A stretch of DNA of 64,000 bases from Podarcis gaigeae (lineage: Eukaryota). Numbering within the stretch: the first letter of the stretch is position 1; each line of letters starts with the position of its first letter. The position numbers were made by a program, and so were the translations under genes. The notes under the pieces were generated by a model that saw only the letters and a list, made by a program, of their open reading frames with translations, did no database searches and was not told the DNA's origin. The DNA lies in NCBI GenBank assembly GCA_964106915.2, contig OZ066917.1; one strand, written 5' to 3'. Below are positions 1 to 64,000 of this stretch, one piece after another.

Positions 1-795
1 CGTTGAATTCCACACTGATTTCAGTGAGCTCAGGCAGCCTGTATTCCTGGTCCACTGTACACCGTTTTCAAATACCTTGTTTATGCTGAGAGTGATTGAA
101 TTCTATGAAGTAATAGAGAAAGAATCTGCCTATGTTTTGACCCTCTGCACATCAGTAGAGGGAAATTTATATTAGGCTGCAATTCATGTTGGGAATCATG
201 AGCTAACGTGATGTGCATATATGGCAGGCTTCAGGCTGGGATCCAGGTAAGGGAGACTGCTAATTGTAGGCAGATGTGGGTACAGGCTGAACAAAAATTA
301 GTGCAAGCAAGGTGAACAGCTGTGGTCTCTACAGCTTCAGCTCAAATGGAGCATATGAGGAACAATGCACAGTGAAATGTTTGTGGAAGTCACTCTGGCC
401 ATGATCCAGAGATATAAACATGCAGTAGTGGGCCGCAATTACCTCAGTGTGTCTGGCTGTTAAGCAAAAGGTTGGTGAGCCCACCCAGGGACAGCTGTGG
501 GCAGAATTCCTGCATTGCAGAGGGTTGGGCCAGAGACCTTTGGGGTCCCTTCCATCTTTACAATTCCATGAAAATATATGGGGAAATTGCTTTGCAAAAA
601 AATGTGTATATTAGGCAAAATTGCATACCAAATTGTGTATATCAGGAGACATTTGCACTAAAATGCTGATGAGGACTTGAACAAAATTCACAAATTGCTG
701 TGGAAATGTGGAGAACTGAATTTAAGCCTGGAAAATTTGTGAAACAGAGAGAAAGCAACAGTGACAGATTTGAGCATAACTAACTGCAGTGCATA

Positions 796-1160
796 GGGAC
801 GCGGGTGGCGCTGTGGGTTAAAACCTCAGCGTCTAGGGCTTGCCGATCGAAAGGTCGGTGGTTCGAATCCCCGCAGCGGGGTGCGCTCCCGTTGCTCGGT
901 CCCAGCGCCTGCCAACCTAGCAGTTCGAAAGCACCCCCAGGTGCAAGTAGATAAATAGGGACCGCTTACTGGCGGGAAGGTAAACGGTGTTTCCGTGTGC
1001 TGCACTGGCTCACCAGATGCAGCTTTGTCATGCTGGCCACGTGACCCGGAAGTGTCTCCGGACAGCGCTGGCCCCCGGCCTCTTAAGTGAGATGGGCGCC
1101 CAACCCCAGAGTCTGTCAAGACTGGCCCGTACGGGCAGGGGTACCTTTACCTTTACCTTT
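796..1160 (+). mobile_element. Sauria-type SINE, full length, young
   Basis: Head GGGACGCGGGTGGCGCTGTGG, B-box GGTTCGAATCC, (ACCTTT)n tail, 14-bp TSD TAACTGCAGTGCAT (781-794 / 1161-1174), CpGs intact. Confidence 0.9.
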
Positions 1161-1469
1161 TAACTGCAGTGCATGCAGATCTTTCTGAACCTACCCATTG
1201 GTCGAACCCCTGAGCTCTGTCACCCGTGGTTGCTGACTGTTTCACAAAGCAGATGCAGGGGAGCTGCTCAGAGGTAGTTGTGAACATCTTCCACCTCCTC
1301 CTTGCCCACCTGACAGAATAGCACAGGTGCCTTCTACACTAAGGAGAGGTTGAGGAGGCCTCTTCTGACAGCACAGCAAAAGTAGCACCAGGGTCAGGTT
1401 TAGCTTCTCAGATTACAACTTTTTGTGACTAAGTACCCTGGCCCTTAATCCATCATAATGTCATGGGGA

Positions 1470-1678
1470 GGGTGTCAGATTAGTTAGGATTGGGGGAACC
1501 CGGGTTCAGATCCCCACTCAGCCATTGCGTGACCTTGGGCCAATAGCTCTCTCTCAGCCTGAGCTACCTCACAGGGAGGTTGAGAGGAACAAATGGAGGG
1601 CGAAACCATGCATGTTGCCTTGAGCTCCTTGGCGGAAGCCGGAATATGAACGTAGCACATTAAAAACAACAACAACAG
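1470..1678 (+). mobile_element. tRNA-derived SINE of a second family, degraded
   Basis: B-box-like GGTTCAGATCC, shared core ccccactcagcc...tgaccttgggcc with 5165-5320, (AAC)n tail. Confidence 0.6.
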
Positions 1679-3481
1679 ACTTCAGAAAAGAAAATAACAG
1701 GACATGGGAGAGGGAAGGCAGTCAAATGTAAATATTGGAAAGCCTAGCTTAATTTGTGTTGACTTCCACCTGTTTTCAGTGCCAGGGCTCAACTATGAAA
1801 AATGAAGTAGAAATTGATGCTGTTGCCTCTGAGCAGGTGCAGACTGCCCTTTATTTCACAATGGAGGGCAGAATGATGCATTGGATTCTCAGTCCTGTGT
1901 CAGTTTGTGGGGGTGAATTGGCAAATGAGAGATATTTCTGAACCCTTCTTCTGCCTGCCAGCTCTTTCCTTCATCATATCACCTCGACTGTTTTCCCCAT
2001 GGCTCCCTCTCACAACCAGCTTCAAGCCTGGAAATAAGCTGACGGGAAAATGCCCTAAAAGGAGAAGCTGTGGGGGATAAATGGTGAGTGGGGTGTGTGT
2101 GTTATATACTCCCCCCCCCCCATTACCTTTACTTGGCAAACAAATGTTTGGGAAGCACAGACTTCCTCCTGGCAAGGTTTCATTCCATTCTGAGCAACGG
2201 CAAGAAACACTTCACACACACATCAAGGAGCAGGCGGGAAAGCTTCCAGATCAGAGGGTGTTGTTTCCAGACAGACTTCAGCTCTGGCATCTTTTTTTTC
2301 CTAGAAATCAGGAACCCATGCGACCAAAGTAAATAGAAGGCTGTAATTGTGCTGCTTGACATTTTCAGGCCCGGCAATTGACATTGCTGAAGCAGTCTGA
2401 CATAAATTCCACAGCCGAGAAAGACGTGTGGGGAAATGCATCACACATAGAAGCGGCTGTGGGCTCCTGATGCAATCTGACCCTCCCCTGGTCAACTGCT
2501 GTGGGCATGACGCTTGCCTGCTTCTGGTTTAAAGAGATCCAAGCTCTCCCGGGTGCTCCTCCCATCTGAGCCGGCCTGCGTAAACCGAGTGCAGCAGCAG
2601 GGGCGGGGAAGACATCGCTTTGGTTTGTCCATCAGAATTTGCTAGACGAGGGATATGATCGATGGCAGCTCTTTCGGGACAAGCCGTATGGAGCCCCGTC
2701 CCACCCTGATTCGGGGCATGTGGCACGTAGACACAAGCACCCTTGTGCGCACACACATGTACACACAGCTACAAAGCTATCCTTGTATAAACTTTATCAG
2801 GAAGTCATCTGGACAGAGTTTTCCAGACTGCTGTGTTTAACTCTTCCCTGATGCTGGTCTGAATTTATACTGTCTGATTATTCCCACAGATTAAACAGTC
2901 TGTTTCCAGTTGTTCCAGTTGTCTATGAATCACTTCCATACTCTGGCTGATGATCTATAGTCCAGTAAGGAACTCCGGCTTTTCTACATGGATTTGGGCA
3001 ATAATTTGGAATGTACACCTTTGGACGAGGTGTCAGATTATAGCACAGATTCGGCCGAGTTGCACAGAATTAATGTTTGTTGATTGCATTTGCACTTCAT
3101 CTTTCCTCTAAGGAACATTTGAACCAGTGCACCAACTCTAGCCAGATCCTGAACTGAATAGGGATGATTTAGGTCAATCTGGGATTTGGCCAGAGCTGGT
3201 TGAAGCAGCCCTAGACAAGTCAGATTGGGTCCATGTGGAGGAATCTGAGGATTCCAAAAAGTAGGTGGGTGGGAAGCAAAGAGAGTTGGAAAGCAGCAGA
3301 CGGAGGGAGAGGGGAGAAGAAGTAATTGAGATCACATGGAATCTGCCCCCATCCTTTGTGGACTAAATGAAAATGAAACACGAAACAATGATTTACAGAG
3401 CAGGAGAAGGATCAAGTGGTGAGGCTGGGTGTGCTGAGTAGGTATGTGAGGATAACAGATCAAAGGAGCGTAAGGGCACAC

Positions 3482-3924
3482 ATTTTATTTTATTTGTTTA
3501 TTGCATTTATATACCACCTTTTCAAACTCGAGGTGATTCAGTGGTTCCTTGGGTTAAGTACTTAATTCGTTCCAGAGATCTGTTCTTAACCTGAAACTGT
3601 TCTTAACCTGAAGCACTACTTTAGCCAATGGGGCTCCTGTTGCTGCCATGCTGCCGGAGCCCGATTTCTGTTCTTATCCTGAAGCAAAGTTCTTAACTTT
3701 TTCTGGGTTAGCGGAGTGTGTAACCTGAAGCGTATGTAACCTGAAGCGTATGTAACCCGAGGTACCACTGTATATGCGGTTCACCCCCTCCACAACAACC
3801 CTTTGAGGTAGGTTATTTTGAGAGACAGTGACTGACCCAAAATCACGCCGTGAGCTTCATGGCGATTCGAACCCTGGTCTCCCATGTACTAGTCCAACAC
3901 TCTTAACTGTTACACCACACTGGC
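3482..3924 (-). mobile_element. tRNA-derived SINE interrupted by a MITE
   Basis: T-rich tail at the left, GATTCGAACC (reverse B-box) at ~3865, head near 3920; split by the 3539-3770 insertion. Confidence 0.55.
3539..3770. mobile_element. Tc1/mariner-type MITE
   Basis: Ends CAGTGGTTCC... and ...GAGGTACCACTG|TA, subterminal TAACCTGAAGC repeats, near-identical to 57559-57800. Confidence 0.85.
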
Positions 3925-5164
3925 AGGAGAGATACTATGATCATAAAGGTGGTTTTCTCAGGGTGAGGCTCATTTATTATACTGCGGGTGTGCTGGCTCA
4001 TGCAATTTAACTAAATGCAAGAAACTCAACATATAACATGTGTATTACTTGGTGGAAAGGCCTTTACTTTTTATTTTATTTTAAAAATTCTATTTTTAAA
4101 ACCCTAATTTAAAAGGCCTCAAATTGCTTCAGGACCCAGATCCAAGTCAGATTGGGACCTTTCTGAAGCACTGGATCGGGCCTCAAATATGATGAGGGCA
4201 GGGCATGTGTACAGCCCCAGTTTTAACCTTACAACCCTCAACTGCTTAAAAATAAAAGCAAGTGGATGAGGAGCGCCAGTAGCACATCTCCTGCATAATG
4301 TGCAGCTTGGTCCTCCAACCTCACTAGAATTGCCTTGGCTTCTGGCATTACAGTTTTCAAATGTGGGAATGCTGGAGCACAGGAACTCACGAGATGTTAC
4401 TGAGTACCTGAGTTTAGTAATAGTAAGTGGTGTCCATTACAGCAAGATTACATTTGTTGATCTTTAACATCTGAATCCTTAGAAGGCAAATAAACAGGGA
4501 AGGAAGTTCTTAAGAGTCTTTCGTTGTTTATCTTTGTCACTTCCGAAAATAACCACATCTTGAGCAAAGAAGTGCCTTGCTGGTCATTTCACTCATTGAT
4601 CAGCAGAGCAACAGACACAAATGGGCCCATGAAAAAACAGATTATGTCTTGCTACTCCAAATGATTCCATCAAAAAACGACATGAAATAATATATATAAG
4701 AGATGATGACGACACCACAATCTTACATGTTCTTTAAAGCCGTGATATCACCACAGGCAGCAGAGAACCTGACCTCTTGCACTGCACCTCAGAAGGAATC
4801 TGAGGCACTCAGCTAGGGATTGAGTGGGTTGTGGAATTCAGAGTTTATCCTTTGCAAACAGGTGCAGAAAGGGTGTGTCGCAGCGGGGGCTGACATCCAG
4901 CTACAGTTACAGGCCAAACACTGACATATTACACCAGTTTAAATTTGGAGGGATTCTTTCCTGCCAATTGGGTCCTTCTGGATTTACAGCACTAATTACA
5001 GCAAAGGTCCAGTTATGGAATGTTCACCTGGTTACAGTAGAAAATCTAGGTTCAATTTTTTTACTGAGTTTTGGACTTACCCAATAGAAAGCTGCATTGT
5101 ACAAAGTCAGATCATTGATTCAGCTAGTTCAGTATTGTCCACACTGACTGGCAGCAGTTCTCCA

Positions 5165-5320
5165 TGGTGTAGTGGTCAGAATGCCAGACTAGGACCTGGG
5201 AGACCTGGGTTCAAATCCCCACTCAGCCACAAAACTCGCTTGCTGACCTTGGGCCAGACTCTACATTTCAGCCTGGCCTACCACATAGGGTTGTATGCAA
5301 AATGAAATGAAATGAAATGA
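5165..5320 (+). mobile_element. tRNA-derived SINE (same family as 1470-1678)
   Basis: A-box TGGTGTAGTGG, B-box GGTTCAAATCC, (AAATG)n at the end. Confidence 0.65.
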
Positions 5321-6257
5321 AAGAGGGTTGTTTTGATAAAAAGGATAAAAGGCAAATATACTCTGAAGAAATAAGCTTGTGCCCATAGACTCCCATAATT
5401 CATAGACACATGCATATGTACCAGACACACAAGCCATGGATGCAAAACACAGACTTCATATTCATAGTGCCCAGGTAATCAGCTGTCCCTTTCTGAGATG
5501 GAAAAATCTAATCTCTAGGGTCTCTTTTGCTCACCTTACCTGCAGATAATTTGGTCAAACTTTTCTATAGTCAGCTCAACATTTGCAGATATGGTGCCAG
5601 AATTTTACATAGCATTCAAAGTATGGGCTGCACATACAATTTGCTTATGCAGGATCAGCATCTTCTTTAACATACTATTTTTACTAGAAATCTTAGTCCC
5701 TCTTCCAGATCATCAGTCTTGTCTCTTTTCCTCCCTTCCTGCTTGTAGGCCCTGGGTGTGGTTTAACTGAGCTCTCCCTTTCCCCAGGAGATATTTATTC
5801 AGTTCCAGTCTTTCCTGGGCTCAACCTGTTGCTTATCTACCCCCTTTCTTCAGCCATCCCAGCTCTGGACTTGCTGCCTCTAACTCGCCTGCCTCTCTTT
5901 GGAGCATCCTTCCCATTTAGCTTCCCCATCCTCATTGTGCTGTGAGCCCCTGGGGCTCCTCCAAACCATAGATCCTCTCACTTTCCTTACATAGGCACAT
6001 GTAAAGGGCACCAGCATTGGAAAAATACAACCACTGCAAGCAGGGTGCTTTGTGCTCTCCAGCCCTCCCAAGCCTCTTGCAGATTCAAATGGCTTCAATC
6101 CAACAGCTCAACTAGTTAAAACATTAATATAAACAATGATAAAAGCTAGAGTTTATTAAAACAAAGCCATCAGAGAACCAGACCTTTTATGGAGAATGAG
6201 AAGAGCATCTGCTCTTGTTCCTGGGTAGACACAGTGAAGACATCAGAAGCAGGTTGT

Positions 6258-6296
<39 letters not shown>
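6258..6296. repeat. (ATC)n microsatellite
   Basis: About 13 units; source of the poly-His ORF. Confidence 0.95.
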
Positions 6297-6661
6297 TTAT
6301 TTATATCCCACCTTTTTCAATGACAGCAACTCAACAGGCAGTTCCCAAAAGCCTACTGAAACAAGAAAGTCTTCATTGCTGGCATGATGGCTCATGGTGG
6401 GGCTGCGGGAGGGAAACAGAGTCTCTGAGGAAGGAATCGTGAATCTTTTTCATTCCCAGCTGGGCAACCTGACAGGGGCCACATACAAGTGGTGGGCAGA
6501 GTCAGAAACAAAAGTGGGCTGGGCAACTAAGATAAAAATTACCTTTGTACATTAGCCTGGTTTCTACATGCGATCACCTACCCCTCTCTTTTCTTCAGCC
6601 AGCATGATCACAGATTAAGGACACATTCCAGCCAGGCAAAAAGCACTCATGTACTCTCCAA

Positions 6662-6809
6662 CAGTGCTTTTCCCCCCTAAACATTTTGTGAATCTAAGTT
6701 TGGCCTCATTGAGGGGCATTATTTCAATATGAGTAAGAAAATGAGAGTACCCCTAAAAATATTTCAATATGAGTAGGAAAATGAGAGTACCCCTTAAAAA
6801 AAAGCACTG
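6662..6809. mobile_element. hAT-type MITE (148 bp)
   Basis: TIR CAGTGCTTTT / AAAAGCACTG, 8-bp TSD CTCTCCAA (6654-6661 / 6810-6817), internal 40-bp tandem duplication. Confidence 0.85.
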
Positions 6810-7869
6810 CTCTCCAACATTCCTCAGCTGAAAATTGGGACGCTTGTTGCGCCATCTCACAAGTCACCTGGCTTGTGTGGGAGAGCAGTACCAAAAGATG
6901 CATGCTGCTGTGACAGCCAGCTGCCCGTTTCCCCTGCCACAGCTCATACCTGGCAGCTGATCACTCCCTTCCTCTGCCCTTCCTCTGCCCACATTGCACC
7001 TCAGGCCGCTATGACAGTGGAGGTGGTGGCTTGGGCAGCAGCAGAGAGGGGTTGGCAAGAGCGTTGCGCATGTCCACCACCTCTGCTCCGGCGAGGAACT
7101 GCCTCCCCTGTACACTAGGGTTCCGCTTTATGAGGGTTCTGCTTCAAGTGCAAGCACTGGTTCATTGTCCTCCCCAAGCTCGGAAGCGGTGGTGCTGGAG
7201 GGGGGAAATGGGATATTCTGGGAGCAAATCATAAGCCGGGATGCTTCTGTAATTCTGGGAATGTCCTGGAAAAACAGGGACACTTGAAGGGTATGCACAC
7301 AAGGATGATGTGAAGCAGGAGTGGGAAGGGTCATGGCCTTGGGAGGGTGTGGCCAGGACCAGATAGGGAGACCCAGAGGGTGCATTTGGCCCCTGAGCCT
7401 GTGGTTCCCCACCTCTGCTCTGTCAGCCTTCCCAAAACATGGAGGCCTTTAAAGGTAAACACCAATACCGTGAGTCATGTTTTGACTAGCCCCCCCCCCC
7501 CATTTTGTTTAATTTAATAGCTAAATGTGCTCCCTCTGTGACATTCATGACTTGAAGATCCTTGCTCAGTGGCTTTTGAAGGATGGCAGCAATTGACTAG
7601 TCATACCTGTTTGGGTGGGGGCTGTAATAAACAGTTTTGCAACTGGAATGTAACCAGCAACGAACATGCAAAGTTTTGCGGTTGGGTTGTGGGTGTGGGA
7701 GAAGAGAGGGATATGTTGTTTGCTGTGGGGTTAATTGGTGCTACTTTCGCTTCATTGCATTTGCTTCCCTGGTTCCCCAGGCTCAGCTTGTATATTTGCA
7801 AATAAGAAAAAAAACATCAACAACACATATAGTAAATGGCTAGGACGCTGCCCTTCAAAGGAAACAGAT

Positions 7870-8090
7870 ATAAGAACATAAGAAGAGCCAACTGGGACAA
7901 GCCAATGCCCCATCTAGTGCAGCATCCTCTTCTCACAGTGGCCAGCCAGATGCTTGTGGGACATCCACAAACAGGACCTGAACTCTCGCCTCCTGCAGTT
8001 TCCAGCCACTGGTTTTTAGAAGTATACTGCCTCTCATCAAGGTGGCAGAGTGTGGCTTCTATAATGGCTAGTAGCCATTGATATACTTGC
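7870..8090 (-). mobile_element. CR1-like retroelement 3' fragment
   Basis: ATAAGAACATAAGAAGAGCC...CCCATCTAGT.CAGCATC, which reads as a reverse CR1-type tail; family assigned from memory. Confidence 0.55.
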
Positions 8091-9774
8091 TGAACTCTAA
8101 ATCCCATTGTACCTGGGAATAATTGGAGTTGGAGTTTCATGACATCTAGAGGACCACAAGTAAGAATGAGGTAGAAACTGGATGCCCTTTAAAGGTGAAC
8201 CTACCTAATTCACACCATCCGAAACAATACATAAGCTGAAACACATCTGCACCTCAACATTCACACTTCTCTGAATTTTGCAATGCAAAATAACATTTAA
8301 AAATGTGTCCTGTGAGGGACAATTGTGTTGCGAAACTGTCTTAGGCAAAATGACATATTAAAAGGGGTATAGCAGGAGAAACTCACACTCTGAAAACCTG
8401 ATCAATTAAAAAACAGAATCACAAAGTGATGTGGAAATGTGAAAAACTGAATTTAAGATTGGAAAAATGAGAAGCTGAAACTGCTGGGGCGACCGTAGAG
8501 TGAGATACAATATGAATGAAGAGGAAGATCTTAGTGCTTTGATTTTCCACTAACATCCATGTGGTACAATATCATCAACTCCCCCTCACCCTGCAGGAAA
8601 AGCCTCAAACAGTCCCAAGGAAAGGAAAATTGAATTAAAAGGGAGGCCTTTTTACGAGTCCAATAGTTCAGCTAGCCGTGTGCGTATTCACACACTGCAC
8701 ACCAAATAATGTTGTGTGCTGACTCAAAAACACATCTTTGGTGGTGTATATCTTTCAGAGATTCGGTGTACAATATTTAGGAGGATAAAGGGTGTACTGA
8801 GCGAAAGTTCTGACCTTTCAGCAACCTGTTCGGGACCAACAAAGATTCAATTTAGCCATGTATGGTATAAACACCAAGGGGAACACAAGCAGCAAAATTA
8901 GAAAGGAATCTAATCAATAGCCCCAAAGATAAATGCCACTTTAGGCAGCCTTAATCTAAACTGTTGACAGAAGCCTATTCACAGCCAAACGATGAATTCT
9001 AAGTGCAGCCCCCCTTCTGGGTGGGATAAGGTGGCACAGCCAAGCCAAAGTAATCAGTGTTTTATCTGTCTCCCTCACATTTAACTTCCACTCTCCTAGT
9101 CCTCTGGGAGGGCTCACGCTGGAAGCATTAAGAGCAGACTACGCCAAGTACTCCACTAACACATTTTGGAATCAAAGGTTTTACTGGAATCTATTGATTC
9201 CAGCAGACTTGTATAAGCCTGTGATATTTTTAGTGAGAAGTCATGCACTTTGTAAATCACTAAAAAAAGAAAAAAAGTTCGGCTATGTGCAAATTGTCAC
9301 AAGTAGCAAACAAGCTACAGCAGCAGTTCTGGCCTGGAAGTAAGATCCACTGAACCTGGTGGAACTTTCTTCTGGGTAGATTTGCATAGGTTTACGCTGG
9401 AAAATTACTTCCATAGTTCTTATTAAGCTATCCACAGCAGGGAATTTTCAGGAATTGGAGGCAGCGCTTGCCAAATGAGACTACTGGGGAATGATTACGC
9501 TTTGCAGTGTTGCCTTGGAAGGGAAGAAAACAGGCAACAAGATGTGAAGGTTCTTGTTCAACTTTATTGTTTACTTCCTGTTTTGGAACGGAGGGCACCC
9601 GTGGACAGTGGCTGATGCTCGGAGCAGAGCCAGGTGAAATAAATGCTCCATTACAAAACCACAGAAACACTGACCAGCCTAGACCACAAAGCCGAACATT
9701 CTGAATATTCCGTGGATGCGACTTGTTCATTACCATATCTGAGAAACCGATGGGGGGTGGGGATTGTGGAGACA

Positions 9775-10200
9775 ATTGATTCAGTTCATATTTAAAGGTG
9801 AACTTACAAAACTTGCACTTTCTGAAATCATACGCAAATTGAAATGCAACCCTCTTTCACAATTCACACTTCTCTGAATTTGGAATGCAGTTTTCCAGCC
9901 TAGTATCATAGAATCATAGAACTGTAGCGTTCGTATCTACAGAAATGCGTGGACTAAAGTAAAGTGTGCATATAAATGCACGTGTTTGTGAAAATAGCAT
10001 AAAAATGAATTATATTAGGGGAAATTGCTTTGCAAAAATGTGTATATTGGGCAAAATTACATGCAAAAATGGTATATTAAGAGAAATTAACACTTTAATG
10101 CTGATAAATTTTTCAAAGGCCTTAAAAAAATAATCAAGCAATCACAAACTGAAGATTGGGAAAATGAGAGGAAATGAAACTGACATATTCCCCCATCCCT
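9775..10200 (+). repeat. AT-rich interspersed repeat of unclassified family (other copies ~575-775, ~8185-8485, and minus strand ~62260-62394 plus 63632-63830)
   Basis: Shared strings ggggaaattgctttgcaaaaa.tgtgtatatt.ggcaaaatt, tttaaaggtgaac and ttcacacttctctgaattt between copies. Confidence 0.75.
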
Positions 10201-10469
10201 AATGACAAGGGAGGGAATACCCAAGGTACATAAGTGAGAGAACTCCACTCCTTGCTTGTGCATGTTGATCTCGGGCTGCTTCAAAATTTCCCACTTCAAA
10301 TGTTTCTTTTCTATATGGTAGGCAGGCTAACAGTGTATGGTTTGCAAGCAGCTATCTTGTCCATTGTTGTGCCAAGTGAGTGGGAAGTTTTCATATCAGC
10401 TGCTTTGATGCTATGGTACTACCTTGGCGTCATGAGTGGACTGCTGATTTTGGCATGTGCTATCCTATT

Positions 10470-10822
10470 GGGACACGGGTGGCACTGTGGGTTAAACCAC
10501 AGAGCCTAGGACTTGCTGATCAGAAGGTCGGTGGTTTGAATCCCTGCAATGGGGTGAGCTCCCGTTGCTCGGTCCCTGCTCCTGCCAACCTAGCAGTTCG
10601 AAAGCACATCAAAGTGCAAGTAGATAAATAGGTACCGCTCCAGTGGGAAGGCAAACAGCATTTCCGTGCGCTGCTCTGGTTCGCTACAAGCGGCTTAGTC
10701 ATCCTGGCCACATGACCCGGAAGCTGTACGCTGGCTCCCTTTGCCAATAAAGTGAGATGAGCTCTGCAACCCAGAGTCGGCCACCACTGGACCTAATGGT
10801 CAGGGGTCCCTTTACCTTTACC
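10470..10822 (+). mobile_element. Sauria-type SINE
   Basis: Colinear with the 796-1160 copy, more CpG decay, ACCTTT tail, degenerate TSD (tatcctatt/taccctatt). Confidence 0.88.
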
Positions 10823-13800
10823 TACCCTATTTGGTGGAGCCATGGCCACATGGAAGACATTGCGATGATCTTTGCAGGTCTGTGCTCACATTTGAAGTAG
10901 TGGCTGGCAGGTGGGAGGAGAGATCTATTCCATGTGGCTATCCAGGCACTACTGCTATAAAGTGAAAAGTGTGGAACAGGGAATGGACCCACTTTTGTGC
11001 CAAAATGTCAAAAGGAGCAAAAGGAGAGCACCATTCTAACCCTCAGTCTTCCAGAGAAAAGGACAGGCCTATATGTGTAGTGGCAGCAATCATTCAGACT
11101 TGCCCTGGGTGGGAAAGAGGCTGTGATATATACTCTTTCCACACCCATGGCCAACTCACCAAATCACTCCACATGTCCTCGAGGCCTTCCTTCCTTATTA
11201 GATGAGGCTGCCACATGTTTACAGGTGAGGCTTTGCTATATTCAAGCTACCTGAGAGGTTCACATTACGATTTAAATGTCAACAAAAGGGAGCGGAGCAA
11301 AAATAGTTAATCCTTCATGCCTGAGTGCATGACCACACCAGAGGAATGGGAACATCTGTCCCCTTGCTTTGAGAAACGAAGGTGCTTCAGATTCCGCAGT
11401 GAGGTCACTATGTCACAACTGCTCTATTTGTTTATGACAGCGTTCTGTCCCACACCCACATGGGACAGAAGCTCAATACGGCATTTGATGCATTTGATCA
11501 AAGGGGAAGTTGCTCAAACTCACTACCGGTTGCACAAGCTCCTCTTTGTTGTAGGTTCTGGGAATAGTCTTGGCATGGCTCTGACGGGTGGGATTGGGGA
11601 GCTATACACTTCGAGTTCTCCATTTTTGTCAGCTAGGGAGGCAAAAGAGCAGTTCTCTGGAAGGAAAGAGCTGGCTATTCAGTAACCCCCCAAGGCCAGA
11701 TAAAAGGGCTGTGTGTGGACAGCTAAGGAAGGAAGGAGACCATTGCTGAAAGAAAAGAGAAATAGCTTTGTAAACATTCATAGGTCGAGTGGAGTGGGAT
11801 TAATGGCTTCTTGAAAAGGTTGCTTGTTATAAGGTCTCTGTGTTTGGGGGGGGGTGGTCTGACAGCAAAGTTGGTATTTAGGGAGAGGTAGCAGGGATTG
11901 GGAAGAGGGCTGGCCTGAGAAAAGGAAGAACAACAGAACTGGCACAGCAGCCACATTCTCGTGTGAGTGCAGCATGTGGTCACTTTATTATTAAATCAAT
12001 CCAGTGCTAATTATCTGCTTGGCATTTGTCAAGGAGATGAAACATGCAGAGCTGCTGTGCCAGGAATTGTGCCTTCCCACTATCTAGGACACTGGCAGGC
12101 GAGGGAATCGCACAGAAGTGTTTTCCTCCTTCCCTCTGAAGTTATCTGACACACCCTTTGTCAGACGTCAGCAAGCCCAGGAGTCAGCAAGAGGGCAGAG
12201 AAAGATCACCCAATGTGTGGCACGTAGGATGATTACCAGGAACGAGTGGCAGAGCCCAGCCCAGCGTTTATGGCTCCTCAAAAAGCTGCAAACATTGTTA
12301 ACAAGCATCGTTTTGCAGGGAAGGAAAGTTAGGCTGTCCCAGTAAAGCTTGGCATTTCTGTACAACAATAGTTCTTGAGAGGGAGTCTCCCTTGGGAAGC
12401 ACTAAGCCAGCTGCTCTCAGTCCCCCTCCCATTGTGGTGTGCCAAGTGCCATAGCCCCTTTCGACTTAATCTCCTCTCTTCCTTATCAGTGTAGCAAAAG
12501 CATTTCTGAAGAGCTCATCCCTCTTTTGACTGACTGATAGGGCAGCCATGTAGATCCATACCCTTAGAGATCCAAGATCTACAACTCCCATCAACCCTAA
12601 TCATTGGCCACGCTGAGTCCAACAACATCCAGAGGGGTCTCAGGTTCTCCATCCCTGAGTTAGTGGTGCTAGGCCTCAGCTGTATTTTATATCAAAATAA
12701 AATACAATTCATTTGTGAGAGGTTCTGTCTGTTCTTACCAAAAGTCCAAGAACACTTCTGGCTGTATTATAGCAGAGCCAAGAGGGGCAGTTAACTGGGA
12801 AGAGAGCCTGTCCCTCTGCTTCTTAACGAAGCTGTAGCTCCAGTGACCAGCTAGGAGCCAGTCATGAACAGTGGTGTAGTGTGGGTTACCAGTGCCTGGG
12901 GCCACACAGAGGAGGTGGATGTGAGGAGGGAAATGGGCGAAATATGCATGCAAATTGAACTGCCTAAAGATGTCTTCATCACCCAGGAGATTGCAGCTGC
13001 AGAGATAAGAAGAGTCATTCTGTTGTCTGGAGAGGTTACTTCTTGGTTCGCATGGAGAAGCCAATGGAGCCCAGCAAACAGAATCATGCTGTTGTATTGA
13101 GGCAGCTCTGGGTGTTGAAATTTTGTGCCCAAGGCAGCCACCCCTGTGGCCCTCCCCATGCTATGCTACTGGTCATAAGGGCTTTAGCATAGCTGCTTAG
13201 TTTAAAAAAGTTCTGTGGGTAGAGAGGTGGAAGGAATGTTCTTTCTCCCATCTCACCCCTCAGCTTCCCCCTGTCCAGGGGCAAAGAGAAGAAGCCACCA
13301 AGATGGTGAGTCCGGTGGAATTCTTGCTCTCTGCCCCCTGACTTAATGGGCCAGTTGCAGTGTTCTTATCAATAGCCTGAAACATTACCTGAAATCTCTC
13401 TCACAGTGATGCCTCTATGCTAACATTTGGAACTCCACTTCTATGCAGGGTGAATCATTGTTTTGATTTTCATCTGAGATGAGAATGTGATGTACTAACA
13501 TGATTTCCTGTCCCAAATGTTTTGAATCCTGTCTGAATTGTCAGCTGGGATTCCACCAACTTGGGGGAACAGGCAAAAACAAATACACAAATAGGTCACA
13601 ATACACATGGCCTGAGCAAAGTCTAGTGTTATTTTGAGTAATGGATGTCAGTAATCTGGAACACTGGGACCATGCCCTGCTTTTATTTTGGAATACTGGC
13701 TAAAGCCACAACTCTCCTCACCCACCCATTCAGGAGCCTTACCTGCTAACATGCTCAATGAATGATAGTGCTTTGACTGGGGGAGGAAGCCGATATGATT

Positions 13801-14679
13801 TCTATTTTGAAATATATTAGAATGACAGGACAGATTGCATAGAAGGGAAGAAATGGATAGAGAAAGGAGGAGGTCCGTGGCAAGTGATTCATTTATGAAG
13901 TTATACTTAGCAATTCCTTATGCATTTCTAAACTTGACAGTACAATCTGTGGCAAAAAGAATTCTAATTCTATATTGCTCAACCCAATCCTTCTGTGACA
14001 TCAGAGGAGCTAAGCCAATTACAGTTGTGGCCTGTCTGCATACCCTACTTCACAGAACTAGATTCTGTTAGGCAATACATTGAAGACTGTGGGTGTTAAA
14101 TAAGTATAATAAGAGTCTCTTGCAAATGTTTTGAGTTTCCAAACAATTATCCGATGCTCTCAGTTCAGTGTCTACTACACTTGTCATAGTGGCTTTGATC
14201 CATCCAAAGACTGCGATGGTGGTGAGACATCATTGTTCCACCTCTCTGGCTTGTGAAGCACTGAAAGGGTCTTTCTTATCTCCCATGCTTTTTAACATCT
14301 ACATAGAAGAACCAGGTGTGGTCATGTAGAAGCTTAGGCTGAGGTGTCACTAGTGCGTAAAACCACACACAGCACTCTCATTCTAGGCTGCCTCCAATGC
14401 ATCCTCAATGTGCCACTCAGCAGAGTTTTTCTGGGTAGTGAGGGGTCTGTTACAGTCTGGCCCGAAGAAGGTGGCAGAAGCAACGACAGCTTGCTGTGAC
14501 TTGTTTGCAAAGCATTTGAGAATACAGCAGATGGATCTCAGAAGGTGTCAAGAGCATAGGCTAGTCCCGTTGTGTTGGATGAATTTCAGTTAGTAAGGCT
14601 TGAGGATGTGGTCATGGTGCTTGGATTGGTTAGTTAATCCTAAATACATTACTTCTGGTAAATGAGCCCCCATAGACTC

Positions 14680-14809
14680 CAGAGGGCTGCGGAAATTTAT
14701 GTCCTGGGGACAAACGGCGGCTCCCTTGGCTAGTAAAGGGAGATAAGCTCCGCAACCCCAGAGTCGTCCCCGACTGGACCTAACGGTCAGGGGTACCTTG
14801 ACCTTTACC
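14680..14809 (+). mobile_element. Sauria-type SINE, 5'-truncated
   Basis: Matches the 3' part of the other copies (gcaaccccagagtcg...ggtcaggggtacc...acctttacc). Confidence 0.75.
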
Positions 14810-16727
14810 CATGTACTATCTGAAACCAAAGGGGTGCATTGGTTGCCAGATGTGAAATATGTTGGCATTATTTTCGGCTCTCCTACCCCACTACTATGTG
14901 TGTCTGGTTTTATAATATCTCAGAAGCTGCAGCTGGTGACTTCCAGACCATCAGTTGCAAATGGCAATTGGAGCACCTCACACTGTTTCCCTGGCTGCTT
15001 TTGGGTTCAGTATAAACTGTGGCTATGTGTTTGTTTATTAAATCTATAGACCACCCTATTTTTTTTTTTTTAAGGAACTCAGGGCAATCTACATAAAAGT
15101 TTAAAATTACAAACGCATTACAAAACAATCACGATCAACAATGCAACAGGGTTAAGAGGAGTAAAACTACTCAATCAGCTAAAATGACCATGATGGGTTT
15201 TTTTGTCTGGGCAAATAAACAAGTTTTAACTTGGCACCAAAGGAAATAGTTGTCAGTGCCAGGCATACCTTCCATGGGGGGAGGGTATTCTGAAGTCAAG
15301 GACAGAAGGCTCTCTCTTTCGTTACATCCAGAATGCACCTCTTCTAAAGATGGAAGACCCCAATGAGCCCTAAATACCACCTTTAGAGCCCTGGTCTTTG
15401 GTTGGCAGGTAACAGAAAAGACAATTTCTTCCTGATTTTGTGGAATTCTCACTTTGGGGAGATCTAACAGCCCCCCCTTTTCATATGTTAACAATGGTTT
15501 TAAAAACATTTTTCTTTACAAGCTGACTGGACTGATGGGAATTGTAGTCCAAAACATCTGGTGAGGACCATTGAAGGCTGTTACTCTTGTGTTATTAATA
15601 GAGTTTTCATTGGTAACTTGAAATCAGCATTGATTTTTTTAATTGTTTGGAATATTTATACCCCTACCAACTGGGAGACTTTCTCAAGGTGACTTACTAG
15701 GGAGAGAGAATAGTATATATAAGTTCTCTCCAGTCTGCAGATTTTCCAACTCCTAAATCTTAGGACAACAAGCAAATTACAGAGGAAAGTAACTCCAGAG
15801 TGGAAATGACTGCCAGATTAGTCAGTTGTTCGTTCTTTACCAAGACTTCTCCTTTTCCTGATGTCTCTTACAGCTTCTGGCTCCTGAAAGCAGATGCAAA
15901 AGGCTTTTCAGGGAGCTCAAGTCTCCTCACACATTTCTCATATGCCCCAATTGCCACTTTTAATGCAAAACTGGGGTCAAACAAAAGAAACTGTAATAAA
16001 TGATTACATAAAATATAAGCATAAAAAGGGGTTTGCAAGAGCCCAATTCTTATTCTTGTCTAAATCTCTCTCAGCATGTCTCTGACTTCCCAGCTGGGCA
16101 TCTGGTTCAGTTTTTTCTCAGTAATAAAGCCGAGCCATCTTCCAGAGTGTCTGACTGATTCCTGACTGTGAGGACAATCTTCTTGAGAGCTGAATCCCAA
16201 ACACGTTATACACCCTTTGAACTTACAAGTGAGCAATTGTGATTGGGGCTGCACCAAATGTTTTTACACAAGCATTTTCAGCACAGAAAGGGAGCTTCTG
16301 GAGGGTCTGCAAACATGTTCTTCAAAAGACCTCCAAAACTTTATCGATTCTGCACCTTCTCTCTCACCTTCACTGCCCCTTGCAGCAGTTGTCCGCACTA
16401 TTTCCTTCTCCTCAAGGGTGCCATCTTGAATATTTTTGGGGTGTGTGTGTGAGGTAAGTTCCACCCTGCATAACTGATCATAAGACGTGGCGCATACCAT
16501 TTGAATGGCAATGCCTGTCGAATTGACATGAAGGCATGTGACTCCTATGTTTTTGTTTTAAAACCAAATGCAGACTTGGGAGGAGGTAAGCACAATGAGA
16601 GGTACAGTACAAAGGGAGAGACTACTTAACCCTTCCCCCCTGGACATTTGCTGCTCAATGAATGCCTCAACCAAACTCCATTTCCCCCTTGCAGGGTAGA
16701 GCATATGAACCTCAAATCTCTTCGGAA

Positions 16728-16890
16728 CGGTCTCCCTCAGGAGGTGGTGGGTTCCCCTTCCTTGGAGGTTTTTAAGCAGAGGCTGGATGGCCATCTGTCA
16801 TGGATGCTTTAGTTGAGATTTCTGCATTGCAGGGGGTGGACTAGATGACCACTGGGATTCCTTCCAACTCTACAATTCTATGGTTTATGG
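16728..16890 (+). mobile_element. CR1 LINE 3' fragment
   Basis: LPQEVVGSPSLEVFKQRLDGHLS-type terminus plus ccttccaactctacaattctatg tail. Related pieces at ~508-571 (+) and ~59392-59468 (-). Confidence 0.78.
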
Positions 16891-19800
16891 AATTGTGAGG
16901 GGGAAGTGGCATACAATGGCATGCCAGACATATGTAGCTTCAGCCTGAGTCAGTACTTATGCTTTGGGCTCTAGATAGGACAGATCATTCCAGAGCTAGC
17001 AGTTTTATGCCACAGCAGGACTTGATACTGGTTTTTCTGCCCAGCATAAGGCTAGCAAAGCCAGTGGAGTCATGGAAGCTTTCTAGGAAATTACCACTCC
17101 CAGCCAAGCAGTCCCGAGCCGACATGAGAATTGGGCAGAGGGATGTACTTCATTATTCTCTGGGCACAGTGTGTTCACCTTCGAATATCTTGTTCTGCAC
17201 TTAGCAATCTGTACTTTGCGTATCTCATAAAAGTCCATTTATTTCTTACTTTTAAAAATCAAAATGTATGTTTGAGTCATTGTTGCATAAGTCTTTGGAT
17301 TCATTTGACATTTGGATGAGATACAGCTTGATTTCACTGGTTTGGCTGAAGCTTTCAGAATGTGCGTAAAATGTTTGTGCATGGTAGGTGGCTGGCATTT
17401 GGATCATATAGCACGTTTGAATCAAAGCTGTGTACAAACAATAATTGTTTAAGCCTTGCAACACCTTAGCAAGGTAGCTTTTATTCTCCTGCGTAAACCT
17501 GAAGGCGGGAGATATTAAGCAACAGGCTTTGGGCCACATTCCAAATCAGAAAGCAGAAGTCGTGATCTTGGATTTTCTGCCCTAATCGCTGCATTGCATC
17601 TTCTGTTTTCCCCATGAGGTGAACAAGGACTGTGAATATAGAAATGTAAGCAAAACAAAATCCTATAGTACTTCAGCAATAGGATCTCAGCTGTGGGACT
17701 ATGTCCTCAGTTTTCAAGGAAAACCCAACCTGTTGCTTTATTGTTTTCTGTTAAGGAAGCTGACATTTGGGTGATGAATAGAGCCCTACTGAGCAAAGCG
17801 TGGTTTAATTTTTCTTGGGGGATTTGTAATTACAGCCACCCACTAGCACTTTCCCATGCAAATTGTATTCTTGATTGATTCTTTAAGCAGAGCATTTGAG
17901 TTTGTGTTTCCTTAATAGCTGTAAGTTTATGAATAATTTGGCATAATATTGTGATCTCTGGAATGTCAAAGTAAATCTTTCACAGTGTCACTGAGATGGT
18001 GGGTGGGTGGGAAGTGCCTTCATTAAGGATCTTCAGCTACTTTGTGGAGATCTCCTTTGAAGCCACGATCATTTGCTTATCCAACCAATGATATAATGAT
18101 TTTTGAAGGTGGGGAAGATGGGCTTGCTTGCTCATAGGTCAGCATGGCAAAAGTTCCTCTAAGTTCCAAGAGCTACTACCAGTGCTTTGCCATTTAATTA
18201 GCAGGATTGTCCAAATGCATACTGTTAGCGCAGCTGCTGGCTGGAGTTGATGGGAGTTGTAGTCCAACAACTGCTTTGGACCCCAGCCAGCACATTCTGC
18301 CTCTCCCTCCCTGCATGCCCTGGGGCTGATGGGAGTTGTTGTTCAAAGCAGCTGGACAGCACCAGTTTGGCAAAGGCTGTCTTAGCAACACATCAACCCA
18401 CATTGTTCTTCTCTATCATAATCATTCCCAGAGAGCCACTTGGCCCCTTTACAGCAGACCTCCTCCAGATTCCCACCCCCCAAAGGAGGGCTTGTTTGCA
18501 CTTTCACAAGACTAGTTAATGGCAAGTTATCACTGAAAAGGTCAACTTGTGGTGACTTCATGAAGAAATCACCAGGGCATGTTTGAAATGTTTGCGTGAA
18601 TTGGCTCAGAGTTATGCTAAATGTGCAGTGAAAAACCTCCATGTGTAGCAACACAGAACTACCAGACTCTAAGATTAATGTTTATTAGGACTGTGGACAT
18701 GGGTTCAAGCAAAGGCTGACACAACCTAAATTAGCACTACTTGAGTTCTCTGTTAACCAATCTGCTCCCAAATGTTTGATTTACTGAAGTTGTTCTCATC
18801 ACTCCTTCCCATTCCCTTCTGCTTACTTGCCCATGATCCACAACCCAATCCCCTACTTGAATACTTAGTCTGATGATACCTGTCATAGGTTTGGATATTG
18901 CTGTCATAGGTTTGGATATTGTAAAATGGTAGAAATGGCCACTATGCAGAATAAATAGTCATGGCAGATAGAATTCATCTTTGTCTTTCAGCATCTATGG
19001 AGCTGTAGGTTTCTGTCTCTTCCTCACCTGCCTTTCCCCCTATTTCATTGCTGACGTAGACCTAGCCTTTTCACGTTTGCCAATTCTCCCCCAAGTATTT
19101 CCTGCTAGAAAAGATGTTCAGATTGGAAAACAGGGGCTGAGGCCAAATAGAAAGTAATGCCTTCAAGGCGAGCTAAGGACAATCATTTCCCCAGCTTGTT
19201 GAGTCACATGTGCCGTATGGAAACTACCTTGAGGATTTTGTGGAAGGAACCTCCCCCCCCCCCCGTCTTTGGCTGATGTTTTCTAATATGTTTTCTAGAG
19301 ATGTGGAGAGGACATCTGTTGCTGTCATGAAACCAGGCCTGAAACCTGGAACAAATGACATTTGATATGGGGGAAATTCTAATCACATTGAGGGAGCATT
19401 AAATTGGGTGTTTTCCTCAGTGCCATATGAGGAGTGGGGGACACCAGAAAAAAAATGTTTCTGCACTGTATGTGTGGGGGGTGAGACACAGAATGGGCAA
19501 AATAAATTTCTCCCCTCCAGTGGTGCCTATGTATAGAATCCTGGGTTCCAGGAACCCATCACTGCAGCTCTCCCCGTGTAAAAAGAGTGCATGGGAAAAG
19601 GATGCTGAACACTCCCTGCAGTGTGTTACTTTGGTCACATCTTTGCTTTCCAGATGCTAGTAGGGAACAAGGAAATGTGGCTGGAGGAATAGACTGAGGG
19701 AAGGGAAGGCATGGGAAAGGGGTAAGATTCATCACCTGTAGGAGTGGACTTTGGTACTATGGAGCCCTGAGCTATGGTGCCCCCCTCCATCAGCCTTCAC

Positions 19801-22013
19801 ATTGTGCCAGGCTTTGGGAAGGAGATGTAAGGGCTCTGGCAGGGTCCTAGAGCCACATTGAGATCTACAGGTGAAGCGTGGCATACTAATTTAACATATA
19901 GCAACAACAACGCCCTCCCAACTCCTTCCTAAAGCTGGACAAGCACTAAGTAGGCTTTGGGAAAGATGCAGGAGGACTCTAGGACCCTGTCTGGGCCCTG
20001 ACACCTTGCCCTTTTCTCTAGTCTGAAATGCTGCAACTTTTTCCCATAGGGATACTTACCGGTATCACGTGTGTTCTCTGAATACTTTTTTGGTTCATTC
20101 AGTTCACTGGACTGCTGTTCATTTGGCATCATAACAGAAATCAACACCAGGACGGCAAGGTCCTAGGAAAAAAAGGAAGTTAGTTGCCACACAGAGGAAG
20201 GCTTTGAAGCAACAGGTCTTGTTTAGGGAAGCTAGTGTGGAACTTGGGGGTCTTAAGAGCATAGTTAGATGAGCAAGCCGTGCATTGGGACAGCGTCACC
20301 TTTTCTACGAATGTATGCACTAACACTGTGCTGGATGACGTGGTGCCTGGACAGGAAGGTTTTGAAAGGCATGGGAGGTGAAGGGAATAAGAACTTGCTT
20401 GTGGGCTTCCCATAGGCATCTGGCTGGTCACAGAAAAAAAAAAAGGATGCTGGACTAGACGGGCTTTTTGCTCTGATCCACATAGCAGGGCATTTATTAT
20501 GTTCTTGGGTGTGAACCACTGTTTACAGGGGCAGACTTTGCTCTTTCAGATTTTAGTGGCGCCCTGTGCATGGCCAAAATTCGACTTGCTCCCCACTTCT
20601 CACCCTCTGTTCTGCTCAATTCACTACATCCGAGTTGCAACACTCTGCAGAGCCCCCTCAGCTCAGCACCCAGTGCAGCAGAACCATTTGCGCTGCCTGA
20701 AATCCACCTCTGCTGCTTATCAGGAATGATTGCATATGTTCATCCTCTTTTTGATAAGTTTCCTGTTGCTAATTTCTTTGGAGAATGCTTAAAATGATAT
20801 AGTGTGCTATATTATAAAACACTTATAAATATGAGGACACAGGGAGGAGAATATTTCCGTGGCCACTTGTGTCATTGGTGGCCAAACCCGAACCTGCCCC
20901 CCTGCCCCCCTTGGCTTTGCCCATGTCCCTCACTAGCCCTGTCTTGTGCCCTCCTTGAGTGCTTTCACTTGACTAGAATGTGTCATTGAACTCTGATCCT
21001 GCTTCTTGCTTCCCTGGACGGAAGGTAGAGAGGGGTGTGTGAGTCAATTGACATTTGTTTCTCCATTCACTAGGGCTTCCAGCCCTGCCCACTGCTGTTG
21101 TGTGGCCCCAGGAAGTTTGAAGGAAATGGCGTGCCCTTGGCCTGGAAAAGATGGCCCACCATCCCTAAGTAATTCAGAGGCTTCATTCTGCCGTTCCATC
21201 AGAGGGACCAGTGTTGCGCACACACCAATTCCTTTCTGTGAGTGAAGGTGGCTCTGAGCATGTGCTGTTTCTGTATTAGCCACAGACCATGAGGTTCCCC
21301 TTTCAATCCCTGGAGTACTTGACAGGTTGTAAGGGAACAATCTGTGAACAGCTATGTTTCCCCACCTTCAGCTATGATCTTATGTGTCCCCGATTGACCT
21401 TGCTGCAGCATGACGACAAGGTCTGATATTGCTCTCGTTTCCAGCAGTGCTTTAGAGTTGCTAGTAGCTAGTTCAGCATGCAGGGGCACAGCTGATTACC
21501 GATCTAGGAAGTTCTCGTCATACTGAGCCTGAACAGCTTGTTGCTGTACCATGCCTACGGTGAACGTACACTTCCTTCTTCCATAAATGGCCGCACATGC
21601 ACTTTATTTCTAACTGGAAAGGGGAAAGAGGAGAGAATATTAAATTAAATAGGGGGGAGATGTGTGGGAAAGAGACCTCTGTCGGTGGGTGCTGTTAACT
21701 AGCAGCTGTGTTGAAAATCAGATTCTGCACACAGGTTTGAAAGATGGAATGCCAAAGTTGTCCATTCAGATTTGTAGCCTGTTCTCCCCCAGGGGCTCAG
21801 AACAGAGATATAACCAGACTCCCAAAGAGCTCATACTTTTAATTCACACTGCATAGGGAAAGAATAGGGGAGACAGGATAGTAGGCAAGGGCAGTTCTGT
21901 ATATAAATGGGGGAGGAAATGATGCTCTTACATGTAATAATAATGAACTGGTATAGACATAAGCCTGGTTACCAGCTTCTAAAACAGCCCGTTGCTTGGT
22001 TTTGTTGCTTCTA

Positions 22014-22231
22014 CAGGCAACTGACAATTTATGCGGGGGTTACGTTCCAAGGCACCGCACGTTTAAGTGAAATCACGTATATTTGAAACACCATTGAAAA
22101 AGCCTGCTAACACACCACCCCACTGTGCCCTGACCCTTTTAAAGATGTTTTCAGGTCACTTCTGGGTTGGGCAGATTGCACACATGCTCAATCGCACACG
22201 TATTGGACACGCCTTAAACAGTTGCTGCCGG
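22014..22231. mobile_element. Possible old Tc1/mariner-type MITE
   Basis: TA-flanked, degenerate inverted ends (caggcaactg... / ...cagttgctgccgg), locally CpG-enriched. Confidence 0.35.
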
Positions 22232-23704
22232 TATCTATACTTAAGGGCCTTCAACAAGTCTTGTGAGATCAAGCAATGCTATAATAAAATGAGGTCAGCT
22301 AGGAATACATGGTCGAAATAATTAAGATCGTAAATTATTAGCCTACGTCTGATACATGGACAGTAAAGTAGTATCCCACAATTATTATTATTTATTTCAA
22401 CTTCAAAAAAGCCCTATTTTTAAAAATGGGCTCTTGCAGTATGGAGTTTCTGAGACAAATTGTGGGGGGTGGGGGCACAGTCATCAATGATGAAGGATTG
22501 AATTAGCTTCTCCCAGGCTTCAGTGGACTTGGTATCAAATTCAGGCAAAATGTTTCTTCCCCCGTGTGACTTCCTTCACCTCCCTCTCTTTGCCCTACTG
22601 TTTGAACAAAGCGGGAGAGCAAAAAGGGAGAGATCTGCCTTCACGCTCAAATTATAGGCAAAGAGGTGGGGACCCTTCATGAAATCCTCTCACCCCCATC
22701 ACACCCCTCCTTTTGAAGCCTGTTAAAAACAGTAGCTTAGCAGCCAACACAAAGAAATGGGGAGATGTTCCCCTTCTGCTTCCCCAGTAAGTCAAGTGCT
22801 GCCTTTTGTCAGGTTTTCCTAACAGCTTAAATTGTAACGCTTTGGCCTTCTGCTGAGGTGGCAAGGGGGAAATTTGCTATAGAGTCATGCTTAGCCGATT
22901 TAAGGCTCCCCACCCCCTTTCAGCAGAGTCTCCTGGGCTGGTGAGAGAATGGAGGAAAAAACAACTGTTGTAGCATTGCGGGTCCTCCCTCCTTTCCTTA
23001 AAGATCTTCACGTGCAAATAAATACATTTTGTTTTTGCCTGAAATCAATTAAGTTGAAGCTTAGCAGTGTTCACTGAGCAGAAAATCTTACCCAGTGGGT
23101 GAGCAGTCCAGCCTGCCACTCTCACCACCACAACTACTGCTAAGGAAACCCAGGTGCTCTAAATGTACTTCTTCAAAGCCTGGGAATCAAGATGCTGCTG
23201 AACGGTTTTACAGGTGTCACATCTTTATCTGAGGCTAACAACCAAGATGCAGAGATGATGGGTGTCCCACGACCACTTGTTCATCTATATAGGAAACCTC
23301 TAAAGATGCACATCACAAGATCTCAGAGGGCGTATGCAGGATCAAAATGTCCTATTCTGGCCAAAGGTTTATGCAAGAACGGGTGTTTTGAAAAGCTGTA
23401 TCTGCTGCTTGATAGGTTTAATTTTACAATACTGGGTATCATAGAGGCTGAGTCTTTTAAGATACCATGTACATCTTCACTAATGCTATTAGAATACTGT
23501 TTTGTATTGTCTGTTGATTACTACACATTGAGAGAGGGCAGACACACCCAAGGAGACAAGCCTAGTCTTTAAAAGCAACACATGTTCACCCACAAGTAAA
23601 CAGCATACTATCAGTATACCCCAGCCAGCTGTAAAAAATACAAAATAAAATTCCAACTTCTGTCTCCTTTGCTGGCTACTGCTGCTGAACTCATTCTCCT
23701 GGGC

Positions 23705-25332
23705 CAGGGGTCGGCAACCTGCGGCTCCGGAGCCGCATGCGGCTCTTTAACGCCTTTGCCGCGGCTCCGGGGTGGAGGCGAGGGGAGGAGGCGCATTTTC
23801 CTTTGTTCCCGCCCCAAGCCTCGCGCGCCCGAAGGGAGCTCCTGCCGGGCGCGCAAGGCTTGCAGACACTCGCCCGAAGCACGGGGAGCCCTCCGGAGGG
23901 CTCCCTGTGCTTTGGGCGGCAGGCTGCCGCCCCAAGCCTCGTGCGCCCGACGGGAGCTCCTGCCAGGCGCGCAAGGCTTGCAGACACTCGCCCGAAGCAC
24001 GGGGAGCCCTCCGGAGGGCTCCGCGTGCTTCGGGCAACAGGCTGCCGCCCCAAGCCTCGCGCGCCCGATGGGAGCTCCTGCCGGGCGCGCAAGGCTTGCA
24101 GACACTCGCCCGAAGCACGGGGAGCCCTCCGGAGGGCTCCCTGTGCTTCGGGCGGCAGGCTGCCGCCCCAAGCCTCGCGCGCCCGACGGGAGCTCCTGCC
24201 AGGCACGCAAGGCTTGCAGACACTCGCCCGAAGCACGGGGAGCCCTCCGGAGGGCTCCCTGTGCTTGGGGCGGCAGGCTGCCGCCCCAAGCCTCGCGCGC
24301 CCGACGGGAGCTCCTGCCGGGCGCGCAAGGCTTGCAGACACTCGCCCGAAGCACGGGGAGCCCTCCGGAGGGCTCCGCGTGCTTTGGGCGGCAGGCTGCC
24401 GCCCCAAGCCTCGCGCGCCCGACGGGAGCTCCTGCCGGGCGCGCAAGGCTTGCAGACACTCGCCCGAAGCACGGGGAGCCCTCCGGAGGGCTCCCTGTGC
24501 TTCGGGCAACAGGCTGCCGCCCCAAGCCTTGCGCGCCCGACGGGAGCTCCTGCCGGGCGCGCAAGGCTTGCAGACACTCGCCCGAAGCACGGGGAGCCCT
24601 CCGGAGGGCTCCCTGTGCTTCGGGCGGCAGGTTGCCGCCCCAAGCCTCGCGCGCCCGACGGGAGCTCCTGCCAGGTGCGCAAGGCTTGCAGACACTCGCC
24701 CGAAGCACGGGGAGCCCTCCGGAGGGCTCCGCGTGCTTCGGGCGGCAGGCTGCCGCCCCAAGCCTCGCGCGCCCGACGGGAGCTCCTGCCGGGCGCGCAA
24801 GGCTTGCAGACACTCGCCCGAAGCACGGGGAGCCCTCCGGAGGGCTCCCTGTGCTTCGGGCAACAGGCTGCCGCCCCAAGCCTTGCGCGCCCGACGGGAG
24901 CTCCTGCCGGGCGCGCAAGGCTTGCAGACACTCGCCTGAAGCACGGGGAGCCCTCCGGAGGGCTCCCTGTGCTTCGGGCAACAGGCTGCCGCCCCAACAG
25001 GCAGCCGCTGGCTGATTTGCTGCTATTGCTTTGCAATTTGCAGCTACTGTTTTGAAGGGGAGTGAAGAACACACACTCAAAAAAAGGTAACTTGTTAATA
25101 TAACGTTTATTTCTATGAGGAGGAGTAATTCTGAGGGGTCAAACAAAAAATAATTAAAAAGTGTCAAAAAAGTTATTTTTATAATGACGAGGATAACATT
25201 GGGCTAAGAAACAATGTATGCAGTGTTATATTTGTTTTAAATGTCGCAATGGTTTTGCGGCTCCCAGTTGTTGTTTTTTCTTCGGAAACGGGTCCAAGTG
25301 GCTCTTTTTGTCTTAAAGGTTGCAGACCCCTG
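23705..25332. mobile_element. Non-autonomous hAT-type DNA transposon carrying an internal minisatellite
   Basis: 16-bp TIR CAGGGGTC(G/T)GCAACCT with 1 mismatch, perfect 8-bp TSD TCCTGGGC (23697-23704 / 25333-25340), no transposase ORF. Confidence 0.92.
23809..24997. repeat. GC-rich tandem array, 10 x 118 bp, each unit holding two palindromes
   Basis: The anchor CCCCAA recurs every 118 nt (AA at 23816, 23934 ... 24996). Palindrome centres are GAGCTC and TCCGGA. Confidence 0.95.
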
Positions 25333-28300
25333 TCCTGGGCAGTAGCTAGTAGCCATCAGTCATCAAAAGCAACCAATGCTTATCTAAACTACACCTTCTG
25401 GCTATCAGTGCTCATTGAGCGAACATCTACAGAATCCTAGAGAAAAAGTCACCTCTGCAATTGACGGTCATAAAATACAGGGTCTGTGCATTTCAAGTGA
25501 AATATCCTGTGATGAGGATCAGTTATTAAATGATCCTCATTCATCACCCTAAGCAATACAGACCACAAATAGAAACATGTGCATTGGATAAAGCAGAGGT
25601 GGATTTAGGGGAGCACCACCGATTCAGTCACACTGGGCACAGAGCCTCAGGGGCTCTGCAACTATGATGTAGAACAGAAGGTGAGAGGTGGGGGGATCCG
25701 GATTTTGGAGCTGCACAGGGTGCCAGAGAAATTTGAGACACCCCCCCCCCAGGTCTGCCATTGCAGACAGGGGCTTACAGAACAAGCACTTCCAAGCACT
25801 GCCCTGATTTTTTAAAAAAATAAATAATGTAAATGATAAACATTTTCATCTTAAGAATTACAGAACAGATCCTGCTCCTTGTTCAAATGCAGTGGCTAAG
25901 CACCGGCTGTGTGTGCAAAATATCTGAAAGCTGCGAAGGAGAGGCAAACTGGCCTTGCTACTTGAAATGGAAAAGTGGGATTTGAAGTGGACAGGCTGGC
26001 ATTATTTCTGGCGCAGGAGTGCAGCAATTATCTCAGCTCCATCCCCTAATGAATGGCACAGCAGCTGCAGAGGCTTGAGGATTCCGCAGAGAGGCCAAGA
26101 CGGAAGCCACTCGAAGCATGGAAGCCGCCAGAATATCCTGAAAGCCGTATTTCATGCATTTGGATTTGTGGCAATTCTGCTCTGTGGGCTCAAAGCAGGT
26201 AAAACACTTTATGGATTTATTTATAACTTTTGTATGCCATCCCGTGACATAAATGTTCTCAGGATGGCTTACAGTAGATAAGTAAAAAATACAATGCAAT
26301 TTCGTTCCCAGGCGCATGGTGCCTGCAGCCGCTGTGGTGAGAGCCCAGGCATAGAAATAGACACAGGACATTGGTATTGGGTTGAAATAGGCCACAACTT
26401 TGATTGATTACAGATGTAAGTAGATTTTGCCCAAGGTATTAGGGATGTATCTGGTATCAAGCAACTCATCTGCTGGTTGATAAGTAGGGTTGGGTTGACT
26501 TTGACTGGGGGAGGGGATCCACCCCCTAACATGCACCAGGTGGTACGATCCCACCAGGGCCACCATTGGGAAGGGTGCTATTGACCCCATTGACCTGTGT
26601 ATGGATTGTTGGACAAAGACACACATTCCTGGACCCCTTTAACAGGGTACCTGATCACATAAATGTCCAACCCAATGCTATGAGATGGACAAAAGCCTGC
26701 AGACCAGCCAACTTGTTTGCAGGAGAAATTCTTCCCTAGCCCTGAATATGGTGACTGAATATACCATAGCAAATTCCTCACACTGCCCTGCCCACTTGCC
26801 TTTGAGCAGGAAACATACAGACTTGGTTGGTGGTTAATCCCATGGTGAACCCCTAAGAGCAAGGACCCCCAGATGTGGCCTTCAATTTATAGCACTGCAA
26901 CCCTGCACCCAATGTCCCCGGATTAGCCCATTCAAAGGGGCCTTTGCTGCCAAGGCTACTGTGGCTGGAGGAGGAGGAGGCGCTGAGGGTCCCACCCACA
27001 GCTGCGCATGAAGGAAAAATGGCCCCTGGTCCGGGCAGCGGCTGCGCTGAGCAGCAAACACTGCTTCCCCAGAACCGCAGATAAACAGAGACTGCAAAGT
27101 AAAATGTGAAAGCATTAAAAAAGGAGTGGGGAGCTACACAAATCCAACAGAATGGAACCTGACACTCCTCCGTATTAAAAACACAGATTAAAAAAGAACA
27201 ATCCCGAGAGGCTCAGGTTAGTTATTTTAAAGGCTTGAGTGAACTCCTGGCAGCAGGCAAGCTTTCCTGGGAAGGCTCTTCTATAAATGGGGTGCCACAT
27301 TGGCCTCTGGTTGGGGAGGTGGGAGTTGTAGTCCTGCAAGATCTGGAGGGACCACACTGGCTACCTCTGGTGTAAAGGGTTGTGCTGTTAGGGGATCTGG
27401 CTGTGTACGGGGCAATCTGGGCCCTGCAGAATTGTTGTGTAAACATCATTGCAGACACATGCTGTTTAAAGGGCTGCATCCTCTTCCTACACCCACAGGC
27501 CGCCTGCTGGCAATACCATATTGAGGTATGATTAAATGGCATTCAGAAATTCTGCTGAGCTCCTCGTGTTCTGCAGATATAGTTAATCCTCAAGGAATTT
27601 GTGAATGGAGTGTGCAAAATACATTTGACCTTTAAGTAAGCACTGATCGTATGTCTTGTTTTATGTTGTTGTTTTTTTAAATCACAATTTTCTACCCTGG
27701 CGACTGTAACTGTTACCTTGGCTGATTTTATATAACCCCACACTTTATTTCCCCCCTCTTCCTGCTTTTTGATTTTTCTGGTGAGTACAATTGAAAATGT
27801 CAGTGATGTAGCTCCAGTATCCTCCAGTAAGAGGAGGATTAGAGTTTTCCTGACAGAGAAGGGCAGAGGCGGGCGGGGATTACAACAGTGCATCTGACGT
27901 AAGAGAGGGCAGTTTATGATGCATCAGAGAGGATAACAATTATAGGAAAGCAGAAAAAGATGAGAAATGAATGGAATACATATTGCCAGGGAAAGCCAGC
28001 AATGTGTGTTGCAACAGTTTTTTCGGCAACCTCCCTGCTGTTCAGTGTTCTACACACGACTGAGCCCACCCTTATGCATTGCTACAGTGGAAGCAATACA
28101 CCTGATTTATGAAAGGAAGCCGGCTTTAGTAATTCAGTTACTCAGTTCTTAAGGCTTTGTGTTCCTCCCTCTGATGATATGTGGATAAATCTAGTTTTCC
28201 CTGCAGGATGCGGCATCGTACAACTGTAAGTTATCAAAAAAAGTATTTCAGGGTTTCTTTGTTTTTTTAAAAAAAAAATCTTATGAGCAAGAGGGTGATG

Positions 28301-28787
28301 TCAGGGGAATATTTCAGTAAGTGATTTAGGACTCAGTATACAACAGTACCATCTTTTTAATGTCTTATGCATAATGCCAGAAAAGCCTAATTAATATGGA
28401 AAAACCCAACACTGGCAGTAATTTTATTGGTACATGATGCACTCATATAAATTAATTAAATGTTGCTTAAATTTGGTGGGATATGTAGATACAAGGGAAT
28501 AGGAAGAGCTAACCAATTTTACACCTTGCCCAATATTCTCATGGTTTGTACAAATGCTAAATATGTAAGATAAGCAGAGCAGTCTCCATGTAGACTGTAT
28601 GCGAACTACATCAGGGGCTTTAAGAAATGTCTAACCAATGCCAAGATTAGCGGAGGTCTTGTTACTAACGTCAAAGAGTTGAATCAGGCCCTAATTGCCT
28701 GCTAAATGACCACAGAGACCAAAACACATCACAGCTTTAGTCGTCACATTGAACTCATGGAAAATCACACTGGTTTGTTGCTGTGAC

Positions 28788-28795
28788 TGACGTCA
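28788..28795. promoter_or_regulatory. Distal perfect CRE (TGACGTCA), candidate SIK1 enhancer
   Basis: The only perfect CRE I found outside the promoter; lies among CRE variants at 27895, 28296, 28666 and 28742. Confidence 0.5.
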
Positions 28796-30195
28796 TGCTT
28801 AACAGACTAGGGGGTTCTGTGTCCTTCTCAAAGGTGTTCTGTAAACTTGAAAGCTTGCATACTCCTATTACAGTCTACATTTCTTACAGCACAATCCTAC
28901 TTGTGTCGTCTCAGAAGTAAGTCCCATTGAGTTCAGTAGGTCTTACCCCCAAGGGAGTGTGAACAGAAGTGCAGCCTTATCAACTTCATCTCACACATTT
29001 TTTCCAGCTTAGTTGTGGATATGTCATGTTCATATAGTAATGATATTGTTTCGAGTTGGTGGGTGCCAGGGGTAATGAGTTCCAGACACCCATAATTCCT
29101 GGATTTCGTAAGTGTTAGAATTTAACCAATGCTTGGAGAACTAAAGTGGAAGTCAGTCTCTTAATAACTGGACTCAGATCTTCAAAAAGATGGGCCACTA
29201 GCAGAGAACAAAGGCAGGCATATGGGCTATCAGCAAAGCATAGGCTCTGTACCAGCCAGCAGATGGGGACAGCCCTTCCTGAACTATGAGATCACTAGTC
29301 ATAATACAATGCCAGAGTTTTTCTTAGGAGGAAGTTTTAGGGTTTTAGTTGGCTGTGGTGTAATCAGGCTTGAGGTACAGCGATATCTTACTTCCCCAGC
29401 CACATTCACCTGCACTTTACAAAAAATTGCATGGAAATTTAGAAGTGCACCCAGCAATTATATGCTTGTGAATATAGCTTTTCTGTCACTTCCAGTTTCA
29501 AATTATTGATCATGGTAATTGGCACGCTTTTCAAGGACTTACCGTATATGGAAATGGCCACACACGTTTCAAATTTCATGCCAGCTACTGGCATCTTTTA
29601 GTTTTTTCAACACTTTACTTTTCAAGTGTTGTTGCTATCTGTAGTTTAGCACATTACCGGCAAAATATAAGTGGTTTGAGTAGGTGTTATTGATGTCCAG
29701 TTGAGCTTGATCTAGGCCCTAGATTCTAGGGAATTGATGAAGGCCACAAGGCCAAGTACACCTACTTGGAAGTAGCCACAAGCAAATATGTACAGGAATT
29801 TAGTGTGAAACCTCTACTCCATTCCTGCACTGAAGTCATGAATTCTTAACGCTTTGCATCATCCTGGCACAAACCTCCTCTTTGAAGTTCTCTTTCGTTG
29901 CTAGCAGAGTGTTGCTGGCAATGCGTGTCTTTAGTAATGCCTTTGCCAATATGTAATCTCCTTCTTCAAAGCATCTACAGGGGACCACCTACTTACCAAA
30001 CAAAAATCCAGCTCATTGTCAATCAGCAATTTGTGGAGCGGTGACTCATATCTTTGACATTTTTGAGGGTTTCTAAATTAGCGTGATGGTACCTAAACTC
30101 TGCATTTCTCTCTTTGGTAAGATGAATTCAAACCTGTAAGCATTTGGGTGAAAATATTTCATCATTCCCTACCTGTAACTATACAACCTTTAGAA

Positions 30196-30313
30196 TACAT
30201 CTGAAGGCAGTCCTGTAAAGGGATGTTTTGAATGTTTGATGTTTTATTATGCTTCTGTTTATGCTGGAAGCTGCCCAGAGTGGTTGGGGCAACCCAGTCA
30301 GATGGGTGGGGTA
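30196..30313 (+). mobile_element. L2-type LINE 3' tail fragment
   Basis: catctgaaggcag...ggaagctgcccagagtgg...cagatggg matches 60680-60797. Confidence 0.7.
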
Positions 30314-30337
30314 TGATGATGATGATGATGATGATGA
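30313..30337. repeat. (ATG)n microsatellite at the L2 tail
   Basis: About 8 units. Confidence 0.9.
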
Positions 30338-33300
30338 CATCCTTCGCTAGCAAAACTCCTGTACAGGATTGCGCTCTAATTATACTAGTTGAAAACTCAG
30401 TCTATTTCTTCTCTTTTTTTCTGCTTGGTGGGCAGATAACATTATTACAGATGGATATTGACAAATCCTTTTTCACAAATCTGGGCTTATATACAGGATC
30501 AGGGACCATTCTTTCCATGCTTGTGCTTTGAGAATCAGTCCTGGTTGGTGCTCAGTAATTCCCCCCCCCCTTACATTTTTATTTTAACAGTTTAAAAAGT
30601 AAATTCCTTTAATGAAATCTCTCTGCCTTTGCCATTTGACCTAACACTGCCCTCCTTATTCATGTCAAGATGCACTTGTTTCTTCCTTCCTTCTCATCGC
30701 TTCCTTTCTTCTCATACTAATGTCCTCTTCTTTTTCCTTTATGCAGGTTTGGTCTCTCTCCCCACCCACCCTATCAGTGGTTTGAAAAATCTGTAATCAG
30801 TGCAGATGCCCAGTGCCTCCCCCATCCATTCCTGTTGCAAAAGGCTGAAACTGGTGTGGTAAGGGCCAAAGGGCAGTACATTGTGGAGATCTGTCCATCA
30901 ATTATCCTTGAGCTCCAAATTAGCCTCTCTTGAGACAGACAGATCCTTTGACTCTCCCAGCGAATGACTCTCCTTTGTGCATCCCTATACATCAGCCTTG
31001 AAACTGATCCAGTAATTTTATTTTTAAAAAAACAAATGCTAAACACCACACAGAAATGGAGTAAGAGTATGGAAGCAGCCTTGTAATAATAAGCCTCATT
31101 GCCTGTAACCACAGTAAGTTGAATATTGGCGAAGGTTTTTTTCCTTGCTATCTCTACCAAGAACTGATGGTGAACAGAGTAAAATAAACAATGATATCAG
31201 TTACCTCTTTCTGACCTAAATAAAGATGTTTAGCTATTTAAATCAAATCATGGTTGTTGTGTTTGGGTTTCTGTATGGCTGCACAACCATGCAACACTAT
31301 ATGAAAAACTGTAGAAAAAAATGGGTCACTTAGGGGTATGCTTGTTGCGCTGGCAAAATGTTTAGTGCCAGCAGAACTAATATTTGCATGAGAAAATGCT
31401 TAAGTAGGTTGCTGGTAACTTTGTTGCACAAACTATTGTGTAATGAGTTTTTGCTAACGCTACTGTTGCCCTGGATTTCACTGTTGCAGAATATTAAAAC
31501 TCACCGGTCTGCTAACGCAAGAACCCTTGTGCTAGCAGAGGACATTAGATACAGCCTAATATATATTGTATTTTGTATTTGGCAGTGATTGCTCTGATAG
31601 TAAGTGGGGAAGCCTGTGCAGGGGCTCAGAAAGTTCCAATGCTCAAAAAACAAAGCAGTTTGTGGCCGAACTTCTGTGAAGGGAGGGGAAATTGTTCATT
31701 TTGGTCGGGAAAAGATTAGTGGTGCGCTGAATTTTGGCTGCCTTTTCAACACTGAAGTTTCCATTTCATAAGCAGGTGAAGCCCAGATTGAAGAAGAAAC
31801 CACCTCCAGTGAACTATCACTTTTCATTAGCATCATTATAAAGCATGTAGAGTTTGGTAGGTGCTGTATATACTATTTAAAAAACAAAAACAAAAAAACC
31901 CACAGACAGTAATCTGTACCCAGTGTCTTACAATCTATGAATCCAATAGACACAAGACGAAAGGAAGAAGGATGGGGAGGAAAGGGGAAAACAATGAAAC
32001 TCAGGCACCGATTCTTAAAGTTATATAATTAGTCTCATGGTGACCAGTTTGAATGTAAACAGTTCAGGAAGGGAAGAAGGCAAATGGCCTCTCCATGGCA
32101 CCAGAGGAGATGGATCTGCTGTCCCCCACTGATGCAGCCAGGTGGAATGATGAATTATGGCAGTTACTAATTGGCACGTTTAGTCATCTTGTCCAACACT
32201 GCAATTTCCATAAGCTGTTTTTCTTTTAAATTTTGTTTTGGTTACTATTACTCTCACAGTGCTCCACCATTTCCAGCACTGCATTGTCATACTGCAGGAG
32301 CAGTGAGGACACCGTTTATTTTAAAAAGGTATAATCACAGATAATACATTTTTAACATGGGATACCCACTAAGCATAAGTAAACCTGTAAGGAAATGGTT
32401 GTCTCCCAAGACAAGGCAAAATTAAACATGATTCAAAGCTTTCTTCTAGCTTCTTGGTGTGACCTGCTTTTGAAATTATTTCTGCAGCATTCACCTTGGA
32501 TTATTTCCAAATGTAGGGGGATTTTTGTCCTGGGGCTGGGAGTTTGTCACTGTTTCTGCTTTTGCAACTTCCGCCCACCATTTATATGGTGTTCCCATGT
32601 GGTTTTTGGCAGGAAATTGGGCTGTGTTATAAAATGCTCGTTTATATTTTAGCAACCTCTTCAATAAGCATAAAAGGGGGTGGAGTTCTGAAATTTTTGA
32701 GGGGAGAGTGAAATTTTTCAAAGGTCTTGTGTAAGTGTATGTGTACCTTTACCACCAGCAGCCCCCCCCCCCCCACATTTCATTTACTTTAAATTATGCT
32801 GTTGCCTGTTGCAGTAGTGGAACACCTCTTCTCCCAGAAGGCCCCTGGAGCAAGGCTACATTCTCGCCTAGCATCATTCCAGGGGCATTTGGGCAGGGTG
32901 TGTGCATTTGAAATAATGGAGGCTGCCAGCTGCTGAAAGATGTTTTCCTGTTGCTGCTATGAAAATCTTAAGGCAGGGCTGGCCCACCCATGAGGCAAGG
33001 TGAGGTGACTGGTGCCTCAGGTGGCAAGATTCACAGGGGAAACTAATCTTGATGTAGATCTCTATCCCCCCCCCCCCCAGCCTCCTGATGCAGACCTTCA
33101 CTCACCCCTTCTTCCCTGGTGGGGAGGGGAGCAGCATTTTGTGGTTCCATGGAGTGTAAAGAATCCCACATTCCCTTGTTTTGCATGTAAATAGGGTGGA
33201 CACATGGAAACTAGCAAGAGTTCACCACCATTATAATTTGATCTTCAGGATGGCTGCCAAAAAACAGGAAGAGTGTATTTCACAGTAAGACTCGCTGGTG

Positions 33301-36300
33301 CCATGACAGTTTCTGTGTCAAGGAGGCAGTTGAGCAGGTTGATGAGAAAAATTCTCAATATCTGTTTGAGGAGCACCCACATGTTTTTCCAGTCCGACAT
33401 AGAAATGCCACAGTAGGCACTGGATGTGCAGTTTCTGCAGCAGTCACCTGAAGGAGGAAGCTTTCATTGTGGAGCATGAAGAAATCCCACCAATGGAGCT
33501 CCCTCCAACCTCCTGTAGCCCAAGCTGTGGGCAATTTGGTGCTTCCTTCTAGTTCATCCAATCCCAGGGTGACCACTACATTAATGACTGCCTTGTTTGA
33601 AGTCATGACATTTGCTCAGATCAGGAATCACCAGTTACTCTAAGAAAGCCCAAACAACTCCCTATGCTTAGGGGCATTTAATTTTTTTTTTGCAAACGCA
33701 AGAGACCAGCTTGTTTCTTCCAGAAAAGAAGCTCATACCTCTTGGGCCAGGGGTGGTAGGTGCATAGTAGTAGACAATGGGACAAATGTGATGAAGACTG
33801 CAAAGGATTTGGGGCTTGGACACAGTGACCTAGTCTTTAGGTCATTTAGTGGTAATCTCCCATTTGGCTTGATCAACCCAAGTGTCTCATCCAAGCGTTT
33901 GGCACAGCTGGCAGTATGTTTATCCAGAAAGGGAGCTGCCTTTCACATCCAATGTGGCCATGCTCTCATTCATTGGGAGCAAAAGGAACTGGAGCTTGGG
34001 TCACCAACTGCAGATGCAAGCACCTTCTTCTCTGTTGCCATGGATCAAGAAGAGGTCTCAGAGGAACTACAGAGAAAGGGTGAAGAAGAGCCAGAGGGAA
34101 GAGTAGAAACTGATTCAGAAGAAAAGAGGGAGGATGACATGGCTAGACAGACACAGACAAGCTACCAAGTGTTCAGTTATAACTTCTTTGGCAGTACTGG
34201 TTTGGCAGTAAAAAATACTTGCATGGGAACACACAAAGTAAACTAATTGGTACCTTTCTGACAGAAAAACGAATCCTTAATCATTATTTCCCCAAACCAC
34301 ATAATTATTAAAAACACCATAAATTATGTGGCTATTATATTGTATTATATTAATTACAGAATGATGATGACAATGTCCCAAGGAGAACTTTTATAAAGGG
34401 GAGCTACAAGGAGGCCTCTTGTAGGCATTATCTTTGTAAGTAAACAACACTATATGAACTTTCCCAAAAGCTCCCAAATCAAAGTTTTCATTTTGTTTTC
34501 TAAATGTTGTCTTGTTACTTTATAAGTATGAAAATAAGATTTATGCGGAGATAAATATGGTTTGGTTCTGCAGTTTTCTAAAGAATAAAAAGCTTTCCTT
34601 GGCATAAATAAAACTCAAAATCAAAAGGAAAGAAACATTGCAATCCTATACATATTTGCTTAGAAGTAGCCCAGCCCCCTCTTCAATAGGACTTACATCT
34701 GAGTAAATATAGGAGTGCAGTATGTCAGGTCATGTAACTTACATGTAAGTCAGTCACAAGTAAGTCTAGTACTTCAGTGTCTTGAAGCCAGTTCTTACAG
34801 GGCCCATGGGAGGATCTTCAGGTGTCCCTGTCTGTCTATGCCCCAGCTGGAGCACCTGCACATTCTATTACCTTTTCTCCTGTGATGGGTGAACTCCTCT
34901 GATCCCGCGTACTTGATTTGGAATTGTGAATCCCTTTCATGCTTCTGCTGAACATACAGAGGTGGGGGAGCAGGGAGACGTGACCAGTGGGGGCAGTCCT
35001 CCCCTCCCCGCAATGCATTCAGTCAGCATGCATGTGACCGGCATGCAAAATATGACGAAAGGGGGAGCAAAGGAAGCAGAACTGGGGTAAAGGTCTGGCC
35101 TAGAGAAATGATGCCATTTTGGCTGGACATGGGCAAACAAGAGAGGGAGCCAATGTGTATAGAGTTGCAAAGTCTAAAGTCTAGACCATGTTCGGGGAAT
35201 TCTGACGGCTGTGGCTTTTTATAACATCGCAGTGTTGTGACCTACCAACCCTAATGGGCAGAAAAGGATAAGGGGCATAGGTTGGGAGGAGGCATGGACT
35301 GAGTTTCAGAGATTATATGGAACTGGCCAGCCAGTTATTTGGCTGCAAGAATATTGTGATTATAGAATGGTTCAATCTTTATTTCACTTCATTAATTCCA
35401 TCAAAAAACCACCTCTATTTGTTTTGAGTCTGCAAACTCCCTTTCCTGCAGTTTCATATCTTCCTGTTGTAGCAATTCAGCCATTCCCAATCGGAAGTTA
35501 ATTTGTCCATACAATGTGCAAGCTAAACAGTACATGAACACAAAGCTGCCCCTTTCATTGAACAGGCAAGCACATTTGTGTAAGAACTTTATGCACACAC
35601 ATTGTCAGAATGCATACCCAGGGGTCTGCACAAGGGCAACTTTGTGGACTGATTCTATGCTGAACAGGTGAGAGTGATAAAGCATACACTGAGAAACTCT
35701 GCAAACTGCAATGTTGGGGGGAAGTCATGCTGACTCATTCCTACACAGATTTTAAAGTGGTACAGCAGATCTACAAGGCATTTTAAAAACAGAGAGGCAG
35801 GGGAAGGAGAATGTGTCTTAACTTTCAAAACTTCTATCACCAAAGTACTTGAAAACATCGTATTAATATTTAACTGGAACTGGCAGACAGAAAAGTGTGG
35901 GAACTTCTTTATTAAAAGTATCAATGTTGATGTAAATGGCATTGCAAACATCACAAGGATATCATAAACCCTGGGAGGTTTTAGACGAGAAGAATGGGTG
36001 AAACCTGACCTGCGTCAATCAAGCCCTAACATGTGTGCTACCTCCAGACTCATCTACCATGAACCACAGATGTGACAGAGACTGAGGTCTGGATATATCA
36101 GAATGTATAACTGGGAACCAAACACAGTCTCCACTCATGACTAGAAGCTGATGCAAAAGGGGAGGGGAAGTGGAAGAGTTTGGTGAACAGGCATAGGAGC
36201 AAAAAGGGAAGTGATCCCTGAACAGTACAACCATCACCTGTATACTCATACCAACCTGAGACTTCCTGTTGCTTGTGCAGTACTAGCACACAAGAGACAA

Positions 36301-39300
36301 GTACCAGCAGACCCTGGACAACCCTGAGATATGCACAATTGCAAAAAGTTGCAGGGGGTAAACCTCAAGGTCCTACCCCAACCATAATAATTCAATATGG
36401 AATACTGAGAGACTGAGAGTAAACAAACTCTAACTGGGTGGGAGAGAAGGACAGAACAGTGGCTGAATGGAGTGGTTGGAACAGGAGGATGGATAAACAC
36501 ACACATATACACATATGATGTATACATAATAATAATCTCGTTGTCTGAATAGGTCCTGGTTCACCCAAGAGCTATTTATTTATGTTGTGAGGATCAGAAA
36601 GTGAAAGCTTCCCATAGACCTCAATTGAGCAATGAAATAATTTAATGCAGCTGGAGTTGAGCACAAGTGTGTTCCTCCATATATAACACCACATAAAATT
36701 TACCATTGAAGATTGAGCAAGCTCAGTGGGCACGAAGTGCAAGCTGGTTGCAGGGCGGGGGAAATCGGGGGAAGGTATGGAATTGGGATGCAATGGAAAC
36801 ACTAAACAGAAACATTCCACACTGTAACATTGTGTTGCAAGCCCCACTTGAAATAATTCTAGAAAGATACAAGGGTCCCCAGGATAAACCTAAGACTCCA
36901 ATGGGCCTCACTCCTGTGTAATGTGCCATAATAGATCATTTTACCAGTTATGCTGAGCTGCTCAATATCATCCATTCCTGGGTGACAAATCCATTTATTT
37001 TATGACTACAGTAAACTCCTGCCTTATTCCAGGTGTAACTTTGTTTAGAACAGTCTCTTGCCAGGGTTTCAAGGGGATGAAACATAGCCTGTCACAATGT
37101 ATCTCACCCATAATCACTTCTAGGGAATTGTTCATTTCCAGCCACTGTGCTTGTACATGTTGTTTTGTTAGGTTTCAAGTGCTTCAGTGAGAACAGTGAG
37201 TTTTGTTTCCTAATAATCAGGACTATTCACCTGTTATTTCACATGAGGTTCTTTGAGCACTGTTCAGACACTAACTGATCATCACTGAACAGGTACATCT
37301 CATTACCTCCATCACAAAGATAGGTCAAGTAAAGTCCAAGGTCATTGATCAAGTTTGTGTCTAGCAGCCCAAACACTCAAAACTCCCAGATGTCTATTCT
37401 GCTAAGGCCATGTCTTGTTTCTGTCACACCTACACTCTTGTCCTTGCAACCTAAATTTAACTTTTGGCTCACTGGAAGACAGCTGTGTAGGAACCATGCA
37501 GTGGGTACAAATGATTTTTTAAATTTTTATTTCCATGGAGTAAATGTGCACAGAATTCTTACCTAAATTTTACTGCTAAGCAATGAGATATTGACCTCTC
37601 CTTCTAAGAAAAAATATGTCCAGGATATGCTCGTGATGTTGTAGTTGGTTGTTGTTGTTGTTTTAAACACGATAATAATTTTTATATAACATTTATATAT
37701 CAATTTGTCTCAGTCTCAAAATTTCCCTGATTTTTGTTATGTTCCTTCTGTGTGGTTTTTTTAATATATGTAGTTGTGATAATGCTAATAATTCAAAGGG
37801 AGGGGGGAAACCCCCAAATGAAATGAAAAATGTATAAATTGGCTAGAGCTGCATAGAGGGAGCACATGCCATAAACCATGGAACTGAGTTGACTACATAT
37901 GTATATATATACATTTACGTATACAGAATTCTCTAACAAGCCACAGCTTTTGCATCACCTCACCCCAAAATGACGTTGCTGATGGCTAAATTTTGAGCTG
38001 GGGTGATTCTCCACTCTCATTCGGAGGTTTTGCTGCATTCTTCTCCACTCCGGGCAATTGAAACTAGCCTTTGGACTCCTGGCCTGCTGCCACATTGCAC
38101 GAGCTCTCGGCCAATTTAAATGGCATTATAGGAGTTGGGGCAAGGTGACCCACGCAAACTGAATCCAGGCAGGACAAACTGTCAAGGTCACGCCGGGGAT
38201 TTTGCTTGCAGCCCGTTTATTATTTGTGCACGCAGCACATAAAAAATGAAGCATTGGGTCTACAAGGCACGTTTAACTGTTTCGAGACGGGAGTGCGTTT
38301 GTTGTTTTCAATTTGGTGGCCGCCGACCCCATCTTCGTGGAGTTGTGGGCGTGAGGGATCCTCGACCATATCTCGCCCGCCGCCGAGGCTCCTAGTTCTC
38401 CATCCCTTATTGGGAGACGCGAGGAGGGAAAAACACATCTTCTCGGGCGCTTTTAGAAGCCGAGGTCTCTCTGGTCCGATTTTAAGCGCCCCGAGGGTCA
38501 CTTGACACACGCGGCTTCCAAATCCCTTGACACGTGGTTCCAAAAATCAAAACAAAAAATAAATCGAATATGCCCGAGAGCTCGGACCCTGTTCGAGGGG
38601 GGTTCAAAGCCAACTTTGAACAGGCGCCTCCCCCCCCCAACCGCCTGGAGAGCCCGGCGATCACCCCCCACAGGCCTCATCCCCCCGGGGCGGGCGAGGA
38701 GCTCAGCCGAGCTGCCCCTGGCTGCCCCCGAGGAGAGGCCATTCCTGCCATTCCTGCCAGCCTAGCCTCTCAGAGCCGCGGCCAGGTTTAATCCCTGCCT
38801 TGAGTGCCGGTGCGTGAAGCTGCCTAATCCTATTTCGGTGCACATGGATGGGGCGACACCGCCCTGCCTGCCCGCCTCGCTTTGCCGTGTCGGCCAAGAG
38901 GTTAAATCCGCCCCACTGGCGCCTACGGGGTTAATCGGGGTCTCGGGTGAGGCGGCGCACGTGCGACCGTTAACTGCCAAGCAGCCCCCGCTCTCCGGCC
39001 GCCCTTTGTACACGGTCTCTTACATTCTCACGTAGTAGAGTCCGTAGGGTTCCACGCGCCCAATCTCACACTGGGCTCCGGGGCACAAGGGGTTAACAAA
39101 GGAAAGGGGGGGAAAAAGAGAGAAAGCGCCTAGGCTGAGTTCCGGCGCCGGACGGGTTAATTAGAGGCGCTGCGGCTCCGACAGGGGGCGACCCCTGCAA
39201 TGATAACAAACGGTCACGTGGTGCGGTTCGAGCGGGGAGGGCCGTTCCTCCTCTCACTCCTTCCCTCTCCCTTTTCCTCGGCGCTAACGTCACCCCACCT

Positions 39301-39420
39301 TCCCGATCTCCAGGGCGACGGGCCCATCTGGGCGCGCGTCAGAGCCGCCCGTCTCTTGGCAACGGCTGGATGTCTCTCTCTCCCTTCTCATTCAGCCTCG
39401 CGCTTGATCGCGCGTCGCTC

Positions 39421-39439
39421 TGGCGTCAAAGTGACGTCA
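39421..39439. promoter_or_regulatory. SIK1: Proximal cAMP-response elements: TGGCGTCA (39421-39428) and perfect TGACGTCA (39432-39439)
   Basis: Motifs read directly. More CGTCA half-sites near 39288 and 39337, and a GC box GGGGCGG at ~39463. SIK1 is an established CREB/CRTC target. Confidence 0.85.
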
Positions 39440-39499
39440 ATGGGCCTGTCTCGGTTTTCGGAGGGGGCGGAGGGAGGGCTTCCCGCGTGCTCCTCTGGC

Positions 39500-39638
39500 C
39501 CCGGCACACACAGAGCGCGAGGGCAGCAGGGAGAGCAGCAGCAGCAGCAGCCTGGGAGCCTGGCAGGCGGGCGGGCGCGGAGCAGGAGGCGGCGACGGCG
39601 GCAGCAGTCAGCCCGCCAGCCAGCCCGCCTAGCGCAAG
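39500..39638 (+). other. SIK1: SIK1 non-coding exon 1 (predicted; 5' boundary approximate)
   Basis: GC-rich ATG-free stretch with (CAG)n downstream of the CREs, ending at the candidate donor CAAG|GTAGAG (39638/39639). Mammalian SIK1 also has a non-coding first exon. Confidence 0.6.
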
Positions 39639-40422
39639 GTAGAGTCGGAGAGCGAGGCGCGCGGGGAGACGCTCGCAGCCGGCGCTGCGCTGACTCGGGG
39701 CGCAAGTTTTCCGAGGGGAATTTCCCGCGGCGCCTCCGCCTCGTGGCTTTTATGCTCCGTCCTCGGGGGCATTCCCGGGCTCCCCACAGTCTGGGTAGCC
39801 TAGTCTCTCTCTGCCTCCCGGGACGGCGGCTGCTTTGAGGGAAGCCCTTGCTGCAGCCCCATGGTAGCTTTTTAGTGGAGCGTTTCTCTATATTCGTATA
39901 TATGTACTGTATATAGTATAGATGACGGTCGTCTTGTGAATAGTCCAGGCGACGTTCCCAAGCTGCAAGACTCGCCAAGCCGTAGGGGATTTGCGCGGCG
40001 CTCGTCTTAACGCCCCCCAGTTCCCGTCCCATTCATTGTTAGTGGAACTTGAATGGATCGGGCGCAGAAGTTAGTTTTTCAGATGATCCTGGAACGGGTT
40101 TCTTCCCTCATCCTAGACAGAACTTGCCCGGCACTTTTCTGCTACTTATTGCTAATTTTTTAAGCTGCAAAAGTACCTTTCATTGCCTTTATTGTGTAGT
40201 CATCTTAGGCAAGCTTTGAAAGAGTCAGTTGCGCTTTCTCCAAGTTGAAAAGTCCTCAGGACTAACTTCTGAAGTTTGAGGCAATTTGGTAGCGCCTCAC
40301 TGGGGCAGATTTTATATATATATATATTATAATTCACTGAAAAATTCACTGGAACTTTATTTGTCGTCTTGCAGGTGCAGATTCCAGTCTCGGAAGAGGA
40401 AGGCTTATGTAGACATTTCTAA

Positions 40423-40653
<231 letters not shown>

Positions 40654-41486
40654 TAAAGAGCTGGTAGTATTCCTCTGTGGGGCTTTCTGTTTCCACAGAT
40701 AAGGACTAAACTAGGTACATTAAGAGAAACTCCCTGGAGTAGACTGTATAATAGAATGTAGTTAAAATAGCAGCAGTTCAATTTGCACATTGAAATCACT
40801 TCAAAATTAATTTGGAAGTATTGGTGATTAGTGCTCTCTTCACTATTTTTGTTGACATAGTTAAAACAAACTGAAGACATGGTGTCTTAGTTGCTATTCC
40901 TAGGTAGTTGTCAGTTTTTGAAATAAGCTGTGTAGTGCAACTCCAGCTTACATTACCTTTCTAGAACTTTAGTGGGATATGTGATTTGGATCAAAACACT
41001 GAAAGTTTTGAAATTGTTATATATATGTATATATATATATAGAGAGAGAGTTTAATTATATATGCTGAATTTCTAAGTCAACCTATGATCTATTTTCTTG
41101 AATCTGGACTAGACAATATATTATAAAACACTGAACATCGGGGGTGATTGCCATTTTAGTTAAATTCAGTGACTGGCACTTTGATTTCTAAGTGTAGCAG
41201 TCTTTAAGCATAGTTTAAGGAGTAAATAAGTTGAATTTAGTGAAACTTCTAAGTAAACACATTTACAATTGTGCTGCATTCACTTTTACCTGTTTACAAG
41301 TCCTGTTGGTTCCAATGAAATGGATAGTCAATGAACGAGTCTTTGTGTTATTATTGCATTTGTTGATCCCCTAACTTTCTCAAATATTCGTTTTTCAAAA
41401 CATTTTTTTATTTGTACTTGTATGTTGTGCAGTAGTATAAAACCATATTTTACAAGTGTTCTGGGTTTGTTTTCTTGAAACTATAG

Positions 41487-41618
<132 letters not shown>

Positions 41619-43791
41619 TGATCACTACCTGGCTATTAGACTTATCCTTATGGCTTTGGCTGCTAATGATCTTAAAATGCACATGCTTCCAACAGGAAAT
41701 GAATTAACATTACTTTTCTAAACAGTGCTGGAACAAAGTGACAAAGTATTTCATATCTAAATATTTAGGAAGGTTGTTATTTTGTTTTCAAAATCAATTC
41801 AAACAGTTATAAATTGTTCAAATGTGACTGTAAATCATTTGATGTGCTAGGTGTGCTGGGTAGGCATACATAACTAAAATCCCTTGTGCTTTTACACAAT
41901 GTAAATACTTCTCTGCTTATAGAATTTTCAAAACCATAATCAAACCTCTACTTACAATGCTGATTATTTGAATTACTAGTTGAAATTGGGCTTTGTCTGA
42001 GTAAATGTGTTTAGGGTCAGGAAGTTTTCTTAAAATCTTGGTTTTAGGAACTTCAAAAGCCACAGTGAAATACTATGCAATTTGTTCTAGCTCAGTTGTA
42101 TTTTCAGCACATGCATTCCTTAAAAAAAGAACAAAAACTGATGTACTCTGCATCTGGTGAGCAGAATTGAATTTACAAATGCTAAACATCTTATCTAATT
42201 AGTGTTTGGTGGAAGTTCCTCTTAATCATCTTAAAGAGCACCTTATGGATTTAAGGGGAAGGTGATGAGTGACTTTTTGTCTAAGGAAGAAGAAAATGTT
42301 AAACGTGGCTTAAGAATATAGCTGCTCTTAAGTTCAGTGTACAGTAACAATTGCCATAATATAAGATGCCTAGAAAATATCTTTGGGAAGATGAGCAAGG
42401 ATAAGCTTCGCAAATATGAAAAGCAGAGCCAGTGAGAAACTTGTTTTGGTGGCAGTATTATTTTTAAAGTACACATATATGGCTCCAATATGAACTGCTG
42501 TAACACGTATTTAGGTCTATTTTTCATCACTCTACCTACCTGACAGATAATTTTTATTTCCTTTCTATAAAATAGTCCAGGTCAAAATAATATTTCAGGC
42601 ATTGAATATTGTTTAAATCCTCTCATTGCTGAATTAGGCTACTCAGCTGAACCAGAAAAGTGTTTTTAGAAGCTGTTTTTGTGAGGAGGAGAGGATAGTA
42701 TTTCTACCTACACGTCTTTTCTGTGTTCATTTTTTGATGCACCCCTTTGGTGGAGGAGTCTGAGCTGCAGGAATTAGGTGAAATACCAGTTTGGGGGTGG
42801 AAGGATAGTGTTGACTTAGTTTCAACAGCACTGTCTAATTTTAATCCAATTGGCCTCTTTCCCAGAACATTTTAAATGTCTTACTCTTTCCTGTCACTTC
42901 TTTCTATGTATATATATTTAAAATTTATATTTTTCATTATGTTTATATGTGGGATGAGAGCGCCTTTCTCTGCCTTTGATAGTCAAACCTCATTGCAGAA
43001 TCTTAAAAAATATAGTTTCTGAAAAGACACTGATGCTGCTTTGTGGTTCTTAATCCTTTTTTGTAAGCCAGAATTTACTGAACCAGAAAGTACTGTTCTG
43101 TTTGGGAGAGCTGTCTTTGACGGATGTTTTATATTTATCATTTGATGCTGTAAAGCAGGAGAGGCAGTCTCGGGGAGCAACGTGTTAAATTTATTTTTTT
43201 GAAAGAATTTGAACCATATTTTAAAAAATGCTTTAGGTGATTTTAAACTTCTTTTGCAGGCGGTAATGCCTTTTAGAAGTAAATTGATACTGAAATAGCC
43301 ATTCACACTTCAGTGTTGATGGATGTTGAGAAATAGCTGTGCACACAGAGGAAGCTGTTATGGATAGACAGGCACATCTAGTAACTTACTGAGTGAATAA
43401 ACCTACACAATACCAAGTGTGAATGGGGCGCTTGGATAATTCTTGTTTGCTTTTTGTTCCACCTTCTGAATGTGTCGGTCACCTGCTTCCTAACAGTGAG
43501 ATCATGAGTCCTGTTAACGGTCCTTAACATGATACGCCTGTGTAGTTAATATACGTTAATGTAATAAATTATGGACATTGAAGGAAGAGGTGGATGCTAT
43601 TGAAGTATCTCTGTATAGAAACAATATTAGGTTCATGCAGGGAAGCCTGGTCTTTTCGTTTAGCTCTTTTCTGTGGAGCAAATGCATTTGATATTCAAAG
43701 TATATTAAATATTTCAAAGGCCTGTATCTTTAATGCATTCTGGGTTTTTCCCCCCTTCTCTCTTTCTCCTCTCCCTCTATACCCTTATTAG

Positions 43792-43855
43792 GTTATGGAG
43801 ACAAAAGATATGCTTTACATTGTAACTGAATTTGCAAAAAATGGAGAAATGTTTG
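43792..43855 (+). CDS. SIK1: SIK1 exon 4
   Basis: Long polypyrimidine tract, ttattag|VMETKDMLYIVTEFAKNGEMF+G|gtaagt; 64 nt. Confidence 0.96.
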
Positions 43856-44248
43856 GTAAGTTCTTATCAAAGCATAGCAGTAGACACTTCCTTAGTAACT
43901 TGAATGTTGGGTGAGGAGCATGCATCTTAGCATTCGGATAAATATGGGCTTTGTTTATCTGTAGACTTCTACAGACATAGGATTATATGGCTTACACTCT
44001 ACTTCAGATAACTGTGCTTTGAACAGACAAGTATTTGTCTGGTCTAGGCTGCAAAGCCTGATATAAATGAATTCCTTAATTAGCTGAAGTCCAAATAATG
44101 GGAATTTCTTTGTGGGCGTGTTGTTTTATGAGGGTACAGAAGCTGAGGATTTCGATCCTAATGCTTAGATATCCAAAGTAAAGGTCACAACACTGAAGGA
44201 GGGAAGTCTAGTTGGGTGTCAAAGGAGAAGTTTGTCTGTGGCATTTAG

Positions 44249-44491
<243 letters not shown>

Positions 44492-44762
44492 TGAAATCCT
44501 TGTATGAACAACTTCTTTGTGTGATGCTGCAATAGACAGAACCTTTGTAATTCTATGTTTATGAACCTGCTGAATGGATTATATATAATACTTAGCAAAG
44601 AAGCATAGGTGCAATTTATTTATTTACTGGATTTATATAAGCTGCTCAGTGACATACTTTCTCTGAACAGCTCACAATAAATAAAAGAATAAAATCCAAT
44701 ATTGAAATACAAAAACAAAACAAATACATAGAGGTCCCTTGCAGTGTCCCTGCTTGCTTTAA

Positions 44763-44981
<219 letters not shown>

Positions 44982-45067
44982 TAATTTTCCAAGATGGTGA
45001 TGCTTGACAAACTTCACTGACTGCATTTCAGGCATTCATGTATTGCACTGTTTTTATTTCTTGGTAG

Positions 45068-45271
<204 letters not shown>

Positions 45272-45842
45272 TGAACCATATTTTCCAGATAAAGGCTTTT
45301 GTCTTGCATAATCCTGTTTTTGGTGTTTAGATGAACCCTTTAGATCTATGTTGATAGTGAAAACATACATTTCCCAGGTAGATTTTCTTTGACATGTACA
45401 AAGGCAAATCTGTCTAGAAGAGGATGACACTCTGGCTGTAGTGGCTTATATTTTATTTAATGAAAAGGGGCATATTAAAAATTATTTTAAATTCATTCAG
45501 TCATTAAAACTAGGACATTCTGTCAAAGACTGAAATATCGACAGTTTGCTACAGTTCCCCAATAACTTACATCTTGCTCATGCTGTGGAAAAAAAAGAAC
45601 AAGTTAATTTTTCATCTTTTTCAGCATATAGACTCAAGAACAGCTTAAACTCTTTTGAGTGGTATGTGATACAATTGCAAAATAGCCATGAAGATAGATT
45701 TACCTTAGGTTATCAGACAGTTGTTTGGTGCTCTTTTATGGGTAAGGATAAAAAGTAGTGCCACTAGTTTAGCTTTCAGTGATGTGTCTAGCCTCTTAAT
45801 ATCTATATTCATGTTTTGGTTTTGTGTTTTGTCTTTCAACAG

Positions 45843-46066
45843 ACTGTGAAACGCTGATTCGACGAATGCTGGTTGTAGATCCCACAAAACGAATCACAAT
45901 TGCCCAAATAAAGCAGCACAAGTGGATGCAGGCCGACCCTTCCCTTCAGCAGCAGCAGTCTTTGTCATTCTCCATGCATAATTACAACTCTAACCTGGGT
46001 GACTACAACGAACAAGTCCTTGGGATCATGCATACTCTTGGGATTGATAGGCAGAGAACAGTTGAG
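45843..46066 (+). CDS. SIK1: SIK1 exon 8
   Basis: caacag|(D)CETLIRRMLVVDPTKRITIAQIKQHKWM...YNEQVLGIMHTLGIDRQRTVE|gtgagc; end of kinase domain and start of UBA; 224 nt. Confidence 0.96.
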
Positions 46067-46614
46067 GTGAGCCCTTAGCTACATGTTTGGCATCTGAGAA
46101 GCCCTTGTCCCTTATAAAATATTGGAATAGACATTGTGCTCTATAGGAAAGGGTAATATGTTTCCCATTTAGATTTCAAATTTTGAAAATGGTGCCCCAT
46201 GTTGTGGTGGTGCTAAAAAGTGGTGTGTTGCTTGGTAGAATTTCTTCCACATTATCTGGAAACCAGGCAGGGTGCTTCTCAAATATGGCACTATAGGCAC
46301 GAGACTGAATTATTAGGCTGCAGACATACCTGGCTGATAAGAGGGAAATATGGGACATACGAGACGTAACTTGGAAGCACACATGACCAAGGTTTTTTGT
46401 CTTCTGAGAATGGGCTTGCGTTGCTTCTGATAATGCACACATCCCAACCCCTCTATTTTAAATGCATAATTTTGTAGAATCCCTCTTGATTTCGGGGGCT
46501 CATTCTTCCAAGTAAACACGTCTTGACCTTCTGACCTTTAGCGAAGAGGTGGCACTCCCCTTTTGAACCAAGCAATCTATTAACAGCTGCCTTTCTCTCT
46601 CCTGTCTCCTCTAG

Positions 46615-46764
46615 TCTCTACAAAACAGCAGCTACAATCACTTCGCTGCAATTTATTACCTTCTCCTGGAGCGTCTCAAGGAGTACCGAAGCAATCAGTT
46701 GTCAAATCGCCCAGTAAGCAGCCGTCAGCAAAGGCCAAGGAGCTCAGACTTCAGCAACATTGAG
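46615..46764 (+). CDS. SIK1: SIK1 exon 9
   Basis: ctctag|[50 protein letters not shown]|gtaaga; UBA C-terminal half; 150 nt; not in the ORF track. Confidence 0.95.
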
Positions 46765-47317
46765 GTAAGATGATGCGCTGTCCTTCATAAGGTCACACCA
46801 GTTCCTCTCTATCCTTTTAAGAAGTATATATTCTGCTGCATATTCTGCTTCTGGGGCAGCAGCTTATATTTTGTGTGACCAAGAGTGGCATTTTCCTCAT
46901 GTTTCTTTTTATGCCTGAGATCAAAGGACATTTTTCAGCAGGGGATAGGAAGCGGGTGGGGAGGAGGTCTCTTGTACCCGTCCTCAGTGTTGACAGGAAA
47001 CGTGGCTTGCTTCAGGTTTAAAACCAAAATTCTGCAAGCACTCAGGAGGATGTAGAATGAATTATACAAGTGTAAAAACTATAGGCTGCAGGAAATCTCC
47101 GTCTGTGAAGCATTAAGCAGACGGGAGCTGCATCCTGTGCAATGTCCTAACCTCTGTATTACTTGGAACTCTGTATGGATATGTATTTATTGAAGAGCAA
47201 ATTAATTCATTCTTTCATATTGATCCATACCTGTGCAGCCTTTCAAGCTTAATGTATTTGTTCTAGTTACAAGAGCGGTTGGTAATGACTGTTCTCTCAA
47301 TCCTTCTTTGGCTTCAG

Positions 47318-47440
47318 TTGCCTCAGGACAGCCTTGCCAGCGAGACCTTGAGATCATCTCTGTTCTACCAGCAGCCCCAGAATCTGATTCAGTCGCCCTT
47401 GCAGGCAGAAATGGATTGTGACATAAACAACCCATTACAG
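47318..47440 (+). CDS. SIK1: SIK1 exon 10
   Basis: cttcag|LPQDSLASETLRSSLFYQQPQNLIQSPLQAEMDCDINNPLQ|gttggt; 123 nt; a second in-frame AG lies at 47325-47326. Confidence 0.88.
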
Positions 47441-47496
47441 GTTGGTGCTGCTAGCGTCCTCACTTCATGTTTGATTGAAGGAAGTGTGCATGCCTC

Positions 47497-47497
47497 T

Positions 47498-47556
<59 letters not shown>
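47497..47556. repeat. Compound (TG)n(AG)n microsatellite in SIK1 intron 10
   Basis: Read directly. Confidence 0.95.
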
Positions 47557-47561
<5 letters not shown>

Positions 47562-47799
47562 TGGGGGCAAAAAGGTCTAGGATGCATTTAAATAGCCACC
47601 GCATCCATCTTTTTATTTGTTTTGCACTCCCATGTTAAATTCATAAAACTGAATAAAAAACCCCTTGAAGGATATCATAGAGGCATAATACATAGGGTAC
47701 CCAAGCAGCTATGATAATGAAGGGATCGTTGGGGAGAGGAATGTGCAGAAGAACCAAACAAGGGCACTCTATCACTTCCTGTATTTTTTGACCTTTCAG

Positions 47800-48022
47800 C
47801 CTATGTTCTTTCCTGTGGACCCGAACTTCAACAGTCTTTTTCGGAATCGCTCAATCTCTCCAAACAGCCTCCTGGAAACCACCATCAGTGAGGAGGTCAG
47901 GCAAGACAAAGAGCTGGAGGAGGAAATTAAAGCCTTCAACCCCATTCGCCTCCCCATCAACACAAGCCGAAGGCACACGCTGGCTGAAGTGACAACTCAT
48001 TTTTATCAGTGTTCTCCACCAT
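47800..48022 (+). CDS. SIK1: SIK1 exon 11
   Basis: tttcag|PMFFPVD...SISPNSLLETTISEEVRQ...TSRRHTLAEV...SPP|gtaagt; PKA motif RRHT; 223 nt. Confidence 0.94.
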
Positions 48023-49503
48023 GTAAGTGTTTGCAAGAAGGGCAGACCGCAGGATATACATAGAGGGTAGAAGAGTGCTTCCTTTTTGTGCTTTAAACAA
48101 CATGTTGACAGACACCAAAGTTTTTTTGTGCCTCTGTTTAGTGCATTTATTCACAGTAGGCTATTTAAAACATTTGGCTTTGGAGCCAAACAACCAAGTA
48201 ACTCTCACAGGCCTATTCCAGAATGGGGCTTTTCGTTCCAGTGCACAATAAACATGTAATGGTTATTGGAAATCTGAACGGCATTTACCCAAGCATGATC
48301 ATCTTTGTAGAGAGAATTTCCTTTTTTAAGCATTGTAGCTGCGGTGTTTGTCAACATTTTGTCAAAATATGAGCCCCATAGCTGGATTCCCATAGTTGGA
48401 AGATGGTGGTATGAGCACCATTGAGAATATATAATAACTCAGCAGCAGAGCTGTTGTTGAATCCTGGAAGTCTGCAGGTAGAGCTGGGAGAGATTTGTGC
48501 TTGAAACCCTGGAGAGCAGCTGCCAGTCATTGTAGGCAATGCTACTTGAATCTGTATAAAGCCATTTCCTATTATTTTTCTTGAGACAAGCAAAACAGGC
48601 TCTTTCCCTAGCCATGCCCTCTTAAAACCTTTTAATTCCCTCTCTCTTCGTTCTCTGTTGCTCTCCAAAACAATAGAGCACTTCATGTAACCATTTAATT
48701 TAAAAGTGCAAGTCTGAACATCAGACCATAGTTTTTGTTAACTGTTTTATTTACTTTTTTTATTCTTCCCTGTTCCCATTCCCTCCCCACCCTAGTTTCT
48801 TTGGAAATTGTGTGTTTTCACTCTTTGGTACCTATCTTCAGTGGCTATGGGGTGTGTTTTTGAAGCTTAGTGAACAGTTTGCATCTCTCGCTGCATTCCA
48901 TGGCTTTTGGAAGCAGGATATTTTGCCTCTGACACGGAGTTCTAGCCAGCTATGCTAGCTTCTTGGCTGGTGGGTTGATGTTGCTTTCCAGGGAGGAGAG
49001 GGAAGAGATGGCAGGGAGGTCAGTGCAGTGCAAGCACACTGGCGGGTTAACCTCCCCAGCACATCCTTCTCCCTCCTGGTAAGCTACAGAACCTGTCATG
49101 ATTTGTGTGCTACCTTTACTAAACACACACCACACAAACTCACAATAGTGTCAACACTATTCCCGTACCTTCATCCTGTCCCCAGGAAAAGGCCATGTAA
49201 GCCCTAAAACCAAGATAACTATTGCAGCTGCACTTGATAGAGCAAGGATCTCCTATTGTATTATTACTTGCTTTAGCAATAAAATCACCCTACAAGACTA
49301 CATTGCTGCTATAACTGGGATGGCACGCCTGCCACGTACAAAGCCTTGTGAGTTTTATACTTGTTTGCATTGTGGTCTGAGGCTTCGGTTAATGGTAGAT
49401 TTTCTTTGGGTGGGGAGATTAATCTTATTTCCAACACTCTTCTTTAACTTCCTGTATCCATTTTGCAGGCAGTCTCTTCCAACCCATCTGCTTCTTTTTG
49501 TAG

Positions 49504-49779
49504 GTATAGTCATTTCCTCTTCCGCAAGCCCTACGGAAGGAACCAGTTCTGACAGCTGCCTCACTTCATCAGCAAATGAGGGCTCTGTGGCTTTGAGCAA
49601 CTGTTTGGAAGATCAGATGATGCTTGGTCACCCAGCGACAGCCAGAGTTACATCATCGTTTCCGACTTCCCATTCGGACACACCAGTATTGCAGGCTCAG
49701 GGCTGTCTGGGTGGTGCTTCTCTGTTGCCGGTCAGCTTCCAGGAAGGAAGGAGGGCATCGGATACCTCACTAACTCAAG
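49504..49779 (+). CDS. SIK1: SIK1 exon 12
   Basis: ttgtag|(C)IVISSSASPTEGTSSDSCL...LLPVSFQEGRRASDTSLTQ|gtaatt; PKA motif RRAS (mammalian S575/S577 equivalent); 276 nt. Confidence 0.94.
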
Positions 49780-50182
49780 GTAATTATTTCCTTGCTATGT
49801 AATCAATACCAGTCCATAAACACGCACAGTAGATACATCAAGTAGTCGCTTTTTGTAGTTCTGTAATCAATATGCCAGACTCCTGCTTTCATCATAAGAT
49901 TAGCACAGACCATCTGCACATTTTATTTGCCCATCCCATGAAATAACCTGAAAATGCAACAATGCAGTTTATAAGATATGCAAGTTGGGTAAAGGGGAGC
50001 TGCTTGGCAGATAAAATTTGGTTCTATTTGTCTTCTGTGGCTATTGTACGAAGTTCCTGATTGGTGGGTAAATGAGCTGCAGCAGGTCTGTAGTAGATGC
50101 AAGTAATGTGTGTGTCCAAAGACAAAGTCAACATGTCATGCTGGTAGATTTATAACTCTCCTTCTTCTTCTTTGCTTTATAG

Positions 50183-50432
50183 GCTTGAAGGCATTTAGAC
50201 AGCAGCTACGGAAGAATGCTAGAGCCAAAGGTTTTCTGGGACTGAATAAAATCAAAGGGCTCGCTCGCCAGGTGTGCCAGTCCTCATCTGCTCGGGTAGC
50301 ACGGAACGGCACGAGTCCTTTCCAGCATTCTCAGCAGAGTGCCTGCGTATACAGCAGCGGGGGAAATGGTGGCAGCGCCGTAAGCAGCAGAGAGAGCAGG
50401 AACCTCCTTGAAGAGGTGCTTCAGCAGCAGAG
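50183..50432 (+). CDS. SIK1: SIK1 exon 13
   Basis: ttatag|(G)LKAFRQQLRKNARAKGFLGLNKIKGLARQVCQ...LLEEVLQQQ|gtgaga; RK-rich region; 250 nt. Confidence 0.95.
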
Positions 50433-51363
50433 GTGAGAGAGCAGCACACTGGCTATTGTAACAGTAGCTTAGTATATCACGACCTTGCCTTCACATTGAA
50501 AACAGACGAGCTGCTTATTTTCCACATCACTTTTGGGACAGGATGTGTGATCTGATGCTAGCATTGCTAGCTCCACTTAAAGCATCAGTTTGCAATATGC
50601 GGTGCTCAGGTTTAAACATAAATGGGTTGCGTCTGACTAAGTCATTCTTGGAGTTGACCCATTTAAATCAGTGGGCTTCAGTTAGCCAGGGCTAACTGAA
50701 GCCCACTGGTTTCAATGGGTTTGTTATTATTGTTATTGGGGGTGGGAGGAATTCCAGCTGTTGTCATAAGATTCATTCTTAGTATTTTCAGGAATGGAAG
50801 GATACTTTTTAGCATCTTACATTGCTTCTGCATCACACAGAGTCCTGCGCAGACATCCAAACTGTGTGCATGGTAGGGATGCAAATCACACCAGCCCCAC
50901 CCCGGGTCATCCTCTTCTGTACAGGGGCTATGTAGAGCCTAGTATCCACATAAGCTCAGACCACACCTAACCGTGCCTCTTGATTTTCAGATCTCCGGGT
51001 GGTGTGGGTAGGATCTGTGTATGCTGGGTTGTACACACATAGCTAAACTTGCAAACAGCATTTTGGGTGAGGCAAGCACACCACGGAGGATGGGATGGGC
51101 TAAGCTGGCAAGATCCCCATTTCCCACCACACACATAGAGATGGAATGTCTGTGTAGGGCTGCAACCCACAAGGGAGACTCTGTACCAATGGCTTAGTCA
51201 TGCAGAAGAATGCTTTCCCCCCACCAAATCCGCTGTCATGACTTGCAAAGACAAATGCTTCTAATGCCAAGGTGTGAGGGACAGAGGCTGTAATGTGAGA
51301 ACAACCCCGAGGAAGCATATTAAAAATGGATAACTTCTCCACTCTCTTCTTTCTCGTATCCAG

Positions 51364-51769
51364 AATGCTCCAGTTACAACATCACCAGCCAGCCTGTCAC
51401 CAACCTTCTCAGGTGTCCCAGTCGCACACCATCCTCATGCCTGACACTACAGGAAGCAAAGCATCCAGTTCCTTCCCCCTGTCCGAACTGCAGAGCGAGA
51501 ACTCATTAGAGTTTGCCTTCCGCAACACCCAGTTTCTCCAGCCTCACCTGTTTGGAGTCAGTGTTTCTCCAGTAACTTCAGCTGCTCACCTCCTAGACAC
51601 CCACCTGCACATCAGTAGCAATGTCTCCCCCATCGCCTCCATGTTTTCTCAGCAGAATGGCTTTGCTGTGCAACCTCCGAGCTATGATGCAGTTACTTTG
51701 CAGCATGGGGACTTTGAAATGGAGGACCTTACATCCACCCAGATGGGGAAGTTCGTCTTAGTCAAATAA
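51364..51769 (+). CDS. SIK1: SIK1 exon 14 coding part (terminal exon)
   Basis: atccag|(R)MLQLQHHQ...AAHLLDTHLHIS...DFEMEDL...GKFVLVK-TAA; 406 nt, which closes the frame (total 2397 nt). Confidence 0.94.
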
Positions 51770-54340
51770 GATTCCCCTCCCCCCTTCCTGCTCTCCAGTT
51801 CTCGTGATTCACACATCTCTCTTTTGGAAGAGTGTGCTGCTCTCGCTACAATCTGCAGATGGGTGATTTTTATTATTTTTTTGCAACAGTAAAAACTCAG
51901 AAGCAATAACCTGTTTGAAATATGTGAAGAGGCCATTTGGCTTAGTAAAGCCCCGAACTTTATAGAACTTAAAGAAAAAAGCAATACTTGCGTCTTTTGG
52001 CTTCAACTGTACTTGCACTGAACAAATGTAACCAGAAACTGAAAGGAGAAAAAAAAACTTTTTTGTTTTTGGAAGAAAAGAATGACAGGGAAGTGGGGGT
52101 GGGGTGGGGAGGGCACAGGAGAACACTTTTCTGGTACTGTATTAAAGTCAGGCCAATACAGCTCTGCTGTTATGCAAGACTTTGACAGCTGTCAATGGTT
52201 GTGGTGTAGCAGGGGAAGGCTTTTCAAAGAAGGGACCAGAGCCACCCTATTCACAATATTTGTTTATGGATTTGTGAAGGCGATAATTACCTCTTTTCTT
52301 AAAGATGACAAGCAAGAAAAAACCGCCACCCACAAACATAAACACAGATGCTTTTGTGTCACATTAATCGTTGATAGGGGAATAATGACAAAATTATTAC
52401 GCATTATTTGTTTTTATACTCTTGCTAAAGGAACCAAGACCTCTCTTTACTTTATATTCTCCCTTACTCAAAGGTTTATACCTTAAGAGGAAACTGTGAA
52501 CTTTTCTGCTTAGTCTCTCACTTGTAGCAGCTAAGGGTAGTTTGTATTCATTAGAAGCAATTAATTTGTCCTCTGGCGGTTCTGTTACCAGACTACAAAT
52601 TGTGTTCCTGCCTTTCTCTCTTCCGGTGGTGGTGAGGTTCAACAGTAGGAAAATGTCTGTGCATCAATGAGGAGATGCCCATGGAATACCGCAGAGGTGA
52701 TGGGAGCAGAATTGCTAAGAGGTGCTTTTGTGGGAAGGCTTTCTTTTTAAATTCTTCTTTTACCTCCCTCTTCCCTCTGCCACCCCTTGAAAAGCACTAT
52801 AAATGCTTTGAGGTTGCCTATGGGATGTCTCTCACTGCTGCACACAATTAATGCCGCTGCTAATAAGATTTTTATGCATTTCGTTATCAGGGTCCAAACT
52901 GAACCGTCTCGTTGGGGAAACGTGCAATATTCAAAAGGTTGTGACAATTATACTGACAGTCAAAAGGAAATAGGATAGCACAACTTGATACTCTTCGTAA
53001 ACAGTCGTTTTTTGAACAAACTAGTTTAAGTGAGATGAACAGCACAACTTCTGGGTTTTGTTGTTTTGTATACTAATAGACGAGAGGGTTGTTGTTTTTA
53101 TTTTAGGCATTTTTATTTGCGGTTTTAATATTCTGTGTGTGTGCGTGCACACATATAGGACTCAGAAGACAATATACACTACTTGGCTTTTGAAATAAGC
53201 TTTTTGGAGTTCCCTGGCATTTGCTTCCTCTGACCAGAGAATGGCTTTTGTTGATACCAGTGGAAGCCTGGCAATGGATGTCACAGGGAGCAGGGAGACC
53301 ACAGCGGGTCTTCCTTTGACCTAATACATAGTTGGCGGGGTAAAGAGAGTGGGAGATCAATTGTCAGTAGCAGCTGAGCAAGCTTGGCCAAAATTACCAT
53401 TCAAATGTCTGAAAACAGCTTCATTCTGCCTAACACTTTTAAGGACCCATCTCTAAATGTAACACAGGGGTGCCTTCAAGTTACTACTACTGCTTTTTGC
53501 AACCTGCAGTGTTATATATGTAAAAAAAGAAAAAGAAAAAAAAAGCTATTTTTTTAAATAAATAAGCCAAAGACTGTCTGTCTGTGGTGGTAGTGAGGAG
53601 GGAGATAAAGTTGTATAGATCTATCTGTGGCTTTTCAACCTCTTTATCTGTGTACAGTATCTATATTGACGTGTCTTCAGTTTGCTGCTGCTGCTTTGTG
53701 TGCTGGAATCACCAAGGTGAAGGGATATAACTCCGTACAACCTTCTCTCTGACTGGTGCCTTTTGGCAGAGAAAATACCAGACTCATGCTAACTTGCAAG
53801 GCGGTTTGGTGTGTGGTTTGTAGGAGTGGCTACAAGGAGTGGGAGCAAGATCCGTCACAAAGCAGCAACGTTGCCTTCACTTTTGTAAAACGGTAGCAAC
53901 ATGTTATTTTATGAACTGCATTCCCCACCCCAACCATTTCTGTCTTTTTACTTTATTTTCTACCATAGATCAAGAGGCCACAAAAAACAACTTTTTGTTC
54001 TAAGCAATGACAAGCACTTTACTTCTTGAGCCCCCCCCCCCCCCAATTCCTATAGAAAATGCTTTGAAACTATTCTGAAGTAGAAAAAGGTCATTTTCAA
54101 CATTTCAGGGTTTGTGTCTCCTTTCTCTCCCCCTTGTAGTGTTCTTGACAGTACTGTTTTGCAGACTGCAATGCAATAGATTATTTAAATACACTATGTG
54201 ATTGGTTTAATTAAGATGTATAGTTTTATTTTTTATCATGACGAGATCATTTTGTTTCTTATGTTAAAGAGATGTACACCAAAATGATTAGTTGTGTTTT
54301 ATTTAATATTTAAATAAACAGTTGTTGAAATAATCTGCCT
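51770..54340 (+). other. SIK1: SIK1 3'UTR (~2.55 kb)
   Basis: U-rich stretch after the stop with no recognisable interspersed repeats, ending in an AU-rich block with AATAAA followed by a T-rich tract. Confidence 0.7.
54313..54318 (+). terminator. SIK1: Probable main polyadenylation signal AATAAA
   Basis: Canonical hexamer with upstream TGTA motifs and downstream T/GT-rich sequence (54349-54378). Other AATAAA hexamers near 53557 and 55067. Confidence 0.7.
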
Positions 54341-56654
54341 TGCAATCCTTTTTTTTAAAAAAAAGTGTGGGTTTTTTTAAAAAAAGATACATCTATTTGG
54401 GTTTCCCTTACAGCTGATCTTTTTCTAAAGTCTTTTATTTCCATGGAAAACAGAAGGGGTCCTCAGATGTTTTCCACCCCCACACAAATATTACGGTGTT
54501 TTCTGATCTGGTGTTTTGGATTACAGCTTCCAAAACTCTGTGCTAGCTGAGGCTGATGGGAGTTGTAGTCCAAAACATCTGAAAGGCGCTAGGTTGGGAA
54601 AGGCTGGTATACAGAATACATGGAAAAGGAAACCGAACCATGTTCCCTGGCCCTATCCCCAGTCTCCACACAGTCACTGGAACGTATACAAGGTCTTTCT
54701 TTTTGTGTACAATTCTATCCTCTTGAGCGCAAGCAACTAAAATTCATCTGGCACTAACAAATTTATTATGGCTTAACATTTTATGGATTTTGGGGGTCTT
54801 CATAGGGTTGCCAACTTTTGATATTAAAAATACTCATCTGCTGCTCTCCTAGGACCTTACGTGGAGCTAGTTTCACCAAGAACACCGAGAAGGTTAGGGG
54901 AGAAATTTGCAGAAACATAATGAGTCGAGATGAAAATTATATAAAGTCTGTGCCTGTGTGAAACTCAGTATAACAAAACACACCAGGTGATGCTCTGGAT
55001 CAAGTATAGTAATCAGTCAGTCTCTCTCTTCCTCCTACTATTGTATATAGTTAGTATTAAAGTCCAAATAAAAGGAATTATGATGTAGAAATGTCATAAA
55101 ATTATATTCAGTATGGATTTCTAAAAATGGGGCAGTAACTGTCACCTAATAAATTCCATAGGAAGGCCGCATAAATGCCAAATGACTTGTGATTAAATCA
55201 GTAGCACGTTAACACACAAGAATTCCACAGCCAATATATGTAGAAGTACAAATTAAGTATTGTAACTTCACTCAGACCAAACAGGAAAGAAGCATATTGT
55301 CGAGGAGGAATTGTTTTAAAGTTCTGCCTTTCTCACTGGTTCTCCCCTGCCCTGAATAATGGAACATCATAAGATTGTCAAAAGTCTTGGGATCTTTTGG
55401 AAATGTTGCAAATCATCCTCTTGGCTGGCCTTTGAAGCTAAGGATTAAGGTAGCAAAATGAAGGAAGTATCAGTGAACTTAAAAAAATATCTGTTCACGT
55501 ATACGCAAATTCTTGAGCTGTCTCTGTAGTTTACTGGCATTTTAATCCCAGATACTGGTTACTTCCCTGAATGCAGTTTTGCTTGTAAGTCCTGTCAAAT
55601 AATGGCTGGTTGGCAAACCTAGATTTACCCAAGCGAATACTGTTGCCCTTGTTGTGGGGTGATGTAAGTAGGGCAGCTTCTGCTTCCTCCTTGGCCTGCC
55701 ACTAACATCCCATCAGCCACTAAATGCAGTGTACAGGACTTGGGCAATAATTATAATTATTACTTTGTGTGGCATTGCTAGAGACAGGGCTGTAGTGCCA
55801 GCATGGCATAAACACCACTTTCTGCACTGGGGCGGGGGGGGGGGGGAGGTGTGTTCAGAAAGAGATTTCTGTCTCTTATTGGGGACCAATCATGGTTTGG
55901 CAGATGGGTGTTGGCTGGGGGGGAAAGCGCTTGTCTTTTACTTTCAGCAATTGTCAAACAGGAGATGCTGGCAAGCTCTGTGCATGTCATCTGTTTTTGC
56001 ATATGAATTTGGACAAGATCTTCCAAAGCATCTAGATTTTCCACATGCTTATCCCTCTTACATTGCATAAGCAGAAATAAATTGCCTATGAATGCATACT
56101 TTTGGCTCAATAATTCCTTTGGCTACATACCATTAGGGAACTGGGGCTGACACCAACTGTGAACTTAACTCTTAGTATCCCTGCTCATAATGAATGGCTG
56201 CAAATGTAGCTTTTAAATCTGGGGAGTAGAGTGTTGTGGTTTTGCACACGTTTGCTTTGAGAGGCACAGAAGGCTTCTGAGGTTGGAACCTGATCGTGGG
56301 ACGTGTTCTCCCTTCTCCCATGCTGTTTGATTGGTGACCTTGAAGCGTTTCCTTCTTCCTCTATAGCCTGGAATACTGCTCTGTTCCACAGATAATCTCT
56401 CTCTGTAGGGAAGTACTGCATTGCTCATCCCACTTCTCCAAGTTGTGGAAAGTCCCATGGGTTCAGTGTTTACTGAAGGAAGTTGCTGGAGGCTTATTGG
56501 CCTCTTTTAATGGTTCTGTTTGCTTACAAATAAATGGGCTGAGCACAGGGAGAGCTGCAGTGTAAAAACCCCAACAGACAGCCCAAGTTCACTGCTGTCA
56601 TGTCAGATTTCTAGAGAGGCACCCAACACCCTATGGTGCTTACAGAGAGCCCAA

Positions 56655-56659
<5 letters not shown>

Positions 56660-56702
<43 letters not shown>
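56660..56702. repeat. (TC)n microsatellite
   Basis: About 21 units. Confidence 0.95.
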
Positions 56703-56705
<3 letters not shown>

Positions 56706-56761
56706 GCCCTCAAACTGTGGACCCCCAGACACCATCATTTATTAAAGGACAGGTGGATACC

Positions 56762-57163
56762 TGTTGTCTTTGTCCATGTAGTTTTCTTGGCAGGGATACT
56801 GGAGTGGCTTGCCGGTTCCTGCTTCAGGTGGATCACGTTTGGTCAAAACTCTCCACTATGACCTGTCCATCTTGGGTGGCCCTGCATGGCATAGCTCATA
56901 GCTTCTCTGAGTTATTCAAGCCCCTTGGCCACCTCATGAGAAGAGAAGACTCGCTAGAAAAGACCCTGATGTTGGGAAAGATGGAGGGCACAAGGAGAAA
57001 GGGACAACAGAGTTTGAGATGGTTGGACAGTGTTCTCGAAGCTACCAGCATGAGTTTGACCAAACTGCGGGAGGCAGTGGAAGACAGGAGTGCCTGGCGT
57101 GCTCTGGTCCATGGGGTCATGAAGAGTCGGACACGACTAAACGACTAAACAACAACAACAACA
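56762..57163 (+). mobile_element. RTE-BovB LINE insertion: sense 3' end (~56925-57163) plus an apparently inverted segment (56762-~56924)
   Basis: GHLMRREDSLEKTLMLGKMEGTRRKG...RWLD...AWRALVHGVMKSRTRL is the BovB ORF C-terminus. (CAA)n tail and 11-bp TSD AGGTGGATACC (56751-56761 / 57164-57174). Confidence 0.88.
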
Positions 57164-57558
57164 AGGTGGATACCAGCTTTTTGCCTGCTTTTAGGTATTC
57201 CCTCCCATGTCTGTGGAGTACTATTCCAGTCGGAATATATTCAGCCCCTGTAATGGAAGGGTATCCCCCACTGCAGCACCAATCCTGCAAGGAATCCCAG
57301 TAGCAAAGATGACCCCATTCTGGTCCTCTCTGCTGCTGCCACCCACTTAGTGTCACTTTGGGCAAGAGGCACGGGATCCGCTACTTCGTCACAGTGATCT
57401 CTGTGGGATTAAAGAAACAGCAAACCAAACACTGGCTTGGCAATTTCAGTCCATATTCCCACCTGCTCTTCCAGGTACTTGAGCAATGAGTAGCCTAGCC
57501 CAGACAGTCTAAGCGACATGGGAGACAACCAGCCCTTGAGTGTGCCTAGAAATCAGTA

Positions 57559-57800
57559 CAGTGGTACCTCGGATTAAGTACTTAATTCGTTCCAGAGGTC
57601 TGTACTTAACCTGAAACTGTTTTTAACCTGAAGCACCACTTTAGCTAATGGGGCCTCCTGCTGCCGCCGCGCTGCCAGAGCACGATTTCTGTTCTCATCC
57701 TGAAGCAAAGTTCTTAACCTGAAGCACTATTTCTGGGTTAGCGGAGTCTGTAACCTGAAGCGTATGTAGCCTGAAGCATATGTAACCCGAGGTACCACTG
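57559..57800. mobile_element. Tc1/mariner-type MITE
   Basis: TA|CAGTGGTACCTCGG ... CCGAGGTACCACTG|TA: perfect 14-bp TIR and TA TSD. Confidence 0.9.
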
Positions 57801-58164
57801 TATAGCCCAGGAATCCAATCCAGCAGTTTATTCAAAAGGAGTATATCACTTGCAGGTTGAAGGATCAAGATGGACAAAGGATTGTTTGGCTCAGGGTGTT
57901 GATTGACAGGTGGCCAGGTAAATGCCCAGGGTCTTGGGGATGAAGCAAGCAGGGGAAGAATGGCAGGAGGTGGGGGGGCTGTCAAAATTGTGAGACAGAA
58001 GCCTTGGTGTGCATTGGGAGTCACAGCCTTCTCATCTATGCATGATGGAAAGCTGGGTAATCTCAAAGCAATGAGGTGGGTAGAGTGTAAGTGTACCACA
58101 GCCCCAACAAGGACCCCCTTAAAGTAATAATAATACAAATAAAAATGTGCACCCAAGCCCCTTA

Positions 58165-58520
58165 AAGGTAAAGGTAAAGGGACCCCTGACCATTAGGTCC
58201 AGTCATGACTGACTCTGGGGTTGCGGCGCTCATCTTGCTTTATTGGCCAAGGGAGCCAGCGTACAGCTTCTGGGTCATGTGGCCAGCATGACTAAGCCGC
58301 TTCTGGCGAACCAGAGCAGCACACGGAAACGCCGTTTACCTTCCCGCCAGAGTGGTACTTATTTATCTACTTGCACTTTGACGTGCTTTCGAACTGCTAG
58401 GTTGGCAGGAGCAGGGAGCGAGCAGCAGGAGCTCACCCCGTCGTGGGGATTCGAACCGCCGACCTTCTGATCAGCAAGTCCTAGGCTCTGTGGTTTAACC
58501 CACAGCGCCACCCACGTAAC
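58165..58520 (-). mobile_element. Sauria-type SINE
   Basis: Reverse complement of the family, (AAAGGT)n tail at the left end, 13-bp TSD CCCAAGCCCCTTA (58152-58164 / 58523-58535). Confidence 0.9.
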
Positions 58521-58841
58521 ACCCCAAGCCCCTTATTTATCATTATTATCCAACTTTCCAAAATTTTAACACTTCTTGAGATGGTTTGACCCCTTTCTGT
58601 TTTAACAATACAAATTCCACAAATATTTTCCATATGTCCTAGGAAGTTTTCCCAATAAAGGAAATACTGAGCATGGAAGGTACTGTCATTGAGCAAGAGG
58701 GTTACAATACTTATTGCTTTTGGCTTTCCCTGAGCTTCTCTGTCCCCTTTTTAATTTGTGGTTTTCTCTTTTGAAAAGGATACAGTTCTCTTTTTGAAAG
58801 AACTTACTAAATTATAGTGCTGATGCAGAAGGTTGTCTGTT

Positions 58842-58843
<2 letters not shown>

Positions 58844-58883
<40 letters not shown>
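58844..58883. repeat. (GT)n microsatellite
   Basis: About 20 units. Confidence 0.95.
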
Positions 58884-58886
<3 letters not shown>

Positions 58887-60465
58887 CGCGCAAAGACTTC
58901 AGATGATTTGGCTGAGAGAGGCGAGGAGATTATAATGAGCCAGGCTCTGGCATGGGAGAGCAAACTGACGTAATAATGCTGTGAACTTGTTTTCCAGCAA
59001 CAGCTAATTTGGAATCAGCAACCTGCACAAAGAACATTAACACTGCTGACTCATGAAGAAATTCAAAATTATTTTTGTTGGCTAAGTCTCTACCCTTGCC
59101 CCATGCACAACATTTCTATGAGCTTGCTAGCCAGATCATGGGTTGTTTATTATTTTACCCCACTTCCAAATCCTATCTGGCTGAATTAGATTGAAGTACC
59201 CTCATGTGAGTGTCTCAACACAGGCAATGGAACTAGATCTTTAGCTTCACACTATTTGTGATGGTTCAGTTCAGCAAACAAGAAACTTGGCGTTATGCAC
59301 TTTAATTTCCAAACCAAAAAGGGTTTGTCTGCTTGCAGATTGCACCTCTGATGTTGTAGGGCCCAGTCTGAGATGCATGTGCTTGTGATTAAAATCATAG
59401 ACGGTAGCCTGAGGGTTATCTAGCCCAACCCCTTGCAGTGCAGGAATCTCAGCTAGATCATACATGACAACCTCTGCTCAATTATTACCATGTCCAGTGT
59501 TTGCTGGTCTATGTAGACATGGGTTAAATATCTTGCTGAAATCTGTTCCCAATTAGGTTTTTAAAAGTGCTTCCTATTCAATCGTACCTCTTAATAAGAT
59601 ATATCTACTGTCCTGATCTTTTGTTGTTACTTTAGGATAGAGGTTATATGACCAATTTTAGTTTGGCACCAGCTGAGGCCTAGTATACAGATTGTTTAAA
59701 TGCAATTTTCCAAAAGTTTCTCCTGTGTTTCCTATGTATGTGTTTCTTGCATCCAAAGGATTTCTACTTTGGGAGTTTTTTCATGCACAAGTTGTTTTGC
59801 ACTTAAGGAAGAAATGTTATCTACGCTTGCCAGAATTAATTAACTGAAAGAAAAAACACACACACCACATAGCACAACAATTTATTATCTCAATAATTCA
59901 CTACTATCAACTTTGTATTTATTGCTTCAGCTTTCTCTTCAACTGTGTAATGTTTTAGATATCACGTTTCCCTTTGTTCAAGATTAGATTGCCTCATTGG
60001 AATACTTTGGTCAAATTCTTCTTTGGCCTTCCTGTTCTTCAAACCTCCCCAACAACCTGCAACACACAATTTTCAATAGTTTGTTTGCCGCTGCTGATTT
60101 CTTGATTAGTTCTCTGGTTTTCTTTATCTATACACTTTACAAAGTTTAAATTCTCAGTGATTATCACTATGTTTTTGTGATTATGAACCACAAATAATTT
60201 TGGTAGAAAACCCCACTGGTATTTTATTCTTCGGCAGTTCTCTTGTTATGATTCTAACCCCCATGTCTTAATAGCGCTGGGTGCTTGTCAAAACACTTGT
60301 GTTTTAGCTCTGACTAGCATTATCCATTGACTTTAATAGATATAGTGTGGAATAGTTACTTACTTTAAAATATAATAATTTTATTTTACACATCTCTAGG
60401 TTTCTAAAGCTGGGCTGTTATATTAGAATTTAACCTTTCCACAGATTACAAAAAAATGAATAATC

Positions 60466-60816
60466 AAACAGCCTCAGTCCAGTATATCTGAAGGAGCGTC
60501 TCCACCCCCATCGTTCTACCCGGACACTGAGGTCCAGCACCGAGGGCCTTCTGGCAGTTCCCTCACTGCGAGAAGCCAAATTACAGGGAACCAGGCAGAG
60601 GGCCTTCTCAGAGGTGGCACCCAACCTGTGGAATGCCCTCCCACCAGATATCAAAGAGAACAACTACCAGAGTTTTAGAAGACATCTGAAGGCAGCCCTG
60701 TTTAGGGAAGCTTTTAATGTTTGATGTATTACAGTATTTTAATTTTTTTTGGAAGCCGCCCAGAGTGGCTGGGGAAGCCCAGCCAGATGGGCGGGGTATA
60801 AATAATAAATAATAAA
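60466..60816 (+). mobile_element. L2-type LINE 3' fragment
   Basis: Translates to YLKERL...RTLRSS...RAFSEVAPNLWNALP, the typical L2 ORF2 C-terminus, followed by a 3'UTR and (AATA)n tail. Confidence 0.8.
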
Positions 60817-60885
60817 TTCTTATTCTTATTCTTATTCTTATTTACCCTCCACAAAGGATTTCCCTCCACTCTTTACTCATATGCA

Positions 60886-61245
60886 AAAGGTAAAGGACCC
60901 CTGGATGGTTAAATCCAGTTAAAGGCGACTATGGGGTTGTGACCCTCATGTTGCTTTCAGGCTGAGGGAGCTGGCATTTGTCCACAGACAGCTTTCCAGG
61001 TCATGTGGCCAGCATGACTAAACCACTTCTGGTGCAACAGAATACCGTGACGGAAACCAGAGTGCACGGAAATGCCATTTACCTTCCTGCCGCAGTGGTA
61101 CCTATTTATCAACTTGCACTGGTATGCTTTCAAACCGCTAGGTTGGCAAAAGCTGGGACAGAGCAATGGGAGCTCACCCCATTGCACAGATTCAAACCAC
61201 TGACCTTCTGATCGGCAAGCCCAAGAGGCTCAGTGGTTTAGTGCC
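60886..61245 (-). mobile_element. Sauria-type SINE, older or diverged subfamily
   Basis: aaaggtaaagg tail and colinear similarity to 58165-58520. Confidence 0.8.
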
Positions 61246-62394
61246 ACTCTCCTATGTAGAATGTGCCTCTATTCTGGTCCTCGTAGCCCCACCTGAGAAG
61301 GCTGCTTATCCTGCAGCGGGTTGGTGGATGTTGGTTGAAAGAGACCTGATTTTGCTCCTGCAAAGCTCTCTTCCCTCTGGCTACATCTTCCTCACAACTA
61401 AAACACTAATTTCAGGTATTCATTTCTATCTAATATTGGGTATTGTTTCCCTTCAGTACTACTTTTGTGCCTGCCTCGTCCCCCGGAACATCCATTAACC
61501 AGTTCATAAGCATTCAGTGTCTGCATTCATAATTTCATTGTTTGTTTGAAAAATTGCTGCACATAACATTGTGTGTATTTGTGTATTTGTGCATATGTAC
61601 ATGTTTTCCAACTCTTGCTATTCTCGTCTGATTTTAGAAGTAGGACTTTATGATTGTTGAGAAAGTATTCAGCCATGCAGGGAAACCCTCTGTGGTAGAA
61701 GAAATGACGCGCAGCAAGCCAGCTTGCTTTGTGCGGTTGAATTTTCCTGCATGTCTGCTACATGAATCATTCTGACACTTGTACTGTTTCATGATCTAGA
61801 AAAGTCAGACTTGCTCCCTACCTGTTAATGAGGCTAAAACTTCTAAGCCCCAGCGAGTGGCATTTGAAATGTTCCAACAGGCAACAACTAAATAACGAAT
61901 TAAATAAAAGGGGGAAGAATCAGAACAGCCAGCAGAGTTTCCCTCTGTGCCGAACATTTCTTTAGTTGTTAAAATAAGGCTGCCACTTTCCAGACCACAC
62001 TCATGCAGTGGCTAAGAGTGTGGTCCGGAAAGTCCCCAGTTCATAGGGTGCTCCAGTCATAAGTGATCTTGAGCCAGTTTACAGATGGATACATTTGTCA
62101 ATTTTGGCAGCACTAGATTTAGGGTGGTTCGGGTGGTTCCACTGTACAAAGTACCGAGCCGTAGGGGTGCAAAACTGAGAAGACCCATAATTGAGAAGAT
62201 CCATTTTGGGGTGCCAAATTTTGGGCTCGCACAGGGCTCCATGTTATGAAAGATAACAAAGTCTGCCCCTGGTTTTTTGTTTCTCTCCATTTGTTTGTTT
62301 GTTTTGCAAAATTTAGTTCTTCTCAATTCTGTGAGCAAATTGTGTGTGTCTATATATGTTTAGTCTCATGGAAATTTGTCAGCATTTTAGTGTA

Positions 62395-63631
62395 CAGTGG
62401 TGCCTCGCAAGACGAAATTAATTCGTTCCGCAAGTCTTTTCGTCTTGCGAGTTTTTCGTCTTGCGAAGCACGGTTTCCCATAGGAATGCATTGAAAATCA
62501 ATCAATGTGTTCCTATGGAAACCGCCTTCAGACCAGGTCTGGGGACAGTCTGTCCCCCAACCTCTTCTGAAGGCCGGCGGGGGGGGGAAGTCTTTGCTTC
62601 CCCCTGCCTGCCTTCCCGGGACAGCGGAGACTTCTCCGCTGTCCCGGGGCGATTTTAAAATGCTGGCGGGCGGCAGCGAAGCCTTCGCTGCCGCACGCCA
62701 GCATTTTAAAATCGCCCCGGGACAGCGGATGAATTCTCCGCTGTCCCAGGGCGATTTAAAAGCCCCCGGGAAGGCAGGCAGGGGGGACAAAGACTTTTGC
62801 CCCCTGCCCGCCTTCAGAAGAGGTCCAGAGGGCTCCCCAAGCGGCGAATGTCTGCCCCGCGCGAGGGGCGCTCTGCTTAAGAGCACCCCTCGCGCGGGGC
62901 AGCAGGCTGCTATCCGCAGCCTAGGCGGGAACTCTTCTGAAGGCTGGCGGGGGAGAAGGGCTTTTCTTCCCACCGCCAGTCTTCAGAACAGCCTTCTGAA
63001 TGTTGGCGGTGGGGAGGAAAACCTTCCTCCCACCGCAAGTCTTCAAGACAGGTCCGGGAACAGAGTAGAAGCGCTGCGCACCTTCCCCTCTGTTCCCGGA
63101 CCTGTCCTGAAGGCTTGCGGTGGGAGGAGGGCTTTCCTCCCCACCGCCAACATTCAGAATGCTGTTCTGAATGTTGGCGGTGGGGAGGAAAAACCCTCCT
63201 CCCACCACAAGCCCCGGGAACAGAGGAGAAGCGCTGCGCACCTTCCCCTCTGTTCCCGGACCTGTCCTGAAGGCTTGCGGTGGGAGGAGGGCTTTCCTCC
63301 CCACCGCCAACATTCAGAATGCTGTTCTGAATGTTGGCGGTGGGGAGGAAAAACCCTCCTCCCACCGCAAGCCCCGGGAACAGAGGAGAAGCCCTTCGCG
63401 CCTTGTCCTCTGTTCCCGGACCTCCCACCGCAAGCCTTAGGACAGGTCCGGGAACAGAGGAGAAGGCGCGCTGCGCTTCCCCGCTGTCTCCGGAGATTTC
63501 CCTATGGGCTTTCGTCTTGCGAAGCAAGCCCATAGGGAAATTCGTCTTGCGAAGCCGCTAAAAAATCGGAAAACCCTTTCGTCTTGCGGGTTTTTCGTTT
63601 AGCGAGGCATTCGTCTTGCGGGGCACCACTG
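62395..63631. mobile_element. Non-autonomous Tc1/mariner-type DNA transposon with palindromic, tandemly repeated interior
   Basis: 22-bp TIR CAGTGGTGCC(T/C)CGCAAGACGAA, TA on both sides, repeated subterminal TTCGTCTTGCG, no transposase motifs. Confidence 0.9.
62935..63470. repeat. Internal tandem repeat, 160-bp period, about 3 units, hairpin-forming
   Basis: CAGAG(T/G)AGAAGC recurs at 63061, 63221 and 63381. Units fold around TTCAGAA-N5-TTCTGAA. Confidence 0.88.
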
Positions 63632-64000
63632 TACATTTCTTCTAATATGTCACTTTCTGCATGCAGTTTTGACCAATATATACATTCTGCAATGAGCTTA
63701 CCCTAATATTTTGGCATGTTATTTTGACAAATGTAGCATTTTTCTAACATCTCCACCCAATATATACATTTTTGAAAATTTTGTTTGATTGGAGAGTTAT
63801 TATCACAAAATTCAGAGAATGAAGCTTTGAACAGGGGGAGCTAAACATTTACCAGTTACTACCTTCTGCCTTGTTCAAGTCACTGTTGAAAGACTCAGCT
63901 GTTTGAAATTGGCAACCCCAGAAACAGGTTCAGTGTTTTTTAAGTTTTCCAAGTAGCGTTGCTATTCAGCGATGGTGAATCACTGAGGTAACATTTGTCC

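What the first reader, a model, noticed from the sequence alone, without database searches (positions are those of the whole stretch)
23705..25332. hAT element carrying a 10 x 118-bp double-hairpin minisatellite 14 kb upstream of SIK1
Seen: intact TIRs and a perfect 8-bp TSD enclose ten 118-bp units. Each unit has two spacerless imperfect palindromes: AAGCCTCGCGCGCCCG..GGAGCTCC..CGGGCGCGCAAGGCTT and CGCCCGAAGCAC..GGAGCCCTCCGGAGGGCTCC..GTGCTTCGGGCG. That gives twenty potential hairpins or cruciforms in 1.2 kb. Known: 8-bp TSDs define hAT elements, and TE interiors can seed satellites. Inference: a young mobile, CpG-island-like, structure-forming cassette that could be a nascent satellite, a VNTR or instability hotspot, a dsRNA or small-RNA source, or a methylation seed near SIK1 regulatory DNA. 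I do not know whether the family is described.
Basis: partly seen in the sequence, partly recalled or inferred. Interest (0 to 1): 0.7.

Follow-up and report, generated by a model that had tools for sequence, protein, structure and literature searches.

The report
Hairpin repeat that switched transposons
A young cut-and-paste transposon family in a lizard genome carries a hairpin-rich repeat that it likely took over from an unrelated smaller transposon, with 1 to 30 repeats in otherwise identical copies; the copy near the SIK1-type gene is likely one ordinary recent insertion with no shown effect on that gene.

Summary
Observation confirmed: 16-bp TIRs, 8-bp TSD, ten 118-bp double-palindrome units. 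The copy is not special. It is one of at least 131 dispersed copies; 96 of 97 examined have perfect TSDs, and the 96 array-bearing ones carry 1-30 units. Longer relatives show three layers: hAT ends, captured host intron DNA (Pack-TIR), and half of a TA-flanked Tc1/mariner-type MITE whose free copies already hold the 118-bp array. The array was thus likely born in one transposon and amplified by another. Cognate autonomous elements exist (11 of 14 fetched have an intact 644-aa Charlie/Buster-type ORF, 97% identical to an axolotl protein, so likely horizontally transferred). The site is empty in a related species and probably heterozygous in two samples of this one. CpG transitions run 7.5-fold high, which points to germ-line methylation, not a CpG island. 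No large free satellite, no Rfam family and no evidence for an effect on SIK1 were found. The scan earlier noted other Pack-hATs in this genome, but not this family. Verdict: a new variant of known repeat-carrying non-autonomous transposons (miDNA4, DTC84, Xstir). Its value is as a live, testable model of satellite birth.

The parts
23697..23704 (+). Left 8-bp target site duplication (centre TG; the family usually has TA)
23705..23800 (+). hAT left end: 16-bp TIR (23705-23720) plus subterminal region; 23707-23800 is 97% identical to autonomous copy L271
23809..24997 (+). Ten 118-bp units plus 9 bp; interior of a TA-flanked Tc1/mariner-type MITE, whose own ends are deleted in this subfamily
23816..23861 (.). 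Hairpin A of unit 1 (46 nt); also present without hairpin B in an 81-bp unit at the 3' end of long-subfamily arrays
23871..23918 (.). Hairpin B of unit 1 (48 nt)
25007..25050 (+). 44-bp relic of captured host intron DNA, identical to G000:C1:73592822-73592865
25046..25204 (+). Non-coding segment from upstream of the transposase ORF of the autonomous parent (parent 817-975, 97.5%)
25193..25332 (+). hAT right end with TIR (25317-25332), 93.5% identical to the autonomous parent
25333..25340 (+). Right 8-bp target site duplication
40453..40605 (+). First coding exon of the neighbouring SIK-family kinase (SIK1 by recall); context only, CpG-island promoter at about 38.0-40.0 kb

Best explanation
This is one copy of a dispersed non-autonomous hAT family with 1-30 internal 118-bp units; it is likely a recent insertion moved by an intact Charlie/Buster-type transposase elsewhere in the genome, and its array was likely inherited from a nested Tc1/mariner-type MITE. 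Inferred order: (1) the hAT captured two pieces of a host intron (Pack-TIR); (2) an array-bearing MITE inserted at a TA in that cargo; (3) deletions at short microhomologies removed the MITE ends and most cargo; (4) the transposase, acting in trans, spread the result. Transposition can carry the array unchanged (shown once). Unit number and order would change by slippage or template switching on hairpin-forming single strands, most likely during repair of excision gaps and by exchange between copies (inferred, about 0.55). Copies are likely methylated in the germ line and near-neutral passengers; an effect on SIK1 is not shown.
For: 131 exact copies of the first 50 bp. 96 of 97 examined have perfect TSDs, T at position 4 in 91 of 96 and A at 5 in 92 of 96. 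Of 47 short-subfamily copies, 39 have both ends identical to the majority yet 1-30 units, and 46 of 47 arrays are distinct. Long subfamilies keep one MITE end abutting a TA of the cargo. Free MITEs hold the same unit: 3 of 5 non-hAT places have both TIRs and TA flanks; units at 4 of those places are 88-96% identical to the hAT majority unit. Array-less hAT copy L041 matches one host locus in two pieces 1.57 kb apart (3-5% non-CpG substitutions). 13 of 14 fetched transposase loci have the same ends and a TSD pair, 11 of 14 an intact 644-aa ORF. The site is empty in organism B: a 1671-nt contig seen in both calls joins both flanks over one 8-bp target. L020 and L021 are identical 13-unit elements with different TSDs. 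C>T/G>A changes are 7.5x higher per site at CpG. The window array shares its first 5 units with L027 and its last 5 with L004 and L094, as exchange would give.
Against: No copy with both MITE ends inside the hAT was found (4 matches only), so step 2 is reconstructed. L051 and L059 share both flanks but differ by one full unit (1454 vs 1329 bp), so length may also change in place without transposition; they may be alleles or an assembly duplicate. Exact multi-unit block duplications are few: 4 of 47 arrays against a shuffled mean of 0.85, with 5 of 500 shuffles reaching 4. Deletions centred on a hairpin are rare among sub-unit indels, and the autonomous copies carry an equally variable non-palindromic 13-bp repeat, so hairpins may not be needed. 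Element ends differ from today's autonomous copies by 3-8%, whose first TIR bases also differ; mobilisation by them is not shown. Methylation is read only from mutation spectrum. Heterozygosity in this species rests on short junction contigs below the tool's 31-letter bridging rule.
Confidence: 0.8

Rival explanations
1. The insertion is a new cis-regulatory or epigenetic switch for SIK1, acting as a CpG-rich enhancer or a methylation seed.
For: 1.2 kb of 75% GC, CpG o/e 0.84 DNA about 14 kb upstream of the likely start; likely segregating, so an effect is testable.
Against: One of at least 131 dispersed copies; absent from the related species with a bridging contig, so not conserved. CpG decay points to methylation. 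By my rough estimate (20,000 genes assumed) about one random insertion in five lies within 14 kb upstream of a start. No functional data.
Confidence: 0.07
2. Array length changes in place, as an ordinary replication-slippage minisatellite, independent of transposition; the transposon only disperses it.
For: L051 and L059 share both flanks and differ by one full unit. L020 and L021 show a transposition with no change. Longer-array subfamilies vary more (SD about 5 units) than the short-array LM subfamily (SD 2).
Against: L032, L033 and L065 keep the same six-unit pattern across 8-10 substitutions in 1705 bp, while 46 of 47 short-subfamily arrays differ at 0.02% end divergence. The mosaic sharing of 5' and 3' unit blocks between unlinked copies fits exchange between loci.
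Confidence: 0.35
3. The array is a structured-RNA cassette (dsRNA, small-RNA or ribozyme source) that is maintained for its folding.
For: Strong folding, z = -7.3; ten units give twenty hairpins.
Against: No Rfam family reaches its gathering score among 59 matches at E<=1. Among 235 distinct units, changes that break symmetry outnumber those that restore it 443 to 99. Palindromic modules are a general trait of the donor MITE interiors.
Confidence: 0.08
4. The array length or the element is an assembly artefact.
For: Array length at this locus was not checked with long reads.
Against: Units carry ordered, shared variants (T67 in the last unit of 31 of 42 arrays versus 5 of 418 other units); lengths follow a 118-bp ladder over 97 loci with intact TSDs; junction contigs exist in public runs.
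Confidence: 0.02

Closest known systems
miDNA4 of Xenopus tropicalis (Scalvenzi and Pollet; seen only through review passages in PMC12628747 and PMC9659126)
   Same: Tc1/mariner MITE holding a satellite as one monomer or an array of variable copy number; matches the donor MITE here.
   Different: Here the array has moved into a second superfamily (hAT) that amplifies it; the unit is a GC-rich double palindrome; no large free satellite was found.
DTC84 of the clam Donax trunculus (PMC3879986, abstract read)
   Same: Non-autonomous element as cassette for internal tandem repeats, ordered unit variants, a palindrome in each unit proposed as length-change hotspot.
   Different: DTC84 has up to five units and an AA target; this has up to 30, an 8-bp target, a traced donor and intact candidate transposases.
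Multicopy animal Pack-TIRs, e.g. Pack-hAT-N8_XT and Ssk-FB4 (PMC8277862, abstract and section 9 read)
   Same: Host DNA between TIRs, spread by repeated transposition with distinct TSDs.
   Different: Cargo here is intronic and is mostly lost in the window's subfamily (44 bp left); copy number is in the hundreds rather than a few.
Charlie-related hAT-HT1/2/3 and SPIN families of Anolis carolinensis (PMC3014272, tables 1-2 read)
   Same: 8-bp TSD with central TA, 14-16-bp TIRs, non-autonomous copies outnumber autonomous ones, horizontal transfer.
   Different: No TIR in table 1 is identical to this one; no internal minisatellite was found in the passages searched.
Xstir/Xmix of Xenopus (Hikosaka and Kawahara; review passages in PMC12628747)
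   Same: Tandem repeat derived from a MITE interior, with stem-loops invoked in its amplification.
   Different: Xstir also forms free tandem arrays; here the arrays seen all lie inside transposons or their fragments.

Membership tests
hAT superfamily (non-autonomous) | 8-bp target site duplication | tested here: met
   96 of 97 copies; single target at the empty site
hAT superfamily (non-autonomous) | Short TIR beginning YARNG (PMC3014272) | tested here: met
   16-bp TIR, 15 of 16 matched, begins CAGGG
hAT superfamily (non-autonomous) | Cognate hAT transposase sharing the ends | tested here: met
   13 of 14 fetched loci share both ends with a TSD pair; PF05699 27 bits over cut-off 21.4. The window copy itself has no transposase
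Charlie/Buster branch of hAT | TA at TSD positions 4-5 (Anolis Charlie-related families; Buster rule recalled) | tested here: met
   T4 in 91 of 96, A5 in 92 of 96; the window copy has TG
Charlie/Buster branch of hAT | Single ORF of about 600-680 aa, 14-16-bp TIRs (PMC12637253) | tested here: met
   644 aa; relatives are named GTF2IRD2-like or FAM200C-like
Charlie/Buster branch of hAT | Placement in the Buster clade on a transposase tree | not tested
   No tree with named reference transposases was built
Pack-TIR | Host, non-transposon DNA between the TIRs with an identifiable donor locus | tested here: met
   L041 matches one CpG-island intron locus in two pieces; 44 bp remain in the window copy. 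Single-copy status rests on one search
Pack-TIR | Transcription or chimeric RNA | not testable with these tools
   No RNA holder listed
Tc1/mariner-type MITE (array donor) | TIRs with TA duplication, no coding capacity | tested here: met
   15 of 20 free places have a TIR pair, all 15 TA-flanked, 326-867 bp; 3 of 5 unit-bearing places likewise
Tc1/mariner-type MITE (array donor) | Cognate transposase and Tc2/pogo subgroup | not tested
   Subgroup is recalled from the TIR; no search made
Tandem-repeat-carrying MITE-like elements (miDNA4, DTC84) | Internal array of variable copy number with position-specific variants | tested here: met
   1-30 units; last-unit variant in 31 of 42 arrays versus 5 of 418 other units
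Satellite DNA proper | Long free arrays outside transposon ends | tested here: not met
   1285 exact hairpin-B motifs in the assembly; of the first 100 listed, 92 lie in hAT copies and 8 at five MITE or MITE-fragment places. Collapsed or unassembled arrays are not excluded
CpG island | GC above 50% and CpG o/e above 0.6 | tested here: met
   75% GC, o/e 0.84
CpG island | Unmethylated in the germ line | tested here: not met
   Proxy only: C>T/G>A 7.4 per CpG site versus 1.0 per other C/G site over 795 units; shared descent inflates counts
Known structured RNA or ribozyme repeat | Rfam match at gathering score | tested here: not met
   0 of 59 matches reach it

The most novel reading that the evidence does not exclude
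A satellite caught changing vehicles: a palindromic repeat assembled inside a mariner-type MITE was handed to a horizontally acquired, still active hAT, whose excision and gap repair rewrite array length and order at each round. That would make the family a live engine of minisatellite birth that can be rebuilt in cells, and its segregating insertions, including the one near SIK1, tunable methylation seeds.
Probability: 0.3. Interest if true: 0.65.

Novelty: new variant of a known kind. Interest (0 to 1): 0.4.

Why it matters
How tandem arrays arise and grow inside DNA transposons is argued mostly from old, dead elements. Here the donor MITE, the captured host locus, the deletion series, over a hundred near-identical carriers with 1-30 units, intact candidate transposases and empty sites are all present. 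That allows a direct test of whether transposition itself changes array length. The loci are also candidate length-polymorphic markers. The SIK1 link adds little unless allele-specific data show an effect.

Tried and rejected
Rfam scan: only sub-threshold hairpin matches. PF14291 search for the parent: none of 15 loci shared the ends; PF05699 then found it. PDB search with the transposase: 0 hits. Search for an intermediate with the whole MITE inside the hAT: not found among 4 matches. RNA: no RNA holder listed, which is no evidence on expression. Cruciform extrusion in duplex DNA was considered less likely than single-strand hairpins because both centres are GC-rich (established knowledge, not tested). 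A description of this family was not found in paper searches; Dfam and Repbase are not available here, so it may be catalogued there. PMC10162687 (passages; its one supplement file was cut when stored) did not show these TIRs or this lizard-amphibian transfer. Look-ups of earlier scan findings by sequence and by words returned nothing. The host donor gene was not identified.

Full report
Observation. The element runs 23705-25332 between two copies of TCCTGGGC, with 16-bp TIRs matching at 15 of 16. TRF finds 10.1 copies of 118 bp at 95%. Each unit has two near-perfect palindromes, with 3 of 23 and 1 of 24 symmetric pairs mismatched, and folds far better than shuffles (z = -7.3, 0 of 200). A SIK-family first coding exon lies at 40453-40605 (SIK1 by recall) behind a CpG-island promoter at about 38-40 kb. 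The genome is 1.51 Gb. A wall-lizard identity is taken from an earlier scan note and fits the Podarcis members of the transposase cluster.

Family. The first 50 bp occur exactly 131 times. Of the 100 places listed I examined 97 (17, 80 fetched; three on C21 were not fetched). 96 of 97 have a perfect 8-bp TSD, with T at position 4 in 91 and A at 5 in 92 of 96. One copy (L041) has no array; the others have 1-30 units. Hairpin B occurs a median of 7 times per element, and 23 of 97 have more than ten, so the window copy is unremarkable. By junctions the 97 fall into Ss 38 (the window's type), LM 35, DM 11, SM 9 and 4 unassigned. Adding 11 best-scoring loci gives 108 elements and 47 Ss. Their last 280 bp differ from the majority by 0.02% in Ss and up to 0.45% in DM; 39 of 47 Ss copies have both ends identical to the majority and still range from 1 to 30 units. 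46 of 47 Ss arrays are distinct.

Origin of the array. LM copies keep about 270 bp of extra GC-rich DNA on the left and, on the right, further palindromic modules ending in a TIR that abuts a TA. A motif from that piece has 1088 strand hits. Its first 30 loci are 23 places: 3 in hAT copies and 20 free, of which 15 show a TIR pair, all TA-flanked, with varied interiors built from palindromic modules. This is a Tc1/mariner-type MITE family; related TA-flanked TcMar families are tabulated for Anolis (PMC3014272), and the Tc2/pogo label is recalled. The hairpin-B motif occurs 1285 times. Of the first 100 hits, 8 lie at five places outside hAT copies; three are complete TA-flanked MITEs of 807-854 bp with several units and two show one TIR. 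Units from four of these places are 88-96% identical to the hAT majority unit. The array therefore exists in the MITE itself, and the more diverged MITE units suggest it is the donor (inference). 131 copies at 7.3 exact motifs each give about 950; copies with a mismatched left end (such as L129, L132, L137, L140) and free MITEs can explain the rest, which leaves no room for a large assembled free satellite.

Captured host DNA. The interior of array-less L041 matches only itself, one twin and two pieces of one locus 1.57 kb apart. That locus is a CpG island just downstream of an ATG exon with a signal-peptide-like frame and a GT donor, so the pieces are likely intron 1 (gene unidentified). Non-CpG divergence is 3.3-4.7%, and 13 of 35 substitutions in the CpG-rich piece are CpG decay on the transposon side against 3 on the host side. 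This is the multicopy Pack-TIR pattern (PMC8277862, abstract and section 9). The MITE end sits at a TA inside the second piece; a deletion at a short shared motif joins the first piece to the array, and further deletions give the window's subfamily, which keeps 44 host bases. No copy with both MITE ends in place was found.

Motor. A PF05699 search led to 14 fetched loci: 13 have the same ends within a TSD pair (3.6-5.7 kb), 11 an intact 644-aa ORF differing by up to 25 of 1935 nt, and 3 are frameshifted. The window's ends are 93.5-97.5% identical to one of them. Length and TIRs fit Buster elements (PMC12637253, passages). The protein is 97% identical over 644 aa to an axolotl protein, 93-97% to frog, 93% to a bat fragment and 91% to an agamid fragment, but 81-84% to skink, viper, monitor and gecko proteins. 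Horizontal transfer is the likely reading; no nucleotide test was made. Mobilisation of the array family by this enzyme is inferred from shared ends and target preference.

Age at this locus. In organism B a contig of 1671 nt and depth 7.97, seen in both calls and taken to be one record, covers 23088-23704 and 25333-26200 with an 8-base overlap: the empty site. In this species, X2 has a filled-junction contig at depth 7.4 and a contig that leaves the reference at 25333 at depth 7.1; X1 has the filled junction at 49.5 against 90.9 in the flank. Both suggest heterozygosity, but the junction contigs have fewer than 31 letters on the element side, X1 may be the assembly's own sample, and the five runs come from two studies.

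How length changes. Transposition can leave the array intact (L020 and L021: identical 1972 bp, different TSDs). One site may differ in place (L051 and L059, one unit). Three LM copies keep one six-unit pattern over 8-10 substitutions, whereas Ss arrays are nearly all unique at near-zero end divergence. The last unit is stereotyped (31 of 42 versus 5 of 418), 4 of 47 arrays show exact block duplications (5 of 500 shuffles reach that), and the window array shares its 5' five units with one copy and its 3' five with two others. I read this as slippage and template switching on hairpin-prone single strands, probably in gap repair after excision (about 0.55), with plain in-place slippage as the main rival. 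Against a special role for hairpins, hairpin-centred deletions are rare and sister and autonomous copies carry a 13-bp non-palindromic repeat of 14-75 copies.

Function. C>T/G>A changes are 7.5 times more frequent per site at CpG than at other C/G sites (795 units, 12 common variant sites left out), which points to germ-line methylation. No Rfam family reaches threshold. Nothing here ties the copy to SIK1 control.

Comparison and verdict. Repeat-carrying non-autonomous transposons are known: miDNA4 and Xstir (review passages, PMC12628747 and PMC9659126) and DTC84 (abstract, PMC3879986). Nine paper searches did not show this family; Dfam and Repbase could not be queried. What is distinctive is the traced hand-over of an array from a mariner-type MITE to a Pack-hAT with intact transposases and likely segregating insertions. 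New variant of a known kind; interest 0.4.

Noticed in passing
L260-L273 (e.g. L262:3809-5743): Autonomous hAT with a 644-aa transposase 97% identical to axolotl, 93-97% to frog and 93% to a bat fragment but 81-84% to several other squamates: likely recent horizontal transfer among lizards, amphibians and bats, not seen in the papers searched.
   Followed up: partly
L180-L213, L261-L268: Sister and autonomous copies carry a second, purine-rich 13-bp tandem repeat (14-75 copies) grown from the element's own left subterminal region.
   Followed up: partly
L184, L205: Sister copies with the same left end hold other CpG-rich interiors that look like captured promoter DNA; possibly the CENPW-carrying family of an earlier scan note (not checked).
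   Followed up: no
L214:4405-4458 (G000:C1:73590404): Host donor gene: CpG-island first exon encoding a signal-peptide-like 18 residues; gene not identified.
   Followed up: partly
L145-L179: A large TA-flanked MITE family whose interiors are mosaics of different GC-rich palindromic modules, several locally tandem-duplicated; a general nursery of minisatellites.
   Followed up: partly
window 62500-63660: Another GC-rich element with palindromic modules and 49-bp and 160-bp internal repeats, ending in a Tigger-like terminus (label recalled); one module resembles those of the donor MITE.
   Followed up: no
L051, L059, L060, L061: The same insertion site occurs on C3 and on two small contigs (C4, C5) with 4 or 3 full units; alleles, haplotigs or a segmental duplication.
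   Followed up: partly
G000:C25:5801646-5805999: Two array-bearing copies lie back to back in opposite orientation about 0.6 kb apart, a possible local hop.
   Followed up: no
L210; L262:37-1549: A reverse-transcriptase-like fragment (read by eye) is inserted in one sister copy, and one autonomous copy interrupts a LINE-like ORF.
   Followed up: no
window 25580-25760: A short dispersed repeat in the right flank (raised depth).
   Followed up: no
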